Origin: Dehalococcoidia bacterium
GTDB taxonomy: Bacteria > Chloroflexota > Dehalococcoidia > Plut-88900
Assembly: GCA_965207225.1 (NCBI GenBank)
Contig: CBDBLV010000005.1
Coordinates: forward strand, 640,001-704,000
Length of the DNA stretch: 64,000 nt
Reading direction: 5' to 3'
Both the position numbers and the translations under genes were made by a program. Position 1 is the first letter of the stretch. The number at the start of each line of letters is the position of its first letter. Below the pieces are notes generated by a model. It was not told where the DNA came from and made no database searches. It saw only the letters and a program-made list of their open reading frames with translations. Positions 1 through 64,000 of this stretch are shown one piece after another.

Positions 1-1214
1 GCATCTAAATTAGTTTAGGCAGAGTATAAAATTGGGGTCAGTCTCAGTGAGGAGATTGGCCGATGGACAATAGTAGCCCTGCTTCGCTTACGGAGCATTT
101 TAGCAGCCTCGATGACCCGCGTATAGACCGAACCAAACGCCACGAGTTGATCGACATTCTTACTATTGCGCTCTGCGGCGCCATAGCGGGAGCGGACAGT
201 TGGGTAGACGTGGAAGCGTTCGGCAGGCGCAAGGAAGGATGGTTGCGCAGTATGCTGGAACTGCCCAACGGCATTCCCTCGCACGACACCTTCGGCAGGG
301 TGTTCGCCAAGCTGGACGCTGAGCAGTTCGAGCGCTGTTTCACCGAGTGGGTGCTGGCAGTCAGTGAGGTTCTGCAAGGTGATGTGGTGGCCATAGACGG
401 CAAGGCGGTGCGACGCTCGCACGATCGATACGTAGGGAAGGGCGCTATCCACATGGTCAGTGCTTGGGCCTGTGCGAGCGGCGTGACGCTCGGGCAGACC
501 AGTGTGGACCGACGCTCCAACGAGATCACGGCGATACCCCGGTTGCTTGAGATGCTCGCGGTCGAGGGATGCATCGTGACGATAGATGCCATGGGCTGCC
601 AGAGGGAGATTGCATCGAAGATACTGGAGGAGGAAGCCGACTACGTGCTGGCGGTCAAGAGAAACCAGGTACTCCTGCACGAGGGAGTGGTCGATGTCTT
701 CGACCTCATCCGCAACTCCTGCTTCGACGACATAGACCACGACTACCACGAGACGGTGGATGCTGGTCATGGACGAGTCGAGACGCGCCGCTGCTGGACG
801 GTGTCTGACCTCGGCAACGTCAGATACGTCGATGAGTACAGGCGATGGCCGGGGCTGACTACGCTGGCGATGGTGGAAGGTGAGCGACGCATAGGAGACA
901 AGACGACGATGGAGTCGCGCTACTACATATCGAGCCTGCCCAACGATGCGAGTGCCTTACTCAGCGCGGTGCGCAGTCACTGGAGTATAGAAAACCAGTT
1001 GCACTGGTCGCTGGACGTGACGTTCAATGAGGACGGGAGCCGGGTGCGTAGCGGGAACGGGGCCGAGAACTTCTCCGTGCTGCGCCGCATGGCTCTGAAT
1101 CTGCTCAAGGCCGAAAAGTCCACAAAGCGCAGCCTCGCAGGTAAGCGAAAAGACGCCGCCTGGGACAATGACTACCTACTCAAGGTCCTTGCTCAATAAG
1201 ATGCGATTGCCCTG
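1..1214 (+). mobile_element. ISAs1-family insertion sequence, left end truncated by window edge
   Basis: Transposase 63-1199. Right end TAAGATGCGATTGCCCTG (1197-1214) has reverse complement CAGGGCAATCGCATCTTA, and the window starts GCATCTAA, matching the inner part of that IR. Confidence 0.9.
63..1199 (+). CDS. ISAs1-family DDE transposase
   Basis: Motifs DPR..KRHEL, GIPSHDTF, AIDGK, TIDAMGCQ, HGRVETR, HWSIENQLHWSLDVTFNED. Confidence 0.97.
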   Translation: MDNSSPASLTEHFSSLDDPRIDRTKRHELIDILTIALCGAIAGADSWVDVEAFGRRKEGWLRSMLELPNGIPSHDTFGRVFAKLDAEQFERCFTEWVLAVSEVLQGDVVAIDGKAVRRSHDRYVGKGAIHMVSAWACASGVTLGQTSVDRRSNEITAIPRLLEMLAVEGCIVTIDAMGCQREIASKILEEEADYVLAVKRNQVLLHEGVVDVFDLIRNSCFDDIDHDYHETVDAGHGRVETRRCWTVSDLGNVRYVDEYRRWPGLTTLAMVEGERRIGDKTTMESRYYISSLPNDASALLSAVRSHWSIENQLHWSLDVTFNEDGSRVRSGNGAENFSVLRRMALNLLKAEKSTKRSLAGKRKDAAWDNDYLLKVLAQ

Positions 1215-1270
1215 CGGTTCGTACTCCTGCCTTAAGCAACGCTCTCCATTTGTGATACACTAATCTTTCC

Positions 1271-1299
1271 TTGACATTGCACTCGTAAAGTGATAGATT
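1271..1299 (+). promoter_or_regulatory. sigma70-type promoter of the ilv-leu leader
   Basis: TTGACA-17 bp-TAGATT just upstream of the T-box. Confidence 0.75.
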
Positions 1300-1322
1300 T
1301 CACTGACTTGTCAATAGTGCAA

Positions 1323-1563
1323 AAGCTGTGAAGAGGAGTAGTAGGAGTTCCTGGAAGTCTGCAGAGAGCCGGGGTTAGGTGAAAGCCCGGCGGCTATAGG
1401 ACCCCGAACTCGCCTCAGAGCTGCCTGATTGAAAGCCCCGACCGGGCAACTAGATCCGACCGGATGACTACCGTTAAAAGTCCTGAGGCCTCTCCGTATC
1501 GTGGGAGGCGAAGAAGGGTGGTACCGCGGACTCTCCGCCCCTTTTGGGGTGGGGATTTTTTTT
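1323..1563 (+). ncRNA. T-box riboswitch, Leu (CUC) specifier, with intrinsic terminator
   Basis: Stem I AGAGA and GGTGAAA motifs; GAA-CTC specifier at 1406-1411; T-box AAGGGTGGTACCGCG at 1514-1528; terminator hairpin 1532-1555 followed by T8. Confidence 0.93.
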
Positions 1564-1636
1564 ACCCGAATCATAATCTTGGAAATAAGCGAGTTCACCG
1601 GGGCCCCTCACCCGGCCCCCGAGTTGGTGGTCTGCA

Positions 1637-3331
1637 ATGAAACTTAACGGTTCACAAATAGTCTTGGAATGCCTGAAGGCCGAGGGGGTGGATGTCATGT
1701 TCGGCCTTCCGGGAGGGGCCGTCCTGCCCTTCTATCAAACCCTCCCCGAATACCCCGAAATCCGGCACATCCTCGTCCGCCATGAGCAGGGCGCCGCCAT
1801 GGCCGCCGACGGCTACGCCCGCTCTACCGGCAGGGTCGGCGTCTGCGTTGCCACCTCGGGGCCCGGGGCAACTAATCTGGTCACCGGCATCATGACCGCG
1901 CAGATGGACTCCGCTCCCGTGGTCGCTATCACCGGCCAGGTACCGAGGGCCATGATAGGCAAGGATGCCTTCCAGGAGTCCGACGTTACCGGCATCACCC
2001 TCCCCATTACCAAGCACAACTACCTGGTCATGGACACCAACGACCTGCCCATGGTTATCAAGAAGGCCTTCCATCTCGCCCGCACCGGCCGCCCGGGGCC
2101 CGTGCTTGTGGACATCCCCAAGGACGTCCAGACCGAAGAGATTGAGTTCCACGGCTACCCCGAAGTCGCCGAGATGCCAACCTACAACCCGACTCCGGAC
2201 GTCAATGCCGCAGACGTCAAGCGCGCCGCCCAAATGATTAACGCCGCCGAAAGGCCCATAATCATCTCCGGTCGTGGCGTGAACATCTCCGGCGCTCACG
2301 CCCAGCTCCTGGAACTCGCCGAAAAAGCCCAGATCCCCGTCATTACCACCCTGCTTGGCCTCGGCTCCATCCCCGGCAGCCACATCCTCAACGTTGGAAT
2401 GCCCGGCATGCATGGCGTCGCCTGGGCCAGCATGGCTATCGACGAAGCAGACCTCCTTATCGGTATTGGCATGAGGTTCGACGACCGCGTAACTGGTAAC
2501 GTCAACCTCTTTGCCCCCAGGGCAAAGAAGATTCATATCGACATAGATGAGTCCGAGGTCGCCAAAAACGTTATAGTTGACCTAGCACTTGTCTCCGACG
2601 TTAAGAACGTTCTCGATGAATTGAACCCGCTCGTGGAACGCAAGGTCCACGCCGATTGGGTCGGCCAGATCGATGAATGGCGTTGTACTCACCCCTCCCT
2701 CTCTATACGGGAGACCGATCAGCTCCTCCCCCAGTACATTCTGTCTCAGCTCAACAAGGAGTCCAACGGTGAGTCCATCATCGTCACCGGTGTTGGCCAG
2801 CACCAGATGTGGGCCGCTCAGCATTTCATCTCCGACAAGCCCGGCCGATTCATAACCTCTGGAGGCGCTGGCACCATGGGCTACGAGGTCCCGGCCGCCA
2901 TGGGCGCCCAGGTCGGCAACCCGGGAAAGGTGGTCTGGTCCATCTGCGGCGACGGCGGCTTCCAGATGACAATGTCGGAAGTCCTCACCATGGTCCAGAA
3001 CAACATACCCGTCAAGCTGGCCGTCATGAACAACGGCTTCCACGGCATGGTGCGCCAGTGGCAGGAGCTCTTCTACAACAAGAGCTACGTTGCCACCGAG
3101 TTCCACACCCCCGACTTCGTTAAACTCGCAGACGCCTTCGGCTGTATGGGCATCAGGGTCACCGAAAAGGAACAGGTCGTCCCCGCCATCCACAAAGCAA
3201 ACTCCCACGACGGCCCCGTCATAGTCGATTTCGTCGTTCCCGTAGAGGAAAACGTATACCCATTTATCCCGCCAGGCGGCTCCGTCGGCTCTATGGTCGA
3301 AGACCCCAACTTCAGTACGGCCATGGGATAG
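1637..3331 (+). CDS. ilvB: acetolactate synthase large subunit
   Basis: FGLPGGAVLP, RHEQGA, TSGPGATN, GQHQMWAAQ, GDGGFQM. Confidence 0.97.
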   Translation: MKLNGSQIVLECLKAEGVDVMFGLPGGAVLPFYQTLPEYPEIRHILVRHEQGAAMAADGYARSTGRVGVCVATSGPGATNLVTGIMTAQMDSAPVVAITGQVPRAMIGKDAFQESDVTGITLPITKHNYLVMDTNDLPMVIKKAFHLARTGRPGPVLVDIPKDVQTEEIEFHGYPEVAEMPTYNPTPDVNAADVKRAAQMINAAERPIIISGRGVNISGAHAQLLELAEKAQIPVITTLLGLGSIPGSHILNVGMPGMHGVAWASMAIDEADLLIGIGMRFDDRVTGNVNLFAPRAKKIHIDIDESEVAKNVIVDLALVSDVKNVLDELNPLVERKVHADWVGQIDEWRCTHPSLSIRETDQLLPQYILSQLNKESNGESIIVTGVGQHQMWAAQHFISDKPGRFITSGGAGTMGYEVPAAMGAQVGNPGKVVWSICGDGGFQMTMSEVLTMVQNNIPVKLAVMNNGFHGMVRQWQELFYNKSYVATEFHTPDFVKLADAFGCMGIRVTEKEQVVPAIHKANSHDGPVIVDFVVPVEENVYPFIPPGGSVGSMVEDPNFSTAMG

Positions 3332-3343
3332 AGATCGCTTGCT

Positions 3344-3889
3344 ATGGCACTGCCCAGACACATATTAGTCGCCCTCGTGGAGGACAAGCCCGGAGTTCTC
3401 AACCGGGTCTCGGGTTTGTTCCGACGCCGCGGTTTCAACATCGCCAGCCTCGCCGTGGGGCACAGCGAAACGCCCAAACTCTCCCGCATGACCCTCGTCG
3501 TCGAAGGTGGAGAAGGCGTCCGAGTCCAGGCCGCCCGACAGCTCCGCAAGCTCGTCGGCGTCATGGAGGTCAAAGACATCACCGGCTCCCACACCGTGGC
3601 CCGGGAACTGGCCCTCATCAAGCTCCGCGCCCTCGCCAAAGACCGTAACGATATCATCAACGTCATCGGTATTTTCCGCGCCGACATCATAGACGTGGAT
3701 GTCGATACTATGATTATTCAAGCTACGGGTGACGCCGAGAAAATAGAGGCGCTGCACTCCATGCTCCTTCCCTTTGGCGTGCTGGAAATGATGCGCACCG
3801 GTGAGGTCGCCATGGTACGCGGGGCCGCAGGCCGACGGGGGGACGGCGTCGTTCAGCCCATCGTCTACGAAGATATAGGAGGAGTTTAA
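3344..3889 (+). CDS. ilvN: acetolactate synthase small subunit
   Basis: ACT domain [25 protein letters not shown]; follows ilvB. Confidence 0.96.
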
Positions 3890-3893
3890 CGTC

Positions 3894-4901
3894 ATGGCCA
3901 TTAACGCTAAGGTCTACTACGACAATGACGCCGATATCTCAATGCTCGATGGCAAGACCATCGGTGTGATCGGCTACGGCAGCCAGGGTCATGCCCACTC
4001 CTTAAACCTGAAGGACAGCGGCTGCGAAGTAATGGTCGGCCTCTACCAAGGCAGCAAGAGCTGGGAGAAGGCCGAACAGGCTGGCCTCCGGGTCGCCGAG
4101 GTCGCCGATGTTGCCAAAGAAGCCGACATAATGATGATGACTATCCCCGACGAACGTCAGGGTGGCGTCTTCGCCGACCACATCGCCCCGAACCTGAAAT
4201 CTGGCCAGACCCTCATGTTCGCCCACGGCTTCAACATCCACTACAAGGAGGTCGTTCCGCCGACCTACGTGGACGTAAGCATGATCGCCCCTAAGGCCCC
4301 AGGCCACCGACTCAGAGAGCTCTTCACCGAGGGCGTCGGAGTACCCGCCCTGGTGGCCATCCATCAGGACGCCAGTGGAAGTGCCAGGGATGTGGCTCTG
4401 GCTTACGGCAAGGGCCTCGGGTCCACCAGGGCCGGCGTCCTGGAGACCACCTTCAAGGAAGAGACCGAGACAGATCTTTTCGGCGAGCAGAGCGTCCTCT
4501 GCGGCGGCGTCACCTCCCTCATCAAGGCAGGTTTCGAGACCCTCGTAGAAGCCGGCTACCAGCCCGAGGTCGCCTACTTCGAATGTCTCCACGAAGTCAA
4601 GCTCATCGTAGACCTAATCTACCAGGGCGGACTGGAGTACATGCGCTACTCCGTAAGTGACACCGCCGAATATGGTGACTACTCACGTGGCAGCCGTATT
4701 ATCGACGATAACGTACGCTCATCTATGAAGAAGGTCTTGGCCGAAATCCAGGACGGTACCTTCGCCCGGGAGTGGATCGCCGAAAACCGCGAAGGCCGCA
4801 CAAACTTCGACGCCATGAGGAAGAGAGACAAGTCCCACACAGTGGAAGTGGTCGGCAGGGACCTGCGGGAGATGATGTCCTTCCTTAACAGGCCGACCTA
4901 A
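3894..4901 (+). CDS. ilvC: ketol-acid reductoisomerase
   Basis: [27 protein letters not shown]. Confidence 0.98.
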
Positions 4902-4955
4902 GGTCGGCGCTGAGGGGTCCGTCATCCTGCAGTACGGTTATCTGGGAGGTTCACA

Positions 4956-6494
<1,539 letters not shown>

Positions 6495-6596
6495 ACTGGC
6501 TGGCTCCGGGATCGGCAATGGCAGACGGGGTCTGGATGCACAGAGTGCGTACAGGCCCCCGCGCTGCTGACTTCTGGACGACTCCAGGCAATAGAT

Positions 6597-7694
6597 ATGA
6601 CTAAATCAAACATAGCAGTCCTTCCAGGTGACGGCATCGGCCCCGAGGTCATGGAGCAGGGCTTACGCGTCCTCCGTGCCGCCGAGTCCCGCTTCGGCCA
6701 CGACTTCAATCTGCAGGACGGCATTGTCGGCGGCTGTGCCATAGACGAATTCGGCACCGCCCTCCCCGACGACACTCTCAAAACCTGTAAGAAGAGCGAT
6801 GCCGTTCTCTTCGGCGCCGTCGGCGGCCCCAAGTGGGACGACCCCAAGGCTTCCGTCCGACCCGAACAGGGGCTCCTTGCCCTGCGTAAGAAGCTCAACC
6901 TCTTTGCGAACATCCGGCCCGTGAAGGTCTATCCCCAGCTCCGGGACGCCACGCCCCTTAAACCCGAGAACCTGGACGGCGTCGATATGATCGTCATCCG
7001 TGAGCTCACTGGTGGCCTCTACTTCGGCAAGCCCAAGCGCCAGTGGACCACCTCCCGTGGCCGCAGGGCCGTCGACTCCATGGCTTACTCCGAAGACGAG
7101 ATCCGCCGCATAGTCCGCGTTGGCTTCGAAGTCGCACGCGGCCGGTCCCGTAAGAAGCTCACCTCTGTCGACAAGGCCAACGTCCTGGAGTCTTCCCGCC
7201 TCTGGCGTCAAATAGTCCTCGAAATGGCCCCCTCCTACCCCGACGTTGAACTCGACCACCTCCTCGTCGACACCTGCGCCATGCACCTCGTCCGCCAGCC
7301 AGCCCGCTTCGATGTCATAGTCACCGAAAACACCTTCGGAGACATCCTCACCGACGAGACCGCCGTCCTTTCCGGCTCCATGGGCATGTTGCCTTCTGCC
7401 AGCCTGAATATGGAAGATGGTGAGAGAGGCGCTGTCGGAGTCTACGAGCCCTGCCATGGCTCCGCCCCCGACATCGTCGGTCAGAACAAGGCCAACCCGT
7501 GTGGCATGATTCTCAGCGTGGCCATGATGCTCCGGCATTCCCTCGGCCTCGAAGAGGAGGCCCTTACCATTGAGTCCGCTGTGGAGCAGGTCCTCGCCGA
7601 GGGCTACCGCACCCCCGACATCGCCGAGGATGGCACGGAAAGCACCGGCACCGTAGAGATGGGCGCCCTTATCGCCAGCAAAGTGGCGGCATAG
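6597..7694 (+). CDS. leuB: 3-isopropylmalate dehydrogenase
   Basis: LPGDGIGPEV, RELTGGLYFG, VDKANVL, HGSAPDI. Confidence 0.97.
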   Translation: MTKSNIAVLPGDGIGPEVMEQGLRVLRAAESRFGHDFNLQDGIVGGCAIDEFGTALPDDTLKTCKKSDAVLFGAVGGPKWDDPKASVRPEQGLLALRKKLNLFANIRPVKVYPQLRDATPLKPENLDGVDMIVIRELTGGLYFGKPKRQWTTSRGRRAVDSMAYSEDEIRRIVRVGFEVARGRSRKKLTSVDKANVLESSRLWRQIVLEMAPSYPDVELDHLLVDTCAMHLVRQPARFDVIVTENTFGDILTDETAVLSGSMGMLPSASLNMEDGERGAVGVYEPCHGSAPDIVGQNKANPCGMILSVAMMLRHSLGLEEEALTIESAVEQVLAEGYRTPDIAEDGTESTGTVEMGALIASKVAA

Positions 7695-7707
7695 AAACGA
7701 CACCCCG

Positions 7708-9312
7708 ATGACTACTACCACAAAACGGCTGACTCTCTACGACACTACTCTTCGTGACGGCACCCAGATGGAGGGAATCTCCCTCTCCGTCGAGGACAAG
7801 CTCAAGATTACGCGCATGTTGGACAAGCTCGGCGTCGACTTCGTAGAGGGCGGCTGGCCCGGCTCCAACCCCAAGGATGCCGAGTTCTTCGAACGCGCCC
7901 GTGACCTTGAACTTGAAAACTCCACCGTCGTAGCCTTCGGCGCCACCCGACGCGCCAATGTAAGCGTCGACCAAGACCCCCAGATTGAGGCTCTGCTGCA
8001 GGCCGAGACCAAGGTGATAACCCTTGTCGGCAAGAGTTCGGCCCTCCACGTCCGTTCCATCCTCGAGACCACCCCCGAGGAAAATCTCGACATGATCGCC
8101 GACTCCGTCCGCTACCTTAGAGACAAGGGCCGGCGCGTCATATTCGATGCCGAACACTTCTTCGACGGCTACCGGGAAGACCCCGACTACGCCATCAAGA
8201 CCGTCCAGGCCGCCCACGATGCCGGCGCCGAGTACGTCGTCCTTTGTGATACCAATGGTGGCCGCCTCCCCTCGGAAATTTCCGAAATCATCAGCCAGGT
8301 TCAGAAGGCAACTGACGCTAGTCTGGGCATCCACGCCCACAATGACGCCGACATGGCCGTTGCCAACAGCATCGCCGCCGTCAACGAGGGCGTCGCGCAG
8401 GTCCAGGGGACCATCAACGGCTACGGAGAACGCTGCGGCAACGCTAACCTCGTCTCCATCATCGGCAACCTCAAGATCAAGATGGGTATCGACTGCATTT
8501 CAGACAACCAGCTGTCTCATCTCACTGAGGTCTCTAGATACGCGAGCGAACTCGTGAACCTCCCTCCCGACGAACACCAGCCCTACGTCGGCATGAGCGC
8601 TTTCAGCCACAAGGGGGGTATGCATGTAGCAGCCGTGAACAAGCTTGAAGAAAGCTACCAGCACGTCCCGCCCGAGCTCGTGGGCAACACCAAGCGAGTC
8701 GTTGTGTCGGAGCTATCCGGCCGGGGCAACATCGCTTACAAGGTCAGGGAGCTGGGTATCGACGTTGACCTGGGCCCCGACGGCACAAAAGAAGTCCTGG
8801 GCCGTATCAAGGACCTCGAGAGCAAGGGCTTCCAGTACGAAGGCGCCGAGGCCTCATTTGAGCTCCTGGTCAGACGGGCTCACAGCGGCTATAAGCCCCC
8901 CTTCGAGCTGGTCGACTTCATGGTCCTCGTGGAAAACAGCCGCCGGTCCCCCAGCATGACCAGCGATGCCGAGCCCTACCTTCTCGCCGAGGCAATGGTC
9001 AAAGTCAAAGTCGGTGAGGAAACAATCCACACCGCCGCCGAGGGCAACGGCCCCGTCAACGCTCTTGACCTCGCCCTCAGGAAGGCCCTCCAGCAGTTCT
9101 ACCCCCGGCTCTCCGTCGTCCAACTCTCGGACTACAAGGTTCGCATCGTAGATGAAAGCTCGGGAAGTTCAAGCTACATCCGCGTGCTGATCGAGTCCAC
9201 AGACGGCGCCCGGGTCTGGAGGACGGTCGGAAGCTCCACTAACGTGATAGAAGCTAGCTGGCTCGCCATGGCAGATAGCCTGGAATTCTGGCTAATCAAA
9301 AACCAGGACTAG
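7708..9312 (+). CDS. cimA: citramalate synthase
   Basis: YDTTLRDGTQ, GGWPGSNPKD, DAEHFFDG, HKGGMH. Confidence 0.92.
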   Translation: MTTTTKRLTLYDTTLRDGTQMEGISLSVEDKLKITRMLDKLGVDFVEGGWPGSNPKDAEFFERARDLELENSTVVAFGATRRANVSVDQDPQIEALLQAETKVITLVGKSSALHVRSILETTPEENLDMIADSVRYLRDKGRRVIFDAEHFFDGYREDPDYAIKTVQAAHDAGAEYVVLCDTNGGRLPSEISEIISQVQKATDASLGIHAHNDADMAVANSIAAVNEGVAQVQGTINGYGERCGNANLVSIIGNLKIKMGIDCISDNQLSHLTEVSRYASELVNLPPDEHQPYVGMSAFSHKGGMHVAAVNKLEESYQHVPPELVGNTKRVVVSELSGRGNIAYKVRELGIDVDLGPDGTKEVLGRIKDLESKGFQYEGAEASFELLVRRAHSGYKPPFELVDFMVLVENSRRSPSMTSDAEPYLLAEAMVKVKVGEETIHTAAEGNGPVNALDLALRKALQQFYPRLSVVQLSDYKVRIVDESSGSSSYIRVLIESTDGARVWRTVGSSTNVIEASWLAMADSLEFWLIKNQD

Positions 9313-9327
9313 CCATTCCCGGGTGCA

Positions 9328-9367
9328 GGCCGCTCGCCCTGAGCGGAGTCGAGGGGTTGAGCGGGGG
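9328..9367 (+). repeat. REP-like family C (GGCCGCTC..CTGAGC..GTCGAA..GAGCGGG)
   Basis: Related copies at 14501-14540, 32214-32278, 51461-51500 and 61718-61755, all intergenic and in the same orientation. Confidence 0.75.
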
Positions 9368-9408
9368 CGGCACAGTATTGCCGGGTCCTCAAGTGGCCCA
9401 ACCCCACC

Positions 9409-9846
9409 TCACCCCCCTATACCCACATCCTCCTCCCTGATCTCCCCATCCTCAATGTGAAATCCCCTCACCTCTGGCGATTCCGGGTTCCTCAAGGACA
9501 CCAGGAAATAAAGCACCCCCGGCCACAGGCTCTGCTTCTCCCCCGACGCCTCATCCACATAAGTTGCTAGCCTCACATCCGTCGGCGAAGGATACGCTTC
9601 GCTGAAAGTGTGCGAATGGTAGAAACCCAATATCTCCCACCCCTCCCCATCCACCTCTTCGAAAATCCTGAACTGCTCCTGCGGGTCCATCACGTACTTC
9701 ACCGGGCTCGGCTCCGCATTCCGCACCCTGTACACCCGCTTCACCTCCCCACCCGACCCCGCCAGCATCCCGCAGCATTCATTGGGTGCATCAGCCTTCG
9801 CGTGGGCGATCATCTCGTCCGCGTGTTCTTTGCTTAGCCTGAACAT
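9409..9846 (-). CDS. JAMM/MPN+ (M67, Mec-like) metallopeptidase
   Basis: PNECCG and FYHSHTFSEAYPSPTD (E..HSH-x7-S-x2-D). Confidence 0.93.
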   Translation of the reverse strand: MFRLSKEHADEMIAHAKADAPNECCGMLAGSGGEVKRVYRVRNAEPSPVKYVMDPQEQFRIFEEVDGEGWEILGFYHSHTFSEAYPSPTDVRLATYVDEASGEKQSLWPGVLYFLVSLRNPESPEVRGFHIEDGEIREEDVGIGG

Positions 9847-9869
9847 CTACTCAACCCGACTCCTGAGAT

Positions 9870-10919
9870 TTATCCGACAACGTGAATTGTCTCGGGGTGC
9901 TCCGCGACCACCTCCCCAATCACCCTAGCCCCGACCACCCCATGCTCAACAAGCGCCCCCATCAATTTATCAGCCCTCTCTTCTGCCACCGAGATCAGCA
10001 GCCCCCCCGAGGTCTGGGCATCGGCCATCAGCACTTTCATCGCCTCGGGGATATCCCTTTCCCAGACCACCCTATCCTTTAATGAAGCCAGGTTTCGCTG
10101 CGTCCCGCCGGGTGCTATGCCCGCCTCTGCCAGCTCCCGTGCCCCGGGAATTAAGGGCACCTGTCTAAGACTAATTCGGGCCCCCACCCCGCTCCCCTCC
10201 ACCATCTCCCGCAAATGCCCCAGCAGCCCGAAGCCCGTAATGTCCGTGCAGGCATTCACCCCAACCCCGACCATTGCCTCCGACGCACTTTTGTTCAGTT
10301 CCGCCATCAGCTTAACCACCCGACCTTCCGTCTCCGCATCCGACTTCCCAGCCTTCAAAGCCGTCGTGATTATCCCCGTGCCAATCGCCTTGGTCAGCAC
10401 CAGTCTGTCTCCGACCCTCGCCCTGGAGTTCGTTATCTGTTCCCCTGGCCTCACCAGCCCCGTCACAGACACCCCGTACTTGGGCTCCTCATCGTCTATC
10501 GTGTGCCCCCCGCCGATGATCGCCCCGGCCTCGGTCATCTTGTCTGCCCCGCCCTTCAGGATTCTGGCCAGGATCTCCTTCGGCAGACCTATCGGAAAGC
10601 AAACGATGTTTAGCCCGATGAGCGGAGTGGCACCCATCGCGTAGATGTCGCTCAGCGCATTCGCCGCCGCTATCGCCCCGAACCAGTACGGGTCGTCCAC
10701 TATGGGAGGGAAGAAGTCGACGCTCTGCACCAGCGCGACCGAATCGCTCAGCTTGTAGACCGCGCTGTCATCCGCCGTCCCCGATCCCACTAAAAGGTTC
10801 GGGTCATCGACTTTCGGAAGGCTCTTCAGGACCTGCACCAGGTCCTCGGGGCTGAACTTGGAAGCTCAGCCCGCGCAGTGGGCCAATTCAGTTAGGCGCA
10901 ACTCTTTAGCCTTAGCCAT
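9870..10919 (-). CDS. selD: selenide, water dikinase; selenoprotein with Sec at codon 18 (349 aa)
   Basis: Frame extends through TGA (10866-10868) to ATG 10919: MAKAKELRLTELAHCAG-U-ASKFSP. Also DDSAVY, SVDFFPP, ANALSDIYAMG, DITGFGLLGH, DAQTSGGLL. Confidence 0.95.
10828..10846 (-). promoter_or_regulatory. putative bacterial SECIS hairpin of selD
   Basis: AGGACCUG-GUG-CAGGUCCU, a perfect 8-bp stem starting about 20 nt 3' of the UGA. Confidence 0.7.
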
Positions 10920-11032
10920 TTTCTTACTGGGAACCTATACCTCGGACCGCGTTGAGATTATAGTCGACAAACCCCATACACGCGAGTTGAGCACTAAAGT
11001 GGGGATGCTCTGCAGACGGAGGAACGGAGGGG

Positions 11033-11389
11033 CTAATACAGAATAGCGTGGGTCGGGACCAGCTTTTGTGCGACCGGGTCCACCGCCAAAAGAAGTATTT
11101 CCAGCGTCACAGCCCCAAGCAAAGGCGCCGTATCCTCCGCCCCGAAAATCACAGGGCTTATAGCGCTGGAACCATTTATGGTCACGCGCACTTCCCCGAC
11201 ATCCATCTCTTCTCGATGACCATCGGCCATTTCAAACGTGGCTTTTCGACTTGGCGAAACACCTAGCTCTTTGAGCAGGTTAATGGGCAACATCGAATAG
11301 GTAGCCGCAGTATCTACCGTGGCCTCAATATCTCGCGACAGGTTGTCGTCCAACGAGGAAATACGCAAAGGACAATTGAATACATCCAT
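11033..11389 (-). CDS. clan AA (retropepsin-like) aspartic protease
   Basis: VDTAATYS and PLLGAVTLE motifs. Confidence 0.85.
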   Translation of the reverse strand: MDVFNCPLRISSLDDNLSRDIEATVDTAATYSMLPINLLKELGVSPSRKATFEMADGHREEMDVGEVRVTINGSSAISPVIFGAEDTAPLLGAVTLEILLLAVDPVAQKLVPTHAILY

Positions 11390-11432
11390 GCTAAGAGTTT
11401 AGCACATTCAGTTCACGAAATGTAGGCAGGAT

Positions 11433-11927
11433 TTAGCTCCCTACTGGCCCGCCGCCCTCGCCCGTGAACTTCCACGCATTCTCCCCCACCCCCGTCACCC
11501 GCCAACGCGGCATCACGTACTCCGAATCCTCCGACTTCTCGAACACCACCTCCACCGGGTTCCCGATCGCCACCGCTTCCTCATCGTCCGTCAGCACCCC
11601 CACAATCCTCGTTATCGAACCATCCTCGTTGGTGCAGTCCGGCAGGTCTATGACTGCCGTGATGTACGGCACTGCGGGAACGAATGGCGCCAGGATCGGC
11701 TGCACGACCACGTTATAGCTGTAAATCACGCCCTTGCCCTCAGTCTCATACCACCCGAGACTCATGGATGTGCAACCCGGGCACGCGGGAAACGGTGGAA
11801 AGAACTTCCGGCTGCAGTCGCTGCACTGACGTACCAGCAGCCGGTCTTCCTTCGTCGCGTCCCACCACTCCTTCGTGTCCGGGTCGGGCTTGACGTTGAT
11901 CAGGGAATAGTCGATTGGTCCGGGCAT
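11433..11927 (-). CDS. DUF35 Zn-ribbon/OB-fold protein
   Basis: CxxC..CxxC, GVIYSYNVV, VPYITAVIDL; follows a thiolase-fold gene. Confidence 0.92.
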   Translation of the reverse strand: MPGPIDYSLINVKPDPDTKEWWDATKEDRLLVRQCSDCSRKFFPPFPACPGCTSMSLGWYETEGKGVIYSYNVVVQPILAPFVPAVPYITAVIDLPDCTNEDGSITRIVGVLTDDEEAVAIGNPVEVVFEKSEDSEYVMPRWRVTGVGENAWKFTGEGGGPVGS

Positions 11928-11933
11928 TGAAGC

Positions 11934-13157
11934 CTACCTCCTGATGATCATGGCGCTGCTCTCGGTCTCCGTGCCCCACGCGAGGCAGGCGGCAATCTCC
12001 GCCTTCTTCAGCTGGCGGCAGCCCTTGTCTCGGTCGTACGTGTGCTTACCCTCCGCCCACTCGGGGCACGAGTCATCCGTCCGATGCCTCAGTTGCCGCA
12101 CGTTTTCTATCACCATCGCTATCCCATGCGTGTACCCCTCGGATAGGTGGCCCCCCGACAGATTGGACGGCAGCTTCCCGTCTATCTGCAGCGTACCTCC
12201 CTCCACGAACCCCCCGATCTCTCCCACGGGCGCGAACCCGTACCCTTCCAGCAATATGAGCGACGTGAACGTGAACGCGTCATACGCCGAAACGAAGTCT
12301 ATGTCGTCGTGCGTCACCCCCGACATCCCGAACAGCCGGTGCCGGCCGTAGTTCGCCCCAACATAGTGGATCTTCTCCCGGTTCCACCTGTAGGACGCGT
12401 CCGGCGTCTGTGTCCGGGCCGTGCCTCCCATGATGAACACAGGGGGCTGCTTCAAGTTGTATGCCCACTCCCGGGGCGCGACTATGATCGCTGCTGCCAC
12501 GTCCGTCTCCAGGCAGCAGTCAAACAGCCGGAACGGCTTCGATACCCACCGACCCTTCAGGTAATCGTCCATCGAAAGGGGCCGGTCGTAGAAGATAGAC
12601 TTCGGATTCAGGTTTGCATGTCTCCTGTGCGCCACCGCCACCTCCCCCAGGTGCCTGGAGGTCAATCCGTAATCACGCATGTATCTCATGCAGGTAAGCC
12701 CATGGTGCTGGGCCGGAGTCGTGAATCCCCACGCATCCCACATGTCAGATATGCTCGATACATTCGTCACCGGCGCCGGCCCGTCCGGGTCCTGGCCCCC
12801 GAACCTCAGCCCCGACCTCCCGTTCATCGAACGGAATATCACCATGTTCCGGCAGTACCCCGCCTCGATCAGCCCGATGGCGTGCGCCACCAGCGTCTCC
12901 GTGCTGTTGCCGCCCCCGATGATGTCCACCGCGTAGTCCAGCCGGATCCCGAGGGACGACGCCACCGCCGCTGAATCGCACGAGTCCCCGTACTGGTACG
13001 AGGTCATCCCGCTGATCTCCGACGGGTCCAGCCCAGAGTCCGCCATCGCATTCCGCACCGCCTCGCAGGCCATCGACAGCGTCGTACGGCCCGAAGGCCG
13101 CATGTGCGGGGTCTCGCCCACGCCCACTATGCAGTATTTGTCCGTTAGTGCTCCCAC
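11934..13157 (-). CDS. thiolase-fold SCP-x/Ltp2-like protein
   Basis: IVGVGET, FRLFDCCLETD, YDAFT, SGGHLSEGYTHG. Confidence 0.9.
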   Translation of the reverse strand: MGALTDKYCIVGVGETPHMRPSGRTTLSMACEAVRNAMADSGLDPSEISGMTSYQYGDSCDSAAVASSLGIRLDYAVDIIGGGNSTETLVAHAIGLIEAGYCRNMVIFRSMNGRSGLRFGGQDPDGPAPVTNVSSISDMWDAWGFTTPAQHHGLTCMRYMRDYGLTSRHLGEVAVAHRRHANLNPKSIFYDRPLSMDDYLKGRWVSKPFRLFDCCLETDVAAAIIVAPREWAYNLKQPPVFIMGGTARTQTPDASYRWNREKIHYVGANYGRHRLFGMSGVTHDDIDFVSAYDAFTFTSLILLEGYGFAPVGEIGGFVEGGTLQIDGKLPSNLSGGHLSEGYTHGIAMVIENVRQLRHRTDDSCPEWAEGKHTYDRDKGCRQLKKAEIAACLAWGTETESSAMIIRR

Positions 13158-13164
13158 GCTGCCT

Positions 13165-14388
13165 CTACCTCCTGAGAATCATTGCGCTGCTCTGCCCCTC
13201 GAACGACCACGCCAGGCAAGCCGCAATTTCTGCTTTCTTTAGCTGGCGGCACCCCTTGCTCCGGTCATAGGTGTGTTTTCCCTCCCCACATCCCGGACAC
13301 GCATCGTCTGCCCGGTGCCTCAGCTGCCGGACGTTCTCTATTACCATCGCTATCCCGTGCGTATACCCCTCCGACAGGTGCCCACCCGACAGATTGGACG
13401 GCAGCTTGTTGTCTATCTGCAGCGTCCCGCCCTCCACGAAGTCCCCAATCTCCCCCTCGGGCGCAAACCCGAACGCCTCCAGTAGAATCAGCGATGTAAA
13501 CGTGAAGGCGTCGTACGCCGACACGAAATCTATGTCGTCATGCCCCACCCCCGACATCCCGAACAATCTATTCCTCCCATAGTTCCCGCCCACCTTGTGG
13601 ATCTTCGGCATACCCCACGGGAACGCCGCACCCGGCGCCTGCACTCGTGCCGTGCCCCCCATGATGAACACTGGGGGCTGCTTCAGGTTGTACGCCCACT
13701 CCCGGGGCGCCACTATGATCGCCGCCGCCACATCCGTCTCCAGGCAACAGTCGAACAGCCGGAATGGCTTGGAAATCCACCGCCCTTTCAGGTAGTCCTC
13801 CATCGAAAGTGGCCTGTCGTAAAAGACTGCCTTGGGGTTCAGGTTCGCGTGCCGCCGGTGCGCCACCGCTACCTCGCCCAAGTGCCGGGAGGTGAGGCCG
13901 TAGTCGTGCATGTACCTCAGGCAGGTGAGGGAATGGTGCTGGGCGGGCGTCGTGAATCCCCAGGTTTTGTCGAAGTCCCCGACTCCCCTGATGACAGGTA
14001 TGGATGCCGACCCTCCCGGGTCCTGGCCCCCCGGCCTCCGCCCCGACCGGCCGTTCATGGACCGGAAAATCACCATGTTCCGGCAGTATCCCGCTTCAAT
14101 TAGCCCGATGGCGTGGGCCACCAGCGCCTCCGTGCTCGACCCTCCCCCGATGATGTCCATCGAGTAGTCCAACCTCATCCCCAGTGCTGACCCCACATCC
14201 TTCGAAGCACACGAGTCGAAGCCCTGGTAGGACGTCATACCGCCTATGTCCGAGGCTTCCAGCCCTGCATCGTCCAGCGCTTTGCGCACGGCCTCACAGG
14301 CCATGGACAACGTCGTCCGGTTGGAAGGGCGCATGTGAGGAGTCTCCCCCACGCCCACTATGCAGTACTTGTCGGTCAGGGCTCCCAA
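13165..14388 (-). CDS. thiolase-fold SCP-x/Ltp2-like protein (tandem paralog)
   Basis: Same length (407 aa) and same motifs as 11934-13157. Confidence 0.9.
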   Translation of the reverse strand: MGALTDKYCIVGVGETPHMRPSNRTTLSMACEAVRKALDDAGLEASDIGGMTSYQGFDSCASKDVGSALGMRLDYSMDIIGGGSSTEALVAHAIGLIEAGYCRNMVIFRSMNGRSGRRPGGQDPGGSASIPVIRGVGDFDKTWGFTTPAQHHSLTCLRYMHDYGLTSRHLGEVAVAHRRHANLNPKAVFYDRPLSMEDYLKGRWISKPFRLFDCCLETDVAAAIIVAPREWAYNLKQPPVFIMGGTARVQAPGAAFPWGMPKIHKVGGNYGRNRLFGMSGVGHDDIDFVSAYDAFTFTSLILLEAFGFAPEGEIGDFVEGGTLQIDNKLPSNLSGGHLSEGYTHGIAMVIENVRQLRHRADDACPGCGEGKHTYDRSKGCRQLKKAEIAACLAWSFEGQSSAMILRR

Positions 14389-14609
14389 AGCGCTACAACC
14401 TTAAACCATTTCCCCCTAGCTTTCCACAGGTCTAGGGTGAAGCTAATAGCTGTTCTTACCCTTGTTCGGGACCTCTGGATAACCTGTGAACATAGGGTCT
14501 GGGCCGCTCATGCTGAGGCCCTCGAAGTATGAGTGGGGGGGTCGTACGGGCCTGGATAATGCGCCCAATTGGCCTATATCTACAGTTACGCAAATGCGCC
14601 GTGACTCGG

Positions 14610-15911
14610 TCACGGAATATGCGGAGCTGGCTCTGTCCCTATATGCCCCTCCTCTTCCAGCTGCCTAACCCGCTCATCGTCGTATCCCAGTAGCTCCCTG
14701 TACACGTACTCGTTCCCGTACCCCAGGTGCGCCGGAGGCTTCCGGATAGCATTAGGAGTCTTTGCCATCTTCCACATGAACCCGACATGGTCGTGCACCC
14801 CGAGGTCCGGGTCATTCACCCTCTCAAAGAACCCCCGGGCCTCGATGTGCGGATCGGAATGTGCCCCCCTCTCGTCCAGCACCGGCGCAGCCCCCACCCC
14901 GACCTCCTGCAGCCTCTCCATCACTTCGTAATTCGTCAGAGCTTTTGTCCATTCCTCCAACTTGCCGTCTATCTCTTCCTGGTTCTGCCACCTACCCAAC
15001 ACTGTCCTGTATTTCCTCTCCTTCACCCATTCCGGCTCCCCCATCGCCCGACACATTGCCTCCCACCCCGCATCGCTTCCCACCGATATCGCCACCCAGG
15101 AGTCCTCTCCCTTGCACCGGTACACCCCGTGCGGCGCCATAGACGTATGCCCGTTCCCAAGCGACGACCTCACCCTCCCGTTCATCGTGTAGTCCATGAT
15201 CGGCGCCGCTAGGTACGGAATGAAGTTCTCGCACAGCGGTATTTCGATTAGCTGTCCCTCTCCCGTGCGCCTCCGATGCCTCATGGCCATCAATACTGCC
15301 ATCACTGCGCTATATGCCGCTCCCGCATCGCTCTGGTTCGACTCGGGCCTCTGCGATATGTCCGTGTCCCGGTATCCCTTCAGCCAGCTGTGACCCGCCA
15401 CCCCCTCCACGTGCTGGCCCCACGACCGGTACCTGTGGTACTTACCCTCCAGCCCGAACGCCGGCATCCTCACCATGATGATTCCGGGGTTGTGCTTCTT
15501 CAGTTCAGCATACGTCAGCCCAAGCTTCTTCATCGTGTCCGGCATGTTGTTCTCTAGGAACACGTCCGCCTTGGACACCAGGTCCATCAGCACTTCCAGC
15601 CCCTTCTCCCGGGTCACGTCCACTGTCATGCTGCTCTTGTTGCGGGCATGAGTGTTGAACAGCGCCCCCCTGTCCCATGCCCGGGCCTCCGGGTACCGAC
15701 CCGCATACCCGTATCCCATCTCTATCATCATCTGAAAATACTCTTTGCTCGGCTTCATCAGCCCCGTCCGAGTCGTCGTGCCCAGGAACTGCGTCGACTC
15801 CACGCGAATCACGTCCGCGCCCCAGTCGGCCAGTATCTGCCCGGCATGAGGCCCAGCCCACACCACCGTGACTTCCAGCACCCTTATCCCTTCGAGAGGT
15901 AACTTACCCAA
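14610..15911 (-). CDS. family III CoA-transferase (CaiB/BaiF)
   Basis: LEGIRVLEV, WAGP, GADVIRVE, RNKSS, ADVFLEN, PAFG. Confidence 0.93.
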   Translation of the reverse strand: MGKLPLEGIRVLEVTVVWAGPHAGQILADWGADVIRVESTQFLGTTTRTGLMKPSKEYFQMMIEMGYGYAGRYPEARAWDRGALFNTHARNKSSMTVDVTREKGLEVLMDLVSKADVFLENNMPDTMKKLGLTYAELKKHNPGIIMVRMPAFGLEGKYHRYRSWGQHVEGVAGHSWLKGYRDTDISQRPESNQSDAGAAYSAVMAVLMAMRHRRRTGEGQLIEIPLCENFIPYLAAPIMDYTMNGRVRSSLGNGHTSMAPHGVYRCKGEDSWVAISVGSDAGWEAMCRAMGEPEWVKERKYRTVLGRWQNQEEIDGKLEEWTKALTNYEVMERLQEVGVGAAPVLDERGAHSDPHIEARGFFERVNDPDLGVHDHVGFMWKMAKTPNAIRKPPAHLGYGNEYVYRELLGYDDERVRQLEEEGHIGTEPAPHIP

Positions 15912-15927
15912 TCGCCTTCTCCAACAC

Positions 15928-17121
15928 TTAAACGACTCCCGCCTGCCTCAGTTTTGAAAGCTCTTCCCGGCTATAGCCCAGCATCCCGCAATACACTTCC
16001 TCATTGTGCTGCCCCAAAGTCGGTGCCGCCGACTTCACCTGCCACGGTGTCCGGTACATCTTCAACGACTTCCCGGGCATCGTCATCTCTCCCGCGATCG
16101 GGTGTTTGACCTGCGCCCACATCCCCCGTTCCCAGAAATGACCGTCGCTAAGCAGATCTTCGGTTGTGTTTACGACCCCGGACAACACCCTCTTCTGCTG
16201 CGCGATCTCCCAAGCCTCCAGTTTCTGCTTGCCGTATAGCCAGGAGATGATTATCCCGGAGATCTCTTCGATGTTCGCCGGGTCCCGTCTCCCTTCCGGC
16301 GTATTGAACCGCGGGTCCTCCATTAGGTCCTCCCGCTCAATCAGCCTGCACACCCGGTCGAACCCGAACTCTCCTCCCAGCAGGTTGATATACCCGTCCG
16401 AACACGGAAAGGGCCCCGACCCTATGCCCATGTGGTCCAGGTTCCTGTCCCCCACCGTACCCGTGTACGAATACGCCAGCAGCTTCGCCGCCCGACGGTC
16501 GATATTCCCCAACTGTACCTCCGCCGCCGCTATGTCGATATAGTCCCCTTCCCCCGTGGCCTCCGCCCTGTGGAACGCCACCATCCCCGCCGTTGCCGCT
16601 GCCAGCCCGGTGTGCAGGTCCGACACGTTGTTGGCCGCGTTCACCGGCTCTCGCTCCGGGTTGCCTGTGAAGTACATCGGGCCGCCGAAAGCGTAGGGTT
16701 GTATCTCGTAGCTCTTGTAGTCCTTGTAAGGCCCACTCTGCCCGAAGGGCGTTATCGACACCGCGACCAGCGCCGGGTTGACCCTCTCCATCTCCTCGTA
16801 GGTCAGGCCCAGGCCATCCATCACCCCAGCCCCCCTCCCCTCCACCACCATGTCCGCCCAGCAGAGCAGGTCCTTCAGTACCCTCCGCCCCCGCCCCGAC
16901 TCCAGGTTCAGCGTGATGCCCTTCTTGTTGACGTTCAGGTACTGAAAAAGCCCGCTGGTCTCGGGATTGGGAATGTCCCCCAGGAAAGGCCCCGACATCC
17001 GCAGCGGGTCCCCATGCAAGGGCTCCACCTTGATAACCTCGGCCCCAAAGCAACCCAGTAACCTCGTGGCATTCGCAGGCGGAATCCCAATGCCCAGGTC
17101 CAGCGCCTTCACCCCTTCCAT
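15928..17121 (-). CDS. family III CoA-transferase (CaiB/BaiF); start uncertain
   Basis: GAEVIKVEP, NVNKKGITLNL, ITPFGQSGPY, APTLGQHN. The ORF-track N-terminal extension is probably non-coding. Confidence 0.92.
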   Translation of the reverse strand: MEGVKALDLGIGIPPANATRLLGCFGAEVIKVEPLHGDPLRMSGPFLGDIPNPETSGLFQYLNVNKKGITLNLESGRGRRVLKDLLCWADMVVEGRGAGVMDGLGLTYEEMERVNPALVAVSITPFGQSGPYKDYKSYEIQPYAFGGPMYFTGNPEREPVNAANNVSDLHTGLAAATAGMVAFHRAEATGEGDYIDIAAAEVQLGNIDRRAAKLLAYSYTGTVGDRNLDHMGIGSGPFPCSDGYINLLGGEFGFDRVCRLIEREDLMEDPRFNTPEGRRDPANIEEISGIIISWLYGKQKLEAWEIAQQKRVLSGVVNTTEDLLSDGHFWERGMWAQVKHPIAGEMTMPGKSLKMYRTPWQVKSAAPTLGQHNEEVYCGMLGYSREELSKLRQAGVV

Positions 17122-17290
17122 AGCGCGCGGGGGCAGGAAGGCATCGAGCTTATGGGTGTCCAGGTATGGCAACGGTTGCGCTGGGAAGGTGGTCGGGTTC
17201 CGGGGATTATAGCATCGGCATTGTGCCAAATCGGGCTTTAGGTACACCCTCCCGTCTGTTAGAATCACCCCATCCACCCGAGGTAATTTC

Positions 17291-18064
17291 ATGGGCTTCG
17301 TAACTGTAGAAGGCAGAAACGTCCACTACCAGTTCCCGTCCCAGGCCGAGGCCCGCGTCCGCCAGGGCCATAACGTCCTCATGGTTCACGGCGCCGTCGA
17401 CAACCATCTCGTCTGGCGTCACCAGCACGCCTACCTTGAGCGTGAACACACCCCCCTCTCCATCGACCTCCCGGGTCACGGAGACTCCCAGGGGCCCCCC
17501 ATCGACACCCCCGCCGACTTCCGGCACTTCATCAAATCCTTCGTCGATGTCATGGACCTCGCCCCCTTCGTATTCGCCGGCCACTCTATGGGCGGCTCCA
17601 TGGCTCTGGACTACGCTATCCACCACCCCGACGACGTGACAGGCCTCATTCTGGTAGGGGCCGGTGCTCATTGGGAGCTGTCCGCCGAGCACCTTGAACT
17701 CTGGACCACCGACCCCGAGCGTGCCCAGCGTGAAAACGTCGCCCTCCTCTTTTCGAAGAAGACCTCTCAGCGCCTCGTCGACGAATACGCCAAACAGCTT
17801 GCTGCCCAGGGACCCGGGACCTGCACCGCCGACTTCCTCAATTGCGACCGCTACGACCTCCTCGGCCAAATCAATCAAATCCAGGTCCCGACCCTCGTTG
17901 CCGCCGGAGACGAAGAGGAATGGCTCGAAAATTCCCGAGAAATCCACGACAGTGCCATGAACACCACCTTCGAGATAATTCCCGCCGCCGGTCACGCTGT
18001 CATGATCGAGCAGCCGGCCCTCCTGAACGAAAAATTCGGGGCCTACCTGGAATCCCTGCCCTGA
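17291..18064 (+). CDS. alpha/beta hydrolase
   Basis: VHG, DLPGHGDS, GHSMGG, AGH. Confidence 0.92.
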   Translation: MGFVTVEGRNVHYQFPSQAEARVRQGHNVLMVHGAVDNHLVWRHQHAYLEREHTPLSIDLPGHGDSQGPPIDTPADFRHFIKSFVDVMDLAPFVFAGHSMGGSMALDYAIHHPDDVTGLILVGAGAHWELSAEHLELWTTDPERAQRENVALLFSKKTSQRLVDEYAKQLAAQGPGTCTADFLNCDRYDLLGQINQIQVPTLVAAGDEEEWLENSREIHDSAMNTTFEIIPAAGHAVMIEQPALLNEKFGAYLESLP

Positions 18065-18100
18065 AGCCCTTGTCCGTAGTCACATGAGTTGGGGGAACAG

Positions 18101-18871
18101 ATGCCAAACGTACAGGTAAACGGCAAGAACGCCTTCTACGCCAGCCCGAGAGACCTCGCCGCAGGCCAGCAAAAGGGCAAGATAGTGTTGCTGGTGCATG
18201 GCGCACGAAGCAATCACAAGATTTGGGCCCCTCAGCTCCAGGCCCTAGCCCCGTGGCACACCCCCATCGCCATGGACCTCCCCGGACACGGCGACTCCGA
18301 AGGACCCGGCGCCACCAACGTCTCCGACTATCGGGACTTCGTCAAAGCCTTTGCCGACACCCTCGGCCTCGAATCTTTCGTCATGGCCGGCCACTCCATG
18401 GGCGGCTCCATCGCCCTCGACTACCTCCTCGCCTATCCCGGCGTCGAGGCCTACATCCCCGTCGGCTCCGCCCCCCAGTGGAACATCGACGACGCATACA
18501 TAGACGTCTACCGCAAAGACCCCGAGAAGGCCATCCAGGAGAGCGCAGGCCGAAACTTCTCCAAGAGCACTCCCAGGGCCATAGTCGAGCTAAACGAGTG
18601 GAACAACAGCACAACCCCTATAGAGGTCGGCATCGGAGACCTGGAGGCCTGCAACGCCTTCAACCAGGCCCCGAGGCTCGGCGACGTCAATGTCCCCACC
18701 TGCGTCATCTGCGGCGAGGAAGACCTCTACGTCGACGGCTCCCAGGCCCTCCGCGATGGCATTTCCGGCTCCCAGGTCCACTGGATCAAAAACGCCGGCC
18801 ACGACCCCTCCATCGAACAACCCCTCGCCACCAACCAAATCCTCCTCGATTTCCTCAACTCCCTAGCCTAG
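18101..18871 (+). CDS. alpha/beta hydrolase (paralog)
   Basis: VHG, DLPGHGDS, GHSMGG, AGH. Confidence 0.92.
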   Translation: MPNVQVNGKNAFYASPRDLAAGQQKGKIVLLVHGARSNHKIWAPQLQALAPWHTPIAMDLPGHGDSEGPGATNVSDYRDFVKAFADTLGLESFVMAGHSMGGSIALDYLLAYPGVEAYIPVGSAPQWNIDDAYIDVYRKDPEKAIQESAGRNFSKSTPRAIVELNEWNNSTTPIEVGIGDLEACNAFNQAPRLGDVNVPTCVICGEEDLYVDGSQALRDGISGSQVHWIKNAGHDPSIEQPLATNQILLDFLNSLA

Positions 18872-18975
18872 CCGTGAGACAAGCTGCGCATCTGGAGTCG
18901 GTCAATAACCCTCAACTTACCCTGTGTTAACATTCCCACCGGACCCCACCCCCCCACCCAAAGGAGAACCGACCC

Positions 18976-20136
18976 GTGACCGGCTGCCTTGACGGAGTAA
19001 AAGTTCTGGAGCTCGCCCGCTATCAGGCCGGGCCCCGGGCCGGCATGGTCATGTCCGACATGGGCGCCGAGGTTATCAAGGTCGAAAAGCCCGGCGGCGA
19101 GGAGACCCGTGCCCACGCTCCCCTAGTCAACGGCACCAGCGTCTACTTCACCGTCTACAACCGCGGCAAGAAGAGCATCACCCTCAACATGCGCACCGAG
19201 GAGGGCAAGGAGATCTTTCGGGAGCTCGTCAAGACCGCCGACGTCGTCCTCGAAAACTTCCGTCCCGGCGTCATCGCCAAAATGGGCTTCTCCTACGAAG
19301 AGCTCAAGAAGATCAAACCCGACATCATCCTCACCTCCGTCTCCGGCTTCGGTCAGTACGGCCCCTACAAAAACCGACCCGCCTTCGACCCCATCGGTCA
19401 GGCTATGTCTGGCCTCATGGAGGTCACCGGCATCCATGAAGGCCACCCCGTCCTCACTGGCTCCCCCATAATCGACCGCATTACCTCTCTCCACGCCTGC
19501 ATCGGCACCCTAGGCGCGATCATCCACCGCAACACCACTGGCGAAGGCCAGATCATCGACGTAAGCCTCCTGGACACCGGCGTCACCCTCATGGAGATCC
19601 CCATATCTCACCACATGGGCACGGGTGCCGGACTTGAAGACTACTACGCCTCCGTCTACAAGGCTAAGGACGGATACGTCACCATCCCAGCTACTTCCCG
19701 CACCCTCTGGACCCGGGTCTTCCTCGCCATGGGCCAACACGAGCTAGCCGAAGACCCGACCATCCTCGGATTCGAGGCCGATGCAGGCTCCAAGGCCAAG
19801 CGTCTCAAACTCCTCACCGACTGGGTCGCCTGCAATACCGTCGCTGACATCACCGAAAAGCTCGTCGCCAACGAGGTCCCGGTCGGCCCCGTCCAGACAC
19901 CCGCCCAGATGTCCCGGGACCCACATATGAGCGAACGCGAGATGATGGTTCCCGTCCCCACCGAGAACGGCCAGCATGAGATCATGGCCCCGGGCCTGAG
20001 TATAAAATTCTCAAAGACCAGGGGTGCCGTTGGCAAGGTCCCCGCCGCTGGCGAACACACCTGCGAAATCCTCGGCCAACTCCCCGGCATGACCCCCGAC
20101 AAAATCGAAGACCTCCGGGCCCGCGGCGTTCTCTAG
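18976..20136 (+). CDS. family III CoA-transferase
   Basis: AGP, GAEVIKVE, NRGKKS, ENFRPG, SGFGQYGPY; AAGGAG RBS before GTG. Confidence 0.94.
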   Translation: MTGCLDGVKVLELARYQAGPRAGMVMSDMGAEVIKVEKPGGEETRAHAPLVNGTSVYFTVYNRGKKSITLNMRTEEGKEIFRELVKTADVVLENFRPGVIAKMGFSYEELKKIKPDIILTSVSGFGQYGPYKNRPAFDPIGQAMSGLMEVTGIHEGHPVLTGSPIIDRITSLHACIGTLGAIIHRNTTGEGQIIDVSLLDTGVTLMEIPISHHMGTGAGLEDYYASVYKAKDGYVTIPATSRTLWTRVFLAMGQHELAEDPTILGFEADAGSKAKRLKLLTDWVACNTVADITEKLVANEVPVGPVQTPAQMSRDPHMSEREMMVPVPTENGQHEIMAPGLSIKFSKTRGAVGKVPAAGEHTCEILGQLPGMTPDKIEDLRARGVL

Positions 20137-20170
20137 TATCCCTATTTCAATTCGCCCATAACAAATCCCA

Positions 20171-21304
20171 ATGGAATCAATCAAAGACAAGTGCGCCATC
20201 ATCGGCATCGGTGAGACCGAGTACTCCAAGGACTCGGGTCGCAGTGAGCTTTCCCTCGTTCTAGAAGCCTCCATGAAGGCCATCGACGATGCCGGCCTCC
20301 AACCCGAGGACATAGACGGCATGGTCCGTTTCGTAGTGGACCCTACCCCCGAGGAAGAGGTCATTGCCTCCCTCGGCATCCCAGAGCTCACATTCTTTGA
20401 CGAGCTTGCCTACACCGGCACCGCCGCCGGTGGCCTTGTAGCCCACGCTTGCATGGCTGTCGCCACTGGCTTGGCCAACAACGTCCTCCTCTATCGGGCC
20501 ATGAATGGGCGGTCCGGCAAGCGATACGGCTCTGGCGCCATAACCGGCCGCCGAGGGCAGGGTCAGTCGGCATTCATGGAACCCTTTGGCCTCCTCGTCC
20601 CGGGCCAGCAACTCGCCATGTACGCCCGACGCCATATGTACGAATACGGCACCACCAGCGCCCACTTCGGCGCCATATCCGTCGCCTGCCGAAAGCACGC
20701 CAACATGAACCCCCGAGCCATCATGTATGGCCGACCCATGACCATCGAAGACCACCAGAACTCCCGCATGATCTATGACCCCTTCCACCTCTTCGACTGC
20801 TGCCTGGAGACCGACGGCGGTGCCGCCATCGTCATCTCCTCCTCCGAACGTGCAAAGGACATGCGCCAACGACCCGTCTACGTTTCCGCCGTCGCCCAGA
20901 GCCTCGTTCCCCCGATCATCGAAAACGGACCTATTTCCCAGACCGTAGCCGCAAAAGCCGGCCCCCGACTCTTCAACATGGCTGGTATCACCCCCCAGGA
21001 CATAGACGTCGCACAAATCTACGATCACTTCAGCGCCCTGGTGCTTTTTGCCATCGAAGACTACGGCTTCTGTCCCAAGGGAGAGGGCGGCCCCTTCGTT
21101 GAAGGTGGCCGCATAGAGATTGGCGGCGAGTTGCCCATAAACACCGCCGGAGGCCACCTCTCCGAGGCCTATGTCCACACCGTCAACCACATCATCGAAG
21201 GCGTCCGGCAGTTGCGTGGCACCTCCACCGCCCAGGTCCCCGATGCCGAGCACGTCCTCGTAGACACCGGCGAAGGCGTCGGCGCCATGGTCCTCCGCAG
21301 GTAA
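20171..21304 (+). CDS. thiolase-fold Ltp2-like protein
   Basis: IIGIGETEY, LFDCCLETDGG, IYDHF, NTAGGHLSEAY. Confidence 0.9.
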   Translation: MESIKDKCAIIGIGETEYSKDSGRSELSLVLEASMKAIDDAGLQPEDIDGMVRFVVDPTPEEEVIASLGIPELTFFDELAYTGTAAGGLVAHACMAVATGLANNVLLYRAMNGRSGKRYGSGAITGRRGQGQSAFMEPFGLLVPGQQLAMYARRHMYEYGTTSAHFGAISVACRKHANMNPRAIMYGRPMTIEDHQNSRMIYDPFHLFDCCLETDGGAAIVISSSERAKDMRQRPVYVSAVAQSLVPPIIENGPISQTVAAKAGPRLFNMAGITPQDIDVAQIYDHFSALVLFAIEDYGFCPKGEGGPFVEGGRIEIGGELPINTAGGHLSEAYVHTVNHIIEGVRQLRGTSTAQVPDAEHVLVDTGEGVGAMVLRR

Positions 21305-21310
21305 CCGACC

Positions 21311-21727
21311 ATGCCTGAAAACACCCCCCTCCCCCTTCCCGTCCCCACCATCGACAATCAGGCCTTCTGGGAAGCCTGCAACCGACAAGAGCTAATCATC
21401 CAGCACTGCCCCCGCTGTGACACCCTCCGACACCCCCCCAGACCCCTTTGCCCCCGCTGCCGACAGGGAAATCTGGGCTGGAAGCAAGTATCAGGCCTCG
21501 GGACCATCTACAGCTACACCATCACCCACCAGGCCATCCATCCCGCTCTGAAAGACCGGGTCCCATGGAACGTCATTATGGTCGACCTCGACGAAGGTGT
21601 CCGCATGATCAGCCACCTAGTCGACTGCCCCACCGAGAACATCCGGATCGGCATGCGCGTCCAAGCCGTCTTCAAAGAAGTCGAAGTTGGCGTAACCCTC
21701 CCCTACTTCCGCCCTGCCGCTACGTAG
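21311..21727 (+). CDS. DUF35 Zn-ribbon/OB-fold protein
   Basis: CPRC..HPPRPLCPRC, GTIYSYT, VDLDEGVRM. Confidence 0.93.
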   Translation: MPENTPLPLPVPTIDNQAFWEACNRQELIIQHCPRCDTLRHPPRPLCPRCRQGNLGWKQVSGLGTIYSYTITHQAIHPALKDRVPWNVIMVDLDEGVRMISHLVDCPTENIRIGMRVQAVFKEVEVGVTLPYFRPAAT

Positions 21728-21856
21728 CGAATGCGGATATTATCCCCGCTCGCCCTTAGCCTGTTGAGGAGCCACTCGGGGGAGTATAGCCCGGCCCTCA
21801 CTCGGCACTCGTAATTGACCCCCCCACCCCGCCCCTGCTATATTCCACCCCGGATC

Positions 21857-21932
21857 GGGGATGTAGCTCAGTTGGGAGAGCGCCGCGTTCGCAATGCGGA
21901 GGCCGGGGGTTCGAATCCCCCCATCTCCACCA
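21857..21932 (+). tRNA. tRNA-Ala (anticodon CGC)
   Basis: GGGGATG/CATCTCC acceptor with G3:U70; anticodon arm CCGCG-TT-CGC-AA-TGCGG; GGTTCGAATCC; encoded CCA; TTGACC-18-TATATT promoter upstream. Confidence 0.97.
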
Positions 21933-22119
21933 CCCCACCCGATTCCGCCCCCTCCTAAACTCTAGCTGTGGTGCTGGCGCTGCGGTCGCACTGCAACCGA
22001 CTTGAATCTGTCGGCCTCAAAGTCCGAATACATGAATTGAAGATCGAGCCGTCTACCCTGCCCCATCAACGCGATTTCAGGATATCCCGACTCACCTGGC
22101 CCCACTAGCGTATCTACCC

Positions 22120-23034
22120 CTACGCCGATAGCGCCGCGGCCACTTCCTTGATCTTCCCCTGCCCCGATTCGGTCAGCTCACCGACTGCCTTGACAATATT
22201 CGGGTGCTCCAGCCCGGACACCAGGAAGGTCCACCGCCACGCCCGCTGCGTCTCTGTGGTGATCTCCTCCTTCTCGGCATCCGTAAACGTCCGCCCCGTC
22301 GCCTTCTCCAGGGCCTCTATGTTCAGCCCAATCTGCTGGGCCAGCAGCCCGTCGATCGCACCGCCAAGCTCCAGGACTTCATCGATTGCCGCTTCCCGCT
22401 CTTCCAGGCTAAGGTTCTCAGCCACTTCGCCGATTAGCAGCGTGTCCAGCTTAGCGTGCTGAGACTCTTCCAGCCAGTGAAACCTCAGGAGGTCCCGGAA
22501 CAGCCCATCGAAGTCTGCTTCATCCCGCACATGCTCCACGTAGTGGAGCTGCGTGAACCATTCGATAATCGCCGTCAATACCATCACCGCCAGCTTCGAC
22601 TTGCCCCGGACTACCTTTGCCACCTCCTCCCGACCTGGTATTAGGCCGCACTCAATACCGAAACCCTGGCCAAAAAGATCAACCGATCTCCGAAACAGCT
22701 CCTGGTGCTTCAGCTCTTCCTCCGCGAATCGCAGCAGCGAGCGTGCCCTGATTTCGTCGCCATAGACATCCTTCATGGCCTCTTCCGTGACGGTGGGGAT
22801 GATGAACTCCTCCACGAACGCGAAAAGGTGGCAGTAGCCGTTGCCCATGATCTGGTTCAACTGACGCTTCTCATCGTCATTCAAGCACCCGATCCCGTCT
22901 ACGCCTGTCAGCCTGTTGGGCAGAAAGCGTTTCGAAAAGTCGAAATTCTTGTCGGCCAGGACATCGTCTTCCAGCCAGGAGACCCTCTTCGAGATGTCCA
23001 GGCAATCTTGGTACGTGTAGTTGTGGGATAGCAT
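22120..23034 (-). CDS. ferritin-like diiron protein (AurF-like oxygenase family)
   Basis: Two E..ExxH motifs: FVEE/EEELKH and IIEW/EESQH. Confidence 0.75.
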   Translation of the reverse strand: MLSHNYTYQDCLDISKRVSWLEDDVLADKNFDFSKRFLPNRLTGVDGIGCLNDDEKRQLNQIMGNGYCHLFAFVEEFIIPTVTEEAMKDVYGDEIRARSLLRFAEEELKHQELFRRSVDLFGQGFGIECGLIPGREEVAKVVRGKSKLAVMVLTAIIEWFTQLHYVEHVRDEADFDGLFRDLLRFHWLEESQHAKLDTLLIGEVAENLSLEEREAAIDEVLELGGAIDGLLAQQIGLNIEALEKATGRTFTDAEKEEITTETQRAWRWTFLVSGLEHPNIVKAVGELTESGQGKIKEVAAALSA

Positions 23035-23140
23035 GAGTTTCTCCTCCTTGCAGCCGTCCCTTTGCAGGGACCTTGATGCTTAGCTGATCGGGTCCTCCAC
23101 CGACCCATTATATAGCTAACGGCCAAAAGCCTTTCACTTG

Positions 23141-24028
23141 CTATTGCGGGTCGACCTCCAGCGGCAACGACGGATCGGCTGCGTACTCCGACAGTGAGGC
23201 GTCGTACACCGCAATGTCTTCGTACCCCAGCAGCGAGAGTACGAAGGCGTCATCGGATGCGGCTATGCCGCCCCCGCAGTAGGTAACCACCCGCCGAGTC
23301 CTGTCTGCGCCCGCCTCTTCGAACATTGAAGCCAGTTCCTCCGCCGGGCGGTACAGCCCCGTCTTTGTATCGATCAGCTCCATCGCCGGCACGTTGGATG
23401 AGCCGGGAATGTGCCCGGGACGCCCGTAGACCCGACCCCCGTCTGCACCCGAGTGCTGCTCTCGCCCCAACGCGTTTATCAGGCATCCGCCGTCCCCGCC
23501 GTCGGACTCGACGAAGGCCATGACCTCTCCCAGATCGGCGAACCTGGCAGTGTCGACAGTCGGCGTGAAGATGGTGGCTTCGTACTTCGCCCCATCAGTC
23601 GACACTGCCCTCCCCTCAGCGACCCACCGACGCCATCCCCCGTCCAGCACCGCCGCACCATTGCAGCCCATCGACCGGAACATCCACCAAAACCTCGCCG
23701 CCCACATCGAACCCGACCGGTCATATAAGATCAGCTTCGACGACTCCGAGATTCCATGTCTCCCGGCCGCCTCGGCAAACGCTTCCGCCGGGGGTATCAT
23801 GAAGCGGAAGCGCTGTTCGTTATCGGAAAAGTCGCCCTGCAGGTCCAGGAATCCCGACCCGGGAATATGTCCTCCCTCGTACTCTCTTCGCCCCGACTCC
23901 ACCCCGTAGCCCCCGCCATCGCGCGGATGCAGGAAAACGGTCGTCTCGAAGACCCGCACGTCGTCATCCGACAGGTGTTCCGCCAACCAATCCGTCGAGA
24001 CCAGGAACTCAGGATGTGTGAAGGCCAT
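23141..24028 (-). CDS. tandem-domain rhodanese/sulfurtransferase (SseA-like)
   Basis: LVSTDWL, GHIPG twice, LDGG, YCGGGIAA, YDASLSEY. Confidence 0.93.
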   Translation of the reverse strand: MAFTHPEFLVSTDWLAEHLSDDDVRVFETTVFLHPRDGGGYGVESGRREYEGGHIPGSGFLDLQGDFSDNEQRFRFMIPPAEAFAEAAGRHGISESSKLILYDRSGSMWAARFWWMFRSMGCNGAAVLDGGWRRWVAEGRAVSTDGAKYEATIFTPTVDTARFADLGEVMAFVESDGGDGGCLINALGREQHSGADGGRVYGRPGHIPGSSNVPAMELIDTKTGLYRPAEELASMFEEAGADRTRRVVTYCGGGIAASDDAFVLSLLGYEDIAVYDASLSEYAADPSLPLEVDPQ

Positions 24029-24119
24029 GATCATCTCCCTTCAGTCGGCCTTGAACGGTGGCCTCCCGGTCTCGCTCCAGTATCCGCCCCACGCCCTTGG
24101 CCTGCAACGTGCTCAGCCC

Positions 24120-24659
24120 TCACCCGACCGAAATCGCCAACCCCTCAATGAACTCCAGGCCCGGCAGCTTCTCCATCTCCCGGGGCCCCATTTTCACCTT
24201 GGCAGACCGGCTCCCCGCTCCCAGGATGATGTAGTCCATCTCCAGCAACCGCACGTCCGCGTAGATTGGCAGACCCTCCGGCAACGCCAGCGCCGTGACC
24301 CCGCCGATCATCATCCCCGTCACCTCGCGGGTCACCTCCGCCGAGGCAAACGACGCTCGAGACACCCCCATAAGCCCCCGCACCCGCTTGTTCACGTCCA
24401 GCCGGTCGCACGCCCTCACGATCCCCGCGCAGTACGCCGCCGGGCCCCGCTTGCTGGCCACGATGATCGTATTGGCGCAATGAGGAGCGTCAAAACCATA
24501 CTGTTGACAGAAGTCCGCGGTGTCGCCGTACTGCGGGTCTATCTCGATCCACTCCCAGCCCGCAATGCCCAATTCGTCCAGCGCCGCCCGCACTCGTCCT
24601 TCAATCTCTTCAGGTGTACTCAATATCCTGTCCTTCGTGGGGAAATTTGGGTGGCTCAT
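24120..24659 (-). CDS. YbaK/EbsC aminoacyl-tRNA editing domain protein
   Basis: ANTIIVASK, LDVNK, TGMMIGGVT, LGAGSRSAK. Confidence 0.85.
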   Translation of the reverse strand: MSHPNFPTKDRILSTPEEIEGRVRAALDELGIAGWEWIEIDPQYGDTADFCQQYGFDAPHCANTIIVASKRGPAAYCAGIVRACDRLDVNKRVRGLMGVSRASFASAEVTREVTGMMIGGVTALALPEGLPIYADVRLLEMDYIILGAGSRSAKVKMGPREMEKLPGLEFIEGLAISVG

Positions 24660-24997
24660 AAGTCGGCTTCGTGCTGCCGCCGAAGATTCGAGAGGGTGGG
24701 TTGGTAATGGCATTGCCGGGTTCGTCCTCAAACAGCAACTGCCGTACCCTCTTTACGAACTTCTCAGGAAACTCCCTTGTGATACAGAATAACCTCCCCC
24801 TTCCCCCGACCTATTCTACACACCCAAGAAAGCTCGCTTTGGACAAATCGGCAAAGGGGCCCCTGCTAATTTGCGCGCCGGATAGCAATTGGCGAACTTC
24901 GATAGCCTGGGAGTAGAATCAGCTCCGAGACCCGCGTCGCAGCGTTACTACAGGGTGGCTCCATGCCGGTTGCGGATTTCGGGTAGTTGGAGGGACT

Positions 24998-26395
24998 GTG
25001 GGCGGAGTAGGCCGGATAGTATTGGTCTCTAACAGAACGCCTTCCCTGACCGCGCCTTCCAGCGCCGAGGAAAGACGTAGCCTTTCCGTCGGTGGTCTCG
25101 TCAGCAGCCTCAGGCCCTTCCTGGAGGACGTTGGCGGCATCTGGCTGGGCTGGGACGGAAATCTGGACAGCCGGCAGGACGCCATCCCTGTTGCAGTCTC
25201 CGAGGCCAAAGGCATCCATCTCGCCTCCGTGTCTCTTACTGCCGCCGAGGTAGAGAGCTTCTACAACATCTTCTGCAACCGGATGCTCTGGCCTGTCCTC
25301 CACGGTTTTCCCGACAAGGCGACCATTTACCACGACAGTTACCGCATATACCGCAACGTAAACCGCAAATACGCCGCCTCCCTCATGCACCTGCTGACTC
25401 CCGGTGACCTGGTGTGGGTCCACGACTTTCACCTCTTCCCCCTTGGCCGAGAGCTTCGCAAGCTCGGATGGATGGGCAAGATGGGGTTCTTCCTTCACGT
25501 CCCCTTCCCCCCACCCGAGACCTTCGGCATCCTGCCCTGGGCCCGAAAGCTCCTGACCTGCCTTTTTGACTATAACCTCGTAGGCCTTCAGACCCAACAT
25601 TATGCCAATAACCTTCGTCAGACCTTGGACTACGGGCTGGGAGTGAGATTCGACGGTGGGACCGCGCATCACGAAGGCAGGTCCTCGGAGGTGCGCTCAT
25701 TCCCCGTTGGCGCCGATGCCCAGGCTTTCAGCGAAATGGCCAGGAGCCAGGTCTCGACCCCAGTCAGGCGTTTGCTGGGGGAACTCCCCAGGGGCGGGCA
25801 GCTTCTCCTCGGGGTGGACAGACTTGACTATACAAAGGGGATATTTCAGCGGTTGCTGGCCATTGAGCGGCTGCTCGAAGATCAACCGGAGCTTCTCGGT
25901 CGGATCACTCTCATCCAGGTTTCTGCGCCCAGCCGGGTCAACATCCCCGAATATGCCCTGGAACGCGAGCGAGTCGACTCCCTCGTTGGCAGGGTCAACC
26001 GTAGGTTCGGGTCGACTCATTGGAGACCCATACTCCCTCTTCGCAGCTCCTATTCCCAGCAGGACTTGGCCCACCTGTACCGGGAGGCCGACGCCTGCCT
26101 CGTCACCCCCCTCCGGGACGGCATGAACCTGGTCGCTAAGGAGTTCATAGCCTCCCAGACCTCAGACCCCGGAGTCCTGGTCCTCTCCCGCTTCTGCGGT
26201 GCCGCAGAGACCATGCAGGACGCCGTTATGGTCAACCCTTACGATTTTCAGCAGACGGCTTCCGCCATCTATACTGCCCTGACCATGCCTGGGACCGAGC
26301 GGCAGCGTCGTTGGAAGGCGCTCGTTGAGGACGTACGCAAGCACACCGCGCGCCACTGGTGCGACAGCTTCCTCGCCGCTCTGGGTGACGCTTAG
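24998..26395 (+). CDS. otsA: trehalose-6-phosphate synthase (GT20)
   Basis: [38 protein letters not shown]. Confidence 0.9.
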
Positions 26396-26526
26396 GCCGT
26401 GTAGTGCAAAGCACCTGCTTCACCCGGCTCCTGACGCCGGAGGATCACCCGACCCGGCATTAAACTTCACGCCCATGCGGTGCTAGAATGGTGTAGCTCC
26501 CATACCTGTGACGTCGAGGAGGCGCT

Positions 26527-28377
26527 ATGTACGACTATGGACTGATAGGCGACATGTCCTCGGCCGCGCTGGTCGGCGCTGATGGGTCCATTGATTGGTG
26601 CTGCCTTCCCCGGTTCGATTCACCCAGCGTCTTCGCATCCATCCTCGACGATAGTATCGGTGGCCGGTTCCGTATCCGGCCCAACGGCGACCACACAAAG
26701 ACCGGTCAGGCATACCTGCAGGATACCAACATCCTGGAGACCACCTTCACCACCCCGACGGGCGTCGTAAAGGTTGTCGATTTCATGCCGATTCACGATA
26801 ACGACAGGGATGGCAAGCCTGATAAGAATCCCGCCGAGCCCCCGGAGCTCCACCGCATCGTGACATGCACGGATGGAAGCGTAGAGATGCGCTGCGAATA
26901 TGAGCCTCGACACGATTACGCCCGCACCGTGCCCGCGTTTCGCCTGCTCCGAGGCAACGGCAACGGCCTCGCCGTCGAGACCAGGGGCGGCCAACAGGAC
27001 ATGACCATGCTCAGCAGCGTCCCCCTGTCGGTGGAGACCGATGCCGTAAAGGGAGAGTTCGCACTGGCCCAAGGGGAGTCGGCCATCTTCGTTTTGGCCT
27101 ACGGCAATGGGAGGTCGGCAAATCTCGAACGGTACCGTACCCGGGAGAAGCTACAGCTTACCCGGAGATACTGGCAGGGCCTCGTTGCAGGCATGAATTA
27201 CGCTGGCCTGTGGCGCGAGCAGGTGGTACGGTCATTCCTCGTATTGCACCTGATGATGTACCGCGGCACCGGGGCCATTGTAGCCGCCCCGACGACCAGC
27301 CTTCCGGAAACCCTTGGCGGGTCCCGGAACTGGGACTATCGCTACTCGTGGCTGCGCGACACCAGCTTTACCGTCGACGTCCTCTACCGGCTTGGAGATA
27401 TGTACGGAGCCGACCTCTACATACATTGGCTGCTGGAGCAGTGCCAGCTGGACCACCGCCCCCCACAGATCCTGTACGGAATTGCGCCGTCCTCGTCACA
27501 CGAGGAACAAATCCTTCACCACCTGCGTGGCTACGAGGATTCCCGGCCGGTACGTATAGGCAACGCCGCAGCCGACCACCTTCAGTTGGATGTATTCGGT
27601 GAGGTCATTGCGTCGATCCACTCGCTGCTGGTGTTGCACGGGGAAATACCGGAGGAGGCGTGGAACCTCGTATGCTCCCTGGCCGAAATGGCCATCGAAA
27701 ACTGGCGCCGCCGCGACAGCGGCGTTTGGGAGGTGCGCGGAGAAGAGCAGCATTTCGTATATTCGAAGGTGCTCTGCTGGGCCGCCCTCGACACCGCTGC
27801 CTACATTGCAGCAGCCGTAGAGCAGCGGCGGCAATACCGGCGCTGGTCGCAAGAGGCGTACATCATCAAGACGGAGGCGCTCGACCTCGGATGGAGCGAG
27901 TCAAAGCAGGCCTTCCGTCAGCGCTATGGCAGCGACGCCCTGGACGCCTCCAACCTCGCCATACCCTTCTTCGGCTTCATTCCAGCCGAAGACCCCCGGG
28001 TGAGGCAGAACCTCGACGCGATACAGCGGGAGCTGGCCCAGGGCCCCCTGGTCTGGCGCTACATCCCGGAAGAGACGGACGACGGCTTGGACGCACAGCC
28101 GGAAGGTGCATTTACCCTGCTGAGCTTCTGGCTTTTGGGCAACTTGATTTATACGGGTCAGGCCGACCAGGCCCTGGACCTGTTCCATGAGACCATCACC
28201 CGCTGCTCCAACCATCTTGGCCTCTTTGCAGAGATGATCGATCCCTCAACCGGCCGTCAGTTGGGCAATTTCCCCCAGGCGTACTCCCACATCGGCCTTA
28301 TTCACACGGCCTTGAACCTCTCGGGCTTTATCGCCGACACCCCAACCCGGCTCATCCGTCGGCGCGAACCAAGGTAG
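26527..28377 (+). CDS. glycoside hydrolase family 15 (trehalase/glucoamylase-like)
   Basis: APTTSLPE, NWDYRYSWLRD, WEVRG, GNFPQAYSH. Confidence 0.95.
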   Translation: MYDYGLIGDMSSAALVGADGSIDWCCLPRFDSPSVFASILDDSIGGRFRIRPNGDHTKTGQAYLQDTNILETTFTTPTGVVKVVDFMPIHDNDRDGKPDKNPAEPPELHRIVTCTDGSVEMRCEYEPRHDYARTVPAFRLLRGNGNGLAVETRGGQQDMTMLSSVPLSVETDAVKGEFALAQGESAIFVLAYGNGRSANLERYRTREKLQLTRRYWQGLVAGMNYAGLWREQVVRSFLVLHLMMYRGTGAIVAAPTTSLPETLGGSRNWDYRYSWLRDTSFTVDVLYRLGDMYGADLYIHWLLEQCQLDHRPPQILYGIAPSSSHEEQILHHLRGYEDSRPVRIGNAAADHLQLDVFGEVIASIHSLLVLHGEIPEEAWNLVCSLAEMAIENWRRRDSGVWEVRGEEQHFVYSKVLCWAALDTAAYIAAAVEQRRQYRRWSQEAYIIKTEALDLGWSESKQAFRQRYGSDALDASNLAIPFFGFIPAEDPRVRQNLDAIQRELAQGPLVWRYIPEETDDGLDAQPEGAFTLLSFWLLGNLIYTGQADQALDLFHETITRCSNHLGLFAEMIDPSTGRQLGNFPQAYSHIGLIHTALNLSGFIADTPTRLIRRREPR

Positions 28378-28422
28378 GGTTTGGCTGGGCCTTTTCATGA
28401 CAACCGCTAAAGGAAAGCAATA

Positions 28423-28770
28423 GTGGGCCGGGGCAAGATATTCAACTGGACCGACGTAGACCCTTGGCCCTTCAAGCACTCCTGGCTGGTCGAAAAAGTC
28501 GTTAACGGCAGGAACATGCAGCTTATTCGCGCCGAGTTCCAGCCCGGCGCCACCTACCGACTCCACTCCCATGAGCGCGAACAGTTCAGCTTCATGCTCA
28601 GCGGCCGGATGCGCCTCACCGTCGGGGATGAAGTCAGGGAAATCGGCCCCGGAGACGTATGGTATGCCCCGAGCAACGTGCCCCACGGCGGCGAAATCCT
28701 CGGAGACGAGCCCGTGGTATTCGTTGACGTCTATTCTCCCCCCGCCGAAGAGTTCCTGGACAACGGTTAG
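28423..28770 (+). CDS. cupin domain protein
   Basis: HSHEREQ..PSNVPHG. Confidence 0.9.
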   Translation: MGRGKIFNWTDVDPWPFKHSWLVEKVVNGRNMQLIRAEFQPGATYRLHSHEREQFSFMLSGRMRLTVGDEVREIGPGDVWYAPSNVPHGGEILGDEPVVFVDVYSPPAEEFLDNG

Positions 28771-28843
28771 CCTTCTTATGGCTATATACTGATTAGTCCC
28801 GTCCATCGACCACGCAGGCAATACTGGTCAAAGCCGCCTGGTT

Positions 28844-30052
28844 GTGTTATCAACGAAGAAGAATACAGTCCCGTCTGACAAGAATATGGACAGATCTAAT
28901 AACAGCCGAACAGATACTGTGAATGTGGCCCCGGAGCGGTCCGGCATGGTGCCGGTAGCTGCCCGGGAGCGACTCAAGAGCTTGCTGGAGAAATTCCAGG
29001 TGTCGGGGCAGCAGATGTTGGGCTATCCCACGAACCGGGACTTCGACTACCGGGAATTGCTGTCCTTTCTGCAATTCAGCGGTAACAACATCGGAGACCC
29101 GTTCCACGATAGCAACTACGCCAGCAACACCCACGATATAGAGCGCGAGGTTATCGGCATCTTTTCAGACCTGATGCGCATTCCCCGCGACCAGGCCTGG
29201 GGATATGTCACCTCCGGCGGTACGGAAGGCAACATGTATGGGCTGTACATAGGGCGAGAAATGTTCCCCGACGGCGTTGTCTACTTCTCCCAGGATACCC
29301 ACTACAGTGCCGTGAAAATCCTCCGGCTCCTCAAGGCCAGGAACATAATGATTAAGAGCCAGCCCAGTGGTGAGATAGACTACGAAGACCTGTATGAGAC
29401 GATACGGATTAACCGGGACGTTCCCGTGATCTTCCTGGCTAACATCGGTACAACCATGAAGGGTGCGGTCGACGATGTCGACAAGGTGCGCGGCATACTG
29501 AACGACCTTGCAGTTACAGACTTCTATATCCACGCCGACGCCGCGCTTAGTGGAATGGTCCTCCCCTTCGTCGATGACCCGCAGCCCTACGGCTTCGATA
29601 GAGGCTTCGACAGCGTTGCCGTGAGCGGTCACAAGATGATCGGGGCCCCTCTCCCGTGCGGCGTCGCATTGACCCGACGGGAGTACGTCTCGCGCATCGC
29701 CCGGTCCGTCGAATACGTGGGAGTCCTGGACACCACCCTGACCGGCTCCCGGAGCGCATTTGCACCACTTATGATTTGGTACGCGTTCCAGCGCTACGGG
29801 CTTGAAGGCTTTAAGAGCATGGTTGCCGAGAGCCTCGCCAGTGCAGAGTACGCCGTGGAACGCTTCAATGAGGTTGGTATCCCCGCCTGGCGAAACAGGA
29901 ACTCCTTGACCGTGGTTTTCCCCAGGCCCTCCGAGGACGTCGTCCGCAAGTGGCAGATAGCGCCTTTCCAGGACATAGCGCACCTCATCACCATGCCGAA
30001 CGTCACCCGAGAGGCCATAGACGCCCTCGTCGATGATGTCCTGAAAGACTGA
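28844..30052 (+). CDS. PLP-dependent histidine/serine decarboxylase family; start uncertain
   Basis: LGYP, NNIGDPF, GYVTSGGTEGN, HADAAL, SGHK. Confidence 0.9.
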   Translation: MLSTKKNTVPSDKNMDRSNNSRTDTVNVAPERSGMVPVAARERLKSLLEKFQVSGQQMLGYPTNRDFDYRELLSFLQFSGNNIGDPFHDSNYASNTHDIEREVIGIFSDLMRIPRDQAWGYVTSGGTEGNMYGLYIGREMFPDGVVYFSQDTHYSAVKILRLLKARNIMIKSQPSGEIDYEDLYETIRINRDVPVIFLANIGTTMKGAVDDVDKVRGILNDLAVTDFYIHADAALSGMVLPFVDDPQPYGFDRGFDSVAVSGHKMIGAPLPCGVALTRREYVSRIARSVEYVGVLDTTLTGSRSAFAPLMIWYAFQRYGLEGFKSMVAESLASAEYAVERFNEVGIPAWRNRNSLTVVFPRPSEDVVRKWQIAPFQDIAHLITMPNVTREAIDALVDDVLKD

Positions 30053-30070
30053 TTGCCGGAGGACCCTCGA

Positions 30071-30463
30071 TTGGACAGAATCATAGTTATGGTAAAGGAC
30101 GATGTCGGGGTGATAGCTGGCATTACCGGAGTTCTTGCAGCCGCCGGTATCAACCTTCGGTCCCTCAACACCGAGAACACCGGCGAGACCGGCCTGGTGA
30201 TCATAACCGCTGATAACACCGATGAAGCGCTGCGGGTGCTGACGGAAGCCGGCTTTCGAGCGGTCCTCGATGATGTGCTCGTAGTTCGACTCCCAGACGA
30301 ACCCGGGGCCCTTGCCAAGATCGCAGAGAGATTCAGGCGCGCAGGCGTCAACATTCAAAGCCTGCATATCCTCGACCGGCACGAAGGCTACGCCACGGTC
30401 GCTCTGGCAGCCGATGATCGGACCCAGGCAGAGGAACTGATCGGGCAGGATGCAATCATCTAG
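30071..30463 (+). CDS. tandem ACT-domain protein
   Basis: GGAGGA RBS then TTG 30071; DDVGVIA..GINL and DEPGALAKIA..GVNI. Confidence 0.85.
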   Translation: MDRIIVMVKDDVGVIAGITGVLAAAGINLRSLNTENTGETGLVIITADNTDEALRVLTEAGFRAVLDDVLVVRLPDEPGALAKIAERFRRAGVNIQSLHILDRHEGYATVALAADDRTQAEELIGQDAII

Positions 30464-30537
30464 ATATCGCAGACCTGTATGCACTGTCGACTGGAAGATA
30501 AGGCAGTTCCCTGAACATCCATGTAGGAGGACACCCG

Positions 30538-30840
30538 ATGGGCACCACCGACGCCCTTGACGACAGGTACGAAGAAGCCGAAAGAGGCCTTGACTGGCTC
30601 GAAAAACTCGAGGCCCTCCAGGCCCGCTCCGCCTCCGACAAGGCCGCCTACGAAGTCGCCGAGTACGTCATGAAACTCCGCAACGCCGTAACCAGGCTCG
30701 CCGGCGACCGACCCACCTCCCAGCTGACCAGGGACGTGGGCCAAGAGACCACGCGTCTCGTCGAGGAACTCCGCTACTGGGGCGACCACGACTACTGGAA
30801 CACCAGGATCCGCCCCGCCCTCCTCAAATCCGACCCCTAA
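30538..30840 (+). CDS. hypothetical protein (100 aa)
   Basis: AGGAGG RBS and host-like C-ending codons. Confidence 0.7.
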   Translation: MGTTDALDDRYEEAERGLDWLEKLEALQARSASDKAAYEVAEYVMKLRNAVTRLAGDRPTSQLTRDVGQETTRLVEELRYWGDHDYWNTRIRPALLKSDP

Positions 30841-30876
30841 CCCACCTATCCTCAGAATTAAGGAGCCCCGACACCC

Positions 30877-32157
30877 ATGACCCCACCCCGCTTCCCCCCC
30901 ACCTCCCGCCCCTGGCCCGACATCCAGGCCGAGATGGCCTCCGCTCACGCTGAGGACAAACCCTGGTACGCACCCCGGCAGTTCAAGGGCGGCAGCTACT
31001 TCGGCGGAGAGGATGTCGTCCAGGTCGCCAACGACGCCTATCAGATGTACATCAACCACAATGCCCTCTTCGCCCCCGACCTCTTCCCCAGCCTCGTCAA
31101 GTACGAACGCGAGCTCCTCGATGCCCTACTCGAAATGCTCTCCGCACCCGACGGCGCAGGCGGCAGCCTCACCTCCGGCGGCACCGAGAGCATCGTCGTC
31201 GCCGTAAAGGCCGCCAGGGCCTGGGCCCGAGACCACAAACCCGACGCCACCGCCCCAGAAATCGTCGTCCCCCGCGCCGCCCATCCCTCCTTCGACAAGG
31301 CCACCCACATCCTCGGCATCAAGACCGTCCGGGTCCCGACCAGCACGGACTTCCACGCCGACCTCCGGGCCATTTCAGACGCCATCAACGAAAACACCAT
31401 CCTCATCGCCGGTTCCGCTCCCTCTTATCCCTACGGCGTCACCGACCCCATCTCCGAAATCGGCGCCCTCGCCCAAAAGCATAACCTCTGGTGCCACGTC
31501 GACGCCTGTCACGGCGGCTATGTACTCCCCTTCGCCCGAAGGCTAGGCTACCCTATCCCCGACTACGACTTCGCCGTCGATGGCGTCACCTCCATTTCCG
31601 TCGACGTTCACAAGCTCGGCTACGCCAACAAGGGCGTCTCCGGCCTCCTGCTCCGTGATGAAGCCCTCGTCGAATACCAGCGCTTCACCTTCGAAGACTG
31701 GCCCTCGGGCCTCTACTCCACCCGCAGCAACACCGGCTCCCGCTCCGGTGGCGGCGTCGCATCCGCCTGGGCCGTCCTCAACTACCTCGGCGAGGAGGGC
31801 TACCTCCGCATTGTTGAAAGAATCCTCGACACCCGGGACCGCTTCATCGACGGTATCAACTCCATCGATGGCCTCCGAGTCTACGGTACGCCCCACGCCT
31901 ACCTCGTAGCCTTCGGCCCCGACCTCCAACACGAGCCCTCAAGAGACCTCGACATCTTCGCCGTCCACGACGGTATGCTCGACAAAGGCTGGAACAGCAA
32001 CCGCATCGTCGACCCCGAAGGCATCCACCTCTTCTTCGACTACTCCCACCACGACATCGCCGAACAATACCTCACCGACCTCGCCCTCGTAACCGCCCAA
32101 ACCCGGTCCGGCAACATCACCCGCCGCCCCACCCAAACCACCTACACCCGCAGCTAG
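30877..32157 (+). CDS. PLP-dependent enzyme, sphingosine-1-phosphate lyase/group II decarboxylase family
   Basis: TSGGTESI, AHPSFDKA, HVDACHGG, SVDVHKLGY. Confidence 0.9.
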   Translation: MTPPRFPPTSRPWPDIQAEMASAHAEDKPWYAPRQFKGGSYFGGEDVVQVANDAYQMYINHNALFAPDLFPSLVKYERELLDALLEMLSAPDGAGGSLTSGGTESIVVAVKAARAWARDHKPDATAPEIVVPRAAHPSFDKATHILGIKTVRVPTSTDFHADLRAISDAINENTILIAGSAPSYPYGVTDPISEIGALAQKHNLWCHVDACHGGYVLPFARRLGYPIPDYDFAVDGVTSISVDVHKLGYANKGVSGLLLRDEALVEYQRFTFEDWPSGLYSTRSNTGSRSGGGVASAWAVLNYLGEEGYLRIVERILDTRDRFIDGINSIDGLRVYGTPHAYLVAFGPDLQHEPSRDLDIFAVHDGMLDKGWNSNRIVDPEGIHLFFDYSHHDIAEQYLTDLALVTAQTRSGNITRRPTQTTYTRS

Positions 32158-32334
32158 CCCCATCCGGTTCCCTTCCCCCCTCGTCATCCCGAGATCCTCT
32201 CCTTCCCGGTGCGGGGCCGCTCACCCTGAGTTCCGTCGAAGAGCCTGCCCCTGCGTAGGCAGGGGGTCGAGCGTGGGGAGGCCCACGCATCTTCAACCCC
32301 TCACATAACTCCACTGACAACTCACGCCCCTCAC

Positions 32335-32400
32335 TGTCATTCCGAACGGCAGTGAGGAATCTGGGGAGGTGCAGTGCAGGTCTCCCAACTCGCCTGGATA
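32335..32400 (+). repeat. REP-like family D (GTCATTCCGA..GAGGAATCT) within a 66-bp direct repeat
   Basis: 60/66 identical to 34562-34627; shorter relatives near 32514, 51373, 56905, 60558, 60637 and 61678. Confidence 0.85.
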
Positions 32401-32413
32401 TGCACCCTTCCGC

Positions 32414-32437
32414 GTAGGGGCGACCGGCGGGTCGCCC
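32414..32437 (+). repeat. GTAG-type REP (GTAGGGGCGACC..GGTCGCCC)
   Basis: GTAG foot plus GC-rich palindrome; relatives near 33908, 33969, 49080 and 51424. Confidence 0.75.
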
Positions 32438-32609
32438 TGGGGGCAGTGGGGGGCGGCCCGCGCATTGCTCAACCATCGCGTTGCCCCACCACGAACCCGC
32501 GCCTCTCCTCTCCCATCCCGATGCCCCGCGAGGAATCTCAAACGCCCCTCCCCCAACCCACCATGATTCTTGCAACTCTCACCTCTTACTGACGTCCCCC
32601 CTTGGTAAA

Positions 32610-32650
32610 GAATTATCAGCAATGCCGCTTGGCGGCATTGCTGATAATTC
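32610..32650. repeat. perfect 19-bp palindrome (module B copy 1)
   Basis: GAATTATCAGCAATGCCGC-TTG-GCGGCATTGCTGATAATTC. Confidence 0.95.
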
Positions 32651-32715
32651 AAATAAAACAGGGCGGGCGGGTGGGACTCCATTTACTCCCGGGACGGCGG
32701 GGGGCACCCCTCCCC

Positions 32716-32829
32716 CAGTACCAAACTAGAGGCCCACACCTGCGCCTTAGCGCAGGTGTGGGCCTCTGTTTTTTCTCCCCCTCTCCCTTACAGGCCCTAA
32801 GGGAGAGGGGGACCAAGGGGGAGAGGGTT
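32716..32829 (+). repeat. family A double-hairpin repeat, copy 1
   Basis: CAGTAC..AACTAGAGGC-[palindrome]-GCCTCTGTT..CCCCCTCTCCCTTA..TAAGGGAGAGGGGGACCAAGGGG. Confidence 0.92.
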
Positions 32830-32936
32830 ACCCGTGAAAGTGCAGCGCCGATTTGCTCCCGGGGCAACCGGGAGGGGGTGAGAGTTCCCCCAGGGGGCCG
32901 GGGGAAAATCCCCCCAAAACTGCCCCCTTTGCCCTA

Positions 32937-32964
32937 TTGACAAATATGCTATAAGTTCTATACT
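32937..32964 (+). promoter_or_regulatory. sigma70-like promoter
   Basis: TTGACA-16-TATACT just upstream of ATG 32979. Confidence 0.6.
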
Positions 32965-32978
32965 AACGTTCAGACCTA

Positions 32979-34061
32979 ATGTCTACACCCAAACTTCACA
33001 ACAAACCATTATCAATAGACCATCACCCCTCCAACGGGGTGCCCGCTCAAGAGGCGGCTGATCCCTCCCCGGGACCCGACCTGGCCCCGGATGCCCGCGG
33101 CCCTGCGCCGCGGAAGAACCCCCGAGGCCCGGCTCCTCAAGGAGCAATCCTCACGACCTCGGATGCCTGCGGCAACCTACCGCAGAAGAAGACCCGCACC
33201 CCCGCCCCTGCACGTCAGGAGCGCAGTCGACGCGGAAGACCGTACCCGCAAAACCGCGATGGGTCCGGTAATGCCGGCCAAGCCGAAGGCTCGTTGCCGC
33301 GTCTGGCCCCCGAGGGCCGGGGCTTCGAGCAGGAGATTTCTCTCCTTCGTTCCATGATCAACCGCCTCTTGAGCAGGCGCCCCCTGAATCACACCTACAT
33401 CTCCCGCTACATGAGACTTCTCATTCAGGCCCAGACCGCCCAGGCCAAAGCCCCCAAAGAACTCACCGACGAACAGGAAGTCGACTCCCTGATCAAGAAG
33501 CACTTCCACAAGGAAGTGGATGATGGCAATACCTCCTACTATGACCTCCTGCCCGTCCGCACCGCCCAACCCGGGGACAAATGGTGGCCGTGGAGGCAGC
33601 TGGTGTCTATTGATGAACGACGCCGGGACGGCCTCATCGATGAAGAGGACTCCACCATGATGGATGCCATGAAAGAGGCCGAGTCCAGCTACTACGGACT
33701 GTCCGACGATGATCCCCCCGACGACACTGACACTTTCGATGATGACCCCGACGACGATGACTATGACCCGGATGACCCGGATTCTTCTTCCAATCCCGAC
33801 AACCAAGACCCCGATGATGAAGACCCCCACCCCGACTACCCGCCCTGCAACCATAACCTGGACGATGACGCCCCGCCCCCCGAAGAAATGGGTCCATCCC
33901 TCTCCCCTGTAGGGGTGCCCCTTGTGGGTACCCTGGACGCCGCCCACGCCGATACCCTCCCCTCCCCCGTAGGGGCGACCGGCCGGTCGCCCGGTTGGGC
34001 CTACCCTTTTCCCAGCCCCTCACCCAAACCCCGCATCGCCAGAGGCCGCCCCCCGCCCTGA
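32979..34061 (+). CDS. hypothetical protein, low-complexity with Asp-rich tract
   Basis: Long ORF behind a promoter; helical-looking core GFEQEISLLRSMINRLL; C-terminus is REP-derived. Confidence 0.6.
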   Translation: MSTPKLHNKPLSIDHHPSNGVPAQEAADPSPGPDLAPDARGPAPRKNPRGPAPQGAILTTSDACGNLPQKKTRTPAPARQERSRRGRPYPQNRDGSGNAGQAEGSLPRLAPEGRGFEQEISLLRSMINRLLSRRPLNHTYISRYMRLLIQAQTAQAKAPKELTDEQEVDSLIKKHFHKEVDDGNTSYYDLLPVRTAQPGDKWWPWRQLVSIDERRRDGLIDEEDSTMMDAMKEAESSYYGLSDDDPPDDTDTFDDDPDDDDYDPDDPDSSSNPDNQDPDDEDPHPDYPPCNHNLDDDAPPPEEMGPSLSPVGVPLVGTLDAAHADTLPSPVGATGRSPGWAYPFPSPSPKPRIARGRPPP

Positions 34062-34123
34062 CCCAAATAACCCGCGCCCTAAAACTGAATACCACAACCC
34101 CCCAGTCTGCCTTGGAGTAAGCA

Positions 34124-34582
34124 TTGAGAAGACCGAGAAGACTGAGAAAATCTAAGGGATACAGAAGACGCCTTGAAGGCCTCGTAGGCAAGCGCACGCG
34201 CTTCACCGCCGTGTTGAGAAGGCGCTACAGTGGCCCCCGCCGCGTCTTGCTGGTAGACGTCCGCAACCCCGAGACCGGCGCCCAGGTCACCGACCACCTC
34301 TGGTTTAACGAAGGAAAGTGGAGCTCTCGCATACGCCCCCGCAACACCATCGCCTTCGACGCCCGCGTCGTCCCCTACCTCAAGGGACGCGGCCCCGCCA
34401 AATTCCTCGACTACAGGCTCGAACGCCCCACCCAGGTCCAGGTCCTCAGCCGCCACCCCTGCTCTCCCCGAAACTCATCCCGCCCAAACCGCAACGCCCG
34501 CAGGCTGCTGATATCCCAACCCTCTCCCCAGTCTGAACCAGAGGCTTTCACCCTCTCCCATTGTCATTCCGAACGGCAGTGA
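34124..34582 (+). CDS. hypothetical basic protein (TDHLWF..FDARV..Y motif)
   Basis: GGAG RBS before TTG; globular beta-rich core resembling small phage-associated hypotheticals (from recall, not searched). Confidence 0.65.
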   Translation: MRRPRRLRKSKGYRRRLEGLVGKRTRFTAVLRRRYSGPRRVLLVDVRNPETGAQVTDHLWFNEGKWSSRIRPRNTIAFDARVVPYLKGRGPAKFLDYRLERPTQVQVLSRHPCSPRNSSRPNRNARRLLISQPSPQSEPEAFTLSHCHSERQ

Positions 34583-34657
34583 GGAATCTGGGGAGGTGAG
34601 GTGCAGGTCTCGCAATTCACCTGGACATTCGGGACAGCAACTCTCCCCTCTCCCCAC

Positions 34658-35061
34658 CAGCACTGAACTAGAGGCCCACGTGCGTGCCTGCATCCACGTG
34701 GGCCGTTATTATTCCCTCCCCTCCCCCAGTACCAAACTAGAGGCAAGCGCCTGCGCCTTGGCGCAGGCGCTTGCCTCTGTTTAACTCTCCCCCTCTCCCT
34801 TACAAGCCCTAAGAGCCTGCCCCGAGTCCCTCGAGGAGGAGAGGGCGACCAAGGGAGTGAGGGTTCCCCGTTGGTTGGCTGTATCCTCGCCAGGAATCCA
34901 TTTCACCCAACAGCCAAGATTCCATCTCGTTCTGTTCCTCTCCCCCCCAGTACCGAACTGGAGGCCCACGTGCGTGCTCTGCACGCACGTGGGCCTCTGT
35001 TCTTCTCTCCCCCTCTCCCTTAAAGGCCCTAAGGGAGAGGGGGACCAAGGGGGAGAGGGTT
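34658..35061 (+). repeat. family A repeats, copies 2-4 (34658-34707 partial, 34727-34865, 34948-35061)
   Basis: Same flanks as copy 1 with different central palindromes. Confidence 0.9.
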
Positions 35062-35167
35062 CCCTTCGTAGTCAAGGCGTATTCTGGGAAGCACCCCCTT
35101 GGCGGACAAGCCATCCCCCACCCCCTATGCTACAATCCCCCAAAACCCTCCCCCGACGGCTCACACC

Positions 35168-35518
35168 ATGCTTTACATACTCCTCGCCACCCTCACGACC
35201 GACGGTCAGCGCAAGCTCATCGACAACCCTGACCTCATCAATCAGGTCGCCAAAGAGATCAACGTTCCCCACGCCAGCCTCCTCTCCCGCTACATGGTTC
35301 TCGGCCGGTACGACTTCGTTCTAATCGCCCAGGCCGACGACCCCGAGTCCGCCGCCCGTCTCTCCCTCGAGTTCGGCCTCCGCGCCGGCGTCCACACCGA
35401 GACCCTCCAGGCCATCAACGTTGACCTCCTCGCCGGCGCCTCCGAAGACGACCTCCTCTCCGCCATCACCGAGACCTTCGCCCCCGCCGACGGCGCTCCC
35501 CCCACCCCCGACACCTAA
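35168..35518 (+). CDS. GYD-domain protein
   Basis: YILLATLTTDG..YMVLGRYDFVLIAQADD..TETL. Confidence 0.85.
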   Translation: MLYILLATLTTDGQRKLIDNPDLINQVAKEINVPHASLLSRYMVLGRYDFVLIAQADDPESAARLSLEFGLRAGVHTETLQAINVDLLAGASEDDLLSAITETFAPADGAPPTPDT

Positions 35519-35534
35519 CAGAAAGGGCCAACCC

Positions 35535-36689
35535 ATGACCACCCTGGACTTCGAAATATCCGAGTTCGAAGACCGCCAGACCAGGACACGCGCCGCCATG
35601 GAAGCGGCCGGCATTGACCTCCTCATCGTCACCCACCCCGTCCACATCCACTGGCTCATCGGCAGCCGTATCAAGGGCTACCAGGAATTCCAGGCCCTCC
35701 TCTTCACCCTCGAACCCTCCGACAACCTCCTCCTGACCCGCTTCGCAGATGTGGTCGAAGCAGCCGACCTCTCCCTCTCCAACGACGTACGCGGCTGGGG
35801 CCGGGACCCCGGCGACGACGCCATCCCCATCCTCAAGTCCATCCTTGAAGAGAAAAGCTACCTCAACCGCAAGATCGGCCTCGAAGTCCCCGACACCTAT
35901 CTCAACGTCCACGACTACCTCCAGCTCCGCGACATCCTCGGTGACTCCCTCGTCTCCGAACTCACTGGCCTCGTCGAGAAGCTCAAGCTCGTCAAGTCTC
36001 CCGCCGAACTCGTCTACATCCGCAAAGCCTCCGACATCAACGACGCCGTCCATCAGACCTGCATCGACACCCTCGCCGCCGGCAAGACCGAGTTCGAAGT
36101 CGTCGCCGATATGCACCGCACCATGATCGCCAACTTCGGCGACTTCACCTCCAGCCCCATGAACTTCGTCAGCGGCGAGCGCACCGTCTACTCCCACGGC
36201 TTCCCCTCCGAGCGAGTCATGCAACATGGCGACCTCGTCCATCACGAATACGGTGCCGCTTACCGGCGCTACACTTGTACCATCGGCCGGGTCCTCTGCA
36301 TCGGCGAACCAACGGCCCGTATGAAAGAGGTCTACCAGGTCGTCCGTGACGCCTGCGACGCCCAGATAGCTGCCATCAAGGACGGCGTAGCCGCCTCCGT
36401 CCCCCACGAAGCCGCTAAGAAAGTCATCGGCGATGCTGGCATGGAGGAAGGCCGGTGGCACACCAGCGGCTACGGCATCGCCCCCAGCTTCCCCCCGAGA
36501 TGGTCCGAGGACATCCAGATGGACGGCACCACCGACGAACCCCTCCGCAGCGGCATGGTCCTCTCCATCGAACCCCCCGTCTTCCTCCCCGAGGAAAAGC
36601 TCGGTGCCCGCATCATCGACAACGTCCTCGTAACAGACACCGGCGCCGAAATCCTCTCCAAAACCTCCCGAGACCTCACCATCGTCTGA
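35535..36689 (+). CDS. M24 family Xaa-Pro peptidase/creatinase-like amidohydrolase
   Basis: VKSPAEL, HTSGYGI, GMVLSIEP, DNVLVT; canonical metal-binding Asp pair not evident. Confidence 0.88.
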   Translation: MTTLDFEISEFEDRQTRTRAAMEAAGIDLLIVTHPVHIHWLIGSRIKGYQEFQALLFTLEPSDNLLLTRFADVVEAADLSLSNDVRGWGRDPGDDAIPILKSILEEKSYLNRKIGLEVPDTYLNVHDYLQLRDILGDSLVSELTGLVEKLKLVKSPAELVYIRKASDINDAVHQTCIDTLAAGKTEFEVVADMHRTMIANFGDFTSSPMNFVSGERTVYSHGFPSERVMQHGDLVHHEYGAAYRRYTCTIGRVLCIGEPTARMKEVYQVVRDACDAQIAAIKDGVAASVPHEAAKKVIGDAGMEEGRWHTSGYGIAPSFPPRWSEDIQMDGTTDEPLRSGMVLSIEPPVFLPEEKLGARIIDNVLVTDTGAEILSKTSRDLTIV

Positions 36690-36698
36690 CCCCCTCCT

Positions 36699-36812
36699 CA
36701 GTACTGAACTAGAGGCCCGCATTGGCGCTCTACGCCAATGCGGGCCTCTGTTCTTATCTCCCCCTCTCCCTTATCGGCCCTAAGGGAGAGGGGGACCAAG
36801 GGGGTGAGGGTT
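36699..36812 (+). repeat. family A repeat, copy 5
   Basis: AGAGGCCCGCATTGGCG-CTCTA-CGCCAATGCGGGCCTCT plus the conserved second hairpin. Confidence 0.92.
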
Positions 36813-36920
36813 TCCCCTGTGGAGTCGTGGGAGCAGCATTCCGAGAGTGTAGGACGGTCCGAACTCCACTTAATCCTGAGGTGCTGGGGGGCGTCGCAGC
36901 TTTCCTTGGACGTAGACCCC

Positions 36921-38027
36921 CTACCCCACCCCCACATCTACCGGGAACTCCCTCACCTCCCCACCCATCCCCGCCACCACCGCTCGACCCGCCGCCACCG
37001 ACGCTGTCCTCGCCATCTCCACGTCAACCTCGAACGCCTCTCCCTCCACCGTGATAGTGTACCGACGCCGGGCAACCGCCGTACCCAGGTACTCCTTCAC
37101 CCTCTCAACCCCGGCTTCCTGCTCCCTCAACGCCTCGTGCGCCTCCTCCAGTGTGACCTTCTGGAAGCGCATCTCGTCACCCGGCATCCTCTGGGCTACC
37201 TTGCCTATGTCTGCGCTTATCACAGTCGCCGGCTTCGTGTAGCCCCCCGACGTCCCCCGGTCCGCCATCAGCACTATCGGCTGCCCGTCCCCCGACACCT
37301 GCACACCCCCAAACGGTATCCCGTCCGATATGATGTCCGGCCCCGATACGTGCTCTATCTTCGGCCCCTGCAACCGGTACCCCATCCTGTCGGACTGTGC
37401 CGACACCGTGAATGCCTCCCCCAGGAGAGTGTCTAGACCTGACTCCGTGAACCTGTCGTCCTGCGGCCCCAGGATCACCCGGATGGGCAGACTGGCGTCA
37501 TACCTCGGCACGAGGCTGCGCGGTATCCGTCTCCCCGACATCCCACCCGACGAGTCCGGCAGGCGCGTAACCAGCATGTCCCCGGCCTTCAGTGCCCGAC
37601 CGTCGAACCCCCCAATCCCCGCCTTCATAAACGTCGACTTGCTCCCCATCACCACCGGCACGTCCAGCCCCCCGGCCACCGCCACGTAGGCCCGTGTCCC
37701 CGACTCCTGCCCCCCGAAGGAAAGCAAGTTCCCCTGCTGCACCGTCGCCGAACCCCACGTCGGAATCGGCGAACCATTGATGCTGGGCGACAGGTCGGCC
37801 CCCGTAACCGCAATCACCGCCGCCGACCTGAACCTCAACCTCGGCCCCGACAGCGTCACTTCCAGGCAAGCCTCTTCTTCCGGATTGCCCACCAGCAGGT
37901 TCGCCAGCCGCAGCGCCACCGGGTCCATCGCCCCCGATACCGGCACCCCGTGCCTCAGATATCCGAACCTTCCCACGTCCTGTACCGTGGTCAGCAGCCC
38001 TGGCTCGATGACCTCGATTACGCCCAT
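36921..38027 (-). CDS. pxpC: 5-oxoprolinase subunit C (AHS2)
   Basis: PGLLTTVQDVGR, SGAMD, SDRMGYRL, TSGGYTK. Confidence 0.92.
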   Translation of the reverse strand: MGVIEVIEPGLLTTVQDVGRFGYLRHGVPVSGAMDPVALRLANLLVGNPEEEACLEVTLSGPRLRFRSAAVIAVTGADLSPSINGSPIPTWGSATVQQGNLLSFGGQESGTRAYVAVAGGLDVPVVMGSKSTFMKAGIGGFDGRALKAGDMLVTRLPDSSGGMSGRRIPRSLVPRYDASLPIRVILGPQDDRFTESGLDTLLGEAFTVSAQSDRMGYRLQGPKIEHVSGPDIISDGIPFGGVQVSGDGQPIVLMADRGTSGGYTKPATVISADIGKVAQRMPGDEMRFQKVTLEEAHEALREQEAGVERVKEYLGTAVARRRYTITVEGEAFEVDVEMARTASVAAGRAVVAGMGGEVREFPVDVGVG

Positions 38028-38034
38028 CCTCTAA

Positions 38035-38769
38035 TCACCCTGCTTCCCGAATCGTGACCTTGAACGTCCCTGCTTCCACCTCGCCCTCGATCTCCCTGTA
38101 CCTGATCTCGTCGATGGACGTGAACCTCACCAGGTCACCCGCCATCACCAGCGAAGGCGGCTCCCTCCCCGGGTCGAACATCCTTATCGGAGACCTGCCT
38201 ATCACCCTCCACCCTCCCGGACTCGCCAGCGGGTATATCCCCGTCTGCCGCTCCGCTATCCCCACCGATCCCGGCACCATCCGCACCCGGGGCGTAGGCA
38301 GCCGAGGCGTAGCTATCCTCTCCGACATTCCGCCCAGGTACGGGAACCCTGGATTGAAGCCGACCATGTACACCAGGTAGTCTGACCCCGTGTGGACTTC
38401 CACCACTTCCGCCTCGCTGATCCCGTTGTGCGAAGCCACAAAGTCGATGTCCGGGCCATACTCTCCCCCGTACAGCGTGGGAATCTCCACGATCTTCGCC
38501 CCACCCAGCTCCGCATCCTCCAGGTTCCCGTACAACACCGAGATCTGCTCCTTGAGCACCTCGGGTTCCACCGTCAACGGATCGTAGTAGACGAGGATGG
38601 AGCGGTAAGTCGGGGCAAGGGCCTGAACGCCCGCAAGGTCGGCCTTATCAATCGCGCTGAGCAGGTTGCGAATGCCCCGGTTTACTTCGGGCGTGATCTC
38701 ATCACCCACCTCAACGAATAGCGAGCGGTCACCGCCGTTCCGAAAGCTGAGTTCGCTGAAGAGTGGCAT
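38035..38769 (-). CDS. pxpB: 5-oxoprolinase subunit B (KipI/AHS1)
   Basis: YGGEYGPD, GFNPGFPYLG, GIYPLASPGGW. Confidence 0.94.
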   Translation of the reverse strand: MPLFSELSFRNGGDRSLFVEVGDEITPEVNRGIRNLLSAIDKADLAGVQALAPTYRSILVYYDPLTVEPEVLKEQISVLYGNLEDAELGGAKIVEIPTLYGGEYGPDIDFVASHNGISEAEVVEVHTGSDYLVYMVGFNPGFPYLGGMSERIATPRLPTPRVRMVPGSVGIAERQTGIYPLASPGGWRVIGRSPIRMFDPGREPPSLVMAGDLVRFTSIDEIRYREIEGEVEAGTFKVTIREAG

Positions 38770-38797
38770 TCCTTGGATTCTGCGAATAGGAGAGGAC

Positions 38798-39562
38798 CTA
38801 GCAGAAGGTACCCATCGGCGTCACCTCTACCCCCGACTCCTCGAACCGCCTCCGGATCGCCGACGCCAGTTCCACCGCCCCCGGGTTGTCCCCATGTAGG
38901 CAGATCGTATCCGCCTCCACCGGGATCTCCTCGCCCGTGATCGCCGTGATCTTGCCCTCGGTCACCATCTTCAGGCTCCGCTCCACCACCATGTCCGGAT
39001 CGTGCAGCACCGAACCTTCCACCGACCTCGCCACCAACGTCCCATCCGCGTTGAAAGCTCTATCCGCAAACGTCTCCTGGGCAATCCTGTTGCCCATCTC
39101 CTTCCCGATCTTCACCCAGTTAGTGCCAGCCAGCACCACCAGTATGATCTCCGGGTCGATGTCCAGGATAGCCTGGCAGATTCCCTTGGCAAGGTCGTCG
39201 TTCTTCACCGCCGCGTTATAGAGCGCCCCGTGCGCCTTCACGTGCTGCAGCTTTGCCCCCCCGAGGAACCCCTGCAGAGCCCCGACTTGATACTTCACGT
39301 AAGCCCGTGCCTCCTCCGGTGTCGCCGTCATGTTCCTCCGCCCAAATCCCAGCAGGTCCGGGAAGCTCGGGTGCGCCCCTATGGCCACCCCGTTCTCCTT
39401 CGCCAGGTTCACCGTGTGCTGCATCCACACCGGGTCCCCTGCATGGTAGCCGCACGCCACATTGGAAGAAGTAACGTGCTTGATTACCTCTTCGTCCAAG
39501 CCCATCTTCCACGCCCCGAAGCTCTCTCCCATGTCGCAATTGAAGTCTATTTTTGCCGCCAT
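38798..39562 (-). CDS. pxpA: 5-oxoprolinase subunit A (LamB/YcsF)
   Basis: NCDMGESFG, ACGYHAGD, HVKAHGALYN, ICLHGD. Confidence 0.95.
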   Translation of the reverse strand: MAAKIDFNCDMGESFGAWKMGLDEEVIKHVTSSNVACGYHAGDPVWMQHTVNLAKENGVAIGAHPSFPDLLGFGRRNMTATPEEARAYVKYQVGALQGFLGGAKLQHVKAHGALYNAAVKNDDLAKGICQAILDIDPEIILVVLAGTNWVKIGKEMGNRIAQETFADRAFNADGTLVARSVEGSVLHDPDMVVERSLKMVTEGKITAITGEEIPVEADTICLHGDNPGAVELASAIRRRFEESGVEVTPMGTFC

Positions 39563-39667
39563 CTCCTGTTGCCCCCCGACTCGAAATACTGGGTGTCCGA
39601 ATATGAGCTATCCTACAAGTCGCCCGCTTTGAGTGTCAATGAACACCCACCCCCGAGACATTCCGCT

Positions 39668-40861
39668 ATGCCCGAAAATCCGCTTGAGTTCCTAATCATC
39701 GAAGAGGCCCGCCGCAAGGGCCCCATCACCTTCGCCCGTTTCATGGAGTTGGCCCTCTATCACCCGACCCTCGGCTATTACCCCACGGGTCCCGACCCCA
39801 TAGGCGCCGACGGCGACTTCTATACCAGCCCCGGGGCCCATCCCGCCTTTGGCGCCCTCCTCGCCATCCAGCTCGCCGACATGTGGGACAAGCTCGGCAA
39901 CCCCTTCCCCTTTCACGCTATCGAACTCGGCGCTGGCTCCGGTATCCTCGCCACCGACATCCTCGAATTTGCCCCTCACATCTCCCCAGCTTTCTCCGAA
40001 GCCCTCCAATACGTCACCATAGATAGACGCCCAGCCCACAACGCGGCAGGAGCCCACCCCATCATCTCCGATGCTCTCCCCCTCCGAAACATAACTGGCT
40101 GCATCCTCTCCAACGAATACTTCGACGCCCTCCCCGTCCACCGGGTCACGATGCAGAACGGCAGGCTCCTGGAAGTCTACGTCGGCCTGGAAGATGACAC
40201 CCTAGTTGAAGTCATCGGCAAACCCTCCACCCCCCTACTCCAGCAAAGATTGACCGACCTCAACGTCACCTTCGCAGAGGGTCAAAAGGCTGAGATTGAC
40301 CTCGCTCTTGATACCATCACCCGCTCCCTCTCGCATTCCCTCCGCTGCGGCTATGTCCTCACCTTCGACTACGGCCACCCCGCCCGAGACCTCTACTCCC
40401 CCTCCCGACTCTCGGGCACGCTTGCTTGCCACTACCAGCACACCCTGAACACTCAGCCACTCCGGCGTATCGGCCATCAGGACATCACCGCCCACGTGGA
40501 TTTCACAACCCTTGCCAAAACCGGGGGATGCTACGGACTTGAATCCGGCGAATTGGTTACCCAGAGAGACTTCCTGGGCAACCTCGGCATCGTGACACTA
40601 AAGGATCGCCTGAGAGACCTAGGCCTGACCACCACCCAGTACAACGCCAACCTCATGGCCCTCGGCAACCTCATAGACCCCGACGCCCTCGGCGGCTTCA
40701 AAGTCCTAGTCCAGTCCAAGGGCGTTGGATTGGAAAATCTGTCCGGCCTCGGCGGCCAGGGCCGCATCTTCACCCACGACCTCCCCGTCCCCCTCCCCAC
40801 CCGACGCCACCTCAACCTCCTACGGGGCAAATACCCTCACCTCGCCTGGGAAGTCACCTAG
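39668..40861 (+). CDS. SAM-dependent methyltransferase, MidA/NDUFAF7 family
   Basis: FMELALYHP..GYY, GDFYTSP, ELGAGSG, SNEYFDALP, QDITAHVDF. Confidence 0.93.
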   Translation: MPENPLEFLIIEEARRKGPITFARFMELALYHPTLGYYPTGPDPIGADGDFYTSPGAHPAFGALLAIQLADMWDKLGNPFPFHAIELGAGSGILATDILEFAPHISPAFSEALQYVTIDRRPAHNAAGAHPIISDALPLRNITGCILSNEYFDALPVHRVTMQNGRLLEVYVGLEDDTLVEVIGKPSTPLLQQRLTDLNVTFAEGQKAEIDLALDTITRSLSHSLRCGYVLTFDYGHPARDLYSPSRLSGTLACHYQHTLNTQPLRRIGHQDITAHVDFTTLAKTGGCYGLESGELVTQRDFLGNLGIVTLKDRLRDLGLTTTQYNANLMALGNLIDPDALGGFKVLVQSKGVGLENLSGLGGQGRIFTHDLPVPLPTRRHLNLLRGKYPHLAWEVT

Positions 40862-40897
40862 CTGTAACCAGCCCTCTTCCCGCGCCACCCGAATTGC

Positions 40898-41701
40898 CTA
40901 GAACCCCGCTATATCCTCCCCGCCGTCCACCCCGATAACGTCGCCGTTGATCCAGTTCGTCGGACCTGTTGCCAGCATCGCGATAGCCGCCGCTACGTCC
41001 TGCGGTGTCGTCATTCTCCCGCTCGGATTGTTCGCTGTGGCACCGGCTATCAGGTCCTCGTGGCCCGGGATCTTCCTTAGTGCCGGCGTGTCTGTTATCC
41101 CGGCTCTTACCGCGTTCACCGTGATCCCTCGACCCCCAAGCTCCATCGCCAGCTGCCTCACGTGCGACTCCAGCGCTGCCTTCGCCGCCGACACCGCTCC
41201 GTATGTCGGCACAACCCGGTGAGACCCGGCGCTCGTCAACGCATACACCCGACCCCCCTCCCCCATCAGCCCCCTGTGCACCAGGTCCTGCATCCAGTAC
41301 ACCAGCGTGTTCGCCATCACGTGCAGCGTCATATCCATCTGCGCCTGCGTCAACGAGTCCTTCGGGTCATCCGTGATATACGCCTTCAGAGTCCCGAACG
41401 CCAGCGAGTGGACCAGAACCTTCACCGACTCCCCTTCCCCCAGGTTCTCTTTCACGCTGTCCAGTACGCTTGCCCTCTTGGCGTCATCCGCGGCATTTGT
41501 GTTAAAGAACAGCGCCTTCACCCCCGACTCCTCGATCTTAGCTGCTATAGCCTCGGCGTTTGCCAGCGTTGCCCTCCTGTCCAGGTGGACTCCCGCAATG
41601 TTTAGTCCCTTTTCTGCCAGGGCCAGCGCACACGCCCCCCCGAACCCGCTGGACGCACCCAGCACTACCGCCCAGTCCCGACCGTCGTTCGCTCCGTTCA
41701 A
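40898..41701 (-). CDS. SDR oxidoreductase (FabL-like enoyl-ACP reductase)
   Basis: LGASSGFG, YGAVSAAKAALE, TDTPAL. Confidence 0.88.
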   Translation of the reverse strand: MNGANDGRDWAVVLGASSGFGGACALALAEKGLNIAGVHLDRRATLANAEAIAAKIEESGVKALFFNTNAADDAKRASVLDSVKENLGEGESVKVLVHSLAFGTLKAYITDDPKDSLTQAQMDMTLHVMANTLVYWMQDLVHRGLMGEGGRVYALTSAGSHRVVPTYGAVSAAKAALESHVRQLAMELGGRGITVNAVRAGITDTPALRKIPGHEDLIAGATANNPSGRMTTPQDVAAAIAMLATGPTNWINGDVIGVDGGEDIAGF

Positions 41702-42090
41702 TCTTTGTTACCTCCGTGGCCTGGGTCTCGGCGCCTGGTTATCTCCACCGCCGCGCCCTTGAGTTTCGCACCCTTTAGCGGCACATCCGGCTTGCCAACC
41801 TTCACCCTTATCTGCTCAACGGGGAAGTCTCTTAGCACCCGACCTGCAATTTCACCCGCCACCGCCTCGATGAGATCGCGGGAAGGCCCTTCTACAATTT
41901 CCTTGATTGAGCGGAAGACGTGGCTGTAATTAACGGTGTCTTCCAGGTCGTCCGTCTCCGAGGCCCTGCTCAGATCGGCAGTCATCTCAACATCGACTAT
42001 GAAGCGCTGTCCCTGGGTCTTCTCGCTCTCATTGACCCCGTGATAGGCATAGAACTCCATGCCTTCCAGCAGGATCTTGTCGCCCTGCAA
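41698..42090 (-). CDS. folB: dihydroneopterin aldolase
   Basis: FYAYHGV, GQRFIVD, DTVNY, LIEAVA. Confidence 0.95.
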   Translation of the reverse strand: MQGDKILLEGMEFYAYHGVNESEKTQGQRFIVDVEMTADLSRASETDDLEDTVNYSHVFRSIKEIVEGPSRDLIEAVAGEIAGRVLRDFPVEQIRVKVGKPDVPLKGAKLKGAAVEITRRRDPGHGGNKD

Positions 42091-42098
42091 CGGAGCCC

Positions 42099-42674
42099 CT
42101 ACGCCTTGGCCAGCCTTCCGTCCAGCCCAAGCTCCGAGGCCACGCCGTGCATCGCCTCGATGATCGTCGCTATATGATCGTCAAGCTCGACGCCTAGTTG
42201 CGCCGTCCCGTTCGTGATGTCTTCACGAATAACGCCGCGGGCGAAAGACTTGTCCTTCAGCTTCTTCTTCACCGACCTGACTTTCACATCACCTATGTTC
42301 TTGGTCGGCTGCACCAGCGCAACGGCGTTCACCAGGCCGACCAGCTCGTCGCACGCGAATATAGCCTTGTCCATGTTCGTCCTGCGCTCAAGACCCAGGT
42401 AGTCGGCGTGACACTGGATAGCGTAGATGACCTCTTCCGGGAATCCCCGCTCTCTCAGGATCCTGGAGCCTTCCATCGGGTGCTTGTCGACTGTCGGGTG
42501 TACCTCGTAGTCGAAGTCATGCAGAAGCCCGACAAGCCCATACACATCTTCATCCTCCCCATATTTGCGGGCGTAGGCCCGCATCGCCGCCTCCACTCCG
42601 AGCCCGTGCTTCCGCAGCTTCTCGCTCTTCGTGTACTCGTATAGGAGGTCTAGCGCCTCCTGTCTCGTTTTCAT
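42099..42674 (-). CDS. HD-domain protein
   Basis: LRKH, GLLHDFDYE, DEL, KDKSFARGV. Confidence 0.9.
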   Translation of the reverse strand: MKTRQEALDLLYEYTKSEKLRKHGLGVEAAMRAYARKYGEDEDVYGLVGLLHDFDYEVHPTVDKHPMEGSRILRERGFPEEVIYAIQCHADYLGLERRTNMDKAIFACDELVGLVNAVALVQPTKNIGDVKVRSVKKKLKDKSFARGVIREDITNGTAQLGVELDDHIATIIEAMHGVASELGLDGRLAKA

Positions 42675-42713
42675 AGGCTCACGCTTGAGAGCGACTGTTG
42701 GACTGCAGGCTGC

Positions 42714-43175
42714 CTAGAGCGCAGCAGCCTTCGCGGCAAGCGCTTTGACGTCGGGCAGACCGCCCTCATAAACCTCCGCCGCCTGCACCACTCCCTGCTT
42801 GTCTATCAGGAAGCACGCCCGCTTGCTAATCCCGTTCTCAGTCATGATCCCGTACAGATCGGCAACCGCGCCCTTGGGATGGAAGTCAGCCAGCAGCGGG
42901 AACCACAAGCCTCCTAGCGTCAGGTCGTACACCTTGTGCGCAAAGATGCTGTCTATGCTCAGCCCTAGCACCTGAGTGTTGGCGTCTTCAAAGGACTTCT
43001 TGGCCGCCCGAAGGGTAGCCAGTTCCGTGCTTCAGCCACCTGTGAAATCAAGTATGTAGAATGCCAGCAGTACGTTCTTTTCCCCTTTGTATTGGCTCAG
43101 GGTGACCTTACCTCCCTGAGTTGCCTGAAGGGTGAAGTCCGGGGCTTCCTGCCCGATCTGGACCTGCTCTGCCAT
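42714..43175 (-). CDS. peroxiredoxin (AhpC/AhpE-like), selenoprotein with Sec at codon 48 (153 aa)
   Basis: Two track ORFs join in frame over TGA 43032-43034: APDFTL..FYILDFTGG-U-STEL..VLGLSIDS..LLADFHPKG..RACFLIDK. Confidence 0.9.
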
Positions 43176-43354
43176 GAGTTTTCCTCCTAGAATTTTCGTC
43201 TGAGGCTGCTTCCCGCAGCCGTGCAATCATATCACAAAGCACTTAATTCAGCTTCAGACCCGACTGTACGTTTGAGGGCCGGGCTACCGGATGCTATCTT
43301 ATGACAGACTATCCCGCTAACCCGTTTACTAGCGTAAGAACTAAGACCGCTGTC

Positions 43355-43660
43355 ATGAATGCCCAGGTTGCAATCCAAAAGAAGAGACTCGCATCCCTTT
43401 GTCGTGCCAAAGGCATTAAGCGGTTGGCCGTATTCGGTTCTGCCCTCCGCCCCGACTTCTCACCTGAGAGCGACATCGACGTCTTGGTCGAATTCGAACG
43501 GGGCCGCACTCCCGGACTGCTGGGTATAAGTCGCCTGGAACGAGAGCTTTCACCCTTGTTTGGTCAACGAAAGATCGACCTGCGCACCCTCGAAGACCTG
43601 AGCATCTACTTCCGCCAAGAGGTAATGGAAGAGGCTGAAGTGCAGTATGGACAGGCTTGA
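43355..43660 (+). CDS. MntA-like minimal nucleotidyltransferase antitoxin
   Basis: FGSALRPDFSPESDIDVLV (GS-x10-DxD). Confidence 0.92.
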   Translation: MNAQVAIQKKRLASLCRAKGIKRLAVFGSALRPDFSPESDIDVLVEFERGRTPGLLGISRLERELSPLFGQRKIDLRTLEDLSIYFRQEVMEEAEVQYGQA

Positions 43661-43991
43661 TGCGGTTCGCCTCCGTCACATGCTGGACGCGGCGCGTGAG
43701 GCTCTGTCGTTCATAGAAGGGAAAAACCGATCTGAGCTCGACGCAAATCGGATACTGGTTCTGTCGCTGGTTAAAGAGGTTGAGATTATCGGTGAGGCGG
43801 CCTACAGAGTATCAGAATCCACCCGAAATGAGCTTCCTGCAATCCCTTGGGCCGATGTAATAGGCATGCGTCATCGACTCGTCCACGCCTACTTTGATAT
43901 CAATCTTGATGTATTGTGGCGTACGCTGGTGCAGGACATTCCCCTACTGATCCCAGCGATAGAGGGCACGCTGACTGGGAGCTCACATTGA
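43647..43991 (+). CDS. HepT-like HEPN RNase toxin (DUF86)
   Basis: EIIGEAA, IPW, MRHRLVHAYF (R-x4-H-x-Y); overlaps the MNT gene. Confidence 0.92.
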   Translation: MDRLDAVRLRHMLDAAREALSFIEGKNRSELDANRILVLSLVKEVEIIGEAAYRVSESTRNELPAIPWADVIGMRHRLVHAYFDINLDVLWRTLVQDIPLLIPAIEGTLTGSSH

Positions 43992-44028
43992 GTGAGGAGG
44001 TTGGGGCTACGTGGAAGCGTCTGCTCAG

Positions 44029-45174
44029 CTATCCCCGCTCATCCAGCGGCACGTACTCCAGGTCCATAGGGCCCGTGTACTCCGCCAGCGGCCGGATCAA
44101 TATGTTCTTCTCGTGCTGCTCCACCACCTGCAGCGTCCACCCCGGGATCCGACCCATCGCGAACAGCGGAATGAACAGGTCGTCCGGGATCCCGAGAAGG
44201 TGGTAGATCGAACCCGCGTAGAAGTCCACGTTCACGAACACGCCCCGCTTCCGATATGGCGCCATCGCCTCTTCCACCCTGGTCAGGATCTGATACCACT
44301 CCGGCTGTCCCATCTTCTGCCCCAGCGCCCGAGACCTCTCCCTCAGGTGACCCGCCCGTGGGTCCTCGGCCTTGTAAACCCGGTGCCCGAATCCCATGAT
44401 CCGACCGCCGTTTTTGATCGTGTCTCGCACGTATGTCTCTGCGTTGTCCGGAGACCCGATCGCCAGCGTCATAGTCTGCGCCGCCTCCGCCGCACCCCCA
44501 TGCGCTGGCCCCTTCAGCACAGCAATTCCCGTCACTACTGCCGAGTGCAGGTCCGAAATCGTGCTGGCACACACCCGAGCTGCAAACGCCGACGCATTCG
44601 TCCCATGTTCAGCGTGCAGGATAAAGTCCACGTCCAGTAGCTTGGCATCCTCTTCCGTTGGCTTCTCCCCGTGCAGCATGTGCAGGAAGCTCGCCGCATG
44701 ACCTAGGGTCGGGTCTGGAGTCACCGGCACCAACCCCTGCCTTATCCGGTGGTGCGCCGCAACTATTGTCGCTGCCTGAGACGTCAGCCGGATCCCCTTT
44801 CGGATGTTCGATTCCGACGAGTTGTCATCTACGTCAGGGTCAAAAGCCGACAGAGCTGACACCCCAGTCCGCATCACGTCCATCGGGTGGGCGTCCTTCG
44901 CCAGGTCGATTACCTGGTAGACCGCATCGGGTATCTGGCGGCTGCTCTTTAACGACTCGTCTATTTCGCTTAGCTGGCTGCGGGTGGGCAGGGACCCGTG
45001 TAGGAGCAGGTAGGTCGTCTCTTCAAATGTCGACTTTTCGGCCAGGTCGTGAATGTTATATCCACGATACAGGAGCTTGCCGACCTCACCATCTATGAAA
45101 GATGCCGCGGACCGTTCGAAATATATCCCCTTCAGGCCCCGATGTAGCTGGATCTCTTCTTTGGCCTCGGCCAT
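44029..45174 (-). CDS. citrate/2-methylcitrate synthase
   Basis: LLYRGY, HAEHGTNAS, GPAHGGA, MGFGHRVYK, NVDFY. Confidence 0.95.
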   Translation of the reverse strand: MAEAKEEIQLHRGLKGIYFERSAASFIDGEVGKLLYRGYNIHDLAEKSTFEETTYLLLHGSLPTRSQLSEIDESLKSSRQIPDAVYQVIDLAKDAHPMDVMRTGVSALSAFDPDVDDNSSESNIRKGIRLTSQAATIVAAHHRIRQGLVPVTPDPTLGHAASFLHMLHGEKPTEEDAKLLDVDFILHAEHGTNASAFAARVCASTISDLHSAVVTGIAVLKGPAHGGAAEAAQTMTLAIGSPDNAETYVRDTIKNGGRIMGFGHRVYKAEDPRAGHLRERSRALGQKMGQPEWYQILTRVEEAMAPYRKRGVFVNVDFYAGSIYHLLGIPDDLFIPLFAMGRIPGWTLQVVEQHEKNILIRPLAEYTGPMDLEYVPLDERG

Positions 45175-45507
45175 TACTGCTCCCTGAATGCCCTGCCTAT
45201 TTTTCAGGCAGCCCCGATGCCCTGGGCCTTTACCCCATCGCGCTGCCCGATTTGTCTGATGATTCTCTGGTTATGCGCCCCTAATTCTGCCCTTAAATCG
45301 TGTCCCGCGTCTCGTCGCTTTTTGGGAGTCTGGGGTGCGGGCGTAAAGCACAGGCGCCGAGTTGCGACTTTATCATCGCGCCTGCCTGAGTGTCAACAGC
45401 GTATCACGTTTTCCTGCCCTTGCTTCTCTTTTTCCGGCCCGCATTCCCTCCCCCCAAATGCTCTTGCGAATACCTCTTGGCTGCCCATGCCCTTGCTAGC
45501 CTCCAAG

Positions 45508-45537
45508 TTGACAAACTACCCCCCCTGATGTTAGGAT
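45508..45537 (+). promoter_or_regulatory. sigma70-like promoter for korAB
   Basis: TTGACA-18-TAGGAT with extended TG. Confidence 0.55.
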
Positions 45538-45699
45538 GCCCCGGCCCTTGGCTACTGGTCAGTGGGCAAACTTGTGTGTTGGCGGGCCCTTGTCCTACCG
45601 ACAATAAGCGCGCAATAAATGTGAAGAAGTGGATTACCTGCAAATGGCCCGATACCCGACTCCCCTATTGTTCGGGCCTCCTAGACAGGAGAGTGGCAA

Positions 45700-47415
45700 T
45701 TGGAGACTAGAGACTTTGTAGTCCGTTTCGCCGGTGAGGGTGGTCAGGGCGTGGTCACCGCGGCCGCAGCCCTCGCCCAGGCCGCAGCGCAGGTGGGCTA
45801 CCACGTCCTTACATTTTCGACCTTCCCTTCCCAGATTCGCGGTGGCCCGACCTGGACCCAGGTTCGTGTTGCCACTTCCCCCATCCTCAGCTCCGGCGAC
45901 GCCCTCAACGTCCTGGTTGCCTTCAACCAGGAAGCCTACGACACCCACCGCGAAGAAGTCCGTGACGACGGCGTTGTCATATATAACACCGGCGACTTCT
46001 CCCTCGAAGAAGATGACCAGAGTGTAGGCCTTCCGTTTGAAGAATTGGCCCGCTCTACCGGCAACCTCCGGGCCGCCAACTTCGTCGTCGTCGGAGCCCT
46101 CGCCCACCTCGTCGACATGCCCCACGAATATCTCGCCGAGTTCAACCGCAAGCGCTACACCCGCGGCCGCCCCAACGACGAGGAGATCATCGAATCCAAC
46201 AACAAGGCCCTCCTCCTCGGCAGGGAAGGCGCCGCCAAGAGCGGCTTCAGCCTCGGCACCCTTGCCCCGGCCACCAGGACCGAGGGTGAGCAAGTCCTCA
46301 TCAACGGCAACCAGGCCCTCTCCATGGGCGCCATCGCTGCCGGGCTGGACTGCTTCATCGGCTACCCCATCTCCCCCGCCACTTCCATCCTCGTTTTCAT
46401 GGAAAACAACCTAATCGGAGAGGGCAAGTTCGCCTACCAGGCCAGCTCGGAGATCGAATCAATCAACGCCATAGTCGGCGCAGGATATTCGGGTAAGAAG
46501 GCCATGACCTCCACCGCAGGCCCGGGCTTCAGCCTCATGAGCGAGGGTCTCGGCTTCGCCTGGATGGCTGAAATCCCTTGCGTGGTCGTCGATGTCCAGC
46601 GCGGTGGCCCCGCCACCGGACTTCCGACCAAGACCGAACAGTCAGACCTCCTCACCGCCATCCACCCCGCCCACGGTGACATGGAGCTCCCAGTCATTGC
46701 CCCAGGCGATGTGTCGGAATGCTTCGACGCTGCAGTAAAGGCCCTCAACTGGGCCGAGCGCTACCAGGGCCCCGTGGCCATCCTCAGCGAGCACAACCTT
46801 TCTGAGAGGGCCCAGAACATCCCCAGACCCGACATCGACTCCGTCAACGCCGAGACCCGCCAGGTCTACACCGGCGCCAACGGCTACCTCCGCTACGAGG
46901 CCGCCCACGTCTCCCCCATGCCCCTCCCCGGCGGCCCCGGCCCCTACGTCGCCAATGCCAGCGAGCACGACCCCTATGGTGACACCACCCACCGCCCCGA
47001 CCGCCACATCCACATGACCAACCGGAGGTTCAGCAAGCTGGACCTGCTCAAGGAAAACGAGTTCGAGGTGGAAAACGGTGACTGCCCCGTAGCCCTATTG
47101 CCCTGGGGCGGCTCCAAGGGCCCGGCGCTCGAGGCGTACCGACAGCTCGTTGCCAGTGGCGTCGACCTGGGCTGGTACTACACCATGAACATCAACCCCC
47201 TGCCCCCGGCCCTCCTGGAAGAGCTCAAGAAGAAAGAGTTGGTCATTGTCCCCGAACTCAACTACTTGGGCCAGTTCTCCATGATTCTCAGGTCAAAGGG
47301 CGTCAACGCCGAGTCCATTTCCCAGATCACTGGCCTCCCCTTTAAGGTGCGAGACCTCGTGCAGTGGATCGGCGACAGAGTCCGAGTACAGTCTGAAAGG
47401 ACAGTCAAGGTATGA
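45700..47415 (+). CDS. korA: 2-oxoacid:ferredoxin oxidoreductase alpha (gamma-alpha fusion)
   Basis: AGEGGQG, QIRGG, GYPISPAT, QRGGPATGLPTKTEQSD. Confidence 0.93.
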   Translation: METRDFVVRFAGEGGQGVVTAAAALAQAAAQVGYHVLTFSTFPSQIRGGPTWTQVRVATSPILSSGDALNVLVAFNQEAYDTHREEVRDDGVVIYNTGDFSLEEDDQSVGLPFEELARSTGNLRAANFVVVGALAHLVDMPHEYLAEFNRKRYTRGRPNDEEIIESNNKALLLGREGAAKSGFSLGTLAPATRTEGEQVLINGNQALSMGAIAAGLDCFIGYPISPATSILVFMENNLIGEGKFAYQASSEIESINAIVGAGYSGKKAMTSTAGPGFSLMSEGLGFAWMAEIPCVVVDVQRGGPATGLPTKTEQSDLLTAIHPAHGDMELPVIAPGDVSECFDAAVKALNWAERYQGPVAILSEHNLSERAQNIPRPDIDSVNAETRQVYTGANGYLRYEAAHVSPMPLPGGPGPYVANASEHDPYGDTTHRPDRHIHMTNRRFSKLDLLKENEFEVENGDCPVALLPWGGSKGPALEAYRQLVASGVDLGWYYTMNINPLPPALLEELKKKELVIVPELNYLGQFSMILRSKGVNAESISQITGLPFKVRDLVQWIGDRVRVQSERTVKV

Positions 47416-48311
47416 CCACCCTGAAGCAAGCCCCAAGGAAAGCCCCGAAGGTCAAGAACCCCGAGTACGACTTCAAGTGGTGCCCCGGCTGCGGTGACTT
47501 CGGAGTCCGGCGCGCTGTCGAAATGGCCATCCGCGAAAGGGCCCTCAGGGACGAAGCCCCCCTAACCGAGACCGTAATCGTTGCCGGCATTGGCTGCTCC
47601 GGCAACCTCGTCCACCTCGTCGAGGGCGAGCAGCCCTTCGGAATTCACGGTGTCCACGGCCGTACCCTCCCCCAGGCCTTCGGCATTAAGATGGGCCGCC
47701 CCGAGCTTAGCGTCCTCGTCGTTGCCGGAGACGGCGACTTCCTCAGCATCGGTGGCGAACACATCGTTCCTCAGGCCCAGCGCAACCTCGATGTCTGCGC
47801 GGTGATCATGGACAACGGCGTCTACGGCCTCACCAAGGGCCAGAGCTCCCCGACCACCGAATTCGGCGTAAAGACTTCCAGCACCCCCTACGGCAAGATC
47901 GAAGGCTCCGTCGACCCCTTGGACCTCTACCTCACCGCCGGCGTCTCCTTTATCGCTTCCGGATTCTCAGGCAAGCCCAAGGACTTGGCCAGCCTCATAG
48001 TGCAGGGCATGGATCACAAGGGTTTCTCCATCGTCCACATCCAGTCCCCTTGCACCGAGTACAACGACACCTACGAGCTTCTCAAGGGCAACGCCAAGCA
48101 AGGCATCAAGCCCGCCCTCTGGCCCCTCCCCGACGACTATGACTCCTCCGACAAGCGGTCCGCCTACGAGGCCATTCACGAACCCGGCATCCCCGTTGGC
48201 ATTCTCTACAAAGACCCCGATTCCGTACCCATGCAGGACCGCCAGGACGAGATCCGGGGCAAGGCCCGTCAGAGGCCCCTCTCAAAACTCCTCGACGGTT
48301 TCAGGGTCTAG
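47412..48311 (+). CDS. korB: 2-oxoacid:ferredoxin oxidoreductase beta
   Basis: WCPGCGDF, GIGCS, HGR, GDGD, YGLTKGQSSPT. Confidence 0.94.
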   Translation: MTTLKQAPRKAPKVKNPEYDFKWCPGCGDFGVRRAVEMAIRERALRDEAPLTETVIVAGIGCSGNLVHLVEGEQPFGIHGVHGRTLPQAFGIKMGRPELSVLVVAGDGDFLSIGGEHIVPQAQRNLDVCAVIMDNGVYGLTKGQSSPTTEFGVKTSSTPYGKIEGSVDPLDLYLTAGVSFIASGFSGKPKDLASLIVQGMDHKGFSIVHIQSPCTEYNDTYELLKGNAKQGIKPALWPLPDDYDSSDKRSAYEAIHEPGIPVGILYKDPDSVPMQDRQDEIRGKARQRPLSKLLDGFRV

Positions 48312-48337
48312 TAAGTCCCCCCAATATAGTTGAGCCT

Positions 48338-48371
48338 CTTTGGGCCGCTGATAAGCGGCCCAAAGTCTTTT
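48338..48371 (+). terminator. intrinsic terminator after korB
   Basis: CTTTGGGCCGCT-GATA-AGCGGCCCAAAG-TCTTTT. Confidence 0.7.
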
Positions 48372-48375
48372 CGTT

Positions 48376-49083
48376 ATGCTTGCCGAACATAGAGAAACCC
48401 GCACAACCGCGGACCTGCTCCAGGTCTACGACCTTGGCCTCGTCGACTATCAGACCGCTCTCGCCCTCCAGACCGACCTCCGTGACCGCCGTATAGCAGG
48501 CCAAATCCCCGATACCCTCCTCCTCCTCGAACACCCCCCCGTCATCACCCTCGGCCGCTCCGGCAACCTCGCTAACGTCCTTGTTTCAGAATCTGAGCTC
48601 TCTGCCCGGGGCATCCAGTTCATCCACTCCAACCGTGGCGGAGACGTCACCTACCACGGCCCGGGCCAGGTAGTCGGCTACGCCATCATGGACCTCGCCC
48701 GACACGGCACAGACCTGCGGAAGCACCTCTGGAAACTGGAAGAAGCCCTGATTTCTGCCCTTGCAAGCCTTGGCGTCACCGGGACCCGGCGAGACGGAGA
48801 AACCGGCGTCTGGGTCGCCCGGAACAAGATCGCCTCCATAGGCATTCACGTGAAACGCTGGGTAACCATGCACGGCTTCGCCCTCAACCTCGCCCCCGAC
48901 TTTGACCGCCTCTCCCTCATAAACCATTGCGGCATCACTGACGCCCCCATGACCTCCATACAAAATGTCCTCGCACGTCCTGTCCACCCACCCCGCGTCC
49001 GCCGCGCCCTCATAAACTCCTTTTCCCAAGTCTTTGACCTTACTCCAACTAACTCCCCAAATCCCTTGCCTCTTTCCCCGTAG
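48376..49083 (+). CDS. lipB: lipoyl(octanoyl) transferase
   Basis: EHPPVITLG, RGGDVTYHGPGQ, KIASIG, HGFALN. Confidence 0.95.
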   Translation: MLAEHRETRTTADLLQVYDLGLVDYQTALALQTDLRDRRIAGQIPDTLLLLEHPPVITLGRSGNLANVLVSESELSARGIQFIHSNRGGDVTYHGPGQVVGYAIMDLARHGTDLRKHLWKLEEALISALASLGVTGTRRDGETGVWVARNKIASIGIHVKRWVTMHGFALNLAPDFDRLSLINHCGITDAPMTSIQNVLARPVHPPRVRRALINSFSQVFDLTPTNSPNPLPLSP

Positions 49084-49203
49084 GGGTGGCCGACTGGTCC
49101 CCACACCCTCACTGTGACATCCACCCCTCCTCCCGCTCCCCTATCCGCATTCGTCCATTTTCCTCTTGCGCACTAAATCCTATGTAGTTAAAATCTCCGT
49201 CGG

Positions 49204-49230
49204 TTAGCACTCTAAACAGCAGAGTGCTAA
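49204..49230 (+). promoter_or_regulatory. CIRCE element (HrcA operator)
   Basis: Perfect TTAGCACTC-N9-GAGTGCTAA, after TTGCGC-17-TAAAAT (49166-49194). Confidence 0.97.
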
Positions 49231-49269
49231 AATTATGTGCAAACGGAGGATCCGAAAGGAGGACCCATA

Positions 49270-49563
49270 TTGGCAAGAACGTTTGAACCGCTGGGCGATG
49301 GAGTTCTGCTCAAGCCCATGGAAAAAGAAGAGGTCACGGCAAGCGGCCTCGTTCTCCCCGACACCGCTAAGGAGAAGCCCCAGGAGGGAGAGGTTATCGC
49401 CGTTGGCCCAGGCCGTCTCGGTGAAGACGGCAACCGGGTTGCCATGGAGGTGGCAAAAGGCGACGTAGTCCTCTACCGCAAGTACTCCGGCACCGAGATA
49501 AAGGAAGGTGACGACGAGTACCTGATCGTTAGGGAGTCCGACATCGTCGCCAAGATATCCTAG
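49270..49563 (+). CDS. groES: co-chaperonin GroES
   Basis: AAGGAGG RBS and TTG start; [18 protein letters not shown]. Confidence 0.97.
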
Positions 49564-49608
49564 GCCCTTCTAACCAGAAGGCCAGGAACAGTTACGAAAG
49601 GAGCATAA

Positions 49609-51228
<1,620 letters not shown>

Positions 51229-51261
51229 TCCACAGGCACAGGGTCCCAAACCCGAATAGCA

Positions 51262-51300
51262 ATAATGGGCCGACGCCCAGGCGTCGGTCCATTATCTTTC
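51262..51300 (+). terminator. terminator after groEL
   Basis: ATAATGGGCCGACGCC-CA-GGCGTCGGTCCATTAT followed by a pyrimidine run. Confidence 0.75.
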
Positions 51301-51526
51301 TATTCTTAGTGGCCCGCCTGGCCTGTCGTATCTAGGAAAGGCATCGTTTTCCTGGCCTTCCACATTCCTTAATGTCATTCCGATGCCCTGCGAGGAATCT
51401 GGGGTGGAGGCCTTCCCTCTCCTGTAGCGGCGTCCCTCGTGGGCGCCTTCCCTGGGAAGTGGGGCCGCTCATCCTGAGCGAAGTCAAAGGGTCGAACGTG
51501 GTCGCCTACGCCTCGCTAACTCACCC

Positions 51527-52552
51527 CTACTTCAACCACGGCTTGATCAACAGCTTACCGAACTGCCGCCTCTCTTCCATCATCTGGTGCGCTTCCTTCG
51601 CACCCTCCAGCGGGTACACGCTGTCGATCGCCGGCCTTATCCTCCCCTGTGCAACCACCTTCAACAGCTGCGCCAGCTCATGCCGGGACCCGAGATACGA
51701 TCCGATTAACGTCAGCTGCTTTATGAACAGCTCCTGGATGTTGATCCGCCCATAAACACCCGTGTGCGCCCCGGACGTCACCAGCCGGCCGTTGAACGCC
51801 AAACACCCGATGCTCCCCTCCCACGTATCCGTCCCTATGTGCTCCACAACAATGTCCACCCCCCGCCCCTCCGTCAGCCCTATCACCATATCCTTGAAAT
51901 CATCTTTGGAGTAGTTGATCGTCTCGTCGGCACCTATCTGCCGGGCTCTCTCCAGCTTAATGTCCGACGATGCCGTCGCTATCACCCGTGCCCCGGCCAT
52001 CTTCGCTATCTGGATCGCCCCACTCCCTACCCCGCTGCCCGCTGCCTGGACCAGCACGTCCTCACCGCTCCGCACCTTCGCCCGCGTTATAAGCATGTGC
52101 CAGGCCGTGAGGTAAGCAAGCGCTACCGACGCTGCCTGGTCGTAGGACACTTCGGGTGGCAGCGTAATCAGGCTGGAAGCCGGTGCCGTCGTGAACTCCG
52201 CGTATCCGCCCGGGATGCTCGCTGCTTGGAGGCACATCCCCTCCTCACCTATCCGGCACGGCTCGCAGTTGCCGCATGGGAATCGTGGAATCACGGTCAC
52301 CCGGTCCCCGGGCTCGAAGTCCCTGACCAGTTCCCCAACCTCCACGATCTCACCCGCCACCTCACGGCCCGGTATCGCCGGCAACGGGATGTTCGCCCCA
52401 ATGATGCCCTGTCGCAGGTACAGGTCCACGTGGTTCACACCACACGCCCAGACCTTTATAAGCACATCCAGCGGGCCGATTTCCGGATTGGGCGCCTTGC
52501 GGACTTCCAGGACTTCAGGGCCGCCGTGTTCCTCTATCAGTACAGCTCTCAA
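51527..52552 (-). CDS. zinc-binding dehydrogenase/quinone oxidoreductase (MDR)
   Basis: GVNHVD, CGNCEPC..C, AAGSGVG, GKLLI. Confidence 0.92.
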   Translation of the reverse strand: MRAVLIEEHGGPEVLEVRKAPNPEIGPLDVLIKVWACGVNHVDLYLRQGIIGANIPLPAIPGREVAGEIVEVGELVRDFEPGDRVTVIPRFPCGNCEPCRIGEEGMCLQAASIPGGYAEFTTAPASSLITLPPEVSYDQAASVALAYLTAWHMLITRAKVRSGEDVLVQAAGSGVGSGAIQIAKMAGARVIATASSDIKLERARQIGADETINYSKDDFKDMVIGLTEGRGVDIVVEHIGTDTWEGSIGCLAFNGRLVTSGAHTGVYGRINIQELFIKQLTLIGSYLGSRHELAQLLKVVAQGRIRPAIDSVYPLEGAKEAHQMMEERRQFGKLLIKPWLK

Positions 52553-52627
52553 TCCGGCTTGCCCCTCTTTTTCCTATGTCTGGCTCCCCATAGGGAACAC
52601 GCTCGGACGGGTGGCCTCGAACTTGGG

Positions 52628-53599
52628 CTAGGCTACACCAAGCTCTGCTTTTACCAGGTCCACACCCCGTTTCACCGCTATCAGCTTGTCCTTCGCTTCC
52701 CCCACCGTCCTTGTCTTCAGGCCGCAATCGGGATCGACCAGGACCTTGTCGGGCGAGAACTGGGTCAGGATGCGGCGCAGCCCGTCTGCGACCTCTTCCG
52801 GCCCCTCTATCCTGTGGCTGTGTACATCCACCACTCCGGCGGACAGCATCTTTCTGAACGGGTGCGTGGCGAACACGTCCAGGAGCTGGTATCCAGCGTT
52901 CGCCATCTCAAGATCGAAGATGTCTACCGGCATGTCCAGCATCCGCGGGTAAATCTTCGCAAAGTCTCCGTAGCAAATATGCGTAATCGTCGTCGCCGAA
53001 AGCCCCTCTGTCACCACACCCATCGCCCGGATCGCCACGTCTATCTCCTCTGGCCTCGTGGATAGCGCCGGCTCGTCTATCTGGATGTACTTAGCCCCCG
53101 CGGCCTCCAGGTCCCGGGCCTCATCCCTCACGAACTCCGCCACGTTCATGATGAACGCTTCCCGGTTCGGGAAATACTCGTCGAATGACCAGTCGCAGAT
53201 CGTATACGGCCCCGTCAACATCCCCTTCACCGGCTTGTCCGTCAGGCTCTGCGCGTATTTCCAAGTGTCCAGCGTTACTGGTCGTTTCCTCCGTATCGGA
53301 CCCGTTGCAATCGGCTTGCGGTAGTACCGGTTTCCGTAGGACCGTACCAGCCCGCTGATTCCCATCCCCTCCAGGTTCTCCGCGAAGAACGTGACCATAT
53401 CCCCGCGGTCCATCTCCCCGTCCACCAGTATGTCAATCCCGATCTCCTCCTGCGCCTCAATCCACTCCCGGGTCGCCTGCAGCTCCAAGTCTCGCAGCTC
53501 CTGCCGGTCCATCTCCCCCCGCGACACCCGACCCCTCGCCTTCCTCAAATATGGCGGCTTGGGGAAGCTCCCCACCGAAGTAGTCAACAAAGGCCCCAT
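52628..53599 (-). CDS. cobalamin-independent methionine synthase, catalytic half
   Basis: GSFPKP, VDGEMDRGDMV, KGMLTGPYT, QIDEPA, HICYG, PDCGLKT. Confidence 0.92.
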   Translation of the reverse strand: MGPLLTTSVGSFPKPPYLRKARGRVSRGEMDRQELRDLELQATREWIEAQEEIGIDILVDGEMDRGDMVTFFAENLEGMGISGLVRSYGNRYYRKPIATGPIRRKRPVTLDTWKYAQSLTDKPVKGMLTGPYTICDWSFDEYFPNREAFIMNVAEFVRDEARDLEAAGAKYIQIDEPALSTRPEEIDVAIRAMGVVTEGLSATTITHICYGDFAKIYPRMLDMPVDIFDLEMANAGYQLLDVFATHPFRKMLSAGVVDVHSHRIEGPEEVADGLRRILTQFSPDKVLVDPDCGLKTRTVGEAKDKLIAVKRGVDLVKAELGVA

Positions 53600-54571
53600 C
53601 TAGCTCACCGTCTCCTTCAATGCCGCGGCGCCCTCGGCCATGCGCCTCAGCTTGGCTATCGCCGTCTCCCGGGGCAGGTAATCGAGCCCGCAGCTTGGTG
53701 TTAGATGAATCCTGCCCAAAGACACCCGGGTAGAAACATCCATGACGGTCTTCGCAATCTGTTCCACCGACTCCATACGCACGTTGCGCGCATCCAGGAT
53801 TCCCAACCCCAGCGTCTTGTCAGTCGGGAACCCGTCCAGCAGATCGAAGTTAGCGGAGCCCATCACGAAGTCCAGCCCAAACCCATCAAAGTCCAAATCA
53901 AAGAACCCCTCCAGCCCCGACACATCCCCGAACCACGTATACAGCATCCGCTCGACTTTAAGTTCCCGCGTGAACCTCTCCATAACCTGTTGGAACAGTC
54001 CCCAGTCCTCCTTGTTCCTCACGATCGCCGGCTCATCCACCTGCAGTATGGGCACCCCCTCACCCTCCAGCGCCATGGCCTCCTGCCTCATCGCATCGGC
54101 CAGTTCCATCGCCAGGTGCGCAAGGTCTCGGTGGTGCTCGGAGCGGGACAGCTTGGCCAGTGTGTAGGGGCCCGTGATAATGGCCTTAACAGGCAACGAT
54201 GTGCAACTCGTAGCAAACCGGTAATCGTCCACCGTTATCGGCCCTGACCACCCCACCGGCCCCTTCGCCACCGGCTGCCGGTAGTACGTGTTCGTATCGA
54301 AATAGCGAAGCAGTCCCGTCGCCTCGAACCCGTCTAACTGCCGCGCAATATAGGTCTGCCCGTCGTCCCACCTGATCATCCCGTCAGTCACCATGTCCAG
54401 CCCCGCGCTTTCCTGCTCTTTGATCACTTCCCGGGTGACTTCGTCCTCCACCCGCGCCAGATCCTCGGGGGTAATCTCTCCCCTGTCGGAGCGGGCTATG
54501 GCCCTGCGGAGCTTCTGGCCATCGGGCCCTCTGCCAATCTTTGGGTAATTTCCTACGGCTGTGAGTTTCAT
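53600..54571 (-). CDS. cobalamin-independent methionine synthase, N-terminal half (split MetE)
   Basis: GNYPKIG, RYFDTNTYYRQP, TGPYT, DARN, PSCGLDYLP; no HxC Zn motif. Confidence 0.85.
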   Translation of the reverse strand: MKLTAVGNYPKIGRGPDGQKLRRAIARSDRGEITPEDLARVEDEVTREVIKEQESAGLDMVTDGMIRWDDGQTYIARQLDGFEATGLLRYFDTNTYYRQPVAKGPVGWSGPITVDDYRFATSCTSLPVKAIITGPYTLAKLSRSEHHRDLAHLAMELADAMRQEAMALEGEGVPILQVDEPAIVRNKEDWGLFQQVMERFTRELKVERMLYTWFGDVSGLEGFFDLDFDGFGLDFVMGSANFDLLDGFPTDKTLGLGILDARNVRMESVEQIAKTVMDVSTRVSLGRIHLTPSCGLDYLPRETAIAKLRRMAEGAAALKETVS

Positions 54572-54684
54572 TTCCCTGTAGCGGCTGGCAATCCTATCAC
54601 AGGCATGTCCCGGTCACAATAAGATCGGTCTGGTTCCCTGCATCTAGTAGACTGCTCTTTAGGTTTAGCATGACTCGATGACGT

Positions 54685-55989
54685 TTAGCTGCGCAGGTCC
54701 CTCAAAGACTCTTCCGCCACCGCCAGCGTCCGGTCTATATCCTCCTCTGAATGCACCAACGATACATACATCTTCGGCCCGCCGGGCACCGTCCACACCC
54801 CCCGACGTATCATCCCCGTCTTGAACCGGTACGCCATATCCCCATCCGCCGACCATGTGTCCCGATACCCTTCCACAGCCCTGTCCGTGAACATCACGTC
54901 CACTATCGACTCCTCCTGGCACACGAACATCGGCACTTCCAGCATCTGGCTCAGCTCCTTCAACCCGTCGCCCAGCCTCTTCCCCATCACCGACAACCGC
55001 TCATACTGTCCGGGTCTGCGCAATACGTTCAACGCCGCCCGACCCGCCGCCATCGACACCGGGTTCCCGCTGAACGTCCCTCCGTACATCGCCACCTCCC
55101 CCCGACTCGCGGCCTCCGGCGTGAACGGGTAGAACAACTCCTCCCGACCCACTATCGCCCCGATGGGATATCCACCACCCATTATCTTTCCTAGCGTTGC
55201 CAGGTCCGGCGTGACGCCGTAATACTCCTGGCCCCCTCCCCACGCCAGCCGAAACCCGGTCACGACCTCGTCAAAGATCAGGATTACCCCGCACTGGCTT
55301 GTCACCTCCCTCAGCCCCTCCAGGAACTCCACCTTCGGCGGAATGTTCCGCTGAACAGGCTCGACGATCACGGCTGCCAACTCATCCTTGTTCTCCTCAA
55401 TCAGCCTCGCGGTCGTCTCCAGGTCATTGAAGGGCGCGGCCAAAACCAGCCCCGACAGCGCATCCGGTATCCCCCGCGAGTCCCGAGGCGGATTGGGATA
55501 CTCGAAAGGTTCCTTGTGAGTTCCTCCCCACGCTGTATAGTCGTGAGTCCCGTGGTAGGCCCCCTCCATCTTCATGATCTTCTGCTTGCCCGTGATCGCC
55601 CTGGCCAGCTTCAGGGCCGTCATCGTCGCCTCGTTCCCCGACCCCGTGAACTTGACCCTCTCCGCACACGGCACGGCATTCACCAACGTCTCCGCTAGGT
55701 CGATCATAGGCTCGCTCAGGTTGTAGTACTGCGAACCGGCCCCCGCCTGCGTCTCCACAGCTTCCACCACCTCCGGATGCGCGTGCCCCAGGATCAGCGG
55801 CCCCGACCCCATTACATAATCGATGTATTCCTTCCCATCCACGTCCCAGAACTTGCTCCCCTCCCCCCGTGCCACGATCGGCTGGAGTTCGCGCGGCAGA
55901 GACCCGTGCGTCGTGTGGTGCATCGTGCCTCCCGCCAGGAACTGCGAGGCCCGGCCCATTAGCTCCGCGCTGGACTGTCCTTCAGACAT
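54685..55989 (-). CDS. class III aminotransferase, HemL-like
   Basis: DVDGKEYID, GSGNEAT, FDEVVTGFR, LGKIMGGG, GTFSGNP. Confidence 0.88.
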   Translation of the reverse strand: MSEGQSSAELMGRASQFLAGGTMHHTTHGSLPRELQPIVARGEGSKFWDVDGKEYIDYVMGSGPLILGHAHPEVVEAVETQAGAGSQYYNLSEPMIDLAETLVNAVPCAERVKFTGSGNEATMTALKLARAITGKQKIMKMEGAYHGTHDYTAWGGTHKEPFEYPNPPRDSRGIPDALSGLVLAAPFNDLETTARLIEENKDELAAVIVEPVQRNIPPKVEFLEGLREVTSQCGVILIFDEVVTGFRLAWGGGQEYYGVTPDLATLGKIMGGGYPIGAIVGREELFYPFTPEAASRGEVAMYGGTFSGNPVSMAAGRAALNVLRRPGQYERLSVMGKRLGDGLKELSQMLEVPMFVCQEESIVDVMFTDRAVEGYRDTWSADGDMAYRFKTGMIRRGVWTVPGGPKMYVSLVHSEEDIDRTLAVAEESLRDLRS

Positions 55990-56091
55990 GATTTCTCCTT
56001 CTGGACATGGGGTGTGGGACGGCAGAGAGTATAGCACGGCTCGTGCCTGCTCCCTGTAGATTTGACCCTCTCTGGTCCCGTGTCCCGACCC

Positions 56092-56865
56092 CTAACCTTT
56101 CCGTTCAGGCAGCGCTGCCAACCTGTCCAGAAACCCCGCCGACCTCACTTCCCTCTCCAGCTGATAACGGATGTACCGGCTCAGCGCCAACTCCATCTCC
56201 CCCGCCAGCCCCTCCGGCGTTTCCTTCTCCGCAATCGCCGATGCATCTGAGTTCCTCAAATACCTGAACGACACCACCGCATCCCGAGACATCGGAAACG
56301 CAGACCCTTCCCCATCAGCACACTCCGAGCACAGCACCCCACCAGACCTCGGGCTGAACCAGGCCCCTCCCCTGAACTCCGTCTCCCGACACGACACGCA
56401 AGAGTCCAGCTCCGGCGCAAATCCGAGGATGGACAGCAGCCTCAACTCGAATCTGCGCAGCACGAGCCCCCCGTCCCGGTTCACGGTAAGCGCATTCAGC
56501 GTCTCGAGGAAAGCCTCGTAAAGCTCCGGGCTGGCGTCCTCCTCCCCCGTAAACAGGTCTAGCAGCTCCGCAACATAGAATCCCTGCGCCGTCCGCTCCA
56601 AATCGTCCCGCAACCCCACAAAACTGTCGATTGGACTAACCTGGCTGATTACGTCCAGGTTAGTCCCCCTAGCTATTAGCAACGACACCCGTGACAGCGG
56701 CTCAACATGCCCACCCACCCGACTCTTCGGCTTCAACACCCCCTTCCCCACCACCCTCAGCTTCCCCACGTACGGGCAGTACACCGTAATAATCTTGTCC
56801 GCGTCCCCCAAATCCTGGTGCCTCAGCACCACCCCCTCAGTCTTATATACCCGCGCCCTGACCAT
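56092..56865 (-). CDS. recO: DNA repair protein RecO
   Basis: GVVLR..GDADKII, CVSC..GGVLCSEC. Confidence 0.95.
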   Translation of the reverse strand: MVRARVYKTEGVVLRHQDLGDADKIITVYCPYVGKLRVVGKGVLKPKSRVGGHVEPLSRVSLLIARGTNLDVISQVSPIDSFVGLRDDLERTAQGFYVAELLDLFTGEEDASPELYEAFLETLNALTVNRDGGLVLRRFELRLLSILGFAPELDSCVSCRETEFRGGAWFSPRSGGVLCSECADGEGSAFPMSRDAVVSFRYLRNSDASAIAEKETPEGLAGEMELALSRYIRYQLEREVRSAGFLDRLAALPERKG

Positions 56866-57081
56866 ACCGGCATTATACGTCCGCTGGCCCCCCCACGCCG
56901 TCTATGTCATCCCGAGGCCCCGCGAGGGATCTAAGGCGTCTGCTTAAAGGAAACCGTCGCTTAGCCTGACCAGCCTCTGTATATTGGGGGGTAGCAAGTG
57001 CCTAAGCAGGATGCTCAGAAGTCTCGACTAAGAACCTAAGTGGAAAGGGAATGAACAATAGATTCGAGACCCGGCCCACCC

Positions 57082-57687
57082 CTACAACTCCTGCCGACCC
57101 TCCAGCGCCCGAGCCAACGTCAGGTCATCCACGTACTCCAGGTCCCCGCCCGCGGGGAGCCCCCTCGCCAGCCTCGTAACCCGGATCCCCAGCGGCGATA
57201 TCAACCCGTTCAGGTACATGCAAGTCGCATCCCCTTCGATGTTCGGGTTGATCCCGAGGATGATCTCCTTCACCTGCCCGTCCCGAAGCCTCTCCAGCAG
57301 CTCCTTCACCTTCAGGTCCTCGGGCGTGATCCCGTTCATCGGCGATATCACCCCGTGCAGAACGTGAAACAGCCCCTGGAACTTCCCCGACCTCTCGATT
57401 GGCAGGATGTCCAGCGGCTCCTCCACCACGCAGATCTGGCTCCTGTCCCGACGAAAGTCGCTACACAGTGGACAGACTTCAGTCTCAGCAATGTTCTGGC
57501 ACGAGGCGCACAGCGTTGTCAGCTCCTTCACCGCCATGATCGCCTCGGACAGCGCCCGGGCCTCCTCATCCGGCAGCCGCACCAGGTGATAGGTCAGCCT
57601 CTGTGCAGTCTTCGGCCCGATCCCCGGCAGCCGGTGGAACGCCTCTATCAGCCGGGTCACCGCCGGCGACGTCGGAGAGCTGGCCAT
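57082..57687 (-). CDS. recR: recombination protein RecR
   Basis: LPGIGPKTAQR, C4 finger, HVLHG, EGDAT. Confidence 0.97.
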   Translation of the reverse strand: MASSPTSPAVTRLIEAFHRLPGIGPKTAQRLTYHLVRLPDEEARALSEAIMAVKELTTLCASCQNIAETEVCPLCSDFRRDRSQICVVEEPLDILPIERSGKFQGLFHVLHGVISPMNGITPEDLKVKELLERLRDGQVKEIILGINPNIEGDATCMYLNGLISPLGIRVTRLARGLPAGGDLEYVDDLTLARALEGRQEL

Positions 57688-57702
57688 CGACTGCCCCGCC
57701 CC

Positions 57703-58014
57703 CTACATCCCCGGGATATTGAGGCCCGCCGTCAGACCTCCCAGGTGGCTCGACGCCAGGCCCTGCGACTTCTCGATCGCCTCGCTCACCGCCGCCTGTA
57801 CCAGGTCCTGCAGCATCTCCACGTCCTCCGGGTCCACCACGTCCGGCGATATCGTTATCGACTTCATCTCCTGCTTGCCGTTCATCACCACCTTCACCAT
57901 GCCCCCTCCCACGCTAGCTTCCACCTCCTTCTCCGCCAGCTCATCCTGTGCCTTGGCAAGCATCGCCTGCACGTCCTGCATCTGCTTCATCTGTCTTCGG
58001 AATTGCCTGTTCAT
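57703..58014 (-). CDS. ybaB: YbaB/EbfC nucleoid-associated protein
   Basis: GGGMVKV, DPEDVEMLQDLV; lies between dnaX and recR. Confidence 0.96.
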   Translation of the reverse strand: MNRQFRRQMKQMQDVQAMLAKAQDELAEKEVEASVGGGMVKVVMNGKQEMKSITISPDVVDPEDVEMLQDLVQAAVSEAIEKSQGLASSHLGGLTAGLNIPGM

Positions 58015-58047
58015 TCTCTGCTCCTGGTAAATGCCGGTTGCCGGTTC

Positions 58048-59835
58048 CTAGCCCTTCTCGATGATCCGCGCTCCCATCTCCAGCGCCGCCTTCACCAGCG
58101 GCCCAGGGCCCTGCTCCGACACCGAAGCCACCGATACGTCATTGGCGCCCGACGGCGCCTGCTGTTGGCCGTACCCGCCGTTAGCAGGAGCAGGCTCCCG
58201 GATCTCGGGACCCGCGTCTCGGTAGGTCGGGGCTGGGGTGGGGTTGTTCTTGCCCACCAGGTCGCACCGGATCCGGTATGGCCCCCCGAATACGTCGTTG
58301 ACCTTCTTCTCAACCAGGTGCCGGTACTTCGGGTCGTCGATCTTGTTCTTGTGAAACTCGTGGTAGAAGCCGATTACCAGCGTATCGCCTTCCAGGGCCA
58401 CCGGCTCGCACGCGCTTCTCAGCAAGGCATCCAGGCTCCCCTTTGACCCGACCCCCCTCAATGCATCTACCAGTGCCGGCCACTTCTCCTTGAAGTCGGA
58501 TATGTCCCCGCTCTCCTGCGAGACTGGTGCCGGCTGCAAATCTGCAACTTTCATCGGCCTTACTGGCTCTTCCAACTCGGCTGGAGCCTCGGATGTCCCA
58601 TTGTCGGTTGCCGCCACAGCCGGCTTGGCTTCCGCCGCCCGGGGCCTTGGCTTCACTGGCTCAATGGGAGCCGGAATGCCCCCTCTCGGCGTTCCAACCG
58701 TTGCTGGTTTTCTCGTTGGCTCTCTTGCTGCCACCCTTGTTTCCACTGATGTCGATTCCGCCGCACCTAGCGCCACCTCGATGACGGCCATCTCCAGGTA
58801 CATCCCCCCCGACGAATCAGTCTTCACATTCGCCCTGCTCCAGGATGCCAATGCCCTCTGCAAAGTCTCGATGTCAGACCTCGAAGCCTGCTCCCTCGTC
58901 CCTTCCAGCTCCTCCTCCGGCATCTCGATTACGTCTCCGGCCCCGGCCTTTATCAACAGCAGACGACGTAAATGCTCCTGCATCTCACGGTGGAAGTGCC
59001 TCAGGTTCAGACCCTGCTCCGCCACCCCGTGCAACGCCCGTAGAGCCCCCGGCAGGTCTCCCGCCAGCATCCCCTCGGCAATCTCAACGATCGGCAGCCC
59101 CGACGACACCCCCAACAGCTCCTTCAAATGCTCCGCCTCGATATTCGTCCCGTATGAGACGATAAGCTGCTCCAGCAGGTTCTCCGCATCCCGCAGACTC
59201 CCCTCCGACGCCCTCACTATCGACTTCATCGCCCAGTCTCCGATCGTCACCCCCTCGTCCTCGCAAAGCTCCCTCAACCGACCCTCTACCGCCCCCTGGC
59301 TTAACCGCCGGAAGTCGAACCGCTGGCACCGGGACACGATTGTCACAGGCAGCCTGTGCGCCTCCGTTGTGGCCAGGATGAAGATCACATGTCCCGGCGG
59401 CTCTTCCAGCACCTTCAACAGGGCGTTGAATGCCGGTGTGGTCATCATGTGTACTTCGTCTATGATGTAGACCTTGAAAGGCGCCTCCGCCGGCGAGTAG
59501 TTCACCCTCTCCCTCAGCTCCCGCACCTCGTCAATTCCGCGGTTGGACGCCGCATCAATTTCGATAAGGTCCAATGCACTTCCCTGGCTCACCCCGACGC
59601 ACTGGACACACTCATTGCACGGCTCCCCCTTCCCGTTCCGTGAGCAGTTCACCGCCTTTGCCAGGATCCGCGCCGTGCTCGTCTTCCCCGTCCCCCGGGG
59701 CCCGCAAAACAGGTACGCGTGCGCCACCCGGCCTTGGGCTAGCGCGTTCAAAAGCGTCCGCGTGACGTGCTCCTGCCCCACCACCCCCGCCAGCGTCTGC
59801 GGCCGCCACTTCCTGTACAGCACTTCCGAGACCAT
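58048..59835 (-). CDS. dnaX: DNA polymerase III gamma/tau
   Basis: LYRKWRPQ, GPRGTGKT, IDAASN, DEVHM, SRCQ. Confidence 0.98.
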   Translation of the reverse strand: MVSEVLYRKWRPQTLAGVVGQEHVTRTLLNALAQGRVAHAYLFCGPRGTGKTSTARILAKAVNCSRNGKGEPCNECVQCVGVSQGSALDLIEIDAASNRGIDEVRELRERVNYSPAEAPFKVYIIDEVHMMTTPAFNALLKVLEEPPGHVIFILATTEAHRLPVTIVSRCQRFDFRRLSQGAVEGRLRELCEDEGVTIGDWAMKSIVRASEGSLRDAENLLEQLIVSYGTNIEAEHLKELLGVSSGLPIVEIAEGMLAGDLPGALRALHGVAEQGLNLRHFHREMQEHLRRLLLIKAGAGDVIEMPEEELEGTREQASRSDIETLQRALASWSRANVKTDSSGGMYLEMAVIEVALGAAESTSVETRVAAREPTRKPATVGTPRGGIPAPIEPVKPRPRAAEAKPAVAATDNGTSEAPAELEEPVRPMKVADLQPAPVSQESGDISDFKEKWPALVDALRGVGSKGSLDALLRSACEPVALEGDTLVIGFYHEFHKNKIDDPKYRHLVEKKVNDVFGGPYRIRCDLVGKNNPTPAPTYRDAGPEIREPAPANGGYGQQQAPSGANDVSVASVSEQGPGPLVKAALEMGARIIEKG

Positions 59836-60335
59836 CAGCTTCGCTCCGGAGATAGCGAACTTCTCTCAATTCCCATCTTGCCCAGCGCCCTGGTCTCCAT
59901 CTCTTTCATTAGCTCCGCCTCGGAGACTATTTCGTGGTCGTAACCCAGAAGGTGAAACACGCCGTGGATCGTCAGGAACGCAATCTCGTCTTTGGTCTCG
60001 TGCCCTAGACCCTCGGCCTGTCGTTGGGCCTGCGGATAAGAGATTATCACTTCTCCCAGGTCCTGCTTGCCGCTCGGTGGGCTCACGAATCCCCCCTCCC
60101 CAACCTCCCCGCCCGTCATCGCGAACGACAGTACGTCCGTCGTCCCCTCCTTGCCCCTGAACCGTGCATTAAGCTCCGCCACCTCCTCGTCCCCCGTCAC
60201 CGCCACCGCCACTTCAGTGGCGTATCTGGCACCCTCTGTGTCCAGGGCGCAGGACACGGCTTTCTCTATCAATGCTTCGTCCAACTTGTCGCGATAAGGG
60301 GGCTCGATGAGAAGGCTTAGATCAAGGGGAGACAT
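59835..60335 (-). CDS. ybeY: rRNA maturation RNase YbeY
   Basis: TDVLSF, HGVFHLLGYDH; TGATG overlap with dnaX. Confidence 0.95.
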   Translation of the reverse strand: MSPLDLSLLIEPPYRDKLDEALIEKAVSCALDTEGARYATEVAVAVTGDEEVAELNARFRGKEGTTDVLSFAMTGGEVGEGGFVSPPSGKQDLGEVIISYPQAQRQAEGLGHETKDEIAFLTIHGVFHLLGYDHEIVSEAELMKEMETRALGKMGIERSSLSPERS

Positions 60336-60793
60336 GCCACCAATGGCCGGAATCTGTGCTCCGATAATAGCACAGGCCCCCCGCGCCGAAAACCCCAACT
60401 CCACCTCCAAAGTGACTCTCTCTTCCCTCCCATTCCAATGCCTCCTTAACTGCAGGGATGTCCCTAGTGGGCATCCTCCCCGGCGGACGGGCCACCCACC
60501 CCGAGTTGCGTCGGACCCGTCACCCTTGCCTCCCCTCTCACCCCGACATCCCCCTTCCCATCCCGATGCCCCGCGGGGATCTGCAGCACCCCTCCGTCAC
60601 CCACCTCGTCCCCTGCAATCAGCCACTCGCTTACACGTCATTCCTGCGGAGGCAGAGCCTGCCCCTGCGAAGGCAGGGGAATCCATCCCTCCTAAATGAT
60701 CGCCTGCATCCCGGCAATCCACATCTAACCCCCTCCCCAAACCCACCCTACTCATTGCCACCCTCACACCTACCTGTCTCCTCCCTTGGCAAA

Positions 60794-60828
60794 GACATAT
60801 CAAAAATGCACTGCATTTTTGATATGTC
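60794..60828. repeat. perfect 17-bp palindrome (module B copy 2)
   Basis: GACATATCAAAAATGCA-C-TGCATTTTTGATATGTC. Confidence 0.95.
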
Positions 60829-60901
60829 AATAAAACAGGACGGGCGGGTGGGACCCATAATCATCCCGGGGTGGCGAGGAATTGTGTCCTTTCTTTATCC
60901 C

Positions 60902-61006
60902 CAGTACTGAACTAGAGGCCCACGTGGGTGCAGCGCACCCACGTGGGCCTCTGTTCTTCTTTCCCCCTCTCCCTTATAGGCCCTAAGGGAGAGGAGGACC
61001 AAGGGG
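60902..61006 (+). repeat. family A repeat, copy 6
   Basis: AGAGGCCCACGTGGGTGC-AGC-GCACCCACGTGGGCCTCT plus the second hairpin. Confidence 0.92.
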
Positions 61007-61044
61007 CCGGGGGGATATTCCTCCCAAAAGCCGCACATTTGCTC

Positions 61045-61073
61045 TTGACACACCTGTCCGACAGCACTATCAT
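61045..61073 (+). promoter_or_regulatory. sigma70-like promoter with no clear downstream CDS
   Basis: TTGACA-17-TATCAT. Confidence 0.65.
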
Positions 61074-61303
61074 ATCCTGCGGTCGAACAAATATCTGAAA
61101 ATAAAAGGAGGAACCAAAAACTTAGGGAAGCCCCCGAGACCCCACCCGAGGACTCAACGCCCTAGCCCATCCCAATACCTCTCGCCTCCCATAGGGAGGC
61201 GACCGGCCAATCGCCCCCCTTGCGAGGCAGGAAGGTTGCGGCACAAGCGAACAGCGCCATCTCCTCATCCCTTCGGGTCCCGTGCCCCTTCCCCACCCAT
61301 CCA

Positions 61304-61614
61304 GGCGATGGAAGGTCCACAACATTAACCGGCACGCCCCTCATATAGGAGCCCTGCCGAAAAACCTCGGGCCTTATGGCCCTTGGAAAAATCTCCCCCG
61401 TCGTTCCCCTCGGAGATTCCCATTAACCCAGCGACGGCAGCGAGAAAACGTGTTCCCCACCCCTCCGAGTGGGTCGAGCCAAACTGAAAAACTGGTGGTA
61501 GAGATGCCCTCTGGCGAGAAGTCCTCGCTTGTCTGCCACGTAACAACAGGAACACGGGGCTGAACCAGGCTGGCCTCCCGCCCCCTGAAACTGAGTCCCG
61601 GACCTTCCATCGCC
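61304..61614 (+). ncRNA. candidate structured non-coding RNA (or MITE) of unknown family
   Basis: Perfect 15-bp terminal inverted repeat enclosing several helices, A-rich linkers and a possible pseudoknot. Confidence 0.5.
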
Positions 61615-61893
61615 GACCCTCTCCAAAACAGACAAAACGAAAACCGAGACCCCAAAACCGAATAACCGACCTCAACCGCCATTCCCGACCCTGATCGGGA
61701 ATCCATCCCACGGGTGCGGCCGCTCATGCTGAGCGTAGTCGAAGTACGAGCGGGGAGGCGAGGCTAGAGTGAAGAGCCAAGTGTTGATTTCCCTTAAACA
61801 ATCAAAGCCGTGCTTGAAAACGCAAAACAATCAAAACCCAGCAACTGAAGAAAGCCCTGGCGCATCACTAATCTGTCGGGCCGGTTCGCCCTG

Positions 61894-61922
61894 TTGACAA
61901 CCTTGACAAAGGGTGCTATCAT
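61894..61922 (+). promoter_or_regulatory. sigma70 promoter of rpoB
   Basis: TTGACA-17-TATCAT with extended TG. Confidence 0.75.
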
Positions 61923-62060
61923 GGCAGGTCGAATGCAGTACTGCGTGGGCCCCTGCCCCATTCCTAGCTCAGCCCCCCCAGCTGACCAATTGTACTCACC
62001 CCTCACCTAGTTTAGGCATAGGTATTTTAATATCCGTTTGCCTTGGAGGTTCTAGCCGCG

Positions 62061-64000
62061 ATGGTCTCCACTCTCCCCGCGCCCGAAGCCCTCGACCGCT
62101 CCCGTGTCTCCTTCGCCAAGCTCCCCGAAGTCCTCGAAATTCCCAGCCTGATCCTCGTCCAGCTGGACTCCTACGAATGGTTCCGTAAAGAAGGCCTCAA
62201 GGAACTCTTCGAAAAGGTCTCGCCTATCTCCGACTACGCCGGCGGCAGGTTCGACCTCCACTTCCTCGACTACGAGTTCCGGGATCCCACCAAGGACATC
62301 GACGCGGACGGCGAACCCCTCCCCTGCCCCTTGGGCAACCCCGACTGCCATAAGAAGCACTTCCCCAAGTACGACGAGAGTGAATGCCGTCTCCGGGACG
62401 CCACTTACGCAGCCCCCCTCTACGTCAAGGTCCAGCTTGTAATCAAGCAGACCGGCGAGGTCAAGGAGCAGGAATTGTTCATGGGGGACATCCCCCTTAT
62501 GACCTCCCAGGGTACCTTCATCATCAACGGCGCCGAGCGTGTGGTAGTCAGCCAGCTCGTCCGGTCCCCCGGCGTCTACTTCACCACGGACACCGACCCC
62601 TCAACCGGCCGTGGCCTCTGCTCCGCCAAGCTCATACCCAACCGGGGCGCTTGGCTCGAACTGGAGACCAGCAACAAGAACCTCATCTCTGCCAAGGTCG
62701 ATAGGAAGAGAAAGATCCCTGTCACTACCCTGCTCCGTTGCATCGGCTACGGGGAAAATAAGTCCATCAGGGAGCTCTTCAAAGACATCGACCTTGATGA
62801 CGAACATTCCTACATTGAAAGGACTCTCGAAAAAGACGGCGGCATCGAGTCCCGTGAAGAAGCCCTTATCGAACTCTACCGCCGCATCCGCCCCGGCGAG
62901 CCCCCCACCGTCGAAAACGCCGAAAACCTCCTCAAGGCCCTCTTCTTCAACCCCCGCCGCTACGACTTCGGGAAGGTTGGCCGTTACAAGGTCAACAAGA
63001 GGCTCGGCACGGAACTCCTCAAGGCCGCAGGCTTGGATGACGATGAAGCTCGAAAAGTCTACCCTGTCGTGGCCCCCGGCATCGTCGATGAAGACGCCGT
63101 CCGCTCCCTCCTTCCCGAAGACAAAGCCGACAAGGTCATCGAAGTCCTCAGCAACCGCGCCCTCAACAATGAAGATCTCCTTGCAATCGTTCGCAAGGTC
63201 ATCCTGGTCAACCAGGGCAAGGACACCGTCGACGACATCGACCACCTGGGCAACCGGCGGGTGAAGGGTGTCGGCGAGCTTATCCAGAACCAGTTCCGCA
63301 TCGGCCTCATGCGTATGGAGCGGGTAGTCCGTGAGCGCATGACCCTTACAGAGGCCGAGACCGCCATGGCCCAGGCCCTGGTCAACGTCCGACCTATCGT
63401 AGCTGCCATAAAGGAATTCTTCGGCGGCTCCCAGCTTTCCCAGTTCATGGACCAGACCAACCCCCTCGCCGAGCTCACCCACAAGCGCCGCCTCTCAACC
63501 CTCGGCCCCGGCGGACTATCCAGGGAACGCGCCGGCTTCGACGTCCGGGACGTCCATCACTCCCACTATGGCCGCATCTGCCCCATCGAAACCCCGGAAG
63601 GCCCCAACATCGGCCTCCTTGGCTCCCTCGCCACCTATTCCATTATCAATGAATACGGTTTCATAGAGACTCCTTACCGCAGAGTGCTAACGGAGGTCCC
63701 CTGCGATTCCGAGGAACTGCTGGGCAAGACCCTCACCGAAAAGGTCATGGGCACCGACGGCAAGGCAATCGCCAAGGCTGGCAGGGTGATTTCCAAGGCC
63801 TTGGCCACCAGAATAAAGAAACTCGAGGGCGTCACCGTCAAGGTCCAGCCCTTCGTTTCTTCAAAGATCGACTACCTGGCTGCCGATGAAGAAGAGCAGT
63901 TTGTCATTGCCCAGGCCAACTCGCCCCTTGACGACCAGAACCAGTTCACCACCGACAGAATCGAAGCCCGTTTCGGTGAGTCCACCAGGATAGAGACCCC
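62061..64000 (+). CDS. rpoB: RNA polymerase beta subunit, 3'-truncated by window edge
   Basis: GGAGG RBS; FIINGAERVVVSQLVRSPG, DDIDHLGNRR, SQLSQFMDQTNPL, HYGRICPIETPEGPNIGL. Confidence 0.99.
   Translation, partial: MVSTLPAPEALDRSRVSFAKLPEVLEIPSLILVQLDSYEWFRKEGLKELFEKVSPISDYAGGRFDLHFLDYEFRDPTKDIDADGEPLPCPLGNPDCHKKHFPKYDESECRLRDATYAAPLYVKVQLVIKQTGEVKEQELFMGDIPLMTSQGTFIINGAERVVVSQLVRSPGVYFTTDTDPSTGRGLCSAKLIPNRGAWLELETSNKNLISAKVDRKRKIPVTTLLRCIGYGENKSIRELFKDIDLDDEHSYIERTLEKDGGIESREEALIELYRRIRPGEPPTVENAENLLKALFFNPRRYDFGKVGRYKVNKRLGTELLKAAGLDDDEARKVYPVVAPGIVDEDAVRSLLPEDKADKVIEVLSNRALNNEDLLAIVRKVILVNQGKDTVDDIDHLGNRRVKGVGELIQNQFRIGLMRMERVVRERMTLTEAETAMAQALVNVRPIVAAIKEFFGGSQLSQFMDQTNPLAELTHKRRLSTLGPGGLSRERAGFDVRDVHHSHYGRICPIETPEGPNIGLLGSLATYSIINEYGFIETPYRRVLTEVPCDSEELLGKTLTEKVMGTDGKAIAKAGRVISKALATRIKKLEGVTVKVQPFVSSKIDYLAADEEEQFVIAQANSPLDDQNQFTTDRIEARFGESTRIET

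Follow-up and report, generated by a model that had tools for sequence, protein, structure and literature searches.

The repeat family found in the window (the whole 64-kb stretch of DNA analysed here) is probably one module, the hairpin M1, of a REP/BIME-like intergenic mosaic that is specific to one genus, with arms homogenised by template switching and copies spread by host-mediated means (rough probability 0.55). M1 is a dispersed intergenic hairpin repeat confined to one Dehalococcoidia genus, and the integron-like gene-cassette system proposed in the initial annotation is rejected. REP/BIME elements are the closest known systems, and no described REP or MITE matching M1 was found in Rfam or in literature searches.

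All six copies reported initially were present in the window, one of them (34658) as a decayed partial copy, and the copy at 36699 does start 10 nt past a stop codon, the TGA of an M24 peptidase gene. The statement that each full copy keeps a perfect stem held in that the structure is conserved while the sequence varies, but not strictly, as copy 34948 opens with a G:T pair. The motif AGAGGC-N10-40-GCCTCT gave four window matches against 0.23 expected (0/100 shuffles reached four), and CCCCCTCTCCCTTA with up to two mismatches gave 14 against 1.3 expected. In single-strand folding the two hairpins showed energies of -40 to -48 kcal/mol and z-scores of -9.2 to -11.4. The features are as follows.

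32716..32775, + strand: M1 copy 1, with tag CAGTAC (32716-32721), foot AAAC (32723-32726), bulged T (32727) and an 18-bp stem with loop CTTA (32728-32767), then GTTTTTT
32777..32831, + strand: M2 copy 1, hairpin CCCCCTCTCCCTTA / TAAGGGAGAGGGGG (32777-32811) and G-rich tail ACCAAGGGGGAGAGGGTT
32893..32964, + strand: P hairpin GGGGGCCGGGGG-AAAAT-CCCCCCAAAA and promoter of multicopy unit X
32937-32964, + strand: sigma-70-like promoter TTGACA-16-TATACT of unit X
32979..34061, + strand: 360-aa ORF of unit X, without a Pfam family
34658..34714, + strand: decayed partial M1, tag CAGCAC, right arm broken/truncated; missing at the orthologous G008 site
34727..34785, + strand: M1 copy, stem 34739-34778, loop CTTG; arm and loop identical in the G008 orthologue
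34789..34868, + strand: long-loop variant of M2, nested hairpin CCCCGAG..CTCGAGG, partly decayed
34948..35006, + strand: M1 copy, loop TCT, first stem pair G:T; the G008 site holds M2 only
35009..35062, + strand: M2 and tail of copy 34948
35168..36689, + strand: GYD-domain gene (35168-35518) and M24 peptidase gene (35535-36689), syntenic in five relatives
36699..36757, + strand: M1 copy, stem 36711-36749; missing at the orthologous site in G007, G001, G008 and G002
36760..36813, + strand: M2 and tail of copy 36699
60902..60997, + strand: M1 and M2, M1 stem 60914-60952, loop AGC; a promoter-driven multicopy unit is next

In M1 a pyrimidine tract and the tag CAGTAC come first. A 4-bp foot (R-AAC with GTT-Y) and one bulged T then lead into an 18-bp stem, of which 10 positions vary, and a loop of 3-4 nt, and a T/C-rich tail comes last. 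The AAC/GTT foot, with one base extrahelical, is invariant and its GTT is followed by pyrimidines; the bulged T, the AGAGG base and the G-GC stem top are nearly constant, and AGTA stands at its fixed place in the tag in 106/122 copies. M1 is usually followed by M2, a second, sequence-conserved hairpin, and a G-rich tail, and in about one quarter of M1 copies another hairpin comes next, together with a sigma-70-like promoter that serves multicopy RNA/ORF units. The covariance-model scan of relatives suggested in the initial annotation found the family in 9/9 genomes of one genus and in 0/32 other genomes searched, with 8 to at least 150 copies per genome when 150 candidates per genome were scored (for example 122 in G001 and 139 in G007). 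Copies occur throughout the genome, the median spacing being 15.9 kb.

The genome holds 122 complete M1 hairpins with 70 distinct arms; 104 pair perfectly, 13 carry a single mismatch and five carry two. Uncompensated arm mutations, named initially as evidence against a structure-based reading, are rare (18/122 copies) and that reading survives this test; perfect copies make up 85-88% and no decay was seen. A formal covariation count over 51 copies (five from the window and 46 from the relative G008) found 99.3% of 1123 cells paired against 80.4% in shuffles, changes on both sides in 14/23 pairs, and a covariation score of 0.505 against 0.156 when shuffled, with 0/500 shuffles reaching 0.505 and slid controls at or below 0.10. 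Across the whole set, 69 both-arm changes connect 47 distinct perfect 18-nt arms and only 23 pairs are mismatched, and the pair just outside AAC/GTT covaries as well (G-C in 71, A-T in 38, G-T in eight and other in five of the 122 copies). Tag, inner arm, loop length and tail do not vary independently, and their three most frequent combinations comprise 19, 16 and eight copies; outer-arm variants are common to different M1 classes. The variable yet paired stem has two sources – three main subfamilies with recombinant arms, and arm-to-arm copying in the DNA palindrome. Among the 23 mismatches in the 122 copies, 15 are of the G:T type and three of the A:C type, an excess which suggests that one particular strand is read single-stranded. 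This excess agrees with selection acting on one strand in folded form (RNA or ssDNA), and such an asymmetry is not predicted by blind template switching.

The proposal that one arm is copied from the other was borne out by exact loop inversions and both-arm changes at orthologous sites and by reverse-complement loop pairs within one genome. Orthologues were compared between G008 and G000, two species ~92% identical, over about one quarter of G008 (800 kb), using a strict set of 26 sites with unique outer flanks, reduced to 25 by removal of one false member. The copy was absent in G000 at 10 of these sites, the arm differed at seven and was the same at eight. The loops of the eight same-arm sites comprised four that were the same, two exact flips (CTTG/CAAG and CCTG/CAGG), one flip with one further change and one single change, and one of these sites carried two compensated arm changes. 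A looser orthologue set contributed an additional GTT/AAC flip and one compensated pair change. Within one genome, reverse-complement loops were seen as AAC (5) and GTT (5), AGAA (3) and TTCT (3), AGA (3) and TCT (3), TGAA (3) and TTCA (5), and CAAG (3) and CTTG (5). Template switching is reported to give multi-base compensatory changes and loop inversions (PMC8794818), and arm homogenisation and spacer inversion have been described in palindromes (PMC8604942). The inversions and both-arm changes at orthologous sites match this footprint and so support copying of one arm from the other. Template switching during replication homogenises the arms and inverts the loop, and a mutation in one arm thereby ends up either erased or written onto the other; the “repaired” bulge of a few M1 copies is as predicted by arm homogenisation. 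All four signs of template-switch mutation (quasipalindrome correction) – arm homogenisation, multi-base compensatory changes, exact loop inversion and bulge repair – were observed in M1, both between orthologous copies and within one genome, although template-switch mutation is a mutational process and not an element. It accounts for the maintenance of the stem and leaves dispersal, constant flanks and strand polarity unexplained. Homogenisation should erode such asymmetry as the bulged T and the invariant stem positions, yet they are retained, which argues for a specific recognising protein (none was found).

The strand polarity of M1 was unexpected. Copies sit without exception on the C-rich strand, regardless of gene direction, with 106/106 copies in G000 (skew over ±5 kb; 102/109 by GC3 skew of neighbouring genes) and 81/81 in G008, and neighbours within 6 kb have the same orientation in 43 cases and the opposite in one. 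The GC skew of the genome is huge and independent of gene strand. In masked intergenic DNA, the C-rich strand carries only 4 to 6.5 times as many C-rich 7-8-mers as its complement, which predicts a polarity of roughly 80-87% and not ~100%, so that tract bias alone is too weak and a further strand-specific step is needed, such as several required modules or ssDNA at the fork. At least four unrelated small repeat families share this polarity.

Gene context, counted with our own crude gene caller, placed M1 in 42 divergent, 22 convergent, 42 tandem sense and 15 tandem antisense spacers, and the upstream gene is co-oriented with M1 in only 64/121 copies. This context is unlike that of a terminator family. 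M1 was nonetheless predicted to be terminator-like on the sense strand, its T-rich tail having at least six T in the first 8 nt in 40/122 copies and five T in 70, and a consensus-like promoter lies 110-210 nt downstream on the same strand in 23/122 copies and on the other strand in none. Gain or loss of the genes between copies, expected of cassettes, was seen only in part: the 32716-34658 interval is variable (the block 32158-35117 is missing in G007), but the GYD and M24 pair (34948-36699) is syntenic in 5/5 relatives examined, and the fixed synteny named initially as counter-evidence is thus partly found. This pair, being ordinary genes, was rejected as a cassette; the 32716-34658 interval was rejected as a promoterless cassette, being a multicopy unit with its own promoter.

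An enzyme encoded elsewhere, as the initial annotation supposed, did not emerge. A Y1/RAYT gene (PF01797) was found in 0/9 genus genomes, six of them single contigs, and the only tyrosine recombinases found were XerD and an XerC-like protein, the same proteins that scored 115-122 bits against the cut-off of 265 for the integron integrase model TIGR02249. A TnpB domain occurs in 2/9 genus genomes and RVT_1 in 3/9, the latter absent from the copy-rich G001 and G007, and neither TnpB nor reverse transcriptase tracks the M1 family. The 360-aa ORF of unit X was also rejected as an enzyme candidate on present evidence.

The attC-like reading, in which M1 copies would be recombination sites within a cassette array of the integron or CALIN type, is scarcely credible. 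M1 does share with attC a structure-defined, variable yet paired centre, the invariant AAC...GTT base, an extrahelical base and the apparent importance of one strand, five same-orientation copies fall within 4.1 kb, and the block 32158-35117 is missing in G007. The reading fails, however, on integrase, R′ box and cassette behaviour: neither IntI, attI nor an array is present, copies are dispersed genome-wide on both strands of every contig, pyrimidines and not RRRY follow GTT, there is one bulge where attC has two or three and an unpaired central spacer, and the flanked genes are either ordinary and fixed in five relatives or, in the variable block, multicopy units with their own promoter. A HUH cassette system is likewise unsupported, given the lack of Y1/RAYT. 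That M1 copies are decaying relics of a classical REP/REPIN family, its RAYT lost or overlooked, is very unlikely, despite wide resemblance: like REP/BIME/REPIN, M1 is a short, GC-rich extragenic palindrome in a hundred or more copies, whose foot is immediately preceded by a conserved tetranucleotide, with several sequence subtypes per genome, mosaics with other short motifs, restriction to a species or genus and a frequently terminator-like character. Its tag, GTAC one nucleotide from the foot, comes near the GT[AG]G rule of REPs (PMC6006769 and PMC3733652) but does not follow it. M1 further differs from REPs in lacking a RAYT (0/9 genomes positive) and any head-to-head or inverted pairing of copies (43 same, one opposite), in its strong but fully compensated stem variation, its strict polarity to the compositionally skewed strand and its frequent position in divergent, promoter-side spacers; and RAYT-less REPINs are reported to decay (bioRxiv 10.1101/2021.07.10.451892), whereas M1 shows 85-88% perfect copies and quick turnover between species ~92% identical.

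A structure-recognised ssDNA mobile element, whose hairpin, in folded form, would be inserted at the fork into one template strand by an enzyme other than a Y1 HUH transposase, is a tentative alternative, on the whole unlikely. It would fit the near-total polarity in excess of the tract bias, the constant tag, bulged T and invariant stem positions, the G:T tolerance on one strand, the copy-number range within one genus and presence/absence at orthologous sites, and a precedent exists in the replication-coupled strand bias established for IS200/IS605 elements (PMC6006769). The ends of these elements and of their miniature derivatives also resemble M1: a T is left unpaired in a subterminal hairpin, a short guide-like motif precedes the foot on its 5′ side, and orientation is tied to the replication strand. 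Against it, the genus lacks TnpA (Y1), TnpB and reverse transcriptase are patchy and no other enzyme candidate appeared; M1 has no left-end/right-end pair, and five gains or losses inspected by eye showed neither exact ends nor a fixed tetranucleotide target; and the polarity shared with unrelated families would call for one very general process or several enzymes. A functional RNA – an intrinsic terminator/insulator or an mRNA-stabilising 3′ hairpin, kept paired by selection on the RNA fold and spread through its usefulness – is rather improbable. The GC-rich stem and T-rich tail, the terminator-like prediction on the sense strand, the predominance of G:U-type mismatches, the sense excess in tandem spacers and the copies upstream of promoters speak for it, but orientation tracks the compositional strand and not genes, 42 copies lie in divergent spacers, and loop flips, like the repaired bulge, arise at the level of DNA. 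Moreover, an 18-bp stem is hardly harmed by a single mismatch, so selection alone leaves 85% perfect copies with 70 arms unexplained.

Returning to the mosaic repeat with homogenised arms, M1 copies are rapidly gained, lost and overwritten between sister species. Within the quarter of G008 compared (800 kb) no clean donor/recipient pair of copies was found; in the five cases inspected, the boundaries of gain or loss coincide with shared modules, namely the pyrimidine tract, M2 and the tail GGGGGTGAGGGTTCC. This would fit spread through the host replication and recombination machinery, in which homology between these shared, strand-biased modules would allow copies to be pasted into new places and a dedicated transposase would be unnecessary. 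The nearly constant bulged T, AGAGG base and G-GC top may reflect some recognising factor, or selection on proliferating copies. In sense transcripts, the hairpin with its U-rich tail would probably act as a terminator or insulator, for example ahead of mobile promoters.

Family A, the repeat family at issue, is a REP/BIME-like mosaic repeat and not an integron-like cassette system. It consists of two adjacent hairpins, a variable module (M1) and a conserved one followed by a G-rich tail (M2), which folded as single-stranded DNA reach -40 to -48 kcal/mol with z values of -9.2 to -11.4. M1 runs from the tag CAGTAC through a 4-bp foot (R-AAC/GTT-Y), a bulged T and an 18-bp stem to a loop of 3-4 nt; only these 4 bp of the foot pair (R-AAC with GTT-Y), YTTY follows GTT, and AAC and GTT were invariant in 51/51 copies. 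In the window, AGAGGC-N10-40-GCCTCT gave 4 matches where 0.23 were expected, and the CCCCCTCTCCCTTA motif 14 where 1.3 were expected. The six copies listed in the initial annotation (named by their starts 32716, 34658, 34727, 34948, 36699 and 60902) all lie at those positions, except that 34658 is a decayed partial rather than a full copy; the perfect pairing claimed for every full stem holds in general, the stem of copy 34948 opening with a G:T pair. Short-read contigs from four runs were broken or collapsed at the repeats, with read depth heaping up on M1/M2 and many joints deriving from other copies, and a T>A variant at 34978, where the loop of copy 34948 starts, was indistinguishable from cross-mapping of other copies; these contigs do not count as evidence here.

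The source genome (G000; 4.03 Mb, 5 contigs, 92% complete, with the window at G000:C5:640001-704000) contains 122 complete M1 copies in a scan with the strand set by the bulge, 104 of them perfect, 13 with one mismatch and 5 with two, and with 18-nt arms in 108/122; among 134 tag-plus-stem-base anchors, 23 were truncated or variant copies. The arms are of 70 distinct sequences, 52 being singletons, with stem positions 1-5, 15, 17 and 18 nearly invariant and positions 6-14 and 16 variable, while the pair outside AAC/GTT covaries (G-C 71, A-T 38, G-T 8). Covariation was assessed on 51 copies, five from the window and 46 from G008, a single-contig genome of the same genus. In this set 99.3% of 1123 cells were paired and both sides changed in 14 of 23 pairs, giving a covariation score of 0.505 against 0.156 for shuffled data, a value reached by 0/500 shuffles, with slid controls at or below 0.10. 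In total, 69 both-arm changes join 47 distinct perfect 18-nt arms, with only 23 mismatched pairs in the whole set. The mismatches in M1 were of G:T type in 15 cases and of A:C type in 3, an excess that points tentatively to a role of the tagged strand in folded form, as RNA or single-stranded DNA. The variation of M1 is in part subfamily structure, and outer-arm variants are common to several subfamilies, which suggests that M1 copies exchange sequence.

Main M1 subfamilies (tag / inner arm / loop / tail)
GTAC-CA / ..CCTGCGC / 4-nt loop / GTTT: 19 copies
GTAC-TG / ..TGGGTGC / 3-nt loop / GTTC: 16 copies
GTAT-TG / ..TTGGCGC / 4-nt loop / GTTC: 8 copies

The proposed copying of one arm from the other was supported by comparison between copies and between species. 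Within G000, copies alike in arm class and orientation carry loops that are reverse complements of each other, namely AAC (5) and GTT (5), and AGAA (3) and TTCT (3), with additional reverse-complement pairs AGA (3) and TCT (3), TGAA (3) and TTCA (5), and CAAG (3) and CTTG (5). For orthologous sites, 40 regions of 20 kb were picked by copy positions from G008, which shares about 92% identity with G000 in flanking genes. A strict screen retained 26 of 82 G008 copies with unique collinear outer flanks in G000, and 25 after exclusion of one unrelated hairpin. M1 was absent from G000 at 10 of these sites, of a different arm class at 7 and of the same arm at 8. The same-arm sites comprised four with the same loop, two with exact loop flips, that is, replacement of the loop by its reverse complement (CTTG/CAAG and CCTG/CAGG), one with a flip plus one change and one with a single loop change; at one of the eight, two compensated stem pairs differ. 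A looser screen (600-nt flanks, with some gaps mis-sized) added a GTT/AAC flip and one more compensated pair. In a few copies the bulge is 'repaired', the T being lost or faced by an inserted A. Published accounts of replication template switching in inverted repeats describe arm homogenisation, multi-base compensatory change and loop inversion (PMC8794818, PMC8604942). Arm copying is supported because the flips, compensated pairs and repaired bulge of Family A match this footprint. The Family A stem is kept perfect by arm-to-arm copying, a process inherent in the DNA palindrome for which no special enzyme is needed.

The family is confined to one genus in the genomes surveyed. A strict pattern hit all nine genomes of the genus, 1 to 90 times each, and gave 0 matches in 3 other genera of the family and 29 other families of the class; a reversed control pattern gave 0 matches. 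A covariance model derived from those 51 M1 sequences, with 150 candidates scored in each genome, extended these counts across the order, which comprises just these 12 genomes (nine of the genus and three sister genera).

Covariance-model matches by genome
G000 (source genome): at least 150
G008: 149
G007: 139
G001: 122
G006: 79
G002: 64
G003: 42
G005: 18
G004: 8
Three sister genera: 0

At Rfam gathering scores, Family A was unmatched over the whole window, where only T-box and tRNA passed, and a permissive Rfam scan of 32500-37000 returned just sub-threshold, chance-like microRNA and viral stem-loop matches. The two accepted features are a T-box leader (123 bits) at 1319-1545 and a tRNA gene at 21857-21929. 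No paper on Family A was found in a literature search, curated repeat libraries lying outside it.

The initial annotation had likened the hairpins to attC sites separating gene cassettes, a reading which was not borne out on the integrase, the R' box or the cassette behaviour. In integron attC sites, 7 bp of complementarity link the R'' box (RYYYAAC) with the R' box (GTTRRRY), whereas the M1 foot pairs over 4 bp and its GTT is followed by YTTY in the place of RRRY. An integron attC array is not supported, the copies being dispersed (median spacing 15.9 kb), with GTT then YTTY and with no IntI passing the cut-off. In contrast to promoterless cassettes, the flanked genes are either syntenic or a unit with its own promoter. 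The genes around the copies are as follows.

Genes near the window copies assigned by Pfam
30877-32157: PLP-dependent decarboxylase
35168-35518: GYD-domain protein
35535-36689: M24 peptidase
Opposite strand: carboxyltransferase (CT_A_B) gene

The GYD and M24 pair and its neighbours proved syntenic in 5/5 relatives examined. The variable part is the block 32158-35117, made of repeat modules, a 152-aa ORF and unit X, a multicopy unit with its own promoter; G007 lacks it and has a mere 60 bp between the decarboxylase and GYD genes, G008 has it, and G001 has a diverged form. Four relatives are without copy 36699 at the orthologous site, where G007 and G001 carry other small hairpin repeats and G008 and G002 an inserted gene. 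That gene, of lower GC and about 400 aa with a nuclease-like motif, stands directly behind the M24 peptidase (L020:3440-4660 in a fetched region of G008; L023:3070 onward in one of G002), and in G000 the M1-M2 copy 36699 occupies its place. Copy 34948 is a solo M2 in G008, from which the partial copy 34658 is absent. A separate difference was seen in G007 (L021:880-1080, minus strand), where about 190 bp of another repeat type lie between the GYD and peptidase genes that are 16 bp apart in G000. When five gains or losses were read base by base, the boundaries lay in the pyrimidine tract, in M2 or in the tail GGGGGTGAGGGTTCC, all of them shared modules, so that the intergenic DNA of the genus is a fast-turning mosaic, as in BIMEs.

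Family A shares with REP/REPIN elements a short extragenic palindrome in high copy number (122 complete copies, 121/122 outside genes predicted by a rough gene caller). In one account of REPs (PMC6006769), the tetranucleotide GT[AG]G precedes the foot of the hairpin on its 5' side at a distance of 0-2 nt. The M1 tag differs in being GTAC (or GTAT), 1 nt from the foot, with AGTA at a fixed place in 106/122 copies. Unlike REPIN/BIME dimers, inverted pairs are rare, neighbours within 6 kb being in the same orientation 43 times and opposite once. The initial analogy with HUH/RAYT substrates was not supported either: the Y1/RAYT model (PF01797) had no match in any of the nine genomes that make up the genus (six are single-contig assemblies), while control genomes responded, which sets Family A apart both from REP/REPINs with a cognate RAYT and from miniature elements derived from IS200/IS605, which go with TnpA (Y1) and with hairpin-bearing left and right ends. 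REPIN populations are described as decaying without their RAYT (bioRxiv 10.1101/2021.07.10.451892); no decay was seen in Family A. MITEs have terminal inverted repeats and a target-site duplication of fixed length. In Family A the two ends of M1+M2 are not inverted relative to one another, and M1 lies between similar pyrimidine tracts, which may be a duplication or simply the target; the five gains or losses showed no fixed-length duplication. Judged by the features tested, Family A lies outside the REP/RAYT family.

The enzyme hunt covered PF01797, TIGR02249, RVT_1 and PF07282, and over these four models gave no candidate tracking Family A. The enzyme suggested to be encoded elsewhere did not emerge from these models: the best matches to the integron-integrase model TIGR02249 scored 115-122 bits on whole proteins against a cut-off of 265 (in a genome 92% complete), and the two proteins concerned are a XerD (346.6 vs 329.6, passing the XerD model) and a XerC-like protein (326.6 vs 335.15). 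The TnpB domain (PF07282) exceeded its cut-off only in G005. Reverse transcriptases were found in G000, G008 and G004 and were absent from G001 and G007 despite 122 and 139 copies there. The four reverse-transcriptase genes of G000 (C2:158087, C5:1548409, C5:1553608-1554405 and C5:1671488-1672288) have frames of 586-652 aa, two with identical scores, and are missing from most relatives.

M1 fits a Rho-independent terminator in part, in its stem and T-tail, but only 64/121 copies have a co-oriented gene upstream. M1 is terminator-like on the sense strand, where a scan flagged 3 window copies, and the 8 nt behind the stem include 6 or more T in 40/122 copies. The intergenic copies are spread over all spacer types.

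Spacer types of intergenic M1 copies (rough gene caller)
Tandem, sense: 42 copies
Tandem, antisense: 15 copies
Divergent: 42 copies
Convergent: 22 copies

A consensus-like promoter lies 110-210 nt downstream on the same strand in 23/122 copies and on the other strand in 0, and a further hairpin module follows M1 in 32/122. These promoters belong to multicopy units, one class being unit X (window 32873-34061), in which a sigma-70-like promoter, TTGACA-16-TATACT at 32937-32964, precedes an ORF of 360 aa that is rich in Pro and Asp and matches no Pfam family. Unit X is present in 6-11 copies in G000 and in several in relatives, mostly directly preceded by M1-M2. Two other promoter classes, with 8 and 11 copies, drive another multicopy unit, one that has no consistent ORF. 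This second unit is seen in the window from about 61040 onward and at no fewer than 19 places in G000, with a predicted transcript start near AAGGAGGAACC.

The placement of the copies is strongly polar. Copies keep one orientation over blocks as long as 600 kb. G000 has a GC skew of ±0.1 to 0.25 over 20-40 kb, arranged in blocks of 50-600 kb with many flips per contig; the window (1-64000) lies within a negative-skew block, and G008 has the same pattern on its single contig. The skew is unrelated to gene strand: third codon positions in one block had C 54%/G 23% in plus-strand genes and C 31%/G 46% in minus-strand genes, and the G-rich and C-rich strands carried 20 and 19 tRNA genes and 1037 and 1028 predicted genes overall, respectively. 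The tagged strand of M1 was the C-rich strand in 106/106 copies of G000 at ±5 kb, 114/114 at ±2.5 kb and 92/97 at ±20 kb. This was further confirmed by the GC3 skew of neighbouring genes alone (102/109) and in G008 (81/81), where orientation switches lie within a few kb of skew switches. Other repeats were on the C-rich strand as well: the M2 tail (93/98), the GTCATTCC..GGAATC family (117/121), the CCTGAG..GTCGAAG family (24/24) and an AT-rich hairpin family (14/14 scorable). The GTCATTCC-(variable stem-loop)-GGAATC family is a second hairpin family with a constant outer and variable inner stem, with 146 pattern matches in G000 and window sites at 32333-32372, 34563-34600 and 32515-32545. The AT-rich hairpin, with a variable stem followed by conserved AAAAC.GG.CGGGCGGGTGGGAC, lies at 32610-32690 and 60790-60860, has 19 matches in G000 and stands upstream of some M1 copies.

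In masked intergenic DNA, C-rich 7-8-mers were just 4 to 6.5 times commoner on the C-rich strand, so that target composition accounts for part, not all, of the polarity. Survivorship was rejected as its cause by argument, since G and C are about equally frequent in the element and its copies are young. By the usual rule, the C-rich strand would be lagging-strand sequence. What sets the polarity is the question raised by these data, the candidates being fork-coupled insertion, homology-guided pasting and an unknown enzyme. For the spread of Family A we favour host-mediated, homology-guided pasting; the main rival is a fork-coupled single-strand mechanism with an unknown enzyme. In a further reading, which we regard as unlikely, M1 and the other small hairpin repeats of like polarity in the genus would be substrates of a structure-recognising, single-stranded-DNA, replication-coupled mobilisation system that uses neither a Y1 HUH transposase nor an integron integrase. 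Were it true, the system would be an undescribed one, the bulged T and GTAC tag would be its recognition marks and the strict placement on one template strand its footprint.

Whichever mechanism spreads it, Family A is a RAYT-less REP-like family that thrives with near-absolute strand polarity in a genome whose very large skew is independent of gene direction. With more than 100 copies per genome, nine related genomes and long hairpins kept perfect, it provides a natural record of template switching in which loop flips can be seen at orthologous sites. Selection on RNA structure is the usual reading of strong covariation; Family A shows that DNA mechanics alone can produce it, which calls for caution in RNA-motif discovery. 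One rearrangement breakpoint between G000 and G008 falls at unit X, and the presence of mosaic repeats and multicopy promoter units at interspecies breakpoints indicates that they probably drive the scrambled genome architecture of the lineage.

Follow-up and report, generated by a model that had tools for sequence, protein, structure and literature searches.

The Correia repeat enclosed elements (CREE) of Neisseria are about 100–155 bp long, with inverted repeats that form their true ends and a duplicated TA target. REP/BIME, ERIC and BOX sequences are palindromic units of 35–200 nt without a promoter of their own. HEARO and omega RNAs are multi-helix RNAs of 200–400 nt; a genome carries many copies of them, and they came to light as orphan motifs. 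The cyanobacterial NsiR1 and Yfr2 belong to multi-copy families of 'sibling' sRNAs with one promoter per copy; such RNAs are 60–150 nt long, number from a few to about a dozen, often lie in tandem, and carry conserved unpaired C-rich motifs able to pair with ribosome-binding sites. In the account of PMC2649163, CREE are dispersed intergenic elements with inverted repeats, the transcript of which forms a long duplex, and they can supply promoters, be bound or cut by RNase III, and influence adjacent genes. REP/BIME, ERIC and BOX are treated in PMC2229807 as small mobile sequences and mosaic intergenic repeats, non-coding, restricted to a genus or family and transcribed with their neighbours, and PMC9755519 presents HEARO and the IscB omega RNA as large multi-copy structured RNAs linked to mobile elements.

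The window analysed here is the whole 64,000-nt stretch at positions 640,001 to 704,000 of contig CBDBLV010000005.1 of a Dehalococcoidia bacterium. An earlier note, made from the letters alone, had singled out a 311-nt segment in it (61304–61614) as an orphan structured RNA. The reading that we favour, with a probability of roughly one half, is that this segment forms the folded core of one member of a multi-copy family of self-contained non-coding transcription units that occurs throughout the genus. The family is genus-specific, found in uncultured Dehalococcoidia, and so far undescribed; the listings and abstracts returned by a full-text literature search contained no description of such an element.

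Organization and copy number of the unit

Searches of the unit's own 4.03-Mb genome returned 14 near-full copies (88–100% identity) and about 46 units with a common frame, made up of 39 paired left and right frames found with nhmmer and seven units with the same stem and another leader. When counted with the left-frame pattern, each of the nine genus genomes showed 5–50 frame signatures, and a further 392 genomes sampled from the class showed none above control level. The view of a single orphan ncRNA gene, which the significant fold and the lack of an Rfam match had favoured, is refuted by these copies and can be given practically no weight. The conserved extent of the window unit also proved larger than 61304–61614, reaching from about 61045 to 61667. 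The perfect 15-bp inverted repeat and the promoter that the note had listed are both in place, the latter being one of only two sites of 11/12 quality within 60500–62200 (shuffle mean 0.6). The features of the region are as follows, all on the + strand.

60898..61006, +, repeat module M2, directly upstream of the unit (blastn rows and inverted repeats)
60913-60953, +, M2 hairpin 1, 19 bp, G+C-rich, followed by TTCTTCTTTC; terminator-like
60962-60998, +, M2 hairpin 2, an inverted repeat
61045..61073, +, unit promoter TTGACA-17-TATCAT, 11/12 positions matching
61080..61303, +, C-rich leader, conserved among copies
61105-61115, +, leader motif AAGGAGGAACC, without a start codon behind it
61182-61202, +, example of the optional hairpin modules of the leader
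61274-61284, +, small hairpin of the leader
just before the stem, +, leader end CCCTTCCCCACCCATCCA
61304..61318, +, 5' arm of the closing duplex, GGCGATGGAAGGTCC; outer GGCGATGGA invariant in all cargo classes
61319..61599, +, structured interior ('cargo') of the window class (RNAfold; RNAalifold)
61331-61358, +, interior hairpin
61369-61382, +, interior hairpin GGGCC-TTAT-GGCCC
61391-61445, +, long irregular interior hairpin TCTC..CCGTCGTT / AGCGACGG..GAGA
61452-61476, +, interior hairpin with loop CCCTCCGA
61495-61540, +, interior hairpin GTGGTAGA../..TCTGCCAC around GCGAG/CTCGC
up to 61597, +, 3' hairpins of the interior
61600..61614, +, 3' arm of the closing duplex, GGACCTTCCATCGCC, pairing with 61304-61318
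61615..61667, +, A/C-rich, G/U-poor tail GACCCTCTCCAAAACAGACAAAACGAAAACCGAGACCCCAAAACCGAATAAC, conserved in the 39 paired units
61676-61755, +, module M6, hairpin TTCCCGA..TCGGGAA, a dispersed repeat outside the unit (multi-copy blastn)
61792-61839, +, module M7, AAACAATCAAA repeats, a dispersed repeat outside the unit (multi-copy blastn)
61894..61922, +, rpoB promoter TTGACA-17-TATCAT with TG, followed by the 5' UTR
from 62061 (likely ATG), +, rpoB, with RpoB domains by Pfam

The units share one order of parts: a sigma-70-like promoter, a C-rich leader of 150–230 nt beginning AAGGAGGAACC, the closing duplex around the interior, and an A/C-rich tail. Promoters were found in 38 of the 39 paired units. 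The window-type promoter module precedes 18 of them, and two other promoter types, assigned by regular expression in eight cases and by eye in 12, account for the remaining 20. The leaders of 35/39 paired units contain AAGGAGGA. The tail is about 55 nt long and consists of 44% A, 40% C, 11% G and 5% T (39 x 58 nt). The invariant closing duplex GGCGATGGA...TCCATCGCC (GGCGAUGGA...UCCAUCGCC) is extended to 15–21 bp by one of two inner-stem types, A and B; among 53 copies from seven genomes its arms were present in 51 (37 exact, 14 with one substitution) and not found in two. The interiors it encloses fall into 12 sequence clusters of 198–538 nt.

The intergenic region that contains the window unit is pieced together like a mosaic from at least five repeat modules. 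Module M2, for which about 100 blastn rows in the own genome begin at 60884–60910, is contiguous with the unit in six further copies there. With its terminator-like hairpin it lies directly upstream of part of the units, and it starts no more than 170 nt behind at least nine of the 39.

Folding, covariation and coding capacity

The + strand of the core folded with z = −5.7 (0/100 shuffles equalled it) and the − strand with z = −3.9; the fold of the 591-nt transcript gave z = −5.1. RNAalifold on 45 relatives returned 69 pairs, seven of them with double changes. In a curated set of 72 pairs, 97.9% of the cells were paired, compared with 37–45% when the structure was slid. Changes on both sides were seen at nine pairs (reached by 5/500 shuffles) and in 35 cells (0/500). 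These controls are inflated both by the relatedness of the copies and by the derivation of the structure from these same copies. With G-U alternations counted, pairing came to 97.9% on the + strand vs 93.0% on the − strand. Other classes retain the helices as well (nine pairs vs 0–4 when slid; six vs 0–1), and CCGTCGTT/AGCGACGG changes to CCGTCTCT/AGAGACGG between classes. In the unit upstream of rpoB in genome G005 the inner stem has become AGACGCCC/GGGCGTCT and the outer 8 bp are unchanged. Judging by the aligned copies, the helices of the interiors are preserved by compensatory changes and by G-U changes, in keeping with the + strand and with the note's description of a structured, non-coding, + strand RNA-like element.

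Within the window class, 10 of the 14 pairs of helix 1 (the closing duplex) and 11 of the 13 pairs of the long hairpin at 61391–61445 are invariant. Since these two are nearly invariant, the covariation rests mainly on one helix of five pairs and on the comparisons between classes.

The helices that the note had drawn inside the closing stem fared unevenly. CGGCA/TGCCG, GGGCC-TTAT-GGCCC, GTGGTAGA/TCTGCCAC, GCGAG/CTCGC and CCGTCGTT/AGCGACGG are present as described. The long-range helix CGTGTTCC/GGAACACG forms all eight pairs in only 7/45 relatives and at most four in 25/45, and the twofold occurrence of CATTAACC is not retained in other copies. The pairing of CCGTCGTT with AGCGACGG holds, but it fits a nested helix inside TCTC/GAGA better than the H-type pseudoknot over AATCTCC/GGAGATT. 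This preference comes from compensatory changes for the nested form, seen when the class is compared with a second one; the alternative AATCTCC/GGAGATT hairpin can form 5–7 of its seven pairs in 45/45 relatives. The whole-transcript fold pairs GGAGG of the leader with CCUCC of the tail, a pairing that is a guess, since many tails have no CCTCC although the leader is invariant.

No credible coding sequence was found, as the note had held: no reading frame stays open across the copies of the window class, which are separated by 1-nt indels. A coding reading of the seven units with the other leader, in which a long frame starts at AAGGAG-ATG, was rejected. From copy to copy the frame enters the core shifted by one base (−93 vs −94), and it continues through unrelated repeat modules, so that it reflects the C-rich strand composition and not a gene.

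The core could likewise be assigned to no known RNA family. An E-value scan of Rfam 15 over 60000–64000 and 17 loci covering all cargo classes, with RNase P, SRP, tmRNA, 6S, T-box, riboswitches, HEARO, GOLLD, ROOL, OLE and others among the families considered, gave only chance hairpin matches far below gathering; the gathering scan of the whole window reported only a T-box and tRNA, both elsewhere. ARAGORN on 18 loci returned nothing, and there was no tRNA-like domain of the kind expected for a Y RNA. Plasmids and phages gave no blastn match to 61045–61670. Four pattern matches in IMG/VR, which had no right arm or other similarity, and one match in an unrelated 'uncultured bacterium' contig from the genome contig scan were dismissed as chance.

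Exchange between loci and candidate partner proteins

Units stay at orthologous loci across species, and at the same locus they may be present in one species and absent from another. Cargo was found swapped while the leader, tail and gene remained 86–100% identical, sister species carried different cores at one locus with the gene unaltered, and the positional ortholog was the most similar copy in only 1/14 cases; dispersed copies shared 90.6–97.4% identity. On the evidence of these sequence comparisons, interiors are exchanged between loci via recombination inside the conserved ends. When one locus was aligned to the base, the unfilled site (G000) had some 100 nt of unrelated repeat sequence where the filled site (G001) has the unit, and it showed no duplication.

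Such a pattern could also be produced by a non-autonomous mobile DNA element (MITE- or PATE-like), in which the inverted arms and hairpins would serve a trans-acting transposase or recombinase as DNA or single-strand-DNA signals, and promoter activity and RNA folding would be by-products. Many dispersed copies at 88–98% identity, including the 90.6–97.4% seen here, the presence/absence differences between species at the same locus, breakpoints of cargo exchange at the arms, and an arm sequence that is invariant without covariation, as for a protein binding site, would all be expected of it. We nevertheless consider it unlikely. The arms are internal, with about 260 nt of conserved promoter and leader upstream and the 55-nt tail downstream, and the flanks outside them are not inverted copies of each other. 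Neither a target-site duplication nor a clean empty site was seen in the one locus pair compared, the units keep their orthologous positions, and the G-U alternations prefer one strand. A search for arm-like 11-mer pairs up to 3 kb apart in the own genome (92% complete) yielded no longer, gene-carrying autonomous partner with the same ends; two recurring arm spacings, 2710 nt (five copies) and 738 nt (three copies), were traced to chance matches inside unrelated repeated genes. The note had named a MITE with target-site duplications as what would overturn its reading; the many copies are indeed there, but the duplication is not, and its 15-bp repeat is internal rather than terminal.

In the same 92%-complete genome there were 0 matches to the Y1 transposase (TnpA, PF01797), TnpB (PF07282), the IS110 (DEDD) recombinase (PF01548) and the Ro60/Rsr TROVE domain (PF05731); the control searches with PF01797 and PF07282 gave matches in 6 and 8 of 14 genomes. 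The first three results weigh against a mobile element, and all four against a guide or scaffold RNA that works with a trans-acting protein (omega-RNA, bridge-RNA, Y-RNA or retron-like), in which the frame would bind the protein and the variable interior or flank would give specificity. A constant frame around a variable interior, an invariant stem, many copies and a length of 200–540 nt do recall the HEARO/omega RNAs outlined in PMC9755519, and the genome has four reverse-transcriptase (RVT_1) loci. By coordinates, however, none of these loci lies within 15 kb of any unit. The genes downstream of the units encode RpoB, NusA and others, not the immediately adjoining reverse transcriptase of a retron layout, no protein gene recurs beside the units, and Rfam gave no match to HEARO, IS605-orfB or similar families. 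We consider a guide or scaffold RNA very improbable, and the retron-like and guide RNA alternatives mentioned in the note are left without a partner protein.

Neighbouring genes, proposed mechanism and known systems

Unrelated genes, each with a separate promoter, lie downstream of the units. Of 37 callable units, 33 run in the same direction as the gene that follows, which in most cases starts 41–729 nt past the tail. The downstream genes tested (8/8) belonged to unrelated Pfam families; one and the same core class precedes RpoB, NusA, MoaA, amidohydrolases, a CoA-transferase and an M24 peptidase. The rpoB promoter and UTR are conserved in 6/6 genus genomes compared, two of which have no unit there, and in the one filled/unfilled locus pair compared the gene promoter persists in the genome that lacks the unit. 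Between the window tail and the rpoB promoter there is no terminator, which leaves room for read-through into rpoB.

The orientation bias is as compatible with a cis role as with an independent RNA gene. In the former case the unit would be a long 5' leader, with the core and C-rich tail as a constant attenuator or insulator (Rho- or RNase III-dependent) that sets downstream gene expression. The 33/37 units that point toward the next gene, the missing terminator before rpoB, a tail composed like a Rho utilisation site and a contig over 61866–62016 from one RNA library (X19) are consistent with this. We judge it unlikely, since the downstream genes have their own promoters, one core class precedes unrelated genes, sister species differ in the core at the same locus with the gene unchanged, and the terminator-like hairpin module starts within 170 nt behind at least nine of the 39 units. 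The independent transcription unit that we favour has the features of an ncRNA gene, namely a promoter in 38/39 units, covarying structure and no conserved frame.

Sponge metatranscriptome contigs, which may include DNA carry-over, cover 61104–61377, 61134–61293 and 61487–61642. The X20 contigs do not cover 60900–61103 or the region past 61678, and the X19 contigs leave most of the unit uncovered, absence of cover being no evidence in either library; the X19 contig over 61866–62016 was reported as upstream of the −10 box of the rpoB promoter. All these contigs are assembled and carry no transcript ends, strand or level.

We propose that each unit would be transcribed from its own promoter, giving a transcript of about 0.6 kb. 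A protein recognition or processing site may be what the invariant duplex provides, and for this RNase III would be the obvious candidate (the genome has one RNase III gene and one Rho gene), and cleavage at the duplex would free or stabilise the folded core, by analogy with rRNA processing stems. The unstructured tail, richer in C than in G, could be a Rho entry zone and the M2 hairpin, where it follows a unit, an intrinsic terminator, either of which would stop the transcript ahead of the neighbouring gene's promoter. The freed RNAs might be structural or regulatory, and their recurrent CCUCC loops could pair with Shine-Dalgarno-like GGAGG, including that of the unit's own leader. The family would have spread and been reshuffled by homologous recombination and not by transposition. 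A bolder extension, which we hold to be doubtful, is an integron-like 'RNA cassette' system with a constant frame at 25–50 promoter-proximal sites and at least 12 different large structured RNAs shuffled through recombination at the duplex arms, in which the CCUCC-loop cores would form a tunable Shine-Dalgarno- or protein-binding pool in a sponge symbiont.

If the units are expressed as proposed, about 0.8% of these symbiont genomes would consist of large folded ncRNAs absent from databases. The family supplies at least 12 new candidate structured RNA classes that come with natural covariation data. It is also a test case for regulatory cassettes spread and reshuffled via recombination instead of transposition, and possibly a way to approach gene expression in Dehalococcoidia that live with sponges and corals and have not been cultured. 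In annotation, it accounts for long 'empty' intergenic regions before rpoB, nusA and leuS in the genus.

Neither bacterial repeats nor sRNA families offer a close precedent for the design of a constant frame with an exchangeable core. The unit is dispersed, intergenic and equipped with inverted repeats, like CREE, but it is 0.5–0.8 kb long, its repeat is internal and without duplication, its promoter lies upstream, and its multi-hairpin, covarying interior comes in 12 classes. With REP/BIME, ERIC and BOX it shares a modular, mosaic intergenic make-up (at least five modules in the window), whereas the complete promoter-to-tail cassette with a swappable structured core sets it apart. HEARO and omega RNAs differ from it in that the unit has no covariance-model match, no adjoining nuclease gene, no TnpB match in the 92%-complete genome and fixed orthologous loci. 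Like NsiR1 and Yfr2, the units are repeated, each with its own promoter and C-rich motifs, but they differ from those families in being dispersed, about 600 nt long and 25–50 in number, and in combining a constant frame with 12 different cores. The processing stems of rRNA operons offer the last parallel: although what the duplex encloses is neither rRNA nor tRNA, tmRNA or RNase P RNA, here too a long-range duplex flanks a large structured RNA and a strong promoter and leader come before it.

Copy number, anatomy and distribution of the units

An inverted-repeat search recovered the perfect 15-bp repeat GGCGATGGAAGGTCC (61304–18) / GGACCTTCCATCGCC (61600–14) that the earlier note had described as closing a 311-nt element, and the short hairpins listed there are present in the window sequence. 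The element is not the orphan it was taken for: blastn against its own 4.03-Mb assembly gave 14 near-full copies, the window's included, with 88–100% identity, together with many paired matches to the ends only, 400–560 nt apart. Alignment of the copies and their flanks showed that conservation extends from the promoter to about 61667, so that the coordinates first proposed hold for the core and fall short of the full conserved extent. Searches with nhmmer profiles of the constant parts flanking the interior (left and right frame) gave 46 left and 41 right hits, forming 39 pairs. Seven further units share the stem but differ in promoter and leader and lack a tail, bringing the total to about 46; the interiors of all these units, 198–538 nt from stem to stem, form 12 sequence clusters (classes).

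The promoter that had been read upstream of the core, TTGACA-17-TATCAT, was borne out as a sigma-70-like site with 11 of 12 matches at 61045–61073. The only other such site within 60500–62200, at 61894–61922, is the promoter of the downstream gene, which encodes RpoB domains; the initial transcribed motif GGTCGAA is common to the rpoB promoter and those of the units. All paired units but one (38 of 39) are preceded by a near-consensus promoter, which falls into three types. The unit is a complete cassette from promoter to tail.

Parts of a paired unit, in order
Promoter, 18 of 39 units: TTGACA-17-TATCAT (regular expression)
Promoter, 8 of 39 units: TTGACA-17/18-TATATT (regular expression)
Promoter, 12 of 39 units: TTGAC(T/A)-16-TA(A/C)A(A/C)T (read by eye)
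Leader: C-rich; starts AAGGAGGAACCAAAAACCCAGGGAAGCCCCCGAGACC; AAGGAGGA in 35 of 39, no start codon behind
Leader, remainder: optional hairpin modules, small hairpin CACGGGTCCCGTG, then CCCTTCCC...CCA
Closing duplex, outer part: GGCGATGGA / TCCATCGCC, identical across all classes
Closing duplex, inner type A: aGGTCC/GGACCt
Closing duplex, inner type B: AGACGCC(CTGG)/(CCAG)GGCGTCT
Interior: belongs to any of 12 sequence clusters
Tail: about 55 nt, GACCC(C/A)...CAAAAC...AGACAGAAC...CCCCACAAC(C/T)GAA(T/C)A; A 44%, C 40%, G 11%, T 5%

The seven units with another leader lie on contigs C2, C3 and C5 of the window's own genome, G000 (C3:255804, C3:167325, C5:1737116, C5:1330715, C2:179533, C5:1005077, C5:1189885). 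AAGGAG-ATG followed by an arginine-rich start (MRRNSLISSRPTR...), which might yield a short leader peptide, was seen in six of these leaders, and the three longest units carry a tandem duplication of a module made up of the long hairpin and the hairpin with the CCCTCCGA loop.

The intergenic region 60600–61850 is a mosaic of modules, each repeated independently, of which M6 and M7 separate the unit from the rpoB promoter.

Features around the window unit
60730–60880: M1, dispersed repeat, about 15–20 blastn matches in the own genome; perfect 17-bp palindrome GACATATCAAAAATGCA/TGCATTTTTGATATGTC at 60794–60828
60898–61006: M2, 109-nt repeat just upstream of the unit; 19-bp G+C-rich terminator-like hairpin, T-rich run, second hairpin
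61676–61755: M6, hairpin TTCCCGA..TCGGGAA, several dozen copies
61792–61839: M7, AAACAATCAAA repeats, about ten copies
61894–62060: rpoB promoter (TTGACA-17-TATCAT with extended TG) and 140-nt 5' UTR

M2, with roughly a hundred copies in the own genome, looks like a standardised intrinsic-terminator module after genes; a crude regular expression found it within 170 nt after the tail in at least nine of the 39 units. Elsewhere in the window, a T-box leader (1319–1545; score above gathering at 123 bits) and a gene for tRNA-Ala(CGC) (21857–21932) are ordinary. Five near-identical segments of at least 2.7 kb in G000 (C2:18065–20774, C3:36270–38979, C5:1843128–1845837, C5:1047945–1050654, C4:676159–678870) are unrelated to the units; they look protein-coding, perhaps an insertion sequence or a gene in several copies.

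The units are confined to one genus among the genomes searched. With the core as query, blastn matched all eight other genus genomes, none of three other genera of the family and none of 29 other families of the class. The left-frame pattern (at most two mismatches) occurred 5–50 times per genome in all nine genus genomes, where reversed-pattern controls gave 0, and 0–2 times, the same as controls, in each of the other 392 class genomes (including one unpublished genome, G243, which underlies no positive claim). The stretch was found, whole or in part, in twenty public runs from 12 studies, the labelled ones being sponge or coral metagenomes. Contigs from a sponge metatranscriptome library span 61104–61377, 61134–61293 and 61487–61642; with DNA carry-over possible, they weakly support transcription of the unit.

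Conservation of the fold

No reading frame open across the element in every copy was found among the copies; one own copy has at most 54 open codons out of 143 on the + strand, and 1-nt indels distinguish copies. The + strand RNA of 61304–61614 folds at −126.7 kcal/mol (z = −5.7; equalled by none of 100 shuffles), and the − strand gives z = −3.9.

Structure was examined on 45 aligned window-class copies from seven genomes. RNAalifold predicted 69 pairs, seven with double changes. For a curated set of 72 pairs, 97.9% of cells were paired, versus 37–45% when the partner was slid. Both sides had changed in nine pairs (1–5 slid; reached by 5 of 500 shuffles) and in 35 cells (3–12 slid; reached by none of 500 shuffles), figures to be read with the copies being related and the structure derived from them. 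Most covariation (five pairs) lies in the hairpin 61452–61476, whose loop CCCTCCGA is invariant. Owing to G-C/G-U/A-U alternations (at one pair UG 25, CG 11, UA 9), pairing was 97.9% on the + strand versus 93.0% on the − strand. The + strand fold is conserved.

A further caveat is that, within the window class, 10 of 14 pairs of the closing stem and 11 of 13 of the long hairpin 61391–61445 are invariant. Both helices show compensatory variation between classes: CCGTCGTT/AGCGACGG becomes CCGTCTCT/AGAGACGG or CCGTCGC/GCGACGG, and T-CTC/GAG-A becomes A-CTC/GAG-T. In the unit upstream of rpoB in the genus genome G005, the inner closing stem is replaced by AGACGCCC/GGGCGTCT, with the outer 8 bp kept; it is this outer duplex that is invariant. 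Predicted helices were also kept in other classes, with nine pairs showing double changes versus 0–4 slid (n = 10) and six versus 0–1 (n = 4).

The hairpin AATCTCC/GGAGATT, which forms 5–7 pairs in all 45 copies, is the less likely alternative to a nested reading that the between-class changes favour; there, CCGTCGTT/AGCGACGG is no pseudoknot but a simple helix. Helix CGTGTTCC/GGAACACG, the long-range one of the earlier note, was complete in only seven of 45 copies and had at most four of eight pairs in 25; judged from these copies, it lies outside the conserved fold.

Exchange of interiors and neighbouring genes

Units occur at orthologous loci across species, but which interior a unit carries does not follow from its locus. 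At rpoB, the upstream units of G000 and G008 belong to two subtypes of the window class, and those of G007 and G005 have the same frame around other interiors. At three further loci, the interiors are unrelated between G008 or G007 and G000, the tail and gene (at one locus also the leader) are 86–100% identical, and the breakpoints lie at the arms or just inside. In all but one of 14 cases, an own copy at another locus was more similar than the positional ortholog. The single filled/unfilled pair had no target-site duplication, unrelated repeat sequence replacing the unit; M7-like CAATCAAA sequence occupies the unit-less site G000 C4:291.7–292.0 kb. These patterns mark homologous recombination among dispersed copies, not cut-and-paste transposition, as the way in which interiors are exchanged. 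A mobile DNA element is an unlikely reading; Y1 transposase, TnpB and IS110 transposase had no match in the own genome. No plasmid or phage matched the unit.

The units are placed beside gene promoters. The next downstream gene had the same orientation in 33 of 37 units with a callable neighbour (crude ORF calling with a GC3 filter; two units, including the window's with its neighbour rpoB, had no callable gene). The bias is partly built in, as these calls put about half of the units between diverging genes, so that a gene is faced in either orientation; with both neighbours in the same direction, 14 units were sense and three antisense. A cis attenuator of the downstream gene, to which such orientation might point, is unlikely. 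The eight downstream genes checked are all unrelated (RpoB, MmgE/PrpD, NusA, two Amidohydro_2, CoA-transferase III, Peptidase_M24 and MoaA). They have promoters of their own: that of rpoB, with its 5' UTR, is highly conserved in six of six genus genomes compared, two of them without a unit there, and at a second locus the genome without the unit keeps an intact gene promoter.

Possible mechanism and relation to known families

We propose that transcription of the unit would yield an RNA of about 0.6 kb, with the duplex serving as a recognition or processing site, for which RNase III is a candidate enzyme, and the tail as a putative Rho entry zone; released cores may then act as RNAs. Rho and RNase III are each encoded by a single gene in the genome. 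CCUCC recurs in two loops, 61460–61467 and that of the 3' hairpin GGCCUCCCGCC, as well as in many tails, and, as a guess, these motifs might pair with GGAGG sequences. A guide or scaffold RNA for some protein acting in trans is very unlikely: TROVE had no match in the own genome, and none of its four reverse-transcriptase loci is near a unit. These RVT_1 genes (C2:158087–158773, C5:1548409–1549095, C5:1553608–1554405, C5:1671488–1672288) have frames of 586 aa in an identical pair and of about 645 aa in the other two.

Rfam 15 gave no credible match for the window copy, and none for representatives of all other classes; no tRNA- or tmRNA-like fold was found in the units. In kind the units are familiar, since structured intergenic repeats that are dispersed and transcribed are known, as are sRNA genes in multiple copies. 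Their design, in which at least 12 large structured cores are exchangeable within a constant frame, was not found in Rfam or at the level of titles and abstracts in the literature; it is carried by 25–50 loci per genome in most genomes of the genus.
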